Part shown: positions 1 to 16,106 of the stretch, one piece after another
How positions within the stretch are numbered: position 1 is the first letter of the stretch
How the letters are laid out: every line of letters begins with the position of its first letter
Virus record (IMG/VR): IMGVR_UViG_2648501299_000001
Coordinates: 1 to 16,106 of that record
Length of the DNA: 16,106 nucleotides
From: a virus
Taxonomy: Duplodnaviria; Heunggongvirae; Uroviricota; Caudoviricetes
Strand: one strand, 5' to 3'
The notes under the pieces: generated by a model
The model's input: only the letters and a program-made list of their open reading frames with translations
Databases searched by the model: none
What the model was told of the DNA's origin: nothing
Made by a program: the position numbers and the translations under genes

Positions 1-15
1 ATTCAGGGGGCCAGT

Positions 16-708
16 CTACATTCGCTCACTACAGCTTATCCAACCATCCGGAGTTACCGGAGAGTTGCCTGATAGCGCATTACGCAATCGCTCCAGCTTC
101 ACGTATTCCTGAACCCTGTTTCCGTCGCATGCCTGAAGCCATTGCGCAGTCTTTTGCGCATCAGTGTGAAAGGCACAAGTGCGACCGTCATCAAATTGCA
201 TTTCGTAGAGGTCAGCAACTTGTTCAAACTGCGTGTGTTGTGACTTGTAAGTTTGGCTTACAGGTTCGGCACCATGAAGCATGGCGTCGCTCCGCTCTAT
301 GCCATCCAGCGCGATTCGCAGTGCCTGAATTGTGGTAGAGCTATCGTTTGGGGCTATTCCATATCGCTCGAATACAGCTAAATGGTTGCGCATAATCTCA
401 GGCGTAAGATCTTTGTAAGCATAAGCAAGAGGCTCTGATGCATTATCCGGCACAACCGACGCAGGCGCGGCAGCATAAACAGGAATAACGTCCGGTTGCT
501 CTTTATTGCTTTCATCCGTTAAAGCCCAGAATAATTTCCCGGCCGGATGTTTGAAAATATAAGCAACTGGTTCTGCTTCCAGCGATGCCAGAGCAATTCG
601 TGCCAGTTCTTCCGCTTCTTCTGCTGGCAGTACAACGTTGCTACCAGGTCCGTATGTTTCGCGCCACTGCTTGATTGTCAGCAGTCGCTCTTTGGTAATA
701 GTGGTCAT
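16..708 (-). CDS. Hypothetical phage early-left protein (230 aa)
   Basis: Long ORF with ATG at 708-706 preceded by an AGGA-type RBS. Sits at the distal end of the minus-strand early-left gene string, 3 nt from the upstream gene. No motif recognised. Confidence 0.55.
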   Translation of the reverse strand: MTTITKERLLTIKQWRETYGPGSNVVLPAEEAEELARIALASLEAEPVAYIFKHPAGKLFWALTDESNKEQPDVIPVYAAAPASVVPDNASEPLAYAYKDLTPEIMRNHLAVFERYGIAPNDSSTTIQALRIALDGIERSDAMLHGAEPVSQTYKSQHTQFEQVADLYEMQFDDGRTCAFHTDAQKTAQWLQACDGNRVQEYVKLERLRNALSGNSPVTPDGWISCSERM

Positions 709-711
709 GTG

Positions 712-861
712 TTAGTCCTCTGTAGCAGGTGATACGCCGTAGTTGCATTCTTCATAGAATATGTCTCTGCCTATTTCTTCGGCATCCTCTGGCGTGTCTG
801 CTTCAAACTCAACAACCTTGCAATCATTAAATCCTTCGATAGTCACGATGTACTTAGCCAT
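712..861 (-). CDS. Small acidic hypothetical protein (49 aa)
   Basis: ORF-track ORF 712..942 trimmed to the internal ATG at 861-859, which has a strong upstream RBS (AAAGGAGAG) and abuts the stop of the upstream gene (863). The longer version would overlap that gene. Confidence 0.45.
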   Translation of the reverse strand: MAKYIVTIEGFNDCKVVEFEADTPEDAEEIGRDIFYEECNYGVSPATED

Positions 862-862
862 A

Positions 863-1372
863 TCACTCTCCTTTGATGCGAATGTCAGCGGCGCGTGGCA
901 CATTAACTTCCACGATGCGCACTGTTGGTTTGTACATCTCAATCGCTGTCAGCCAGTCAGCTCCTGTCATGCGCTTTTCCGCATCGCCATTAGTCCACTG
1001 AACCGGTACACCAATAGCCTTCATCGCGATTTCTATTTCCCCGGCAATGGCGCTTTTTCCGCAACCAGTAAAACCAGATACAACGACAAGAACTTCGCCT
1101 TTGGCTGGTTTTATTTCCCGTGCTTCCAGTTCTGCAATGCGCTTCTCTGCTGCTTCCAGCTCAACGCGCAGCTTTCCTACCGTTAGCGCAATTTCCTCGT
1201 TCTCCTGGTCGCGGCGTTTGATGTATTGCTGGTTTCTTTCCCGCTCATCCAGCAGTTCCAGCACAATCGATGGTGTTACCAATTCATGGAAAAGGTCTGC
1301 GTCAAATCCCCAGTCGTCATGCATTGCCTGCTCTGCCGCTTCACGCAGTGCCTGAGAGTTAATTTCGCTCAC
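863..1372 (-). CDS. ead/Ea22-like early protein with coiled-coil N-terminus and Walker-A-like motif
   Basis: The N-terminus (MSEINSQALREAAEQAMHDDWGFDADLFHELV...) resembles ead/Ea22-like proteins of lambdoid prophages as I recall them. GTG start overlaps the TGA stop of the upstream TraR-like gene (GTGA coupling). The C-terminal part contains SGFTGCGKS, a GxxGxGKS P-loop-like motif. Confidence 0.6.
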   Translation of the reverse strand: MSEINSQALREAAEQAMHDDWGFDADLFHELVTPSIVLELLDERERNQQYIKRRDQENEEIALTVGKLRVELEAAEKRIAELEAREIKPAKGEVLVVVSGFTGCGKSAIAGEIEIAMKAIGVPVQWTNGDAEKRMTGADWLTAIEMYKPTVRIVEVNVPRAADIRIKGE

Positions 1373-1590
1373 TTCGAACCTCTCTGTTTACTGATAAGCT
1401 CCAGATCTTCCTGGCAACTTGCACAAGTCCGACAACCCTGAACGACCAGGCGTCTTCGTTCATCTATCGGATCGCCACACTCACAACAATGAGTGGCAGA
1501 TATAGCCTGGTGGTTCAGGCGGCGCATTTTTATTGCTGTGTTGCGCTGTAATTCTTCAATTTCTGATGCTGAATCAATGATGTCTGCCAT
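1369..1590 (-). CDS. TraR/DksA-family C4 zinc-finger protein
   Basis: 73 aa ORF with a CxxC...CxxC arrangement (CCECGDPIDERRRLVVQGCRTCASC), typical of phage TraR/DksA-like proteins. ATG at 1590. Confidence 0.7.
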   Translation of the reverse strand: MADIIDSASEIEELQRNTAIKMRRLNHQAISATHCCECGDPIDERRRLVVQGCRTCASCQEDLELISKQRGSK

Positions 1591-1643
1591 CTTCCATTAA
1601 TCCCTGAATTGTTGGTTAATACGCTTGAGGGTGAATGCGAATA

Positions 1644-1667
1644 ATAAAAAAGGAGCCTGTAGCTCCC
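1644..1667 (-). terminator. Intrinsic terminator inside the early-left operon
   Basis: On the minus strand: GGAGC-tacag-GCTCC hairpin followed by TTTTTTT (plus strand 1644-1667 reads aaaaaaaGGAGCctgtaGCTCC). Lies just downstream of the stop of the 1689..2000 gene. Confidence 0.5.
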
Positions 1668-1688
1668 TGATGATTTTGCTTTTCATGT

Positions 1689-2000
1689 TCATCGTTCCTT
1701 AAAGACGCCGTTTAACATGCCGATTGCCAGGCTTAAATGAGTCGGTGTGAATCCCATCAGCGTTACCGTTTCGCGGTGCTTCTTCAGTACGCTACGGCAA
1801 ATGTCATCGACGTTTTTATCCGGAAACTGCTGTCTGGCTTTTTTGATTTCAGAATTAGCCTGACGGGCAATGCTGCGAAGGGCGTTTTCCTGCTGAGGTG
1901 TCATTGAACAAGTCCCATGTCGGCAAGCATAAGCACACAGAATATGAAGCCCGCTGCCAGAAAAATGCATTCCGTGGTTGTCATACCTGGTCTCTCTCAT
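1689..2000 (-). CDS. Hypothetical protein at the lambda orf61 position (start uncertain)
   Basis: ORF with ATG at 2000 overlapping the upstream orf63-like gene by 20 nt, the same overlap I recall for lambda orf61/orf63. Alternative in-frame ATGs at 1970 and 1904 would give 93 or 71 aa. No motif recognised. Confidence 0.45.
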   Translation of the reverse strand: MRETRYDNHGMHFSGSGLHILCAYACRHGTCSMTPQQENALRSIARQANSEIKKARQQFPDKNVDDICRSVLKKHRETVTLMGFTPTHLSLAIGMLNGVFKER

Positions 2001-2172
2001 CTGCTTCTGCTTTCGCCACCATCATTTCCAGCTTTTGTGAAAGGGATGCGGCTAACGTATGAAATTCTTCGTCTGTTTCTACTGGTATTGGCACAAACCT
2101 GACTCCAATTTGAGCGAGGCTATGTGCCATCTCGATACTCGTTCTTAACTCAACGGGAGATGCTTTGTGCAT
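1981..2172 (-). CDS. Lambda orf63-like small protein
   Basis: 192 nt ORF, ATG at 2172 with a GGGGAG RBS 4 nt upstream. Overlaps the orf60a-like ORF by 28 nt; size and overlap match my recollection of lambda orf63. Confidence 0.5.
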   Translation of the reverse strand: MHKASPVELRTSIEMAHSLAQIGVRFVPIPVETDEEFHTLAASLSQKLEMMVAKAEADERDQV

Positions 2173-2327
2173 ACAGCTCCCCGTTTATTATTTATCTCCT
2201 CAGCCAGCCGCTGTGCTTTCAGTGGATTTCTGATAACAGAAAGGCCGGGAAATACCCAGCCTCGCTTTGTAATGGAGTAGACGAAAGTGATCGCGCCTAC
2301 CCGGATATTATCGTGAGGATGCGTCAT
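2145..2327 (-). CDS. Lambda orf60a-like small protein
   Basis: 183 nt (60 aa) ORF taken from the second in-frame ATG (2327-2325), which forms an ATGA overlap with the exo stop; the ORF track starts 2 codons earlier at 2333. Same size and arrangement as lambda orf60a as I recall it. Confidence 0.5.
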
Positions 2328-3004
2328 CGCCATTGCTCCCCAAATACAAAACCAATTTCAGCCAGTGCCTCGTCCATTTTTTCGATGAACTCCGGCACCA
2401 TCTCGTCAAAACTCGCCATGTACTTTTCATCCCGCTCAACCACGACATAATGCAGTCCTTCACGCTTCATACGCGGGTCATAGTTGGCAAAGTACCAGGC
2501 ATCTTTTCGTGTCACCCACATGCTGTACTGCACCTGGGCCATGTAAGCCGACTTTATGGCCTCGAAACCACCGAGCCGGAACTTCATGAAATCCCGGGAG
2601 GTAAACGGGCATTTCAGCTCAAGGCCATTGCCGTCACTGCATAAACCATCGGGAGAGCAGGCGGTGCGCATACTTTCGTCGCGATAGATGATCGGGGATT
2701 CAGTAACATTCACGCCGGAAGTGAATTCAAACAGAGTTCTGGCGTCGTTCTCGTACTGTTTTCCCCATGCCAGCGCCTTAGCATTAACTTCCGGAGCCAC
2801 ACCGGTGCAAACCTCAGCCAGCAGGGTGTGGAAGTAGGACATTTTCATGTCAGGCCACTTCTTTCCTGAGCGGGGCTTGGCTATCACGTTGTGAACTTCT
2901 GAAGCGGTGATGACGCCGAGCCGTAATTTGTGCCATGCATCATCCCCCTGTTCGACAGCTCTTACGTCGATCCCGGTACGCTGCAGTATAATGTCCGGTG
3001 TCAT
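2324..3004 (-). CDS. exo: Lambda-type 5'-3' exonuclease (Red alpha)
   Basis: 226 aa protein ([65 protein letters not shown]...GFVFGEQWR) matches lambda Exo almost residue for residue from memory. ATGA start/stop overlap with bet as in lambda. Confidence 0.95.
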
Positions 3005-3786
3005 GCTGCCACCTTCTGCTCAGTGGCTTTCTGTTTCAGGAATCCAAGAGCTTTCACTGCTTCGGCCTGTGTCAGTTCTGACGATGCGCGAATGTCGCGG
3101 CGAAATATCTGGGAACAGAGCGGCAATAAGTCGTCATCCCATGTTTTATCCAGGGCGATCAGCAGAGTGTTAATCTCCTGCATGGTTTCATCGTTAACCG
3201 GAGTGATGTCGCGTTCCGGCTGACGTTCTGCAGTGTATGCAGTATTTTCGACAATGCGCTCGGCTTCATCCTTGTCATAGATACCAGCAAATCCGAAGGC
3301 CAGACGGGCACACTGAATCATGGCTTTATGACGTAACATCCGTTTGGGATGCGACTGCCACGGCCCCGTGATTTCTCTGCCTTCGCGGGTTTTGAATGGT
3401 TCGCGGCGGCATTCATCCATCCACTCGGTAACGCAGATCGGATGATTACGGTCCTTGCGGTAAATCCGGCATGTGCAGGATTCATTGTCCTGCTCAAAGT
3501 CCATGCCATCAAACTGCTGGTTTTCATTGATGATACGGGACCAGCCATCAACGCCCACCACCGGAACGATGCCGTTCTGCTTGTCAGGGAAGGCGTAAAT
3601 TTCTTTCGTCCACGGATTAAGGCCGTACTGGTTGGCGACGATCAACAATGCGATGAACTGCGCATCGCTGGCATCACCTTTAAATGCCGTCTGGCGAAGA
3701 GTGGTGATCAGTTCCTGTGGGTCGACAGAATCCATGCCGACACGTTCAGCCAGCCTCCCTGCCAGCGTTGCGAGTGCTGTACTCAT
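3001..3786 (-). CDS. bet: Lambda-type single-strand annealing protein (Red beta)
   Basis: 261 aa protein ([85 protein letters not shown]...) matches lambda Bet from memory. Same length and gene order. Confidence 0.95.
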
Positions 3787-3791
3787 CCGTT

Positions 3792-4088
3792 TTATACCTC
3801 TGAATCAATATCAACCTGGTGGTGAGCAATGGTTTCAACCATGTACCGGATGTGTTCTGCCATGCGCTCCTGAAACTCAACATCGTCATCAAACGCACGG
3901 GTAATGGCTTTTTTGCTGGCCCCGTGGCGTTGCAAATGATCGATGCATAGCGATTCAAACAGGTGCTGGGGCAGGCCTTTTTCCATGTCGTCTGCCAGTT
4001 CTGCCTCTTTCTCTTCACGGGCGATCTGCTGGTAGTGACGCGCCCAGCTCTGAGCCTCAAGACGATCCTGAATGTAATAAGCGTTCAT
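3792..4088 (-). CDS. gam: RecBCD inhibitor Gam (98 aa, GamS-length form)
   Basis: [60 protein letters not shown]...[10 protein letters not shown] matches the C-terminal 98 aa of lambda Gam. ATG at 4088 with an AGGAG RBS 7 nt upstream. The reading frame is not open further upstream, so the long form is absent. Confidence 0.9.
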
Positions 4089-4163
4089 GGCTGAACTCCT
4101 GAAAATGGCTGTGAAAATATCGCCCGCGAAATGCCAGGCTGATTAGGAAAACAGGAAAGGGGG

Positions 4164-4370
4164 TTAGTGATTCAGGCCGTTGCCGCGTCCGTCGAGAAAA
4201 ACTTCCACGAGCAAGTCACGGGTATAAGTGCGCTCGATGCCGCGATGCAGATAAAGCCGTCCGCGTAAATTAGCTGATGCAGTCCAGGTACCATCTTTGT
4301 GTTTGACCAGCATTCCTGGCATGACCGCACCGCGATTAACAGTCTGCGTTCCGTAATGTTGATGAACCAT
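4164..4370 (-). CDS. Small hypothetical protein at the kil/cIII position (68 aa; start uncertain)
   Basis: ATG at 4370 preceded by a strong RBS (GGGCAGGAG, 5 nt spacer). The frame stays open upstream to in-frame ATG 4454 and TTG 4574 (ORF-track 136 aa version), whose N-terminus is arginine-rich. Function not recognised. Confidence 0.45.
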
Positions 4371-4639
4371 AAAAACTCCTGCCCGTAAGCTGGGCTGCTG
4401 AACATATAAAGACTTCTGCGCGTATTCAGGCGGTGGATGGCCGCCGGTTGTCATAACTAAGCCGCCTCGTTGAAGCGACTGAGGTATGAAGTGTTGAGTT
4501 GATTTCAGCTGGTCACACCGACGTTCACGCGTCCGCTTCACCCCTCGCACTCCCCGGAGCCTGCTGAAATTCAAGCTGCGGATCTAAGCGGTCATCGCAA
4601 CGGTGAATCAGGTGATTGCCGTATCGTTGTGTTGTTGCG

Positions 4640-4700
4640 ATATGGTGATAATAGCTATTGCTATTGATGATATCAATACTTATTGCTATTGCTAGATGTG
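4640..4700 (-). promoter_or_regulatory. Candidate leftward early promoter (pL-like) with operator-like repeats (OL)
   Basis: On the minus strand: TTGATA (plus 4671-4676), 17 nt spacer, TATTAT (plus 4648-4653). Copies of the TTGCTATTG motif at 4658-4666 and 4683-4691 overlap and flank the promoter; the same motif recurs next to cI/cro (6764-6772, 6789-6797). Confidence 0.45.
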
Positions 4701-4813
4701 TTTTGATATTAAATGTTTGATAGCAAAAAGAATTAATTTTGTGACTTGCATCGCATAGCGATAACTGAAGTGAGGTGTGGTGGTTTTTTGGACGGTATGA
4801 GTTATGAGGGGGA

Positions 4814-4850
4814 GGAAAAGAAAACCCGGCGCGGTTGCCGGGGGCTTTTT
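4814..4850. terminator. Bidirectional intrinsic terminator closing the cI-cassette transcript
   Basis: CCCGGC-gcggtt-GCCGGG hairpin (4825-4842) flanked by an A/T run on each side: GGCTTTTT on the plus strand, TTTTCTTTTCC on the minus strand. Sits 25-60 nt downstream of the stop (4875) of the minus-strand 305 aa gene. Confidence 0.65.
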
Positions 4851-4874
4851 ATAGTGTGTTAGGTAAATAGAATA

Positions 4875-5792
4875 TCAGCCTACTGTTCTAAAGATGAGAA
4901 GTGGTGTCATCCCATACGAATCACTTCCTCTACCAGCTTGTACCTTGACCATATCCAGGAAGGATTGTAATCCTGACTTGAGATCGTGTTCAGGGAAATC
5001 AAGAGGGTTATTGATATTCTGATCTTGTACAGAATCTGGCAAGGCATCAATCAATCCAATGACATGCCAGGTACCCGGTATGGTGCCACCATATTTTAAG
5101 GCTAAGTCATCAGGATTAATTGTTAAATATTCTTTATCAATAGACATCCACATCAGGTTGCCATTCTCATCAATAAAATCAACCTGGAGGATGTTGGGAA
5201 CGATATTAATGAGTTTCTTAACTACACCAATGGTAAGCCCAGGAGATATCTCAATTTCATCTGGGGTGAGTTTCCCTTTAAGCTTCGCTTTGGCTTTTGG
5301 GGGAAGGTTGACCGTGTTTAATTGTGCTTGGGCTATCTCACCAAAAATAGGCATAATTTTCTGAATAGTTGACACATCAAAAATGCGCATTTTTCCAACA
5401 GAATGAACAACTGAACCAAGATTCTCACCATTAAGTCCAGTTTTAATCATTCCTGCTTCATCTAATTTATCGAGAAAATTAATTGGTAATGACCATGAAG
5501 CGTCGAAAGTTTTCTCTTGCGAATGTGTTAAGGCGTCGTCAGTCCCCACTTTTCCTTTAAGAATCTTGACGCTTAATTCAACGGATTTATTAGATTTATC
5601 TGTGTCAGAAGTAGTTTGTTTTACGCTCGTCACTACACCAGCATTGTGAAGCTGGGCTGTGAGGGAGCTAACGCGTACACGGTCTATGTAAAGAAAATCA
5701 AATAGTGAATCTGTGCTTTGTTGTTCGAGCTCCATTTTGCCAATCCTCTCTAAATTTTTCTTTTTCCTCGCGAATTCTTTTTTGCTTTTCAT
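4875..5792 (-). CDS. Hypothetical protein in AT-rich insert downstream of cI (rexA/rexB-equivalent position); 305 aa, or 286 aa from ATG 5735
   Basis: Long ORF with visibly lower GC than the flanking phage genes. The ATG at 5735 has a GAGAGG RBS about 9 nt upstream; the ATG at 5792 has a weaker context. Same strand as cI and followed by the terminator at 4814-4850. No motif recognised. Confidence 0.6.
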   Translation of the reverse strand: MKSKKEFARKKKNLERIGKMELEQQSTDSLFDFLYIDRVRVSSLTAQLHNAGVVTSVKQTTSDTDKSNKSVELSVKILKGKVGTDDALTHSQEKTFDASWSLPINFLDKLDEAGMIKTGLNGENLGSVVHSVGKMRIFDVSTIQKIMPIFGEIAQAQLNTVNLPPKAKAKLKGKLTPDEIEISPGLTIGVVKKLINIVPNILQVDFIDENGNLMWMSIDKEYLTINPDDLALKYGGTIPGTWHVIGLIDALPDSVQDQNINNPLDFPEHDLKSGLQSFLDMVKVQAGRGSDSYGMTPLLIFRTVG

Positions 5793-5877
5793 CTATCTCA
5801 TCGAAAAGTTGAATGAGTTCATCCACACCATGTGAAGGCGTCTCTGATTTCACTTTCTTCAAAATTTTCTTGAACAT
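5698..5877 (-). CDS. Possible small charged protein (59 aa) between cI and the 305 aa gene
   Basis: ATG at 5877 (MFKKILKKVKSETPSHGVDELIQLFDEIDEKQKRIREEKEKFREDW...). No clear RBS, and it overlaps the 5' end of the 305/286 aa ORF in another frame. Could be real or an AT-rich artefact. Confidence 0.25.
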   Translation of the reverse strand: MFKKILKKVKSETPSHGVDELIQLFDEIDEKQKRIREEKEKFREDWQNGARTTKHRFTI

Positions 5878-6026
5878 GATGATTTTCCATAGAGAACTGA
5901 CTGTACAAATTATGTTCTCTTTGTCACATGAAAGCAACTGTACCAGGACAAGCAAAGTGTGTCTCCAAAGATCGCTTTAATCACATGTTACAGCTTTTTT
6001 GTCAGCTTTGGTCCCATGAAGACGCT

Positions 6027-6719
6027 TTACCCATGCTTCCTGTATGTCTGCGGCATGCTCCCAATAACCTTACCGAAGATGAACACCCGGTTCATCTCGT
6101 CTTTCTCGATCGGGTCCCACGGCGAGTAGCTCTTGTTATCAGAGATAACCAGCAGCTTATCCTTCATCATTTGAAGACGTTTTACATGGGCAGTGTCGTC
6201 GTACAGAAACGCATAGATGCCATCACCGTCGAAAGATTTAACAGTGATATCAACGAACAGCAGGTCACCTGGTTCGATCGTTCCTGACATGCTGTCACCA
6301 CGCACGTTAATGATGCGGATATTTTCCGCCTTCCTGCCATCGAACATGTGACGAGCATCGTCAAACGAGTATTCAACCGAGCGTAGAACTTCTACAAACT
6401 CACGGTTGATTACACCCGGCCCGGCACTGACTTCCATATCAAGAACGTCAATTTTGAAGTATTTGGAATGGCTGACAGCAGGCTTCCCTGATTGTTGACC
6501 GTCATTTCTCATCGGGCCTATGCCTGATGAGAGCCATTCTGTTCGAACACCCAATGCATTAGCTATTTCAACAATTTTTGTTGAGCCGCGCGCGTTGCCG
6601 CTTGTCAGTCTCCAGATTGTGGGTTGAGCTACGCCAGACGCCTTTGCAAGAGCGCCTTGAGACATTCCAGATTGTTCCATCGCTAGGTTTAAGCGATCAG
6701 CAAGAGTTTCTTTTTTCAT
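6027..6719 (-). CDS. cI: cI-like prophage repressor (HTH-XRE N-terminal domain plus LexA/S24-type autopeptidase domain)
   Basis: N-terminal HTH (LADRLNLAMEQSGMSQGALAKASGVAQPTIWRL), an Ala-Gly candidate cleavage site (SAGPG), and S24 catalytic motifs GDSM (Ser) and VKRL (Lys). First ATG at 6719 has no SD, consistent with a leaderless or short-leader pRM-type transcript; the ORF-track start at 6755 is TTG. Divergent from the cro-like gene. Confidence 0.85.
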   Translation of the reverse strand: MKKETLADRLNLAMEQSGMSQGALAKASGVAQPTIWRLTSGNARGSTKIVEIANALGVRTEWLSSGIGPMRNDGQQSGKPAVSHSKYFKIDVLDMEVSAGPGVINREFVEVLRSVEYSFDDARHMFDGRKAENIRIINVRGDSMSGTIEPGDLLFVDITVKSFDGDGIYAFLYDDTAHVKRLQMMKDKLLVISDNKSYSPWDPIEKDEMNRVFIFGKVIGSMPQTYRKHG

Positions 6720-6755
6720 AAGTTTTAATTTATACGCTTGCGTATTGATGGTCAA

Positions 6756-6829
6756 AACACGTTTTGCTATTGCTTGGATTAATACGCATTGCTATTATTC
6801 ATTCATTGCAATACCAATAGGAATTGATA
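6756..6829. promoter_or_regulatory. Divergent cI/cro control region (OR-like operators, candidate pR and pRM)
   Basis: Plus strand: TTGCTT (6770-6775), 17 nt spacer, TATTAT (6793-6798) as a candidate pR. Minus strand: TTGACC then about 16 nt then ATAAAT just upstream of the cI ATG as a candidate pRM. TTGCTATTG/TTGCTATTA motifs at 6764-6772 and 6789-6797 overlap the -35 and -10. Confidence 0.5.
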
Positions 6830-7057
6830 ATGACAAATCAAACCATTCAACTCGCAATCAGTATTACAGGTAGTCAAAAACGACTGGCAGATCTATGCGG
6901 TGTAGCCCAACCCACAGTTTGGCGTTGGCTACACGGTGGCGGAATTGATGCCCGCTATGTAATGAAAATTGTCTCAGCCACTGGTGGAAAGATTAAACCA
7001 GCAGATATTCGTCCCGACCTCGCACCATTGTTTAACGCGAGTAATTCTGCCGCCTAA
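6830..7057 (+). CDS. cro: Cro-like HTH regulator (YdaS-like family)
   Basis: 75 aa from ATG 6830 (AGGA 8 nt upstream); the ORF-track start at 6824 is TTG. HTH signature (SQKRLADLCGVAQPTVWRW). First gene transcribed divergently from cI. Confidence 0.65.
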   Translation: MTNQTIQLAISITGSQKRLADLCGVAQPTVWRWLHGGGIDARYVMKIVSATGGKIKPADIRPDLAPLFNASNSAA

Positions 7058-7081
7058 ACTGCGGCGTTAACTGATAAGGCA

Positions 7082-7627
7082 ATGACTATGCAACCACTTA
7101 CATACCAACAGACTAGCGGATTTAGCCCAACTGCGGTGATAAATCGTTCTCAAACAAAACAGGTGCCAGGCCACGAAAAAATCCGTGATGCCGTCCGCGC
7201 CTGGTCGGCTGTAGATAATCAGGATGTCGTTGCCACACTCATTGTGAATGAGTATCGGGAGCAGGGCGGCGGCACCATCGATTTCCCTGATGATGTCAGC
7301 CGTGCACGCCAGAAGCTGTTCCGCTTCCTCGATAACAAATTCGATTCTGAAAAATACCGAAATAACGTGCGTGAACTGACCCCGGCAATTCTGGCGGTAC
7401 TACCGCTGGAATATCGCGGTTACCTGGTTGAGCAGGATAGCTTCATGGCTAGGTTGGCTGAAATGGAAAAGGAACTCAGCGAGGCAAAACAGGCTGTCAT
7501 TCTCAACGCACCACGCCACCAGAAACTGAAGGAAATTAGTGAAGGTATTGTGTCGATGTTTCGTGTGGACCCAGATCTGGCTGGTCCATTGATGGCGATG
7601 GTTACTACCATGCTGGGGGCGATATGA
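7082..7627 (+). CDS. CII-like regulator (YdaT-like family)
   Basis: 181 aa. Segments IVNEYREQGGG and ELTPAILAVLPLEYRGYL resemble Rac YdaT-family proteins as I recall them. Sits at the cII position between cro and O. Confidence 0.55.
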   Translation: MTMQPLTYQQTSGFSPTAVINRSQTKQVPGHEKIRDAVRAWSAVDNQDVVATLIVNEYREQGGGTIDFPDDVSRARQKLFRFLDNKFDSEKYRNNVRELTPAILAVLPLEYRGYLVEQDSFMARLAEMEKELSEAKQAVILNAPRHQKLKEISEGIVSMFRVDPDLAGPLMAMVTTMLGAI

Positions 7628-7713
7628 CAGGTTCAGAAATGGCGAAAGCCGGTCTGCTGGAACAGAACCGACTTTCAGGTGCAAATCGTAACACACTCAT
7701 TGCGGGAGGAATT

Positions 7714-8643
7714 ATGGCAAACACTGCTGAGATATTCAATTTTCCTGTGCCGGATGCGGCACAAAAGGAGCCGCGCGTGGCAGATCTCGATGATGGTTAT
7801 ACGCGCATTGCAAATGAGTTGCTGGAAGCTGTAATGCTGGCCGGATTAACACAGCACCAGCTTCTGGTCTTCCTGGCTGTCATGCGCAAAACATATGGCT
7901 TTAATAAAAAACTGGATTGGGTGAGCAACGAGCAACTTTCCGAGTTGACCGGGATATTGCCGCACAAGTGTTCTGCTGCAAAAAGTGTTCTGGTAAAGCG
8001 TGGGATTTTTATTCAGAGCGGGCGGAATATCGGCATCAATAATGTGGTCAGTGAATGGTCAACATTACCCGAATCAGGTAAGAAAAATAAAGTTTACCTG
8101 AAAGAGGTAAATTTACCTGAATCAGGTAAGAAAAGTTTACCCAAATCAGGTAAAGGCGTTTACCCGAATCAGGTAAACACAAAAGACAAACTAACAAAAG
8201 ACAATATAAAACCTTTTTCGTCCGAGAATTCTGGCGAATCCTCTGACCAACCAGAAAACGATCTTCCTGTGGTGAAACCAGATGCTGCAATTCAGAGCGG
8301 CAGCAAGTGGGGGACAGCAGAAGACCTGACCGCCGCAGAGTGGATGTTTGACATGGTGAAGACCATCGCGCCATCAGCCAGAAAACCGAATTTTGCAGGG
8401 TGGGCTAACGATATCCGCCTGATGCGTGAACGTGACGGACGTAACCACCGCGACATGTGCGTGCTGTTCCGCTGGGCATGCCAGGACAACTTCTGGTCCG
8501 GTAACGTGCTAAGTCCGGCCAAACTCCGCGACAAGTGGACCCAGCTCGAAATCAACCGTAACAAGCAACAGGCAGGCGTGACAGCCAGCAAACCAAAACT
8601 CGACCTGACAAACACAGACTGGATTTACGGGGTTGATCTATGA
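7714..8643 (+). CDS. O: Replication initiator O (lambda O family), containing ori iterons
   Basis: ATG at 7714 with GGAGG 5 nt upstream; the ORF-track start 7624 overlaps the CII-like gene. The N-terminal domain resembles lambda O (VADLDDGYTRIANELLEA ... RKTYGFNK). The gene carries iterons encoding LPESGKK repeats, then an AT-rich segment. ATGA overlap with P. Confidence 0.85.
   Translation: MANTAEIFNFPVPDAAQKEPRVADLDDGYTRIANELLEAVMLAGLTQHQLLVFLAVMRKTYGFNKKLDWVSNEQLSELTGILPHKCSAAKSVLVKRGIFIQSGRNIGINNVVSEWSTLPESGKKNKVYLKEVNLPESGKKSLPKSGKGVYPNQVNTKDKLTKDNIKPFSSENSGESSDQPENDLPVVKPDAAIQSGSKWGTAEDLTAAEWMFDMVKTIAPSARKPNFAGWANDIRLMRERDGRNHRDMCVLFRWACQDNFWSGNVLSPAKLRDKWTQLEINRNKQQAGVTASKPKLDLTNTDWIYGVDL
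8065..8213. repeat. Replication origin: four 18 bp iterons plus one degenerate copy, followed by an A/T-rich tract
   Basis: TTACCCGAATCAGGTAAG (8065-8082), TTACCTGAATCAGGTAAG (8113-8130), TTACCCAAATCAGGTAAA (8137-8154), TTACCCGAATCAGGTAAA (8160-8177), with a degenerate copy near 8094-8110. Each is an inverted repeat TTACC...GGTAA. Followed by acacaaaagacaaactaacaaaagacaatataaaacc (8178-8213). Confidence 0.85.
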
Positions 8644-9341
8644 AAAACATCGCCGCACAGATGGTTAACTTTGACCGTGAGCAGATGCGTCGGATCGCCA
8701 ACAACATGCCGGAACAGTACGACGAAAAGCCGCAGGTACAGCAGGTAGCGCAGATCATCAACGGTGTGTTCAGCCAGTTACTGGCAACTTTCCCTGCGAG
8801 CCTGGCTAACCGTGACCAGAACGAACTGAACGAAATTCGCCGCCAGTGGGTTCTGGCTTTCCGGGAAAACGGGATCACCACAATGGAACAGGTTAACGCT
8901 GGAATGCGCGTAGCCCGTCGGCAGAATCGACCATTCCTGCCATCACCCGGGCAGTTTGTCGCCTGGTGCCGGGAAGAAGCATCCGTTACCGCCGGGCTGC
9001 CAAACGCCAGCGAGCTGGTTGATATGGTTTACGAGTATTGCCGGAAACGTGGCCTGTATCCGGATGCAGAGTCTTATCCGTGGAAATCAAACGCGCACTA
9101 CTGGCTGGTTACCAACCTGTATCAGAACATGCGGGCCAATGCGCTGACTGATGCGGAATTACGGCGCAAGGCTGCCGATGAACTGGCCTGTATGACAGCG
9201 CGAATTAACCGTGGTGAGGCGATACCTGAACCAGTAAAACAACTTCCTGTCATGGGCGGTAGACCTCTAAATCGTGCACAGACTCTGGCGAAGATCGCAG
9301 AAATCAAAGCTAAGTTTGGGCTGAAAGGAGCAAGGGTATGA
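8640..9341 (+). CDS. P: Replication protein P (DnaB helicase loader)
   Basis: 233 aa protein (MKNIAAQMVNFDREQMRRIANNMPEQYDEKPQVQQVAQIINGVFSQLLATFPASLANRDQNE...) matches lambda P from memory with only a few substitutions. Confidence 0.95.
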   Translation: MKNIAAQMVNFDREQMRRIANNMPEQYDEKPQVQQVAQIINGVFSQLLATFPASLANRDQNELNEIRRQWVLAFRENGITTMEQVNAGMRVARRQNRPFLPSPGQFVAWCREEASVTAGLPNASELVDMVYEYCRKRGLYPDAESYPWKSNAHYWLVTNLYQNMRANALTDAELRRKAADELACMTARINRGEAIPEPVKQLPVMGGRPLNRAQTLAKIAEIKAKFGLKGARV

Positions 9342-9631
9342 CGGGCAAAGAGGCAATTATTCATTACCTGGGGACTCATAAGAACTTCTGTGCGCAGGAC
9401 GTTGCCGCGGTAACAGGCGCAACCGTAACCAGCATAAATCAGGCTGCGGCTAAAATGGCGCGGGCAGGAATCCTGGTCGTTGATGGTAAGGTCTGGCGAA
9501 CGGTGTATTACCGGTTCGCTACCAGAGAAGAACGGGAAGGAAAGGTGAGCACGAATCTGATTTTTAAGGAGTGTCGTCAAAGTGCCGCGATGAAGCGGGT
9601 GTTGATGGTTTGGGGGAGGGTAGGGTATTGA
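9338..9631 (+). CDS. ren: Ren (Rex-exclusion relief protein)
   Basis: MTGKEAIIHYLGTH...VTSINQAAAKMARAGILVVDGKVWRTVYYRFATREEREGK matches lambda Ren from memory. ATGA overlap with P. Confidence 0.9.
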   Translation: MTGKEAIIHYLGTHKNFCAQDVAAVTGATVTSINQAAAKMARAGILVVDGKVWRTVYYRFATREEREGKVSTNLIFKECRQSAAMKRVLMVWGRVGY

Positions 9632-9723
9632 AATCAATGGAATTTCCAAAACCTAAAGTTATAATAACAAGGCCTCAATGGCTGGTTTTTATATCTTTTG
9701 CACATAAAATAAGGGTTTAAGCG

Positions 9724-10536
9724 ATGATTTTTATTAGTCATAATTATAAAGACAAAGCTTTCGTTGGGTATATTGCAGATAAAATTGCAGATATATATGG
9801 CAGGGATAACGTATTTTATGATTCGTGGTCAATTCAGCCTGGTGAAGGGATTATTGAACGAATGAATGATGGAATCGAATCCGTTAAAATTTTCTTTTTC
9901 TTTGTTACAAAAAATAGCCTTAAGAGTGATATGGTGTCTTTAGAATGGCAGAATGCACTTATGAAAGCCGCCACTGGAGATGTTAAATTCATTGCTATAC
10001 GTTGTGATGAATCACCTATGCCTGCACTTCTTACTCAAAAAGTGTATTTGGACCTTTATACAAATGGTATAGATGTAGTGATAGCACAAATGAATGATAT
10101 TATCTCTGGTAAAAGCACTTATAAACCTCAGGATGAATTATTCTCCAATCTTTCATATGACTTTAAAACAGAATCCAATAAAGTAATAGTTAGGGTTTCC
10201 GCTGATCATTTTAGCGAGGTTACCGCTGACTTTTTGTTCTTATTTACTAATAAATTAAAGGATAATGAATTAAGATATAATGTATTAGGTGAAAGTGGTT
10301 TTATCCAAGGTTTCCGTTCAGACTATAAACTAAGCACGGGTGAAGTGTTTAGCGCACAAATGGTTGCATTAATGCATGGTCTTAAACCAAAAATTCATTT
10401 GACTGTGGAGTTTTGGCTTGATTCAGGAGATGAACTTATTCTCGCACATGTTATGAGTAAAACATCAACAGATCAGTACACGACCATACCATACAAGAAA
10501 AAAACAGATTTTAGCGGCTTTAACATGAAATTCTAA
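9724..10536 (+). CDS. TIR-domain protein (N-terminal TIR-like domain, uncharacterised C-terminal domain); AT-rich insert
   Basis: N-terminus MIFISHNYKDKAFVGYIADKIADIYGRDNVFYDSWSIQPGEGIIERMNDGIESVKIFFFFVTKNSLKSDMVSLEWQNAL follows the TIR pattern: FIS(H/Y)xxxD box, W.D..I.PG, hydrophobic strand then S..S, and a conserved Glu in SLEW. The C-terminal ~150 aa are not recognised. Markedly AT-rich codon usage. Flanked by non-coding DNA on both sides. Confidence 0.6.
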   Translation: MIFISHNYKDKAFVGYIADKIADIYGRDNVFYDSWSIQPGEGIIERMNDGIESVKIFFFFVTKNSLKSDMVSLEWQNALMKAATGDVKFIAIRCDESPMPALLTQKVYLDLYTNGIDVVIAQMNDIISGKSTYKPQDELFSNLSYDFKTESNKVIVRVSADHFSEVTADFLFLFTNKLKDNELRYNVLGESGFIQGFRSDYKLSTGEVFSAQMVALMHGLKPKIHLTVEFWLDSGDELILAHVMSKTSTDQYTTIPYKKKTDFSGFNMKF

Positions 10537-10570
10537 AATTGATTTTCCATAATCAAACCGCCATACTTGT

Positions 10571-10599
10571 GTCACCGGAGCTTGAACAACTTCGGTGAC
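10571..10599 (+). other. Stable hairpin without U-tract between the TIR gene and ybcN-like gene
   Basis: GTCACCGGAG-cttgaacaa-CTTCGGTGAC: 10 bp stem (one G-U pair), 9 nt loop. No T-run on either strand. Confidence 0.4.
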
Positions 10600-10720
10600 T
10601 TCTGCGCTAAACGGGGACGTTTATGCGCACATACAATCCAAACTCTCTTCTCCCTTCACAGATGCAGAAATGTACCTGCGATTTTTTGCATCCAGCGTTT
10701 GACCTCTGCGGAGGTGAAGC

Positions 10721-11176
10721 GTGAACCTCCCACAAGATGGTATCAAATTGCATCGCGGTAACTTCACCGCTATCGGTCGGCAGATCCAGCCTTATCTGGA
10801 GGACGGCAAATGCTTTCGCATGGTGCTTAAACCGTGGCGCGAGAGACGCAGTCTTTCCCAGAATGCACTCAGCCACATGTGGTACAGCGAAATCAGTGAA
10901 TACCTCATCAGCAGGGGTAAAACGTTCGCCACTCCAGCTTGGGTAAAAGATGCTCTCAAACACACATATCTCGGTTATGAAACCAAAGACCTGGTTGATG
11001 TCGTAACCGGTGATATCACCACTATCCAGTCGTTACGCCATACCTCCGATCTTGATACCGGAGAGATGTATGCCTTCCTGTGTAAGGTTGAAGCCTGGGC
11101 GATGAATATTGGCTGCCACCTGACTATTCCGCAGAGCTGCGAGTTCCAGCTGCTGCGCGACAAGCAGGAGGCGTAA
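10721..11176 (+). CDS. ybcN: YbcN/NinB-position protein (DLP12 ybcN-like)
   Basis: 151 aa. GTG start at 10721 with GGAGG 6 nt upstream. Sits upstream of ninE as in DLP12-type nin regions. Family assignment is from recalled gene order and length, not verified. Confidence 0.55.
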
Positions 11177-11347
11177 TGGCTACACCGCTTATTCGTGTCA
11201 TGAACGGACACATCTACAAAGTACCAAATCGTCGTAAGCGTAAACCTGAGCTGAAGCCATCCGAAATACCAACTCTGCTCGGATATACCGCCAGCCTGGT
11301 TGATAAAAAATGGTTGCGACTGGCAGCAAGGAGGAATCATGGCTGAT
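11177..11347 (+). CDS. ninE: NinE-like small protein (56 aa; absent from the ORF track)
   Basis: Hand translation: [59 protein letters not shown] directly after the ybcN-like stop with AGGAGG upstream. The basic, W-containing C-terminus resembles lambda NinE. Overlaps the next gene start by ATGGCTGA. Confidence 0.6.
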
Positions 11348-11629
11348 TTGAGAAAAGCAGCGCGTGGTCGGGAATGCCAGGTAAGAATCCCTGGCGTATG
11401 TAATGGCAATTCTGAAACGTCTGTACTGGCACATATCCGGCTGGCTGGATTGTGCGGTACCGGTATCAAACCGCCAGACCTGATTGCCACTATCGCATGT
11501 TCTGCCTGTCACGACGAAATCGACCGCCGCACACATTTTGTCGATGCTGAGTATGCAAAAGAATGCGCGCTGGAAGGTATGGCGAGAACACAGGTTATCT
11601 GGCTGAAAGAGGGGGTTATTAAGGCGTGA
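11339..11629 (+). CDS. ybcO: DUF1364-type Cys-rich protein (DLP12 ybcO-like)
   Basis: 96 aa from ATG 11339 (AGGAGG upstream); the ORF-track start 11300 is further upstream. Cys-rich ([11 protein letters not shown]...[11 protein letters not shown]). Sits between ninE and rusA as in DLP12. Confidence 0.6.
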
Positions 11630-11988
11630 ATACTTACAGCATCACATTACCCTGGCCTCCGAGCAATAATCGCTATTACCGCCATAATCGCGGGCGCACG
11701 CACATCAGCGCAGAGGGGCAGGCATACCGCGATAACGTCGCCCGAATCATTAAAAACGCAATGCTGGATATCGGCCTGGCTATGCCTGTGAAAATCCGTA
11801 TTGAGTGCCACATGCCGGATCGCCGTCGCCGTGACCTGGATAATCTGCAAAAAGCCGCTTTTGACGCACTCACCAAAGCAGGTTTCTGGCTGGATGATGT
11901 TCAGGTCGTTGATTACCGTGTTGTGAAGATGCCCGTTACCAAAGGTGGGAAGTTGGAGCTGACCATCACCGAACTGGGAGATGAATGA
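11626..11988 (+). CDS. rusA: Holliday junction resolvase RusA
   Basis: 120 aa protein ([26 protein letters not shown]...[34 protein letters not shown]...) matches E. coli RusA from memory. GTG start at 11626. Confidence 0.9.
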
Positions 11989-12125
11989 TGTTTGAGTCTT
12001 ATATGGCAGAACGTCTTCGCCGCCGCTGGGTGCGCCTGCGCTTATATCGTTTTCCCGGTTCTGTTTTGACCGATTACCGAATACTGAAGAATTACGCCAA
12101 AACACTGAAAGGAGCTGCCGCATGA
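11988..12125 (+). CDS. ylcG: YlcG-like small protein (45 aa; absent from the ORF track)
   Basis: Hand translation: [45 protein letters not shown]. Start overlaps the rusA stop (TGATG); its stop overlaps the next gene start. Resembles DLP12 YlcG as I recall it. Confidence 0.6.
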   Translation: MFESYMAERLRRRWVRLRLYRFPGSVLTDYRILKNYAKTLKGAAA

Positions 12126-12811
12126 ATATCCAATATTTACAGTATGTTCGCGAGCAACTCATGGTGGCTACCGCTGATTTGAGCGGAGTAACGAAAGGCC
12201 AGCTTGAAGCCTGGCTGGAGCATGCTCAATTTGATACTGGTACATACAAACGAAAGAAGCCGCGCATTCTGGATGAGGTAACTGGCAGGATGATTACGCT
12301 GGATAATCCGCCGATTTCCGGTAAGCAGTCGTACGCAAAAGGTTCATCCATTGCACTGGTCAGCCAGGTTGAGTTCTCAACATCTTCATGGCGCCGCGCG
12401 GTTCTGTCTCTCGAAGAACACCAGAAAGCGTGGTTGCTGTGGAGTTACAGCGAAAGTGTTCGCTGGGAGCATCAGGTTGCCATAACGCAGTGGGCATGGA
12501 ACGAGTTTAAGGCTCTGTTAGGTACAAGAAAAATTGCCAGTAAGACACTGGAACGCTTAAAGAAGTTGATCTGGCTGGCGGCACAGGATGTGAAGAACGA
12601 GCTGGCAGGGCGTAAGACCTATGAATACCAGGAGCTGGCATCACTGGTGGGAGTGACATCAAAAAACTGGTCTGAGACATTTACTGAACGCTGGGTTGCA
12701 ATGAAGCACATTTTTCTACAGCTTGATAGCCAAGCTTTATTGCTTTTAACGAAAACACGTTCAAAACAAAAGGCGACATTTTCACAGCAAAGTATTGCAA
12801 AACTGGATTAA
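12122..12811 (+). CDS. Putative late-gene antiterminator (Q-position protein), 229 aa
   Basis: Occupies the Q position between rusA/ylcG and the late promoter/lysis cassette. The sequence is not lambda Q and has no Cys zinc finger. The call is by synteny only. Confidence 0.4.
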   Translation: MNIQYLQYVREQLMVATADLSGVTKGQLEAWLEHAQFDTGTYKRKKPRILDEVTGRMITLDNPPISGKQSYAKGSSIALVSQVEFSTSSWRRAVLSLEEHQKAWLLWSYSESVRWEHQVAITQWAWNEFKALLGTRKIASKTLERLKKLIWLAAQDVKNELAGRKTYEYQELASLVGVTSKNWSETFTERWVAMKHIFLQLDSQALLLLTKTRSKQKATFSQQSIAKLD

Positions 12812-12841
12812 AAAGCATATATTTCGTGTAAATCTGATATT

Positions 12842-12870
12842 TTGCCAATGTTGTACGCACTGGCAGTAAT
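12842..12870 (+). promoter_or_regulatory. Candidate late promoter (pR'-like)
   Basis: TTGCCA (12842-12847), 17 nt spacer, AGTAAT (12865-12870), in the 308 bp non-coding gap after the Q-position gene. The match is weak. Confidence 0.3.
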
Positions 12871-12991
12871 CCAAATTCAAGCCCGAGGTTTAAAACTTTG
12901 GGCTTTTCTGTTTCTGGACGGTGAGTAGCCTTCCAACCTACCCCAGCCAGGGTGTTTCAGCTGTTGAGTTGATATTGCTTAACCCTCTGTT

Positions 12992-13016
12992 GCCAGCTAC
13001 ATGCTGGCTTTTTTAT
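12992..13016 (+). terminator. Intrinsic terminator (tR'-like) upstream of the lysis cassette
   Basis: GCCAGC-tacat-GCTGGC hairpin followed by CTTTTTTATT. Confidence 0.6.
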
Positions 13017-13131
13017 TCCAGGCTTGCGGGGAGCATCAACTCCGTGCTTTGTCGTTAAATTACCCCGTGAGCCTGATTTCTGACATTTAACGTCCCGGCC
13101 TTTTGTCGGCGGCGAAACATTGGCTATTCAT

Positions 13132-13437
13132 ATGCACGAAAAAGAGAGCCTTGCCGGAGCGTTCTGGCTCGTTTTGCTGATCATCGCAGGTTGGGGCGGT
13201 CTGGTCCGCTACCTGATAGATGTGAAGCAGAGTAAAGCAACGTGGAGTTGGATAAATGCTCTGGCTCAGATAGTGGTATCAGGATTCACCGGTGTTATTG
13301 GTGGCCTGATCAGCATCGAAAGTGGATTCAGTATTTACATGATTCTCGCGACAGCGGGGATTAGTGGTGCGATGGGTTCGGTTGCACTGACGTACTTCTG
13401 GGAACGACTGACAGGGGTGAAAAATGCAAAATCTTAA
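13132..13437 (+). CDS. Holin (three predicted transmembrane segments); possible dual start at TTG 13120 and ATG 13132
   Basis: Three hydrophobic stretches (LAGAFWLVLLIIAGWGGLV, INALAQIVVSGFTGVIGGLISI, IYMILATAGISGAMGSVAL) and a charged C-terminus. Immediately upstream of, and overlapping, the endolysin gene. Confidence 0.65.
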   Translation: MHEKESLAGAFWLVLLIIAGWGGLVRYLIDVKQSKATWSWINALAQIVVSGFTGVIGGLISIESGFSIYMILATAGISGAMGSVALTYFWERLTGVKNAKS

Positions 13438-13900
13438 TCCTCAGCGTAAGGCTTTCCTCGATATGGTGGCATGGTCAGAGGGAACTGATAACGGACGGCA
13501 GAAAACCAGAAATCATGGTTATGACGTCATTGTAGGAGGAGAGCTATTCACTGATTACTCCGATCACCCTCGCAAACTTGTCACGCTAAACCCCAAACTC
13601 AAATCAACAGCCGCCGGACGCTACCAGCTTCTTTCCCGTTGGTGGGATGCCTACCGCAAGCAGCTTGGCCTGAAAGACTTCTCTCCCAAAAGCCAGGACG
13701 CTGTGGCATTGCAGCAGATTAAGGAGCGTGGCGCTTTACCGATGATTGATCGCGGTGATATTCGTCAGGCAATCGACCGTTGCAGCAATATCTGGGCTTC
13801 ACTGCCCGGTGCTGGCTACGGTCAGTATGAACACAAGATCGATAGTCTGATTGCCAAATTCAAAGAAGCTGGCGGGGTGGTTAATGAAACTTCGCTATAA
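13424..13900 (+). CDS. R: Endolysin, lambda R-type lytic transglycosylase
   Basis: 158 aa protein (..NQRKAFLDMVAWSEGTDNGRQKTRNHGYDVIVGGELFTDYSDHPRKLVTLNPKLKSTAAGRYQLLSRWWDAYRKQLGLKDFSPKSQDAVALQQIKERGALPMIDRGDIRQAIDRCSNIWASLPGAGYGQ...) matches lambda R from memory. Confidence 0.92.
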   Translation: MQNLNPQRKAFLDMVAWSEGTDNGRQKTRNHGYDVIVGGELFTDYSDHPRKLVTLNPKLKSTAAGRYQLLSRWWDAYRKQLGLKDFSPKSQDAVALQQIKERGALPMIDRGDIRQAIDRCSNIWASLPGAGYGQYEHKIDSLIAKFKEAGGVVNETSL

Positions 13901-14345
13901 GCTGGTTATTTCTGCTTTCCTCCTGACTTTATTCGGTTCTCTCGTCTGGTCAGCTAATCATTACCACAATAAAGCCATTGAATACAAAAAACAGCGCGAC
14001 GAAAACGCTATGGCATTAGATTCGGCTATGGCGACGATCTCTGATATGCAGAAGCGTCAACGTGACGTAGCAGAACTCGATGCCAGATATACAAAGGAGC
14101 TTGCTGATGCTAACGCGACTATCGAAAGTCTCCGTGCTGATGTTTCTGCTGGTCGTAAGCGCCTGCAAGTCGCCGCCACCTGTGCAAAGTCAACGACCGG
14201 AGCCAGCGGCATGGGCGATGGAGAAAGCCCAGGACTTACAGCAGATGCTGAACTCAATTATTACCGTCTCCGAAGTGGAATCGACAGGATAACCGCGCAG
14301 GTTAACTACCTGCAGGAGTACATCAGGACTCAGTGCCTGAAATAA
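13884..14345 (+). CDS. Rz: i-spanin Rz
   Basis: 153 aa from ATG 13884 (the ORF-track TTG start is at 13851). N-terminal TMD, then coiled-coil region resembling lambda Rz (..AQRDKNA..DMQ.RQRDVA.LDA.YTKELADA.....LR.DV.AGR.RL...). Overlaps the end of R. Confidence 0.85.
   Translation: MKLRYKLVISAFLLTLFGSLVWSANHYHNKAIEYKKQRDENAMALDSAMATISDMQKRQRDVAELDARYTKELADANATIESLRADVSAGRKRLQVAATCAKSTTGASGMGDGESPGLTADAELNYYRLRSGIDRITAQVNYLQEYIRTQCLK
14107..14292 (+). CDS. Rz1: o-spanin Rz1 (lipoprotein embedded in Rz in the +1 frame)
   Basis: ATG 14107 with AAGGAG 7 nt upstream. MLTRLSKVSVLMFLLVVSAC has a lipobox-like VSAC followed by proline-rich KSPPPVQSQRPEP. Fully nested in Rz, as in lambda. Confidence 0.7.
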   Translation: MLTRLSKVSVLMFLLVVSACKSPPPVQSQRPEPAAWAMEKAQDLQQMLNSIITVSEVESTG

Positions 14346-14376
14346 TTTTTTTGCAAATCACAAAGTCCATTTAATG

Positions 14377-14403
14377 AGCCTCGCGAAAAGCGGGGCTTTT
14401 TTA
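14377..14403 (+). terminator. Intrinsic terminator after Rz
   Basis: AGCCTCGC-gaaaa-GCGGGGCT hairpin (one G-U pair) followed by TTTTTT. Confidence 0.55.
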
Positions 14404-14546
14404 TGTCCGCAGTAAACCGCGCATCTCACGCGCATATTAACGAGAGCCTTTCAGTAAGCGAGCCTGAGAAATGCCGTTATAGGTGGCGACCTCTCTCGGG
14501 CGGCTTTTCTGTGAGACAGGCTCACTTTCTAAAAGGTAAAGACGCT

Positions 14547-15044
14547 ATGAAAGCAATCACGCTTTTTAATACACCGATCCGTGTTGATGAATCAGGAATG
14601 ATCTGCCTCACTGATATGTGGAAAGCCAGTGGTAAAAGTGAATCTGAATCGCCTTACCACTACCTGCGAAACAAGCAGACCAAAGAGTTCTTAGCCGAGC
14701 TGGAGAAAAACCACGAATCTGTGGTTTTTACTGAGCGCGGTGTACACGGTGGAACATATGGCGGGAAGTTTGTTGCTTACGATTATGCGGCTTGGTTAAA
14801 CCCCGGGTTCAAGTACGCGGCCTATAAAGTCCTCGATGACTACTTCACCGGAGAACTTCAGCATCGCAACAGCTTAAGTGCGCAGCTCAACATGAAATGT
14901 CATGAGTTTGACCAGAAGAAAGACATGGCGAGCTTCTGCGGACAAGGGCTGGCAGCATGGCGCTATACGAAGCCAGTGTTGGTCGCTGAGATTAACTCCC
15001 TGGCTAACCAGCTGCAGATTACGATCCCCGGGCTTCTGGGATGA
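14547..15044 (+). CDS. KilA-N domain-like protein (165 aa from ATG 14547)
   Basis: The ORF-track start 14403 overlaps the terminator, so the internal ATG 14547 (MKAITLFNTPIRVDESGMICLTDMWKASGK...) is preferred. This N-terminal pattern resembles KilA-N/Bro-N domain proteins common after lysis cassettes. ATGA coupling to the next ORF. Confidence 0.5.
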   Translation: MKAITLFNTPIRVDESGMICLTDMWKASGKSESESPYHYLRNKQTKEFLAELEKNHESVVFTERGVHGGTYGGKFVAYDYAAWLNPGFKYAAYKVLDDYFTGELQHRNSLSAQLNMKCHEFDQKKDMASFCGQGLAAWRYTKPVLVAEINSLANQLQITIPGLLG

Positions 15045-15298
15045 GTGATCGTGTTATTGAATGCGCCTCCAGAGCGGGGCGCGACTTCTCAGAGTTCATG
15101 AAAGGCGAGAAGGGCATGATGGAAGCATTGGCCTCGGTGGATGAGTTTGGCGAGCAGCTGCGCCTCAACGGCTGTGTCAATCATCACTTTGTTAGCTACA
15201 TGATGCGGAACTCGATCATGCAGGCATTCATGGACATGGCAAAAGCCGAGAGGAAAGAAGAGCGCCGGCGTAAGCGAGCGGAAGCAAAAGCGAAGTAG
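15041..15298 (+). CDS. Hypothetical protein (85 aa), basic C-terminus
   Basis: Translationally coupled (ATGA) to the KilA-N gene. Lys/Arg/Glu-rich C-terminal tail. No motif recognised. Confidence 0.5.
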   Translation: MSDRVIECASRAGRDFSEFMKGEKGMMEALASVDEFGEQLRLNGCVNHHFVSYMMRNSIMQAFMDMAKAERKEERRRKRAEAKAK

Positions 15299-15651
15299 CC
15301 ATTACAAAGCCCATCTACTGGTGGGCTTGATAATGAAACCGGAATTTATTCTGGGCAACCAGTTACGGCAGTACAGCGAAACAACCCAAGCCAGTAAGTG
15401 GGGAAATAACACTGGCAGCCACTGAAAGATGAACCTCCTGCCTTATGGCAAAAAAGATTCTTTGTGGTGGCGGACTGATGGAAAGACATCGGTTATTGCA
15501 GAGGCCATTCAATGAGTGGTCTCGACAATGGCTTATACCATGCACGGGATAACTTAACTGATATCCCTTTTAACGGATAAACGGAGCCAATAATGGCAGA
15601 GAATGTCGGCATTATGGCAGTGAAATTTGGATAAATCGGAGATTAGTACAT

Positions 15652-16002
15652 ATGCCGCCACGAATCCCAAAAGCCTGCCGTGTTCGCGGTTGCCGCCATA
15701 CCACCACAGCTCCTTCCGGCTATTGCGAAAGCCACAAAAACGAAGGCTGGAAGCAATACAAGCCAGGACAATCCCGTCATCAGCGCGGCTACGGTTCGAA
15801 ATGGGATGCTATCCGTGAACGTGTGCTGCAACGTGACAAAGGCCTGTGTCAGTTATGTCTGCGTGCTGGTGTGGCGCGTGAAGCGAAAACCGTTGACCAC
15901 ATCATCCCTAAAGCACATGGCGGCACTGATGCCGACAGTAATCTGCAGAGTCTGTGCTGGCCGTGTCATAAGGCGAAGACGGCCCGTGAACGGCTAAAGT
16001 GA
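15652..16002 (+). CDS. HNH endonuclease (terminase-associated type)
   Basis: Cys/His pattern CRVRGC...C...H...CQLC...VDHIIPKAHGG.D...NLQSLCWPCHKAK, typical of the HNH nucleases found next to small-terminase genes and cos sites in HK97-like packaging modules. Confidence 0.85.
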   Translation: MPPRIPKACRVRGCRHTTTAPSGYCESHKNEGWKQYKPGQSRHQRGYGSKWDAIRERVLQRDKGLCQLCLRAGVAREAKTVDHIIPKAHGGTDADSNLQSLCWPCHKAKTARERLK

Positions 16003-16043
16003 TAATAATTCTCAACTGCCTAGTGATAATAATTCTCAACTGC
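15998..16043. repeat. Two perfect 22 bp direct repeats (AGTGATAATAATTCTCAACTGC) at the HNH 3' end
   Basis: Copies at 15998-16019 and 16022-16043, 2 bp apart. The first contains the HNH stop codon. Confidence 0.9.
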
Positions 16044-16052
16044 ATGGGGGGA

Positions 16053-16101
16053 GGGGCGGGTCAAATCTCTACAGCCCTGACTGTTCGGGACTGCCCGCCC
16101 C
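16053..16101. other. G/C-rich inverted repeat (GGGGCGGG ... CCCGCCCC); candidate cos/packaging recognition element
   Basis: GGGGCGGG at 16053-16060 and CCCGCCCC at 16094-16101, 33 bp apart, directly downstream of the HNH gene and direct repeats, where the cos site and terminase genes are expected. Confidence 0.35.
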
Positions 16102-16106
16102 ATCGT

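Follow-up and report, generated by a model that had tools for sequence, protein, structure and literature searches.

The 270 nucleotides upstream of kil on the minus strand of a lambdoid prophage (positions 4371-4641) most plausibly serve as the untranslated 5′ leader of a repressor-controlled PL transcript. The window, by which we mean the whole 16,106-nucleotide stretch of viral DNA that was analysed, appears to encode no N protein, and its leader would be composed of a PL-proximal E. coli-group module of ~150 nucleotides joined to a widely shared cassette of ~120 nucleotides, after which kil begins at ATG 4370 (Table 1). The delayed-early genes (kil-gam-bet-exo to the left and cro to Q to the right) would be transcribed without N, and the late genes would use the Q antiterminator. 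Taken together, an untranslated two-part PL leader, a Kil protein made from ATG 4370 and an N-less prophage form a picture that we regard as likely. If it is correct, an E. coli prophage family found in ~40% of complete genomes dispenses with N, nut and an HK022-type put element in its early operons.

The first-pass annotation of this DNA had offered two other possibilities, namely that a long ORF ahead of gam encodes a diverged N-like antiterminator that overlaps with Kil or is fused to it, or that the phage relies on another mechanism. Both are weighed below at the points where the evidence bears on them.

Table 1. Features of the window that bear on the proposed PL leader and its surroundings
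Feature	Position	Strand	Remarks
Intrinsic terminator	1650..1668	minus	8 pairs, then TTTTATTATT; earliest convincing terminator of the early-left operon, past kil-gam-bet-exo
gam	3792-4088	minus	Pfam Gam, E 3e-65; 3′ of kil
kil, 68-aa KilR-family FtsZ / cell-division inhibitor (by homology)	4164..4370	minus	PHROG 294, NF008465, six-homologue alignment
Rest of cassette	4371..4428	minus	Variable spacer, conserved GAAGUCUU, small hairpin 4395-4381 (GCCC...GGGC), SD AGGAG
Hairpin 2, GGCGG-CCAUCCA-CCGCC	4429..4445	minus	Sequence nearly invariant across genera
Hairpin 1	4451..4489	minus	16 bp with two 1-nt interruptions; 3′ arm holds invariant GAG(G)
Variable micro-ORF, GTG 4541, KRTRERRCDQLKSTQHFIPQ	4479..4541	minus	Continues in frame into kil in the window; TAG (C4481T) in 46/117 relatives
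Group-specific 5′ leader module, candidate cis-acting RNA	4491..4641	minus	C-rich ends, G-rich centre 4570-4525
CAACAACACAAC	4626..4637	minus	Perfectly complementary over 12 nt to the GcvB R1 seed (GcvB nt 72-83); 4-15 nt from the predicted PL 5′ end
Predicted PL, TTGATA-17-TATTAT	4676..4648	minus	10/12 match; top promoter match in the left 8 kb
OL operator repeats	4662-4693 (PL/OL region 4648..4700)	minus	Overlap PL; also present at OR (6743-6799), which separates cI from cro
Bidirectional intrinsic terminator	4825..4842	both	6-7 pairs, T-runs on either side; ends the cI / 85-aa / DUF6414 operon; just upstream of OL/PL
85-aa protein and 305-aa DUF6414 protein, 'rex' position	4875-5955	minus	One operon with cI
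cI	6027-6755	minus	S24 peptidase and HTH
Q antiterminator	12122-12811	plus	PF06323, E 3e-94

Prophage setting, early promoter and terminators

Gene content and profile matches identify the window as a lambdoid prophage. Its early-left genes follow the order kil, gam, bet, exo on the minus strand, and the plus strand carries a YdaS-type cro, a YdaT-type 'cII', O, P, a TIR protein, a ninB-like gene, RusA, Q and lysis genes. Positions 4100-4843 share 96% identity with phages 4A7, Lambda_4C10 and Perceval of the genus Bievrevirus, all three of which were deposited as phage genomes and exhibit the same N-less layout. By its sequence, the window prophage is an N-less lambdoid of the Bievrevirus / 4A7 / Perceval type, with an early-left operon of the RacR/YdaS/YdaT kind. 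Of 5426 complete E. coli genomes, 2210 contain its leader, and the prophage adjoins icd in the one E. coli example that was inspected.

The leftward promoter that the first-pass annotation had placed at ~4640-4676 is borne out by several characteristics. Besides the match to promoter consensus hexamers, operator repeats overlap this site and recur at OR, and a mosaic boundary is evident near position 4641, from which phages of other immunity types are homologous to the window downwards. Given these three lines of evidence, we adopt this PL/OL assignment and place the start of the transcript near 4641, and the prediction of a repressor-controlled PL/OL at ~4648-4676 is well supported.

The expectation that an N protein or a substitute must exist came from an intrinsic terminator inside the early-left operon, reported at 1644-1667, from which it had been reasoned that some antitermination seems needed. 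The terminator is indeed present by pattern at 1668..1650, but it lies beyond kil-gam-bet-exo, and the premise built on it is weak. Our pattern scans, which detect intrinsic terminators and leave Rho-dependent ones outside their reach, placed candidates downstream of the leader in the left operon at 2241-2263 and 1650-1668, and revealed no strong intrinsic terminator between PL and exo. The same holds for the plus strand between PR and Q, where the strong intrinsic terminators (12879-12905 and 12992-13008) both follow Q and its PR′-like promoter. Thus, the need for N or for antitermination is weakly founded, and it is this pattern of terminators, with no strong intrinsic one ahead of the delayed-early genes, that leads us to propose their N-free transcription. 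Given that Rho and NusG are known to silence the kilR gene of the Rac prophage (PMC5793797), the leader may nevertheless have some need of antitermination.

The start of kil and the open frame upstream of it

The first-pass annotation favoured ATG 4370 as a start codon because of its strong ribosome binding site, and an AGGAG (4380-4376) is found 5 nt ahead of this codon. The short, 68-aa form matches PHROG 294 (E 1.3e-37) and the NCBIfam FtsZ inhibitor profile NF008465 (E 1.8e-17), the latter from residue 1 and across profile positions 1-70 of 73, with a score of 63 bits that is below the curated 92-bit cutoff of the Rac subfamily. The short form therefore matches the KilR family over its full length and shares its N-terminus. 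When Kil was aligned with six homologues, including Rac KilR (34% identity), which has been studied by experiment, all proteins started at the position of ATG 4370 and 14 columns were invariant. In phage HK225, an in-frame TAA is located 5 codons upstream of the kil ATG. Likewise, PGAP and the 4A7 record annotate a kil gene of 207 nt, and the 139-aa 'Kil' of the Perceval record is the outlier. We infer the role of Kil as a division inhibitor from its homology to Rac KilR (PMC12482147, PMC5793797).

The ORF from which the alternative reading arose occupies 4164..4574 on the minus strand. As had been described, the frame is open from 4164 through ATG 4370 (4370-4368) and ATG 4454 (4454-4452) up to TTG 4574, which would yield a protein of 136 aa. 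The extension upstream of kil contains RLRGVRGVKRTRERRCDQLK and is rich in arginine as claimed. The arginine codons stem from a G-rich block at 4570-4525 with 12-18 G per 30 nt, which includes a palindromic GC block, GACGCGTGAACGTC, that coincides with these codons.

Related copies, which were collected by three exact-pattern scans of IMG/VR and from phage and E. coli records, reveal how poorly the frame is kept. Among 45 unique close variants, the arginine-rich part is uncoupled from kil in 18, by an in-frame TAG (C4481T) in 13, a 5-nt duplication near 4503 in 3 and a different spacer in 2. Across all 117 copies, the frame runs from GTG 4541 through to the kil stop codon in 57, meets the TAG after 20 codons in 46, and encounters other stops or frameshifts in the remaining 14, where the products would be 29, 39, 67, 68 or 122 aa long. 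Substitutions tell the same story. Synonymous and nonsynonymous changes in kil number 61:87 in the proposed frame versus 31:111 and 31:109 in the other two, whereas in the extension the corresponding values are 4:6 versus 4:5 and 2:8. In all, interruptions or shifts affect the frame in 60 of 117 relatives, and the substitution pattern of the extension lacks coding bias.

The earlier failure to recognise an N protein was confirmed by profile searches with the long and short forms, in which all matches in Pfam, PHROGs and NCBIfam were confined to the Kil part. For the 136-aa form, no N or Nun family was recovered: Pfam returned 0 families, PHROGs returned only phrog_294 at residues 60-136, and NCBIfam returned only the FtsZ inhibitor at residues 69-136, with nothing for the 57-aa extension. 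A phmmer search of PDB for N and Nun peptides gave one chance match (E=3) that is not N.

With the frame not kept, no coding signature and no N or Nun match, the evidence speaks against a diverged N-like antiterminator that is joined to Kil or shares sequence with it. Further evidence against it is that Kil homologues begin at the position of ATG 4370, and that ATG 4454 is situated inside a covarying hairpin (see below). A genuine N-Kil fusion protein in the window prophage, translated from TTG 4574 or GTG 4541 to 4164, could call upon a frame that is open in the window as it is in 57 of 117 relatives, and upon the Perceval annotation. Its frame would nevertheless have to traverse two conserved RNA hairpins and bypass the strong ribosome binding site at 4370, and it would disregard the Kil family boundary at ATG 4370, the frame disruptions in 60 of 117 relatives and the lack of coding bias. 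We therefore find such a fusion scarcely credible.

On the basis of the frame losses, the substitution pattern, the family boundaries, the homologue starts and the annotations, we place the start of Kil at 4370, and we conclude from these sequence comparisons that the early-left operon truly opens with kil (ATG 4370, 68 aa). It is very probable that the arginine-rich stretch likened to N belongs to the untranslated PL leader and does not encode protein. We also conclude that the open frame upstream of kil looks like an accident of a stop-free, G-rich leader in the copy present in the window, and that the arginine-rich peptide does not represent a conserved domain. The 'hidden N' reading is thereby removed for the window prophage. 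By the same reasoning, long 'Kil' annotations in some phages, such as the 139-aa version in Perceval, are probably over-extended, and we recommend that the 68-aa form be used.

A smaller coding unit within the leader deserves separate consideration. The micro-ORF that starts at GTG 4541 is preceded by GGAG 8 nt upstream, and 116 of 117 copies retain its start codon (as ATG in 18 of them), which has been lost in 1. In the 46 copies with the TAG, its product would be MKRTRERRCDQLKSTQHFIP. The first 17 codons barely vary, with the limitation that the anchor pattern used for sampling covers eight of them. Given the plausible SD, the near-universal start codon and these little-varying codons, some translation of the leader could occur. 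A short arginine-rich peptide of at least 20 aa, begun at GTG or ATG 4541, might then bind RNA in the manner of a minimal N or, with greater plausibility, be translated as a uORF, and we consider its translation in either capacity improbable. In addition to its start signals, the peptide has an 'RERR' core that resembles residues 8-11 of lambda N, or residues 8-15 if the small, acidic and polar residues that follow are included. Against its translation stand the absence of coding bias, the lack of any family or PDB match, a variable C-terminus that gives products of 20, 29, 39, 67, 68, 122 or 125 aa, and the coincidence of its arginine codons with the palindromic GC block. Moreover, 20 aa are too few to accommodate the NusA- and RNA polymerase-binding regions of lambda N, and there is neither a boxA nor a second nut-like copy. 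An N-like role for the micro-ORF is, on this sequence evidence, very unlikely. It is conceivable that translation of a uORF shields the leader from Rho or tunes kil expression, in that C-rich, G-poor stretches flank the G-rich block in a rut-like manner and Rac kilR is subject to silencing by Rho/NusG (PMC5793797).

The two halves of the proposed leader

The downstream half of the proposed untranslated leader is a cassette of ~120 nt (4371-4490) that is also carried by phi80, HK225, HK639, the Klebsiella phage KO-TP1 and Enterobacter phages. It is present in more than 120 IMG/VR contigs and in hundreds of Enterobacteriaceae prophages, and a scan of genome contigs located it in prophages of 17 GTDB species from the genera Enterobacter, Citrobacter, Scandinavium and Huaxiibacter. 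The gene that follows is kil or one of several others, with its ribosome binding site at the end of the cassette. An intrinsic-terminator hairpin with a T-run abuts hairpin 1 in 130-138 of 146 unique copies from outside the window.

Hairpin 1 varies widely in sequence between phages while its pairing is retained. Paired cells make up 97.4% of the total across 33 distinct sequences, versus 30-51% when the partner strand is slid. Changes on both sides are evident in 7 pairs, and none of 500 shuffles (0/500) reached the observed covariation score. Hairpin 1 is thus strongly supported by covariation. Because this stem base pairs CAUA with UAUG, the AUG at 4454 would be buried within it. For hairpin 2, the exact core was recovered in 106 of 129 copies that were re-sampled with an anchor outside the core, and its variants retain the hairpin and shift the frame of a mini-ORF, MTTGGHPPP, that begins at ATG 4454. 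Specifically, deletions of 1-2 nt disrupt this mini-ORF in loci L158, L211, L168, L203 and L205, and its ATG is missing from L163, all with hairpin 2 kept, which argues that ATG 4454 is not a conserved start codon. The small hairpin near the end of the cassette differs in sequence between variants and, as judged by eye, is formed in each.

Several assignments were considered for these elements. A leader peptide of the EF-P type, MTTGGHPPP, was ruled out by the frameshifts and the ATG loss in other phages, which keep the nucleotide motif. Hairpin 2 was likewise ruled out as a boxB or nut element, as it occurs in one copy per phage and no boxA is present. The annotators of HK639 marked it as a terminator (the put and terminator features of this phage are taken from its GenBank annotation), and the copy in the window has no T-run. 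Hairpin 2 resembles the RfaH ops site or a DnaA box only in part.

The conserved feature of the cassette, to judge from these comparisons, is its RNA, or possibly DNA, sequence and structure. We propose that it would act at the RNA level on the processing, stability or translation of the downstream early-left genes. The cassette is absent from Rfam, and no paper on its sequence was found in the searchable literature. What emerges is an RNA cassette, supported by covariation, that sits directly after a tL1-type terminator and ahead of varied early-left genes in many lambdoid phages of the Enterobacteriaceae. The more ambitious view, wherein the upstream module is a put-like antiterminator and the cassette a structured RNA, as yet undescribed, that regulates the early-left operons of lambdoid phages, has in our estimation only a small chance of being right.

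The upstream half of the leader, the module at 4491-4641, has a far narrower distribution. All copies are at least 87% identical and most are 95-100% identical. An nhmmer search of ~130 loci returned only near-identical E. coli copies, with no remote homologue in phi80, HK225, HK639 or the other loci, and the scan of genome contigs located the window-type module in none of the 17 species that bear the cassette. No CDS overlaps the module among the 40 matches listed from complete E. coli genomes. The module moves with the early-left genes across immunity types.

Evidence for structure or constraint in the module was sought by several routes. RNAalifold detected 0 compensatory pairs among 14 variants. 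A long-range helix between 4574-4560 and 4514-4501 would tolerate all 3 substitutions observed (A>G, A>U and C>U), which are too few to count as support. The z-scores for minimum free energy are ~0, and they provide no evidence against a put-like RNA, since validated put RNAs also score unremarkably (-0.7 and -1.2). Purifying selection was initially suggested by a diversity (pi) of 0.027 in the leader versus 0.09 at kil third positions, but this signal was undone by a pairwise control and reflects mosaic kil/gam alleles: in pairs with near-identical kil/gam, the divergence of the module is 0.023 versus 0.020 at neutral (synonymous plus intergenic) sites and 0.006 at codon positions 1+2. The stretch of leader that holds the GcvB-complementary sequence CAACAACACAAC varies between relatives. 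An AgvB-like anti-sRNA at the PL leader was rejected because AgvB lies elsewhere, downstream of PR′ and not at PL (PMC4104026), and the 12-nt complement to GcvB alone is left of this idea.

The absence of lambda-like nut elements noted in the first-pass annotation is upheld by broader searches. Patterns resembling boxA occur in the window at chance level (13 found versus 12.8 expected) with none in either leader, no boxB was found, and no repeated element is shared by the left and right leaders that could represent a nutR counterpart. A search of the whole window with all Rfam families recovered nothing in 4371-4645 at E<=1. For put, we built a covariance model from 8 put sequences, which assigns 97 and 56 bits to HK022 putL and putR, respectively, and 92.5 bits to HK639 putL. 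Even with filters off, this model found nothing in the window leader, and its best match in the window (11 bits) is elsewhere. The core pattern of the put consensus (GAACGGC...CGUCGG...GGCGGG.UCAGGA.GA.CGGCAAU) is absent from the leader at <=3 mismatches. By covariance model and pattern search together, put is absent from the window, 4A7, phi80, HK225, KO-TP1 and ENT1. An HK022-type put in the window leader is therefore excluded by the model and by the missing core motif. Thus, 'another mechanism' is the only one of the two initial alternatives to survive, in a form that is stripped of HK022-type put and that rests on a weak premise regarding antitermination.

What could still be envisaged is that the module is a new, factor-independent antiterminator RNA that resembles HK022 put in its action and replaces the nutL and N, or the putL, of its relatives. 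Known put RNAs act without proteins and depend on the zinc-binding domain of the RNA polymerase β′ subunit (PMC9378689). The module would similarly fold on the nascent transcript, remain bound to RNA polymerase and carry it through Rho-dependent and intrinsic terminators. Its location just after an early promoter and upstream of terminators is that of put elements. Among 123 other cassette-bearing loci, put is present on the same strand 55-1326 nt upstream of the cassette in 39, and in L018, L154 and L192 put and cassette adjoin in exactly the arrangement that module and cassette have in the window, whereas put occurs in 0 of 108 window-type loci. Between PL and the cassette, phi80 carries the nutL boxA and core, N and tL1A. 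Thus, the module sits where relatives keep their antitermination element, a positional argument that we consider suggestive. The module is also G-rich, as is put, it travels with the early-left genes across immunity types, and terminators are present further down the operon.

However, the leader gives no score with the put model and lacks the put core motif, and the module exhibits neither covariation nor homologues outside E. coli. Its divergence in close pairs equals the neutral rate, and kil-gam-bet-exo require no read-through of intrinsic terminators. Also, no second copy exists in the right operon, although HK639 similarly has only putL. On balance, we judge a put-like function of the module to be unlikely. 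If true, a cis-acting antiterminator RNA of a new class would be at work in prophages that ~40% of complete E. coli genomes carry.

Comparison with known systems

The Rac prophage offers the nearest parallel for kil itself. Rac KilR belongs to the same family (NF008465), is 34% identical to the Kil of the window and starts at the same position, and in both prophages kil is part of a lambdoid early-left operon of the RacR/YdaS/YdaT type that has no N. A long untranslated leader precedes kilR in Rac, as we propose for the window, and the Rac leader yields the sRNA KilS (PMC8175672). However, the two leaders have no nucleotide homology, and the comparison with Rac revealed no KilS homologue in the leader of the window. 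The operons also differ in that the window has lambda-type gam-bet-exo and Rac has recET.

Lambda invites comparison because its arginine-rich N frame is likewise first after PL and because the composition of the frame in the window superficially resembles an arginine-rich motif. Unlike lambda, the window has no N family match, no boxA, no boxB and no nutR counterpart, and its frame is not conserved. The phages HK022 and HK639 share the absence of N with the window, and their put elements are G-rich as is the module. In HK639, and in loci L018, L154 and L192, put is located directly after PL and upstream of the cassette, which is the position of the module in the window. Nevertheless, the put elements of HK022 and HK639 show no match to the module by sequence or by model, and no two-stem structure is supported for the latter.

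In phi80, the cassette is ~85-90% identical to that of the window and is located directly after tL1A, inside a region deposited as the 'tL1 regulatory signal'. Upstream of it, phi80 carries a leader of 400 nt, in which a nutL boxA and core are annotated, and a 98-aa N gene, whereas the window has none of these. As far as sequence can indicate, the closest described relatives of the leader in the window are the tL1 region of phi80, through the shared cassette, and the put elements of HK022 and HK639, by position only.

A conserved RNA cassette in early-left operons

The early-left operons of many lambdoid phages of Enterobacteriaceae carry a conserved leader segment of ~120 nt, which we refer to as the cassette. 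It comprises a covarying 16-bp hairpin followed by a nearly invariant GGCGGCCAUCCACCGCC hairpin, then GAAGUCUU and finally an RBS preceded by a small hairpin. In its usual setting, a tL1-type terminator is located directly 5′ of the cassette and varied genes are located 3′. The cassette is absent from Rfam, and no description of it was found in the searchable literature.

Near the predicted 5′ end of the same leader, the 12-nt stretch CAACAACACAAC is perfectly complementary to the R1 seed of GcvB (GcvB nucleotides 72-83). This stretch could be a target or sponge site for GcvB/Hfq, or it could simply be a CA-rich stretch resembling a rut site or an enhancer. The leader around this position is not the same in some relatives (comparison loci L129 and L047).

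Coordinates of the cassette and of other features in the window and in comparison loci (L handles)
Feature	Locus	Position	Strand	Setting
CAACAACACAAC	window	4626-4637	-	close to the predicted 5′ end of the PL transcript
Cassette, ~120 nt	window	4371-4490	-	early-left operon
Cassette copies	L004; L005; L008; L009-L225	3001-3137; 4001-4140; 4637-4780; 		
CobraSix-type putL	L018; L154; L192	6156-6229; 8489-8562; 7868-7941		three IMG/VR prophages
KilS, annotated sRNA	L295 (E. coli K-12 Rac)	4406-4503		5′ UTR of kilR
DUF6414 protein, 305 aa (phrog_9699), and putative membrane protein, 85 aa	window	4875-5955	-	
TIR protein, 270 aa	window	9724-10536	+	between ren and nin region
Late leader region	window	12795-13008	+	directly 3′ of Q (12122-12811)

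Other features of the prophage

The genes for the DUF6414 protein and the 85-aa protein reside between cI and OL, which is the position of rexAB in lambda, and their products are probably prophage-expressed cargo or defence candidates. PADLOC returned no match for either protein. Genes at this position vary among relatives, such that phage 4A7 carries an ASCH-domain gene and a hypothetical gene, and Perceval a transmembrane and a hypothetical gene. The TIR protein, whose domain is N-terminal (PF13676, E 8.5e-20) and whose PADLOC match to TIR-NLR is weak, is likely the product of an anti-phage defence cargo gene.

Directly after Q, a PR′-like promoter (TTGCAA-17-TATATT) precedes an isrJ-like RNA match (12827-12906) that scores 28.5 bits, below the gathering score. 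The 3′ end of this match is a 12-bp terminator, and a second terminator follows at 12992-13008. This arrangement is the one expected of a Q-antiterminated late leader.

Four to five copies of an iteron-like repeat, TTACCYGAATCAGGTAA, are located within the O gene (8065-8181, +), presumably serving as the replication origin. Near the right end of the window, AGTGATAATAATTCTCAACTGC forms a perfect 22-nt direct repeat, with two copies 24 nt apart (15998-16043, +).

Annotation of kil and comparison with known RNAs

Public records conflict regarding kil. The leader is included in the 139-aa Kil of Perceval (L002, 6065-6484), whereas a 68-aa kil is annotated in 4A7 (L001, 6065-6271) and in RefSeq E. 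coli genomes, and other records label the leader 'membrane carboxypeptidase' or 'hypothetical protein'.

Among the 123 cassette-bearing loci that do not carry the 150-nt PL-proximal module of the window (4491-4641), 39 have a put element upstream of the cassette. The CobraSix-type putL elements of L018, L154 and L192 adjoin the cassette without an intervening gene or terminator, a layout that mirrors that of the window's leader. KilS of Rac is not homologous to this leader, and it provides a precedent for a regulatory RNA located 5′ of kil genes.

Follow-up and report, generated by a model that had tools for sequence, protein, structure and literature searches.

The window, by which we mean the whole stretch of 16,106 bp analysed here, carries a short repeated sequence on both sides of a putative immunity region: TTGCTATTG at 4658-4666, 4683-4691 and 6764-6772, and TTGCTATTA at 6789-6797. 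Direct reading and pattern search place these copies where the preliminary description of the locus had put them. The pattern TTGCTATTR that covers both forms occurs four times, always on the plus strand and nowhere else in the window, for a mean chance expectation of 0.38 copies; four or more were obtained in 1 of 200 dinucleotide-preserving shuffles. The question raised by this locus is what these 9-mers are part of, and which proteins would read them. The answer that we propose, with a high degree of confidence, is that they belong to the operators of a lambda-type lysis/lysogeny switch, in the form of 16-bp dyads at OL and OR.

Genes and promoters of the immunity region

The genes and signals on which the argument depends are the following.

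6027-6719, minus strand: cI repressor, 230 aa, with HTH_3 and Peptidase_S24 domains
6830-7057, plus strand: Cro, 75 aa, YdaS type, recognition helix AQPTVWRW
4648-4676, minus strand: predicted promoter pL, -35 TTGATA (4676-4671), 17-bp spacer, -10 TATTAT (4653-4648), predicted start at about 4641, leftward
6727-6755, minus strand: predicted promoter pRM, -35 TTGACC (6755-6750), -10 TAAATT (6732-6727), predicted start at about 6720
6770-6798, plus strand: predicted promoter pR, -35 TTGCTT (6770-6775), 17-bp spacer, TGc (6790-6792), -10 TATTAT (6793-6798), predicted start at about 6805
4825-4842: two-way intrinsic terminator closing the cI-cargo operon, conserved in relatives; it is not an operator

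The cI and cro genes are divergent and are separated by the OR3, OR2 and OR1 dyads described below. The N-terminal domain of cI, whose nearest solved structure is the 434 repressor (E = 1.6e-5 to 1e-4), is a helix-turn-helix with the recognition helix AQPTIWRL at about residues 31-38, and the translation further reads an Ala99-Gly100 cleavage site and the Ser143/Lys180 pair of the S24 LexA-like C-terminal domain. Residues 10-57 of cI are 40% identical to Cro, and the recognition helix AQPT(I/V)WR is common to the two proteins in near-identical form. The cII position is occupied by a YdaT-type protein; no N gene was recognised, and an Rfam scan of the window gave no match. The ST104 annotation "similar to HK022 cI" was rejected, the HK022 cI being only 40% identical and the HK022 OR region being devoid of the sites of the window.

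The three promoters are consensus-based predictions. pL has 10/12 consensus matches in the promoter scan, its hexamers are conserved in relatives, and its geometry mirrors that of pR. The latter, which falls under the -35 threshold of the scanner, was read directly from the sequence; its -10 and the TTG of its -35 are conserved, and the remainder of the -35 varies. Both pRM hexamers are invariant in relatives. The predicted pRM start lies one base before the cI ATG (6719), so that the cI mRNA is predicted to be leaderless, and no Shine-Dalgarno sequence is visible upstream of this ATG.

The operator unit and its sites

The predicted functional unit is a 16-bp two-fold-symmetric inverted repeat, AATASS-N4-SSTATT. 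The 9-mer corresponds to its right half-site with the two spacer bases that precede it and a single base of flank. The consensus of the sites is AATASS-(M)A.T(K)-SSTATT. The most constrained bases are A2-T3-A4, which the two halves place about 11 bp apart, a distance compatible with a helix-turn-helix dimer that reaches into two consecutive major grooves on the same face of the DNA. The sites, from left to right, are listed here.

4650-4665: OL1, AATAGCTATTGCTATT, perfect dyad; 4 bp into the pL -10; contains the 9-mer 4658-4666 as its right part
4675-4690: OL2, AATACTTATTGCTATT; 25 bp from OL1 and 2 bp into the pL -35; right part is the 9-mer 4683-4691
4695-4710: OL3, GATGTGTTTTGATATT; weaker, 20 bp from OL2, degenerate in this lineage
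4719-4734: candidate OL4, GATAGCAAAAAGAATT; weaker, 24 bp from OL3; good left half, variant right half nGAATT
6731-6746: OR3, TATACGCTTGCGTATT; on the pRM -10 and spacer; no 9-mer
6756-6771: OR2, AACACGTTTTGCTATT; 25 bp from OR3, adjoining the pRM -35 and 2 bp into the pR -35; right part is the 9-mer 6764-6772
6781-6796: OR1, AATACGCATTGCTATT; 25 bp from OR2 and 4 bp into the pR -10; right part is the 9-mer 6789-6797
6810-6825: candidate OR4, AATACCAATAGGAATT; 29 bp from OR1, inside the transcribed pR leader

Five sites are strong (OL1, OL2, OR3, OR2 and OR1), neighbours in each cluster being exactly 25 bp apart, and the OL and OR clusters are 2,081 bp (about 2.1 kb) apart, with OL to the left, at pL. 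The overlap geometry is mirror-image at the two early promoters, the sites taking in 4 bp of each -10 and 2 bp of each -35; OR1 in addition contributes the TGn of the extended pR -10. It had been proposed that every 9-mer overlaps a predicted -35 or -10 element. This holds for both OR copies, which lie on the pR -35 (6770-6775) and the pR -10 (6793-6798), but not for the OL copies, which stand beside the pL hexamers (4648-4653 and 4671-4676); it is the full 16-bp sites that overlap the latter. A search for further copies of the motif, suggested in the preliminary description, returns no additional 9-mer and leaves OR3 unseen, a site without 9-mer whose core ATACGC-TT-GCGTAT is a perfect palindrome.

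The remaining sites are less regular. Only the right half-site of OL3 (GATATT) is recognisable in the window; the same position is occupied in many relatives by the perfect palindrome AATAGCAATTGCTATT. No third OL site is found exactly 25 bp beyond OL2, the alignment of OL haplotypes giving 20 bp as the spacing of the family. The right halves of OL4 and OR4 deviate from the consensus, and these two candidates belong to a conserved variant class with ATAGC or ATACY as left half and nGAATT as right half, OL4 upstream of pL and OR4 over the cro ribosome-binding site. The right half of OR4 overlaps the cro Shine-Dalgarno sequence, and OL4 sits within the segment that is swapped in heteroimmune relatives.

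The significance of the sites was evaluated with an independent half-site matrix made solely from Klebsiella, Salmonella, Kluyvera, Citrobacter and Raoultella relatives, the window's own sites being left out. Over the 16-kb window, the five strong sites are the top five (15.2-18.5 bits) and OR4 is the sixth (11.2 bits), as against 0.1 sites in shuffled sequence at the same threshold. OL1, which is in register across 59 OL haplotypes, reaches 18.1 bits with the matrix made from distant relatives only. The loose pattern AATAGC-N4-GCTATT, with up to three mismatches, is not enriched in the whole window (11 matches for 7.25 expected); the statistical argument is accordingly carried by the stricter matrix and by the position of the sites.

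Conservation across relatives

In more than 100 related prophages from six enterobacterial genera, the half-site bases are almost invariant and the spacers are free to vary; across nine lineages, operators and promoter hexamers stand out as invariant blocks separated by variable spacers. The IMG/VR sample comprises 112 loci and 50 ungapped OR haplotypes, which are homologous loci and whose counts are not independent events. Off-consensus cells amount to 0.7% in the half-sites of OR1 and OR2, versus 4.3% in the central 4 bp and 29% in free spacer (50 OR haplotypes). OR3 was the search pattern for this set and its invariance there is uninformative, but it is identical in 9/9 independently collected relatives. 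On the left side, all four OL sites are in register in the 59 haplotypes, an alignment whose anchoring on the OL4 block is partly circular. The ATAC core of candidate OR4 is retained in 33/35 haplotypes with variable flanks, and the conservation of its right half may simply be that of the cro ribosome-binding site.

These alignments also bear on two further elements of the preliminary description. The imperfect palindrome ATTGATgatATCAAT is present at 4663-4677 as claimed, but as a separate operator it dissolves into an accident of the OL1 flank and of the pL -35 next to OL2: its left arm reads ATTGGT, ATTAGT or ATTGGC in closely related E. coli haplotypes and also changes in other genera, and its right arm consists of the pL -35 and the margin of OL2. 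The tandem TTGCTA-TTGCTA can be discarded as the unit, since its second copy is, at OR, the variable pR -35 (TTGCTT, TTGTTA, TTGATT, TTGCCT and others) and, at OL, shows no conservation.

Natural module swaps and immunity type

Recombinant relatives separate the two domains of the repressor. In PhiR5_1, the cI C-terminal domain is 100% identical to that of the window and the N-terminal domain 53%; in K. grimontii, the corresponding values are 91% and 51%. Both carry a different Cro and, at the same OL and OR positions, a different dyad, ACAAC-N4-GTTGT. A heteroimmune module with a different dyad has a fourth site over the cro Shine-Dalgarno sequence, equivalent to OR4. The reciprocal combination is found in Kluyvera georgiana, whose cI shares 41.5% identity with that of the window in the C-terminal domain and 96% in the N-terminal domain, and in which all the sites are kept. 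The operator sites thus track the DNA-binding N-terminal domain of cI together with Cro, and not the C-terminal domain of cI. This two-way dissociation in natural recombinants argues for operators, cI DNA-binding domain and Cro constituting one exchangeable immunity module. The central idea with which the locus was first described, namely operators of a cI-like repressor at pL and at pR/pRM setting the immunity specificity, is upheld by this comparative evidence.

The N-terminal domain of cI is 100% identical to that of the E. coli phages 4A7, Perceval and PhiR30_1 and 90% identical to that of the Salmonella P22-like phages ST104, SE1 and BTP1. The OR and OL sites of ST104, 4A7 and PhiR30_1 have the same positions and spacing as in the window, OR3 being identical and the others differing at a few positions. 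ST104, SE1, ST160, BTP1, 4A7, Perceval and PhiR30_1 share the immunity type of the window and differ from it in virion modules and in the cargo between cI and pL. In the epsilon34 genome paper, ST104 figures as a repressor specificity type of its own, defined by sequence only (PMC2629481). We propose that the switch of the window is a standard lambdoid operator system of the ST104/BTP1/4A7 immunity type, a type likewise defined by sequence alone.

The comparison with known lambdoid immunity types that had been recommended thus has a divided outcome: the ST104/BTP1/4A7 type corresponds, whereas the lambda, P22, CP-933P, 434 and epsilon34 consensuses do not. The lambda, P22 and CP-933P operator consensuses have no match with up to two mismatches anywhere in the window, and neither the 434 (ACAA-N6-TTGT) nor the epsilon34 pattern is matched exactly at OL or OR, their looser matches not being clustered on the sites. 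Literature searches with the literal operator sequences and for ST104 or BTP1 operators found nothing relevant, and the searchable literature yielded no paper defining the operators of these phages and no published binding, footprint or transcription-start data for this immunity type.

Alternative readings of the repeated blocks

Three other readings of these blocks have to be weighed. In the first, the operators are real but read by one regulator only or by another factor, for instance the consensus sites by cI and GGAATT-type variants by Cro. The conservation at both OL4 and OR4 of a variant class with the right half nGAATT speaks in its favour, yet cI and Cro have almost the same recognition helix (AQPTIWR in the former, AQPTVWR in the latter), and both proteins are replaced along with the sites in the swapped modules; we consider this division of labour improbable.

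According to the second reading, which appears very improbable to us, the conserved blocks would be nothing more than the promoter elements through which RNA polymerase uses pL, pR and pRM, and their dyad symmetry would be incidental. The strong sites do all overlap a predicted -10 or -35 element, and an AT after GCTATT yields the -10 TATTAT. But symmetric conservation reaches well beyond the hexamers, for example in the left halves of OR1, OR2 and OL2, and the pR -35 is itself variable over its last four positions, where 25% of the cells differ among the IMG/VR OR haplotypes. Moreover, heteroimmune relatives with the same flanks exchange the blocks in place for another dyad, together with the cI N-terminal domain and Cro, which promoters alone would not need.

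Finally, that the direct repeat TTGCTATTG or the TTGCTA-TTGCTA tandem is itself the unit, read by a direct-repeat-recognising protein in the manner of P2-type C repressors or of lambda CII (TTGC-N6-TTGC), is scarcely credible: four identical or near-identical 9-mers in one orientation and two TTGCTATTGCT tandems are indeed present, but OR3, identical in the nine independently collected relatives, has no 9-mer, conservation is equal in left and right half-sites, the TT preceding GCTATT changes in relatives (TC, TA, AA, TG), the second TTGCTx is variable, no exact copy of the CII-type pattern lies at OL or OR, and the window's own cII analogue is of the YdaT type, whose characterised homologue recognises an inverted repeat with another sequence (PMC9986795). 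The YdaT operator TTGATT-N6-AATCAA was also tried as the source of the motif and rejected, its sequence being different and its one-mismatch copy over the cro ATG not being conserved in relatives.

Discussion

The model that we favour is the repressor/Cro switch built on 16-bp dyads. The sites are symmetric and regularly spaced, they overlap the predicted promoters, and they are conserved and co-vary with the DNA-binding domain; by analogy with lambda and 434, they would be bound cooperatively and in a defined order, with activation of pRM and looping between OL and OR. The cI dimers at OR1 and OR2 and at OL1 and OL2 would block the early operons by lying over the -10 of pR and pL and the margin of their -35. 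At OR2, directly against the pRM -35, cI could activate its own leaderless transcript. The occupation of OR3, by Cro first or by surplus cI, would shut pRM, and Cro, with almost the same recognition helix as cI, should read the same sites. The SOS-triggered self-cleavage of cI at Ala99-Gly100 would release the repression.

This organisation resembles that of lambda by its divergent cI and cro, its three dyads lying between these genes and overlapping pR and pRM, its second cluster at pL about 2 kb away, and its repressor, in which an HTH N-terminal domain is joined to a C-terminal domain of the LexA-like S24 type, with its Ala-Gly site and Ser/Lys pair. Further points of likeness are the pRM transcript of cI, predicted to be leaderless in the window, and the variable cargo slot between cI and pL, where lambda carries rexAB. 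It differs from lambda by sites of 16 bp with the half-site AATASS, the lambda consensus being absent, and by a regular spacing of 25 bp, whereas the lambda operators are spaced by 24, 23 and 20. It also differs by a Cro that is a YdaS-type all-HTH protein homologous to the N-terminal domain of cI, by a YdaT-type protein in the cII position with no recognised N gene, and by conserved candidate fourth sites at both clusters. With 434 it has in common a repressor and a Cro that share one HTH fold and similar recognition helices, and an A/T-rich operator centre; but the 434 operators are 14 bp long, the recognition-helix residues are QPTxWR in the window and QQSxxQ in 434, and the 434-like dyad ACAAC-N4-GTTGT belongs to the heteroimmune PhiR5_1 and K. 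grimontii, not to the window.

The CP-933P cryptic prophage of E. coli O157:H7 (PaaR2, YdaS, YdaT) has a leaderless repressor gene (PMC8630535, PMC9986795), four evenly spaced palindromes in the repressor-ydaS intergenic region and further operators at the pL analogue; DNase I footprints are available for this switch (PMC8630535). The window shares with it the YdaS-type Cro, the YdaT-type CII analogue, evenly spaced dyads in the repressor-cro interval with more at pL, and a leaderless repressor gene, predicted as such in the window. On the other hand, the CP-933P half-site consensus GTTTAGTAA is absent from the window, the repressor role is held by PaaR2 in CP-933P and by a cI-type protein with a Peptidase_S24 domain in the window, and the CP-933P cargo is a toxin-antitoxin pair. 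Could four sites per side, rather than three, be an architecture shared by the YdaS/YdaT-type lambdoid switches? OL4, OR4, the fourth site of the heteroimmune module and the four palindromes of CP-933P (PMC8630535) would point in this direction, and we regard it as a possible, if rather doubtful, generalisation. If so, a roadblock just downstream of pR, or a further anchor for OL-OR looping, would be conceivable roles of the fourth site.

In conclusion, the window would contain an ordinary repressor/Cro switch from an E. coli prophage of lambda-like type, the binding specificity of this switch being one that we did not find described in the searchable literature; conceptually, it adds one further specificity to a well-understood kind of switch. 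The module is widespread: the segment comprising the cI N-terminal domain, OR and cro, taken at a minimum of 95% identity, occurs in 13% of complete E. coli genomes (723 of 5,426), and the immunity module is also present in Salmonella P22-like phages, including BTP1 of the epidemic ST313, and in prophages of Klebsiella, Kluyvera, Citrobacter and Raoultella. The operator positions and their promoter overlaps are precise targets for footprinting and reporter assays. The defined operators also delimit the cargo slot that lies between cI and pL, the content of which differs among relatives and includes toxin-antitoxin genes. The definition of the operator AATASS-N4-SSTATT would allow homo- and hetero-immunity among such prophages to be predicted from sequence.

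Predicted operator sites and promoters

The 9-mer repeated on both flanks of the immunity region, which the preliminary description proposed as a binding site of the cI-like repressor, belongs to a larger unit. Sequence reading and a pattern search place TTGCTATTG at 4658-4666, 4683-4691 and 6764-6772 and TTGCTATTA at 6789-6797, as that description had it; the search found no further copy of either in the window, and shuffled sequences contain 0.38 copies on average and reach four in 1/200. Each 9-mer is the right-hand portion of a 16-bp inverted repeat (AATASS-N4-SSTATT), namely operator positions 9-16 and one flanking base. OR3 shows the same symmetry without the 9-mer, and was overlooked for that reason. 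The predicted operators at the leftward promoter pL (OL) and between the divergent cI and cro genes (OR) are the following.

4650-4665: OL1, strong site, AATAGCTATTGCTATT
4675-4690: OL2, strong site, AATACTTATTGCTATT
4695-4710: OL3, of which only the right half is kept in the lineage of the window
4719-4734: OL4, candidate site, GATAGC-N4-nGAATT, conserved throughout the 59 OL haplotypes
6731-6746: OR3, strong site, TATACGCTTGCGTATT
6756-6771: OR2, strong site, AACACGTTTTGCTATT
6781-6796: OR1, strong site, AATACGCATTGCTATT
6810-6825: OR4, candidate site, AATACC-N4-GGAATT, at a distance of 29 bp from OR1 in almost every locus

The strong sites are spaced by exactly 25 bp, centre to centre, in both clusters, and in many relatives OL3 is a perfect palindrome, AATAGCAATTGCTATT. 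The right half of OR4 coincides in part with the Shine-Dalgarno sequence of cro, and may owe its conservation to this. The predicted promoters are closely interwoven with these sites.

4676-4671 (-35, TTGATA) and 4653-4648 (-10, TATTAT), minus strand: pL, promoter scan, 10/12 matches
6755-6750 (-35, TTGACC) and 6732-6727 (-10, TAAATT): pRM, promoter scan
6770-6775 (TTGCTT), 17-bp spacer, TGc, 6793-6798 (TATTAT): pR, read from the sequence, its -35 being too weak for the scanner to call

OL1 reaches 4 bp into the pL -10 and OR1 likewise 4 bp into the pR -10, OL2 covers 2 bp of the pL -35 and OR2 2 bp of the pR -35, so that the layout at pL exactly mirrors that at pR; OR2 also abuts the pRM -35. 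The predicted pRM start, near 6720, lies one base ahead of the cI ATG (6719), before which there is no Shine-Dalgarno sequence; a leaderless cI mRNA, like those of lambda and CP-933P (for the latter, PMC8630535), is therefore predicted.

The geometry had been read as a direct TTGCTA tandem accompanied by a separate imperfect palindrome, and neither element withstands comparison. The second TTGCTx is the pR -35 at OR, where it varies (TTGTTA, TTGATT, TTGCCT and others), and it is unconserved at OL. The palindrome ATTGATgatATCAAT is present at 4663-4677; its left arm differs between even closely related haplotypes of E. coli, and its right arm consists of the pL -35 and the first bases of OL2. 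The preliminary interpretation was broadly right, and the geometry is now resolved.

Conservation of the predicted operators

With a half-site matrix built from relatives in Klebsiella, Salmonella, Kluyvera, Citrobacter and Raoultella only, the window's own sites being left out, the five strong sites take the first five places among all 16-mers in the 16-kb window (15.2-18.5 bits). The sixth is OR4 (11.2 bits), at a threshold where shuffles yield 0.1 sites. By information content the half-site reads A1 A2 T3 A4 S5 S6, with A2 and A4 invariant, and central positions 8 and 9 are always A or T; the flanks are poor in information, which sets the site length at 16 bp.

Across nine lineages the invariant OR blocks are the pRM -10 with OR3, the pRM -35 with OR2, OR1 with the pR -10, and ATAC...GGAAT, separated by variable spacers; the OL alignment behaves in the same way. 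Scanning IMG/VR for the OR3 16-mer gave 120 loci, 112 of them genuine. In 50 ungapped OR haplotypes, OR3 being left out of the figures because it had served as search pattern, 0.7% of cells are off consensus in the OR1/OR2 half-sites, 4.3% in the central 4 bp, 25% in the last four positions of the pR -35 and 29% in the free spacer. The ATAC core of OR4 is kept in 33/35 haplotypes, with about 30% of cells off consensus in the flanking positions, and the four OL sites stand in register at 25, 20 and 24 bp in 59 haplotypes.

Immunity specificity

The proposal that these sites define the immunity specificity is supported by natural swaps, in which they track the cI N-terminal domain and Cro. In PhiR5_1 the flanks are window-like and the cI C-terminal domain is 100% identical, the N-terminal domain being only 53% identical, with the recognition helix SQAAIQK versus AQPTIWR in the window; a different Cro goes with it, and at both OL and OR the DNA is replaced. 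A K. grimontii prophage follows the same pattern (C-terminal domain 91%, N-terminal domain 51%). Both of these heteroimmune relatives carry a 434-like dyad, ACAAC-N4-GTTGT, at the equivalent positions, with spacings of 24 and 23 bp; there are two copies at OL and three at OR, and a fourth site lies over the Shine-Dalgarno sequence of cro.

3253-3321 and 5877-5968 of the PhiR5_1 locus (L005): ACAAC-N4-GTTGT dyads
2948-2985 and 5699-5790 of the K. grimontii locus (L011, reverse complement): ACAAC-N4-GTTGT dyads

Kluyvera georgiana offers the converse, as the C-terminal domain is only 41.5% identical, the N-terminal domain 96%, and every site is kept. The sites therefore follow the cI DNA-binding domain and Cro. 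The recognition helix AQPT(I/V)WR is common to cI and Cro, so both should read the same sites.

Gene context and known systems

The window belongs to a lambda-like prophage of E. coli, and its immunity flanks are 95-98% identical to those of the phages PhiR30_1, PhiR68_2, 4A7 and Perceval.

3792-4088, minus strand: gam
4875-5792, minus strand: cargo ORF, DUF6414, 305 aa
6027-6719, minus strand: cI, HTH_3 and Peptidase_S24 domains
6830-7057, plus strand: cro, YdaS-type
7082-7627, plus strand: YdaT-type cII analogue
7624-8643, plus strand: replication gene O

In lambda, the slot between cI and pL holds rexAB. Here (4875-5955, minus strand) it is occupied by the DUF6414 protein and by a small ORF that overlaps it (5698-5955). 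PADLOC and NCBIfam gave no confident match for either, and for the small ORF only a marginal one in PADLOC (PDC-S46, E = 0.0038). The cargo differs in relatives: an ASCH-domain protein, HipA/HipD, GevT/GevA, a ParA-like protein, or an ORF whose annotation notes similarity to a protein of phage 933W. The cargo operon is separated from OL by a two-way terminator (4825-4842), a GC-rich hairpin that has T-runs on both strands and is conserved in relatives from Klebsiella and Salmonella. In the interval from OL4 to this terminator, several relatives encode a rightward ORF of about 68 aa that is missing in the E. coli lineage.

In the interval from pL to kil (pL leader, 4545-4641, minus strand), no gene for an N-like antiterminator was recognised. 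At its 5' end the predicted pL transcript has a hairpin that is closed by an 8-bp perfect inverted repeat (4594-4601/4634-4641); the fold is only weakly better than shuffles (z = -1.6), and the window has no Rfam match.

A TIR_2-domain ORF of 270 aa (9724-10536, plus strand, E = 8.5e-20) is flanked by a ren-position ORF without Pfam match, named by the position of Ren in PhiR30_1 (9338-9631), and by a weakly NinB-like ORF below Pfam's threshold (10721-11176); it may be nin-region cargo that serves in anti-phage defence. Beginning 3 nt past its stop, TTGATTTTCCATAATCAA (10539-10556) perfectly matches TTGATT-N6-AATCAA, the footprinted CP-933P YdaT operator consensus (PMC9986795), and may serve as a binding site for the YdaT-type cII analogue. 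A one-mismatch copy lies over the cro ATG (6824-6841) and is unconserved in relatives.

The operator consensuses of lambda, 434, P22, CP-933P and epsilon34 are absent at OL and OR. The 434 repressor is the closest solved structure to the cI N-terminal domain, and the Cro resembles those of Xfaso1 and XPH1. Among characterised switches that have YdaS and YdaT partners, the nearest is that of CP-933P, whose four evenly spaced palindromes are confirmed by footprinting (PMC8630535). The cI N-terminal domain is 100% identical in the E. coli phages 4A7, Perceval and PhiR30_1 and 90% identical in Salmonella ST104, SE1, ST160 and BTP1; ST104 was classed, by sequence only, as a repressor type of its own (epsilon34 genome paper, PMC2629481). 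We found no published description of these operators in the searchable literature. The module (cI N-terminal domain, OR and cro; 6500-7060) is present at an identity of at least 95% in 723 of 5,426 complete E. coli genomes, nearly always as a single chromosomal copy.

Proposed switch

By analogy with known switches, cI dimers on OR1/OR2 and OL1/OL2 would keep pR and pL blocked. From OR2, cI could activate pRM, which the occupation of OR3 would shut. Cro would act on the same sites. The RecA-stimulated cleavage of cI at Ala99-Gly100 would result in prophage induction; Ser143 and Lys180 are present. OL2 and OR2 are 2,081 bp apart in the window; in relatives the distance runs from 916 to 3,076 bp (median 2,241), a range compatible with a putative looping. 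The operator system belongs to a well-known kind of switch, and the possible four-site architecture, with OL4 and OR4, is the sole part of it that might go beyond routine.

Follow-up and report, generated by a model that had tools for sequence, protein, structure and literature searches.

A prophage cassette downstream of cI that pairs a DUF6414 (DolA-family) gene with a conserved microprotein gene, a candidate anti-phage module

The validated defense system Dodola consists of DolA, a DUF6414 protein, and DolB, a ClpB-like protein (Millman et al. 2022, cited after bioRxiv 10.1101/2024.10.26.620412 and PMC11514479); the DefensePredictor supplement likewise gives a ClpB-like ATPase as the partner of DolA. 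According to earlier work cited in an S. thermophilus study (PMC11514479), Dodola protects B. subtilis against SPP1. Its mechanism was still listed as unknown in 2026, and AlphaFold modeling of the non-Clp protein returned only weak matches to folds of the DNA- or RNA-binding type (PMC11514479). The slot considered here is a known abortive-infection site, in the cI-to-N region, a mosaic hotspot for genes that include rexAB and bstA (PMC8585504).

We analyzed a 16,106-nt stretch of viral DNA (the window) in which this slot holds two overlapping genes, one encoding a 286-aa protein and the other, upstream, a 59-aa microprotein. The 286-aa protein and DolA both belong to PF19952, both units have two genes and lie on accessory or mobile DNA, and the weak nucleic-acid-binding-type folds of the non-Clp Dodola protein resemble the OB-type matches of the 286-aa protein. 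However, the cassette has no ClpB-like DolB, its partner gene being that of the helical microprotein; it is packaged as a prophage moron rather than as a defense-island operon, and no PADLOC model matches a cassette protein. We found no ClpB-like ATPase anywhere in the window, and no AAA or Clp protein among the neighbors listed or scanned in related loci.

Three other systems invite comparison. Lambda rexA and rexB are also a gene pair that follows cI on its strand and precedes pL/oL, and rexB has its own promoter, pLIT, as the cassette has its own, but the cassette shows no sequence similarity to them, encodes no membrane protein, and differs in gene sizes and order. With type II toxin-antitoxin (TA) operons, such as the Panacea (PanTA) pair of strain S51, it shares a small upstream gene overlapping a larger one, a promoter palindrome and a mobile location; it differs in lacking known toxin or antitoxin homology (none was detected in Pfam, NCBIfam or PADLOC) and in that its microprotein has no recognizable DNA-binding fold. 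BstA of the Salmonella prophage BTP1 likewise lies behind the repressor, ends at its own Rho-independent terminator and has a regulatory DNA element at the start of its locus (PMC8585504), but this system consists of one protein, from an unrelated family, and we detected no homology to the cassette.

Position and limits of the cassette

The window represents a lambdoid prophage of E. coli, a 100% identical copy of which lies beside tRNA-Thr and proA in EH10-18-47. The minus strand carries, in this order, exo, bet, gam, kil, a pL-like promoter, the cassette and cI; the plus strand carries cro, a YdaT-like gene, O, P and ren, then a TIR-domain gene, nin genes, Q and lysis genes. The upstream flank of the cassette is the cI-type repressor gene (6027 to 6719, minus strand; RefSeq WP_001295669.1), whose product contains HTH_3 and Peptidase_S24 domains (E = 1.4e-18) and matches phrog_4 (E = 1.6e-69). 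The downstream flank is a pL-like promoter with operator repeats (4642 to 4706, minus strand; TTGATA-17-TATTAT at 4676 to 4648, 10 of 12 matches). Operator-like TTGCTATTGC motifs (repeats D1/I1/I2) are common to this region and the cI-cro intergenic region (6748 to 6798), in agreement with the initial annotation, which had placed a leftward promoter and operators beyond the terminator. Like rexAB, the cassette is on the same strand as cI and fills the interval up to pL/oL. No N-like antiterminator gene was found between the pL-like promoter and kil, where some 280 nt (4371 to 4647) are unannotated and Rfam returned nothing; Rfam gave no match in the window at gathering scores and none in 4300 to 6100 at E ≤ 1.

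The limits of the variable cargo were set by alignment to prophages with other cargo. Four of these (L002, L003, L004 and L039) match the window up to position 4842 and again from 6027, 6028 or 6031, with 95 to 98% identity; since the alignments break off at 4842 and resume at the cI stop (6027), the variable segment spans 4843 to 6026. The unit had initially been delimited as 4814 to 6026, and the junctions agree with this almost exactly. On a different prophage backbone (L024), homology of 83.6% extends over exactly 4821 to 5937, from the terminator to the -35 hexamer, which delimits the mobile cassette proper on the minus strand: promoter, two genes and terminator. The AT richness noted earlier is also evident, the cassette having 38.9% GC and its surroundings more (cI, 48.1%; exo-kil arm, 52.1%).

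The cassette ends at an intrinsic terminator (4814 to 4850, stem 4825 to 4842) that was detected in both orientations and has both an A-run and a T-run. It had been described as strong and bidirectional; it is real and has a bidirectional form, but its hairpin is of moderate rather than high strength (-13.6 kcal/mol, z = -2.6). A hairpin plus T-run lies 3' of the cassette in four related loci (L005, L009, L010 and L015), and hairpins with weaker T-runs in two others (L013 and L019). A terminator scan found none between the cI stop codon and the cassette, so that read-through from cI/pRM is possible; because the cassette has its own conserved promoter, cotranscription with cI is possible but not required.

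The morons of lambdoid phages were reportedly defined by Hendrix and colleagues as promoter-gene-terminator units. The cassette resembles them in its own promoter and terminator, in a GC content below that of its flanks, and in its location between conserved genes at varied insertion sites, and we noted no anatomical difference. By these sequence features, the cassette is built like a moron, a transcription unit that stands on its own and passes horizontally between elements; the term names the packaging and not the function.

The slot, earlier described as a known site for prophage exclusion and defense genes, is a hotspot for cargo. An identical cI protein (WP_001295669.1) precedes either a Panacea-antitoxin pair (strain S51) or an unknown pair, and a cI gene ~97% identical in DNA (L004) precedes PDC-S42 at the same slot. 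In prophage L039 (IMGVR_UViG_2541047926_000009), cI is 100% and kil 99% identical and the flanks are 96 to 98% identical in DNA, whereas the DUF6414 protein is only 52% identical; these comparisons indicate that the cassette allele was replaced in place on the same prophage backbone. The locus adds to the documented cases in which lambdoid prophages have swapped alleles as well as cargo in the slot behind cI. In addition, the inverted repeat is missing from the promoter of the L039 allele, whose two genes overlap by 29 nt. The cargo of L004 (2750 to 3691; E. coli 23AR0806) is a 313-aa protein with a match to the PADLOC candidate PDC-S42 (E = 3e-86), and the name that RefSeq gives it in other genomes, "LAPAL motif-containing putative phage structural protein," is probably wrong.

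The two genes and their control region

The larger gene (4875 to 5735, minus strand) encodes the 286-aa protein and overlaps the microprotein gene by 38 nt. The open reading frames are as first reported, namely one of 305 aa (4875 to 5792), or 286 aa from position 5735, and one of 59 aa (5698 to 5877), all on the minus strand. The 305-aa start at 5792 was rejected in favor of the ATG at 5735, where 25 of 27 aligned homologues begin; the shorter form is also backed by RefSeq and by the PHROG match, which starts at residue 21 of the 305-aa form. The larger protein had been considered to have no recognizable motif. It is, however, a member of the DolA family: the match to Pfam DUF6414 (PF19952) reaches 39.8 bits, where the gathering cutoff is 25 (E = 6.1e-10), and covers positions 2 to 240 of the 283-position profile, PF19952 is precomputed on its homologues, and RefSeq names it a DUF6414 family protein.

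Other searches with this protein returned little. PADLOC gave no family match at E ≤ 1, in a release (PADLOC-DB 2.0.0) that may contain no DolA model, and no match at E ≤ 0.01 among 139 DUF6414 family representatives, except for one weak match to Stk2; since PADLOC models fail to match it, the 286-aa protein appears far from the experimentally tested DolA. NCBIfam and PADLOC had no match to either cassette protein, and sequence searches against solved structures gave E values no better than 0.2. An AlphaFold2 (AF2) model of the 286-aa protein has a pLDDT of 69, with residues 32 to 79 disordered, and found no match in the PDB or BFVD by Foldseek at E ≤ 1e-3. The sole fold signal of the cassette proteins is a predicted OB-like barrel. 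Neither protein has a transmembrane segment by Kyte-Doolittle hydropathy (19-residue maxima: DUF6414 protein, 1.33; microprotein, -0.43), and neither matches RexA or RexB in Pfam or PADLOC at E ≤ 1, which bears out the initial view that the large protein is unlike RexA and RexB. Our literature search found no mention of PF19952, phrog_9699 or the protein accessions, and DUF6414 was named in the main text of a single paper.

The 59-aa reading frame, at first listed only as possibly preceding the larger one, proved to be a real gene (5698 to 5877, minus strand): its product matches phrog_29688 (E = 9.5e-19), and the median dN/dS is 0.27 over the codons outside the overlap. Codon and sequence comparisons indicate that both cassette genes are under purifying selection. 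In the AF2 model (pLDDT, 72.6), the microprotein forms a short helix (residues 2 to 12) followed by one long helix (16 to 58), in which no DNA-binding fold is recognizable. The C terminus, encoded by 5698 to 5733, reads ...NGARTTKHRFTI and contains the motif G-[AS]-R-x4-R-F-x-[LIV]. This basic tail with its hydrophobic end presumably recalls ClpX-type C-terminal degrons, a likeness that we note in view of the ClpB-like ATPase partner in Dodola.

All 46 enterobacterial cassettes carry the small open reading frame, which overlaps the start of the DUF6414 gene by 38 nt (29 nt in one). At 21 of 21 distant loci, from Alphaproteobacteria, Burkholderiaceae, Craterilacuibacter and Alistipes, the upstream frame stops 8 nt into the xFDFLY motif and encodes a conserved core of 60 to 75 aa with the C terminus G-A-R-x4-R-F-x-L. 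Seventeen further viral loci agree in register, except for one frameshifted copy; apart from this copy, the frame ends in the same register at every locus examined (~80, from Proteobacteria to Bacteroidota). In the overlap region, the entropy of the motif G and R is 0.61 and 0.41 bits, respectively, versus 1.6 to 2.2 bits for the coencoded DUF6414 residues. The motif residues are thus more conserved than those encoded by the same nucleotides in the other frame, arguing that the motif is selected for its own sake. On these comparisons, the microprotein is an obligate and deeply conserved partner of the DUF6414 protein. In two genomes (NZ_CP104681.1 and NZ_CM169496.1), PGAP names it a "regulator of G-protein signaling domain-containing protein," a name that is very likely spurious for what is a charged helix.

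A putative cassette promoter lies at 5909 to 5937 (minus strand), with a -35 hexamer TTGCTT (5937 to 5932), a 17-nt spacer and a -10 hexamer CATAAT (5914 to 5909). The arrangement TTGnnn, exactly 17 nt, and CATAAT (24 sequences) or CATACT (2 sequences) is kept in all 26 distinct upstream sequences, which represent 46 cassettes, while the sequence around the hexamers diverges. A promoter-scan match, GTGACA-16-TACAGT, was dropped, as it is not conserved in the other cassettes, and was replaced by TTGCTT-17-CATAAT.

An inverted repeat, AGAGAAC-N16-GTTCTCT (5891 to 5920, minus strand; arms at 5920 to 5914 and 5897 to 5891), brackets the -10 hexamer and the transcription start predicted near 5902 and is a candidate operator. 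In 21 distinct cassettes, the perfect stem averages 6.4 bp, compared to 3.1 ± 0.42 bp in 1,000 shuffles, none of which reached 4.5. Some variants alter both arms together (TAGGAA/TTCCTA, AAGGAAC/GTTCCTT and AGAACAT/ATGTTCT). Five of the 21 cassettes deviate: L039 and L053 have no repeat, and in L005, L019 and L047 it is reduced to 4 bp. The repeat was also considered as an RNA hairpin, but its predicted fold is weak (-8.4 kcal/mol, z = -1.3), and transcription is predicted to start only downstream of its 5' arm; for these reasons, we favor a DNA operator as the better reading. To ascribe to the repeat a role in self-immunity, by analogy to the element of BstA, would be pure speculation.

Spread of the pair on mobile elements

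The close subfamily of the DUF6414 protein comprises 33 clusters at 90% identity, and all those with a named source are from Enterobacterales. A profile search extended the family to 1,136 clusters at 50% identity (E ≤ 1e-3), the best 150 of which are all single-domain proteins, mostly of 250 to 330 aa. Distant loci were located by a genome scan with a profile built from a 13-sequence subset of a 140-sequence alignment; a word-indexed homology search with the broad alignment recovered the same enterobacterial set only. A tblastn search with an AT-rich representative against plasmids and phages found loci in Proteobacteria only and none in Firmicutes, where the canonical Dodola loci are.

It had been proposed to check whether homologues recur next to cI-type repressors, and they do. 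At 28 of 36 IMG/VR loci, a repressor of the S24 or HTH_3 type is located just upstream on the same strand, and at least four kinds of prophage repressor precede the pair. S24 repressors precede it in the window prophage and in Serratia (L015), HTH_3 repressors in Rac-like prophages of Klebsiella and Enterobacter (L005 to L012), and a further repressor in Bordetella avium phages. The Bordetella phages vB_BaM-IFTN4 and vB_BaM-IFTN5 (OM293953.1 and OM293954.1) have two DUF6414 matches each, one right behind the annotated repressor; the small upstream frame is unannotated there, with 234 nt free for it.

The pair is not confined to this position. Tail or baseplate modules also harbor it, on the strand opposite to theirs in Pantoea (L013) and Rosenbergiella (L016) and on the same strand in Moraxella and Acinetobacter phages; in a Serratia fonticola prophage, it sits at the tail-fiber end. 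In Acetobacteraceae, Reyranella, Phenylobacterium and Methylocystis (L067, L070, L076 and L079), it is located directly behind an IS1595-family transposase gene on the same strand, and in these four Alphaproteobacteria the insertion sequence may carry it as a passenger. Elsewhere, it lies near genes for an integrase, an amidase or a Dam methylase. Each of the loci examined placed the pair on a prophage, an IS1595 element or an integrase island. Among 5,426 complete E. coli genomes, 9 have any detectable variant of the cassette, a rarity typical of accessory defense cargo.

Possible functions of the pair

The evidence from sequence comparison comprises the limits of the unit, its promoter and inverted repeat, the gene overlap, purifying selection, restriction to mobile elements and DUF6414 membership. 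It is consistent with a moron that carries a DolA-family protein and an obligate microprotein in a TA-like layout, and we consider this moron most likely to be a Dodola-related anti-phage module, acting by superinfection exclusion or abortive infection, a reading to which we give an even chance. The family link, the company that the cassette keeps at the hotspot, its mobility and the exchange of its alleles point to a defense function expressed in the lysogen. Under such a model, the cassette would be transcribed in the lysogen from its own σ70 promoter, possibly supplemented by read-through from cI, and the inverted repeat over the -10 hexamer would serve as an autoregulatory operator. The two genes would be translationally coupled, and the microprotein would bind the DUF6414 protein via its long helix and conserved C-terminal tail, either restraining it or serving as a required subunit. 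Upon infection, the soluble DUF6414 protein could engage phage nucleic acid or protein via its OB-like barrel and, once engaged, would block phage replication or host growth. The absence of DolB, the lack of a PADLOC match and a microprotein helix without a DNA-binding fold count against this interpretation. It is also conceivable, though we hold this only tentatively, that the pair is an ancient system distinct from the described Dodola and missed by PADLOC models, with the microprotein as a third Dodola component or an alternative to DolB, for example as an inhibitor controlled by a protease or unfoldase.

The main rival to the defense reading is a plain TA or addiction module that stabilizes mobile elements, in which the DUF6414 protein would be the toxin and the microprotein a labile antitoxin, with no role in phage defense. 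Association with mobile elements and the two-gene layout fit such a module equally well: the small upstream gene overlaps the larger one, the promoter coincides with a palindrome, the elements that carry the pair are invariably prophages, IS1595 elements or integrase islands, and sister prophages have a Panacea-type TA pair in this slot. Still, we consider it unlikely, given that searches of Pfam, NCBIfam and PADLOC linked neither protein to a known toxin or antitoxin family, and that Dodola defense is the only experimental link of the family; the two readings overlap, since many TA modules also defend. More doubtful is a moron whose benefit is unrelated to superinfection, such as a regulator, a stress or virulence factor, or an anti-defense protein of the lytic cycle. 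Morons encode many types of function, and the predicted OB-like fold would suit a nucleic-acid-binding regulator; however, a spread from enterobacterial prophages to Alphaproteobacteria and Bacteroidota argues against host-specific virulence, the DolA family link points elsewhere, and the allele swap of L039 on an identical backbone is as expected for diversifying defense genes.

Finally, the slot invites a Rex-like interpretation, in which the genes would be cotranscribed with cI from pRM and act by membrane depolarization. The position and strand are those of rexAB, at a slot known for abortive infection (PMC8585504), and read-through is conceivable with no terminator found after the cI stop. 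But there is no RexA or RexB match in Pfam or PADLOC and no transmembrane segment in either protein, the cassette's own promoter is conserved, and where the cassette is inverted inside tail operons, read-through from cI is impossible. Homology and topology exclude a Rex-like membrane mechanism, leaving this interpretation highly improbable. Of the overall picture drawn in the initial annotation, the slot, the hotspot, the distinctness from Rex and the recurrence beside repressors have stood, but not the motif-less protein or the merely possible 59-aa frame.

The slot and the DUF6414 family were already known. In the literature searched, we found no description of a microprotein-DolA pairing without DolB, of its deep conservation or of its promoter and operator. 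The cassette shows that the signature family of Dodola also moves in the absence of the ClpB-like ATPase and then invariably comes with a conserved microprotein, which is overlooked or poorly named in most genome annotations. This raises the questions of what role the microprotein plays and whether canonical Dodola has one; the E. coli cassette offers a minimal, clonable version of 1.1 kb with its native promoter.

The window contains another gene of interest in this regard. A 270-aa TIR-domain protein (9724 to 10536, plus strand) matches Pfam TIR_2 (E = 8.5e-20) and, weakly, the PADLOC TIR-NLR model (2e-7), with some 150 residues at its C terminus left unassigned. Its gene lies inside an island of 33.5% GC between ren and ninB and is probably a defense gene, the second AT-rich moron of the window.

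Follow-up and report, generated by a model that had tools for sequence, protein, structure and literature searches.

What does a lone, AT-rich gene for a TIR-domain protein do between the replication genes and the nin genes of a lambdoid prophage? We addressed this question for the open reading frame at 9724-10536 (+ strand, ATG to TAA) of a 16,106-nucleotide stretch of viral DNA, hereafter the window, which covers the early genes and the lysis genes of a lambdoid prophage. The gene encodes a 270-aa protein with a TIR domain followed by a beta-sandwich. An identical protein is found, for example, in E. coli (EFA6965363.1), and the locus encoding WP_052246034.1 shares 99.9% DNA identity with the reading frame. 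In the literature that we searched, WP_052246034 is not mentioned.

Prophage setting and boundaries of the insert

The window holds exo, bet, gam, and kil, a DUF6414 gene, the gene of a repressor resembling cI, genes similar to YdaS and YdaT, and O, P, and ren; the TIR gene comes after ren and is followed by orf33, ybcN, ninE, ybcO, rusA, ylcG, and Q, and then by the holin, lysozyme, and Rz genes. Positions 1404-13875 are 98% identical to a prophage of E. coli EH10-18-47 that lies at tRNA-Thr beside proA and combines an early region like that of the window with a contractile-tail late region. As a first-pass annotation of the sequence had proposed, the TIR gene is strongly AT-rich compared with its lambda-like neighbors: its GC content is 0.335 (GC3 0.27), versus 0.54 for P (8640-9341), 0.52 for ren (9338-9631), and 0.51 for ybcN/orf151 (10721-11176), with a GC3 of 0.57-0.61 for the neighbors. 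The same annotation had listed rusA among the flanking genes, which is incorrect, as ybcN/orf151 follows the junction and rusA lies four genes beyond.

To the left, the insert includes an AT-rich spacer of 92 bp upstream of the gene (9632-9723, + strand, GC 0.315). To the right, an alignment with phage 82 and two other TIR-carrying prophages places its boundary 2 nt past the stop codon. The idea that the gene is bracketed by non-coding DNA thus holds for the upstream spacer and fails for the 184 bp downstream (10537-10720), which are backbone and partly coding; from position 10539 they are shared with phage 82 and DLP12-type phages. Specifically, 10539-10724 (+ strand) is conserved lambdoid nin-region backbone that lies outside the insert and aligns with phage 82 (X92588) and other TIR-carrying prophages. 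It starts with the inverted repeat TTGATTTTCCATAATCAA (10539-10556), continues with a hairpin (10571-10599) that the phage 82 annotation labels a 'possible regulator-binding site', and ends with a small open reading frame, orf33 (10623-10724, + strand), which overlaps the start of ybcN/orf151 (+ strand) directly after it. Of 5,426 complete E. coli genomes, 2,760 contain the 184 bp (90-95% identity) and one contains the TIR gene. The strong hairpin that had been noted downstream is real, with a 10-bp stem and z=-2.4 for the region, but it lies outside the insert and is common to phage 82. We considered this hairpin as a terminator of the TIR gene and rejected it, given that it is backbone shared with phage 82 and has no T-run. 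No T-run terminator was found after the TIR stop codon, no direct or inverted repeats (transposition signatures) were found flanking the insert, and Rfam families gave no match within 9300-11000.

The upstream spacer contains a perfect TATAAT (9660-9665) with a weak -35 element (3/6) and a ribosome-binding site, TAAGGG (9710-9715), and the TATAAT is kept in an 84%-identical allele (L016). A strict consensus scan of 9632-9723 did not find a full promoter. We infer that the spacer is the predicted promoter region of the TIR gene itself; the perfect TATAAT, conserved in the closest allele, is the one feature that points to expression in the lysogen.

The insertion lies at the ren/nin junction, as the annotation had read it, and E. 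kobei prophages use the identical site: in two different E. kobei prophages (57% identity), the gene is found at the same place, directly before ninB/ybcN. A metagenomic lambdoid prophage contig carries the 84%-identical allele at the same ren/nin position as the gene in the window. The junction upstream of the orf33-ybcN block is a cargo site, because it holds different cargo in different lambdoid phages, including ybcK, ybcL, and ybcM in DLP12-type phages. These morons share the insertion point of the TIR gene, upstream of the conserved orf33-ybcN-ninE-ybcO-rusA block, and are likewise AT-rich foreign DNA with no flanking repeats, although the cargo genes themselves differ from the TIR gene. 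In SfI, ren runs straight into ninA and ninB at this junction. Given its foreign GC content (0.33 vs 0.52), its presence or absence among collinear phages, and its location at a module boundary, the TIR gene is most likely a single-gene cargo ('moron') of a temperate phage.

Other parts of the window also deviate from the standard lambda arrangement. A second AT-rich cargo region (4875-5792, - strand, with a small open reading frame at 5698-5955, - strand; GC 0.36-0.39 vs ~0.52) lies where lambda has rexAB, flanked on one side by the early-left genes kil/gam and on the other by the gene for the cI-like repressor. Its product is a DUF6414 protein of 305 aa (Pfam E=6e-10) for which PADLOC has no model, and this gene may be another candidate for prophage-borne defense or exclusion. 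Two genes take the places of cro and cII in lambda. The first (6824-7057, + strand) is a short helix-turn-helix gene, which the 98%-identical prophage lists as 'helix-turn-helix domain-containing protein' and whose positional counterpart in relatives is YdaS-like; the second is a YdaT-like gene (7082-7627, + strand; Pfam YdaT_toxin E=8.8e-30). After the lysis cassette, two reading frames (14403-15044 and 15041-15298, both + strand) encode a KilA-N + ORF11CD3 protein that matches the PADLOC candidate PDC-S22 (E=1.3e-8). They lie where the match of the window to the EH10-18-47 prophage ends, and this place, ahead of the HNH and terminase genes, is thus another variable spot for cargo.

A TIR domain joined to a family-specific beta-sandwich

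The N-terminal part of the protein (aa 1-128, 9724-10107, + strand) is a TIR domain, an assignment made earlier from motifs on which the Pfam, PDB sequence, and fold comparisons now all agree. Pfam TIR_2 matches aa 2-113 with E=8.5e-20 (71.9 bits vs a cut-off of 28), and in an AlphaFold2 model built from 50 homologues (mean pLDDT 87), aa 1-128 adopt the flavodoxin-like TIR fold by fold comparison. The motifs quoted in the annotation are present and correspond to the most conserved positions of the family: FISHNYKDK (aa 3-11), VFYDSWSIQPGEG (aa 30-42, with the BB-loop region FYDSWSIQPGEG at aa 31-42), and SLEW (aa 72-75). Across the 50 homologues, F3, S5, D10, K11, F31-S36 (FYDSWS), P39, G40, E74, and W75 are invariant. 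The conserved glutamate of SLEW was correctly singled out: Glu74 (putative catalytic residue, codon at 9943-9945, + strand) aligns with the glutamate of the 'nyEld' motif of AbTIR, which we take to be the catalytic residue of that enzyme. Among solved structures, the closest TIR domains by sequence are those of Cat1 (8.9e-10), 9m0n (824 aa, 2.9e-9), and AbTIR (1.3e-7). We read 9m0n, deposited as 'Tetratricopeptide repeat protein', as being of the TIR-NLR/TPR type, and going by sequence, the closest TIRs are self-acting NADases or effectors. ThsB_TIR (PF08937) gave no Pfam match at E up to 1, PADLOC ThsB1 matched weakly (E=0.032, 11.5 bits), and the TIR domains of Brucella TcpB and BtpA also gave weak sequence matches. 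A Pfam match to RNase_P_Rpp14 fell below threshold (E=0.006) and was attributed to chance.

A linker (aa 129-142, 10108-10149, + strand; pLDDT ~65) that ends in a conserved FSNL motif, with F140 nearly invariant and N142 invariant, connects the TIR domain to an all-beta sandwich (aa 143-254, 10150-10485, + strand). Modeled alone, this C-terminal domain reached a pLDDT of 90.6 and a pTM of 0.84. The first-pass annotation had recognized nothing in the C-terminal ~150 aa, and we found the same: this half has no match in Pfam, NCBIfam, PHROGs, or PADLOC, while its beta-sandwich is confidently modeled. The SAVED, STING, CARF, SLOG, and Macro folds do not match the domain, and a search of the viral folds in BFVD returned nothing meaningful. 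Rather than a nucleotide-sensor fold, it is a beta-sandwich of the binding-module type, like carbohydrate-binding and adhesin modules. To define where else this domain occurs, we searched its profile against 1.84 billion representative proteins (full HMMER) and retrieved 235 proteins, all of which have the TIR + beta-sandwich architecture or are fragments, except for two long outliers. These are fn3 and Calx-beta repeat proteins, which we took as spurious cumulative beta-sandwich matches. No fusion of the domain to other effectors was found with either the word-indexed search or the full HMMER search of the 1.84 billion representatives. Since the profile retrieves only this architecture or fragments, the two spurious outliers aside, the C-terminal domain is family-specific. 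The proposal that the TIR is fused to a new domain is thereby supported, in the form of a beta-sandwich without a described family, and we propose that aa 143-254 serve as a sensor or clustering domain.

Distribution, genomic contexts, and evolution of the family

The TIR + beta-sandwich family is conserved and spread over several phyla. With a word-indexed search, we found at least 617 clusters (90% identity) of full-length relatives of 255-280 aa in which both domains align. The named sources among these clusters are Enterobacterales, Bacteroidales, Prevotella, and Parvimonas; others come from marine (Tara) and other metagenomes. The exact 270-aa protein occurs on 117 contigs, and its 90% cluster has members from E. 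coli, Klebsiella, Citrobacter, Enterobacter, Cedecea, Providencia, and Proteus, with all named members carrying the generic name 'TIR domain-containing protein'. A tblastn search of 50,697 sequenced phage genomes found no homologues. The family gene is present on 37 viral contigs of IMG/VR.

We then compared the genomic contexts of the relatives. On the IMG/VR contigs, the family gene lies just upstream of terS (small terminase subunit) in ~15 loci (L029-L032, L034, L036, L037, L044, and L051; L035, L040-L043, and L058). It lies between terL and the portal gene in two loci (L056 and L057, TIR gene at 6001-6789), on the same strand and with gaps of 38 bp and 2 bp, and it adjoins the portal gene in another (L027, TIR gene at 6001-6789). 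In seven other IMG/VR loci, its neighbors are tail and relaxase genes, and in further ones they are serine recombinases. The proximity to packaging genes in these unrelated phages may reflect no more than cargo hotspots at genome ends, but it stands out in view of the several lone TIR NADases for which portal proteins are the activators. Outside the viral contigs, the homologue stands alone on the chromosome in Parvimonas and in two more lineages, adjoins a 989-aa TIR-HD protein in another Bacteroidales lineage, and is carried full-length by three plasmids, two of which are 8-kb Bacillus plasmids. On these Bacillus plasmids (8.3-8.8 kb; NZ_CP012107.1, homologue H51 at 3341-4108, and NZ_CP128155.1, homologue H52; 38-39% identity), the lone TIR gene takes up much of the coding capacity. 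The Prevotella homologue shares a defense island with GmrSD, a gene with an FRG domain, and a Thoeris-like pair of ThsA_Macro and ThsB. In this locus (L008), the FRG-domain gene (5032-5985) ends 16 bp upstream of the TIR homologue (6001-6774), and the two may form an operon in the Prevotella lineage only. An AAA_15 gene is also near, as are GmrSD and the ThsA_Macro and ThsB_TIR pair (10309-11771), making this a dense defense island.

To search for partners, we clustered all open reading frames within 3 kb of the family gene in 56 loci. No conserved partner emerged, and only lineage-specific phage backbone genes recurred. The earlier observation that no partner gene is visible therefore applies to the window and extends to the 56 loci, among which none is conserved. 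ThsA, CD-NTase, SAVED, STING, CARF, and NLR elements are likewise absent from the protein and the window, and none is conserved beside the homologues.

The two halves of the gene evolve differently. The mean pairwise identity within the family is 61% for the TIR domain versus 32% for the C-terminal domain, and an E. kobei allele is 46% identical in the C-terminal domain. Measured against the alleles of 84% identity, the TIR domain has a dN of 0.03 and the C-terminal domain one of 0.20 (about sixfold higher), with dN/dS values of 0.03-0.04 and 0.08-0.12, respectively. The overall dN/dS range of 0.03-0.26 in both halves indicates a functional gene under purifying selection; both halves are constrained, and the C-terminal half evolves much faster. 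When the gene in the window was compared with three alleles (L016, L024, and L025), dS was ~0.88 in the TIR half and ~1.8-2.4, near saturation, in the C-terminal half. This tentatively suggests that intragenic mosaic recombination swaps the C-terminal domain between alleles, a reading to be taken with the near-saturated dS in mind.

A predicted phage-triggered NADase and its alternatives

The protein combines a conserved catalytic domain of the NAD-depleting type with a fast-evolving, private second domain of the binding type, it has no partner, and it travels on mobile elements, where it occupies cargo sites and defense islands. For these reasons, we think that it is probably a self-contained abortive-infection or superinfection-exclusion protein, predicted to act as a phage-triggered NADase. 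The computational tests suggested in the first-pass annotation all favor its reading of the gene as a possible single-gene TIR defense or exclusion system. We propose, by analogy, that it works like SpbK, TIR-V and TIR-IX, and Swarozyc. SpbK is activated by the SPbeta portal protein YonE through TIR clustering (PMC11984713, PMC12847820); the E. coli proteins TIR-V and TIR-IX are triggered by portals and TIR-VI by a tail fiber, each as a single protein (PMC11350192); and Swarozyc is a single-protein NADase for which the phage portal is the platform of assembly into an active supramolecular complex, with abortive infection as the outcome (10.64898/2026.05.01.722283). In the proposed mechanism, the AT-rich promoter region of the gene itself would drive transcription in the lysogen, and the dispersed protein would stay inactive. 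Upon infection by another phage, the fast-evolving beta-sandwich would bind a phage protein, most plausibly a multimeric component of the virion or packaging machinery, such as the portal, capsid, or tail. Binding would crowd the TIR domains into head-to-tail assemblies with a composite active site around Glu74, as suggested by SpbK, AbTIR, and SARM1. The NAD+ of the cell would then be hydrolyzed and depleted, so that the infected cell no longer supports the phage and the lysogen population, together with its prophage, is protected.

[quoted passage not shown] SpbK (YddK, from Bacillus subtilis ICEBs1) has the reverse domain order, with the sensor (aa 1-94) preceding the TIR domain (aa 116-267), and it comes from another host phylum and another carrier element. 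Its similarity to the 270-aa protein is marginal and limited to the TIR (profile E=0.006), and we found neither the N-terminal YonE-binding domain with a C-terminal TIR nor the full-length homology that define its family. SpbK is also absent from the fold matches of the beta-sandwich, although the SpbK chain compared has ~156 residues and the sensor may lie outside the comparison. Swarozyc is a DUF4062 TIR-like NADase of a different catalytic family, and our protein does not match DUF4062. [quoted passage not shown] The same study lists 64 E. coli TIR clusters and only partly cloned the small ones (Wang et al., 2024; PMC11350192). If it is in that set, the gene studied here would sit in these small clusters, given that one of the 5,426 complete E. 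coli genomes carries it. Cat1, TIR-SAVED, and TIR-STING resemble our protein in joining an N-terminal TIR to a C-terminal regulatory domain in one chain of similar size (263 aa for Cat1); their TIRs deplete NAD+ upon oligomerization, and that of Cat1 is the best PDB sequence match. However, they are receptors of nucleotide signals (CARF, SAVED, or STING) with a cyclase or CRISPR complex nearby, whereas our protein has a beta-sandwich. We found no SAVED, STING, CARF, or cNMP-binding domain of the type used in CBASS, Pycsar, or type III CRISPR, and no signal-synthesizing neighbor (CD-NTase, cyclase, or Cas10 complex) in any of the contexts examined. At 270 aa, the protein also lacks the NACHT/STAND ATPase and TPR parts of the TIR-NLR, Rst_TIR-NLR, and TIR-TPR (TIR-II) systems, with the PADLOC TIR-NLR match confined to the TIR (aa 3-85, on a model of 824 positions). 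It has no fused reverse transcriptase or msr-msd RNA as in Retron-TIR: the NCBIfam Retron-TIR match is confined to the TIR part (33.7 bits vs a cut-off of 600), and Rfam was blank in 9300-11000.

Several other explanations have to be weighed against a self-contained NADase. One of these is that the protein is an orphan TIR of the ThsB type, which detects infection and then produces a cADPR-isomer or ADPR-conjugate signal for an effector encoded elsewhere in the host (ThsA-like SLOG/Macro, caspase-like, or other). A resident system of the Thoeris type would thereby gain a new specificity of sensing. Like our protein, ThsB is a small bacterial TIR protein that senses infection and needs a conserved glutamate for catalysis. 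In Thoeris, however, an adjacent ThsA-type effector reads the TIR product; our gene has no such effector, and its beta-sandwich is extra. No effector of this type (SIR2, TM, Macro, or caspase-like, with a SLOG/Macro sensor) was found in the window or the annotated prophage, and no ThsA-like gene lies beside the TIR gene in the window or in the 50-odd other loci. Within the 56 loci, the one occurrence of ThsA_Macro, three genes from the homologue in the Prevotella lineage, comes with its own ThsB. Moreover, a phage-borne gene that moves among E. coli, Klebsiella, Citrobacter, Enterobacter, Providencia, and Proteus could not count on a host effector, its Pfam family is TIR_2 rather than ThsB_TIR with PF08937 and PADLOC ThsB placing it outside the ThsB family, and the nearest TIRs by sequence are NAD-depleting effectors. 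We therefore regard an orphan ThsB as quite improbable.

A role outside antiviral defense has even less in its favor. The protein could be a lysogenic-conversion factor of the Tcp type that, like TcpC and BtpA, acts against TLR/MyD88 signaling, or it could metabolize NAD for the phage life cycle. The weak matches to the TIR domains of Brucella TcpB and BtpA fit such a role, as do the human-associated enterobacteria that carry the gene and the likeness of the beta-sandwich to carbohydrate-binding and adhesin modules. The family is nevertheless also present in marine (Tara) samples, in several phyla and many metagenomes, and on Bacillus soil plasmids, and its locations in defense islands and as prophage cargo point to conflict between mobile elements. 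In addition, the arrangement of Tcp proteins is the opposite one, their TIR being C-terminal, and because the N terminus is itself the first TIR strand (MIFISH...), there is no room for a leader peptide. These observations make such a role very unlikely. Least probable of all, in our view, is that the TIR fold acts on a substrate other than NAD+, hydrolyzing or transferring N-glycosidic groups of nucleosides or nucleotides (2-deoxyribosyltransferase/MilB type), with nucleotides or modified phage DNA precursors as substrates; both the profile matches and the motif pattern speak against it.

The self-contained NADase can be extended to a broader reading, which we consider unlikely to hold as a whole. 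According to this reading, the family constitutes a single-protein immune system that is widespread but has no name, and its beta-sandwich represents a new class of phage sensor, found only with this TIR. It may monitor the packaging machinery of rivals or, as a checkpoint, that of its own phage, or it may make a diffusible signal without a linked effector. Monitoring of the packaging machinery is suggested by the repeated location of the gene beside terS, terL, and portal genes in unrelated phages. If true, the emerging rule of TIR activation by portals would extend to a sensor of a new structural type.

As single-protein TIR immunity is already an established concept, the conceptual gain is incremental, and the novelty lies in the C-terminal domain and in a sizeable, unnamed family. 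The ren/nin junction of lambdoid prophages is a cargo site worth mining for defense genes. Knowing the trigger would bear on how generally multimeric virion proteins cluster TIRs, as in SpbK, TIR-V and TIR-IX, and Swarozyc, and it would also show how a plain beta-sandwich can gate a TIR NADase. If active, the protein would constitute a compact, one-gene TIR immune module of 270 aa that temperate phages have spread across Enterobacterales, with family relatives in Bacteroidota and Firmicutes and a putative sensor domain without a described homologue.

Follow-up and report, generated by a model that had tools for sequence, protein, structure and literature searches.

The 16,106-nt stretch of DNA analysed here (hereafter the window) closes with a cluster of direct and inverted repeats placed immediately behind a gene for an HNH endonuclease. 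An earlier note on this DNA had proposed these repeats as candidates for terminase or HNH recognition elements, or for the cos cleavage region of an HK97-like phage. The question raised by the locus is therefore whether a packaging site lies here, and if so, which of its elements belong to the site proper.

The window is lambdoid prophage DNA of E. coli, mosaic in make-up. The products assigned by Pfam along it are Ead/Ea22, a YqaJ-type exonuclease, RecT, a DUF6414 protein, an S24/HTH CI-like repressor, YdaT, O, P, a Q antiterminator, a holin, Rz, KilA-N and HNH. In a search of the whole window against complete E. coli genomes, the best match covered 81% of it at 97.7% identity, and all matches were mosaic. 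The DUF6414 protein (305 aa; 4875-5792, minus strand) is encoded with the recombination genes (RecT, YqaJ) on one side and the CI-like repressor on the other; the best-matching prophages also list TIR-domain, SIR2, HipA-kinase, DUF3037 and SNIPE-associated proteins under the match, at positions that are approximate, and this region may be a variable cargo or defence slot. Near the other end, the ~350 bp upstream of the HNH gene (15299-15651) are without a convincing ORF, and a short direct repeat (ATAATGGCAGAGAA / ATTATGGCAGTGAA) is found at 15590-15624, just ahead of the HNH start.

The HNH protein shows 40% identity to HK97 gp74 over 65 aa (E 2e-10), and its gene is 91-94% identical in nucleotide sequence to the SfV, SfI and SfIV counterparts. 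It is present in 1,147 of 5,426 complete E. coli genomes, one of which, E. coli E89 (locus L001), carries the identical architecture of two direct repeat copies and inverted repeat behind the same gene. The E89 sequence continues with a run of seven T, terS (Pfam Terminase_4, P27 family), terL, portal, an HK97-family protease and the major capsid protein. terS and terL lie directly 3' of cos in E89, SfV and SfI, while the window itself stops at +5 from the predicted cut. The HNH gene is thus the last gene before cos and the terminase genes in the homologous prophages and phages, as the earlier note had supposed, and its product is an accessory nuclease of the packaging machine. In HK97, gp74 is essential in vivo; it binds to TerL and stimulates cleavage at cos, according to a review (PMC13595911, citing Kala et al. 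2014).

The TerL proteins across the loci fall into one cluster, and that of the E89 homologue is 26% identical to HK97 gp2 over 522 aa (E 2e-29). However, TerS of the SfV type shows no similarity to HK97 gp1 (BLASTP E 6.4): the former is a Terminase_4 protein, and the latter matches no Pfam family. The site thus resembles HK97 in its DNA, TerL and HNH, and departs from it in the TerS family. In two of the loci collected (L120:1-3500 and L133:100-2900), two cos regions are present ~2.8 kb apart; in L120, cos-terS is followed by an IS3-family element with HTH_Tnp_1 and rve ORFs, and then by HNH and another cos-terS. Such arrangements point to neighbouring or rearranged prophages whose packaging sites are duplicated.

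The position of the genome ends can be read from related phages. For SfI, both termini of the virion DNA were sequenced and compared with the prophage, leaving a 10-nt gap, 5'-TGCCCGCCCC-3', reported as cos (PMC3636060). The SfI record ends exactly at ...GGACTGCCCGCCCC and restarts with GTCGTTTTTTTATACCCGCG, followed by terS. The same decamer is found in the window, where it corresponds to the right arm of the inverted repeat (16094-16101) with the two preceding bases; it follows a tetranucleotide that reads GGAC, GTAC or TGAC in aligned relatives. Since both run-off reads of SfI leave a gap, and such gaps are what 3' overhangs produce, the SfI ends point to 3' overhangs. HK97 overhangs are likewise 10 nt and 3' (PMC11331095; PMC9410871, Figure 1 legend). 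The Discussion of PMC9410871 gives 10-nt 5' overhangs for lambda and 12-nt 3' overhangs for HK97, in conflict with its own legend, and the lengths there appear swapped.

The parallel with HK97 extends to the cos sequence. Each element of the HK97 physical right end, ...TGAGAATGAATCGCATCAGGGCAGGGGGGGGGATCAAATCTTCAAAACCTTTGCCCCAAATGACCGCCGCCAAA, has its counterpart in the window: both have an AT-rich palindrome, a G-run followed by (A/T)CAAATC (ATCAAATCT after the G-run in HK97), a spacer of ~20 nt, GAC(C/T)GCC and the overhang, in the same order and spacing, with GACCGCCGCCAAA at the HK97 end. The terminal CGCCGCCAAA of HK97 falls position for position on the decamer of the window, from which it differs in sequence. 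HK97 further differs in that its HNH gene is separated from cos by ~320 bp, which hold an additional small ORF and further palindromes. From the mapped SfI decamer and the HK97 alignment, I infer a top-strand nick at 16101/16102 and a bottom-strand nick at 16091/16092; by this analogy, 3' polarity and these exact nick positions are predicted for the prophage of the window. With the top-strand nick so placed, the window ends inside the site, 5 nt past the cut, which agrees with the earlier suspicion that the structure is truncated at 16106.

The last 109 bp of the window are therefore very probably the upstream (packaged-last) half of a cos site of HK97/SfV type, with the overhang at 16092-16101. 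This assignment rests on identity to a mapped end sequence, on gene order in homologues and on conservation patterns, with the mapping of ends coming from SfI. It also supports in part the proposal that the repeats form the cos cleavage region: the right arm of the inverted repeat does coincide with the cohesive end, but the repeats as such do not define the site. The features are listed in Table 1.

Table 1. Elements of the predicted cos half-site and the adjoining gene (window coordinates; the cut is the predicted top-strand nick)
Feature	Position	Strand	Remarks
HNH endonuclease gene, 116 aa	15652..16002	+	ORF; Pfam PF01844 HNH, E 5e-16
Direct repeat copy 1, AGTGATAATAATTCTCAACTGC	15998..16019		Extra distal copy, with HNH stop codon; -104 to -83 from cut
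Palindrome 1, TGATAATAATTCTCA, 15 bp	16000..16014		Fur 7-1-7 core 13/14; 6/7 dyad pairs
Direct repeat copy 2, AGTGATAATAATTCTCAACTGC	16022..16043		Orthologous position; -80 to -59 from cut
Palindrome 2, TGATAATAATTCTCA	16024..16038		Offset -29 from G-block anchor; -78 to -64 from cut
Conserved G-rich block, GGGGGGAGGGGCGGGTCAAATCTCT	16046..16070	+	-56 to -32 from cut; holds left arm 16053-16060
Variable spacer, G-block to cut region	16071..16087		Several alleles among close relatives
Conserved GGAC directly 5' of cohesive end	16088..16091	+	Alignment of relatives
Cohesive end, TGCCCGCCCC, 10 nt (predicted 3' overhang)	16092..16101	+	Identical to SfI mapped decamer
ATCGT, first 5 nt (+1 to +5) of packaged-first end	16102..16106	+	Continuation from E89, SfV, SfI

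The published records of this phage group disagree on the end position. Those of SfV (NC_003444) and SfIV (NC_022749) are linearised at the equivalent of 16084/16085, inside the spacer and 17 nt upstream of the SfI-mapped end. Because the SfI authors term the SfV cos mechanism "postulated" (PMC3636060), whereas the SfI ends were sequenced, I gave the SfV boundary less weight, and the SfV and SfIV record ends are probably not physical genome ends. These records bear on one alternative, in which a nuclease would recognise the inverted repeat by its two-fold symmetry, comparable to the partial symmetry of cosN in lambda, and cut symmetrically between the arms. A boundary within the spacer, as in SfV and SfIV, would fit such a site; however, besides the postulated status of that boundary, the sequenced SfI ends fall in the right arm, away from the symmetry centre at 16077, the HK97 physical end also aligns with the right arm, and HK97 and other relatives do not retain the symmetry. 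I consider a symmetric site extremely unlikely.

Compared with the cos of the Shigella flexneri phages SfI, SfV, SfII and SfIV, the window has the identical cohesive end, G-block and GGAC motif, and its homologous prophages show the same order HNH-cos-terS(P27)-terL. It differs from SfV, which has one copy of the repeat unit, in the 24-bp tandem duplication behind the HNH gene, from SfI in the repeat unit itself, which SfI replaces by a different sequence of the same length, and from the SfI/SfV group in its 17-nt spacer, which is a different allele.

The second perfect repeat of the locus is the inverted repeat. The earlier note had described a G/C-rich inverted repeat behind the direct repeats, and this is present, with perfect 8-nt arms, GGGGCGGG (16053-16060) and CCCGCCCC (16094-16101), separated by 33 nt. 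It is marginal against chance: such a repeat arises in 5.1% of mononucleotide shuffles of 15998-16106, and in 2.7% of shuffles of the GC-rich part (16044-16106). The block holding the left arm is conserved in its own right, with the consensus GGGG.GGG(T/A)(C/A)AAATC(C/T)CT across 120 loci and references (81 distinct sequences), and is found in HK97, Enterobacterales, Halomonadaceae, Endozoicomonas, Haemophilus and Oceanisphaera. Relatives differ in the overhang (TGCCCGCCTC, TGCCGCTTCA, CGCCGCCTAA, ACCGCAGCCT and others), and no compensating change is seen on the left side. Among 47 distinct left/right pairs, covariation of the arms was absent, the best 8-mer complementarity averaging 6.11/8 within pairs and likewise 6.11 when arms from different pairs were combined (permutation p = 0.56); the anchor regular expression misplaced the window and L068 in this test, which left the result unaffected. 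Two other candidates for the G-block were discarded by eye: a canonical three-tetrad G-quadruplex, as there are only three G-runs of at least three, and an IHF site, as the match to WATCAANNNNTTR is poor.

The inverted repeat could also be read as an RNA hairpin or intrinsic terminator ending the HNH/late transcript, or as a DNA cruciform, given its perfect 8-bp G/C stems and the seven-T run that starts 4 nt past the right arm in full-length homologues. Nevertheless, the loop would be 33 nt, the predicted RNA fold, with an MFE of -25.4 kcal/mol, is no different from the average for shuffled sequences (z = 0.02), a terminator scan gave no call at the inverted repeat, and Rfam gave no match at E up to 1. 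With the lack of covariation, and with a right arm that is the mapped cohesive end, a hairpin or cruciform is very unlikely. The absence of covariation, the fold no better than shuffled sequence and the negative terminator and Rfam results together indicate that the perfect inverted repeat is a by-product of a G-rich recognition block standing near a C-rich cohesive end.

I next consider the direct repeats. The region reads ...CGGCTAAAG TGA TAATAATTCTCAACTGCCT AGTGATAATAATTCTCAACTGC ATGGGGGGAGGGGCGGGTCAAATCTCTACAGCCCTGACTGTTCGGGACTGCCCGCCCCATCGT, and the TGA stop codon of the HNH ORF, at 16000-16002, falls within the first copy. A repeat finder confirmed the two perfect 22-bp copies overlapping the HNH stop that had been described (15998-16019 and 16022-16043); they have a period of 24, and hence correspond to a 24-bp tandem duplication, far beyond chance. 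In the SfV clade, the 22-mer is present once in 61 loci and twice in a single one (that of E. coli E89), with a different sequence of the same length, GTAAGAACCAGTTCCCACTG, in 18 others, and neither in eight. The two-copy junction was found in five complete E. coli strains (W444, E89, CUPF06, XDL and 600055), and match lengths suggest that BY63 and BY68 are also two-copy. The allele is thus carried by about 5-7 of the 1,147 E. coli genomes in which this HNH gene occurs; an exact search found no such junction in IMG/VR contigs. Its recurrence in several independent complete genomes excludes an assembly artefact. The window and E89 share a C-to-A difference after the second copy, and their downstream spacers differ, which points to a single duplication, with recombination thereafter.

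The alternative allele GTAAGAACCAGTTCCCACTG occupies the equivalent of 16022-16043 in SfI (L139), which is viable and whose ends are mapped; it follows that the 22-mer is not required for cos function. This allele, shared by SfI and the 18 viral-contig loci, has its own small dyad, GAAC-CA-GTTC, and changes the HNH stop from TGA to TAA.

What each 22-bp copy does contain is one AT-rich palindrome, TGATAATAATTCTCA. An equivalent element, scored by its match to the Fur 7-1-7 core (at least 10/14), is found at -24 to -31 from the G-block anchor in HK97, SfV, loci of Citrobacter, Providencia, Serratia, Acerihabitans and Leclercia, and further genomes, most of them Enterobacterales. It is present in 35 of 61 distinct upstream segments, as compared with 1.4 expected from shuffling. 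It is missing in Halomonadaceae, Endozoicomonas, Haemophilus, Xenorhabdus and some Klebsiella loci. Its absence from SfI and from several lineages argues that the palindrome is an accessory, dispensable element. Additional palindromes were also noted: L020 (~2430-2500) has three AT-rich ones upstream of the G-block, with starts 22 nt apart, further ones occur in L016, L018, L022 and HK97, in the last ~130 nt of HK97 (L138) a perfect TGAAATCATTTCA precedes the proximal element by 30 nt, and a AAATGCAAT motif recurs in the cos regions of several lineages.

Could the direct repeats be TerS or HNH recognition repeats, comparable to the R sites of lambda cosB and needed for assembly of the cleavage complex? 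The fixed offset of the palindrome from the G-block in very diverged relatives and the palindrome arrays of some of them, such as the three copies in L020, would fit such a role. On the other hand, more than 99% of close relatives carry the unit once, SfI with its mapped cos ends and 18 other SfV-clade loci differ in sequence there, and relatives in Halomonadaceae, Endozoicomonas, Haemophilus and Xenorhabdus are without the palindrome. The TerS site of HK97 moreover lies across the cut, as 15 bp at +15 to +29 that comprise a C:G pair and an A/T tract. Since the repeats are upstream of the cut and that site downstream, terminase sites in the manner of lambda cosB are unlikely here. Recognition repeats, as put forward in the earlier note, are thus improbable, and the direct repeat is most likely a neutral duplication of a dispensable accessory palindrome. 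Nonetheless, as some relatives have two or three phased palindrome copies, the second copy may have a function.

The continuation read from E89, SfV and SfI shows that the T-run and the ATACCCGCGAAAAATGAAA block, the presumed TerS site, come after the window end. A block at ~+5 to +35, TTTTTATACCCGCGAAAAATGAAA, is conserved out to Halomonadaceae, and its variants accompany TerS members of the same cluster. This downstream block, outside the window, is likely the TerS site, an assignment made from block conservation and from analogy with HK97, to whose gp1 the SfV-type TerS is unrelated; ATACCCGCGAAAAATG bears no more than a loose similarity to CTAACCCGATTTTTT, the TerS site mapped in HK97.

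The layout can be compared with the cosQ-cosN-cosB arrangement of lambda, which is likewise built of three parts: a termination-side element upstream, the nicking site and, downstream of it and beside terS, a site for the small terminase. In lambda, the overhang is 12 nt and 5' (GGGCGGCGACCT), no HNH protein is needed, the R-site repeats and an IHF site are downstream of the cut, and the host DNA-binding protein IHF assists cos cleavage. In the window, by contrast, the repeats are upstream of the cut and the overhang is 10 nt, with a predicted 3' polarity. The lambda sequence GGGCGGCGACCT is absent from 15998-16106 and from the continuation in homologues.

The resemblance of the palindrome to a Fur box leads to a further possibility. 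TGATAATAATTCTCA matches the 7-1-7 core TGATAATnATTATCA at 13/14 positions, the 19-bp consensus GATAATGATAATCATTATC at 14/19 and the published 9-1-9 Fur box AATGATAATNATTATCATT at 14/18 (PMC3528687), and the two palindromes tie as the best Fur-consensus matches in the whole 16-kb window. Relatives reach 14/14 (Citrobacter braakii and a Providencia strain) and 17/18 (9-1-9), the consensus of the palindrome family, AA.TGATAATaATTcTCAtC, equals the Fur consensus, and the central position varies (A, T or G) within the SfV clade, as expected for a 7-1-7 site. The same consensus is kept across lineages that differ in their downstream TerS-site sequences, a constancy that fits a host factor. The palindromes might accordingly be bound by a host protein that has an accessory part, architectural or regulatory, at HK97-type cos, akin to that of IHF at lambda cos; Fur, the iron-sensing repressor of the host, is the most plausible and, by sequence, the obvious candidate. 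Two binding sites 24 bp apart would in that case have arisen through the duplication.

Several points speak against this proposal. A literature search found no paper linking Fur to cos, terminase or HNH; the palindromes are not in the promoter of an iron-regulated gene, as a classical Fur box would be, and a location between a stop codon and cos in a late operon is an atypical operator context. The element is also dispensable in SfI, and AT-rich palindromes could equally serve Fis, H-NS or simple DNA bending. I therefore regard a host-protein site as a tentative and rather doubtful reading. The same small likelihood applies to the broader suggestion that Enterobacterales HK97-type cos sites carry a putative site of Fur specificity, or for a like dimer, ~65-75 bp upstream of the cut.

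Returning to the cos half-site, the following model of cleavage can be proposed. On concatemeric DNA, TerL, together with the HNH protein encoded just upstream, would make two nicks 10 nt apart, the bottom strand being cut at 16091/16092 and the top strand at 16101/16102, to leave TGCCCGCCCC as a 3' overhang. TerS would probably position the nucleases from the conserved block at ~+12 to +30, beyond the window end. The G-rich block would be a separate upstream element, most likely read by TerL and HNH, or alternatively a termination-side signal like lambda cosQ, and its complementarity to the C-rich overhang would be incidental. The 24-bp tandem duplication would be recent, and have copied a segment that holds the HNH stop codon and the 15-bp AT-rich palindrome. 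The second palindrome copy is probably neutral, and the palindrome itself would be an accessory element found in many enterobacterial HK97-type cos regions, and a dispensable one. The roles given here to the G-block and the palindrome are those suggested by comparison of sequences.

The cos type and the exact cohesive-end sequence are already published. Modestly new are the upstream architecture common to HK97 and the SfV group despite their unrelated TerS proteins, the Fur-box-like palindrome at a fixed position, and the natural alleles with no, one and two copies of it, which provide ready-made test material. The HK97 substrates used in vitro (-312 to +472; -80 to +150) took in the upstream half of cos; a dissection of that half was not found in the literature examined.

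For this prophage family, the analysis places the genome ends at TGCCCGCCCC, the practical value of which is for annotation, and lays out a conserved HK97-type cos architecture consisting of an AT-rich palindrome, a G-block, the cut and a downstream A/T-rich block. If the suggestion of a Fur-like site were true, it would adjust cos cleavage or the expression of terminase to the physiological state of the host, as with IHF and lambda, and the lineage of the window would have doubled it at a 24-bp spacing. Should the palindrome bind a host factor, HK97-type phages would gain a counterpart to IHF at lambda cos.
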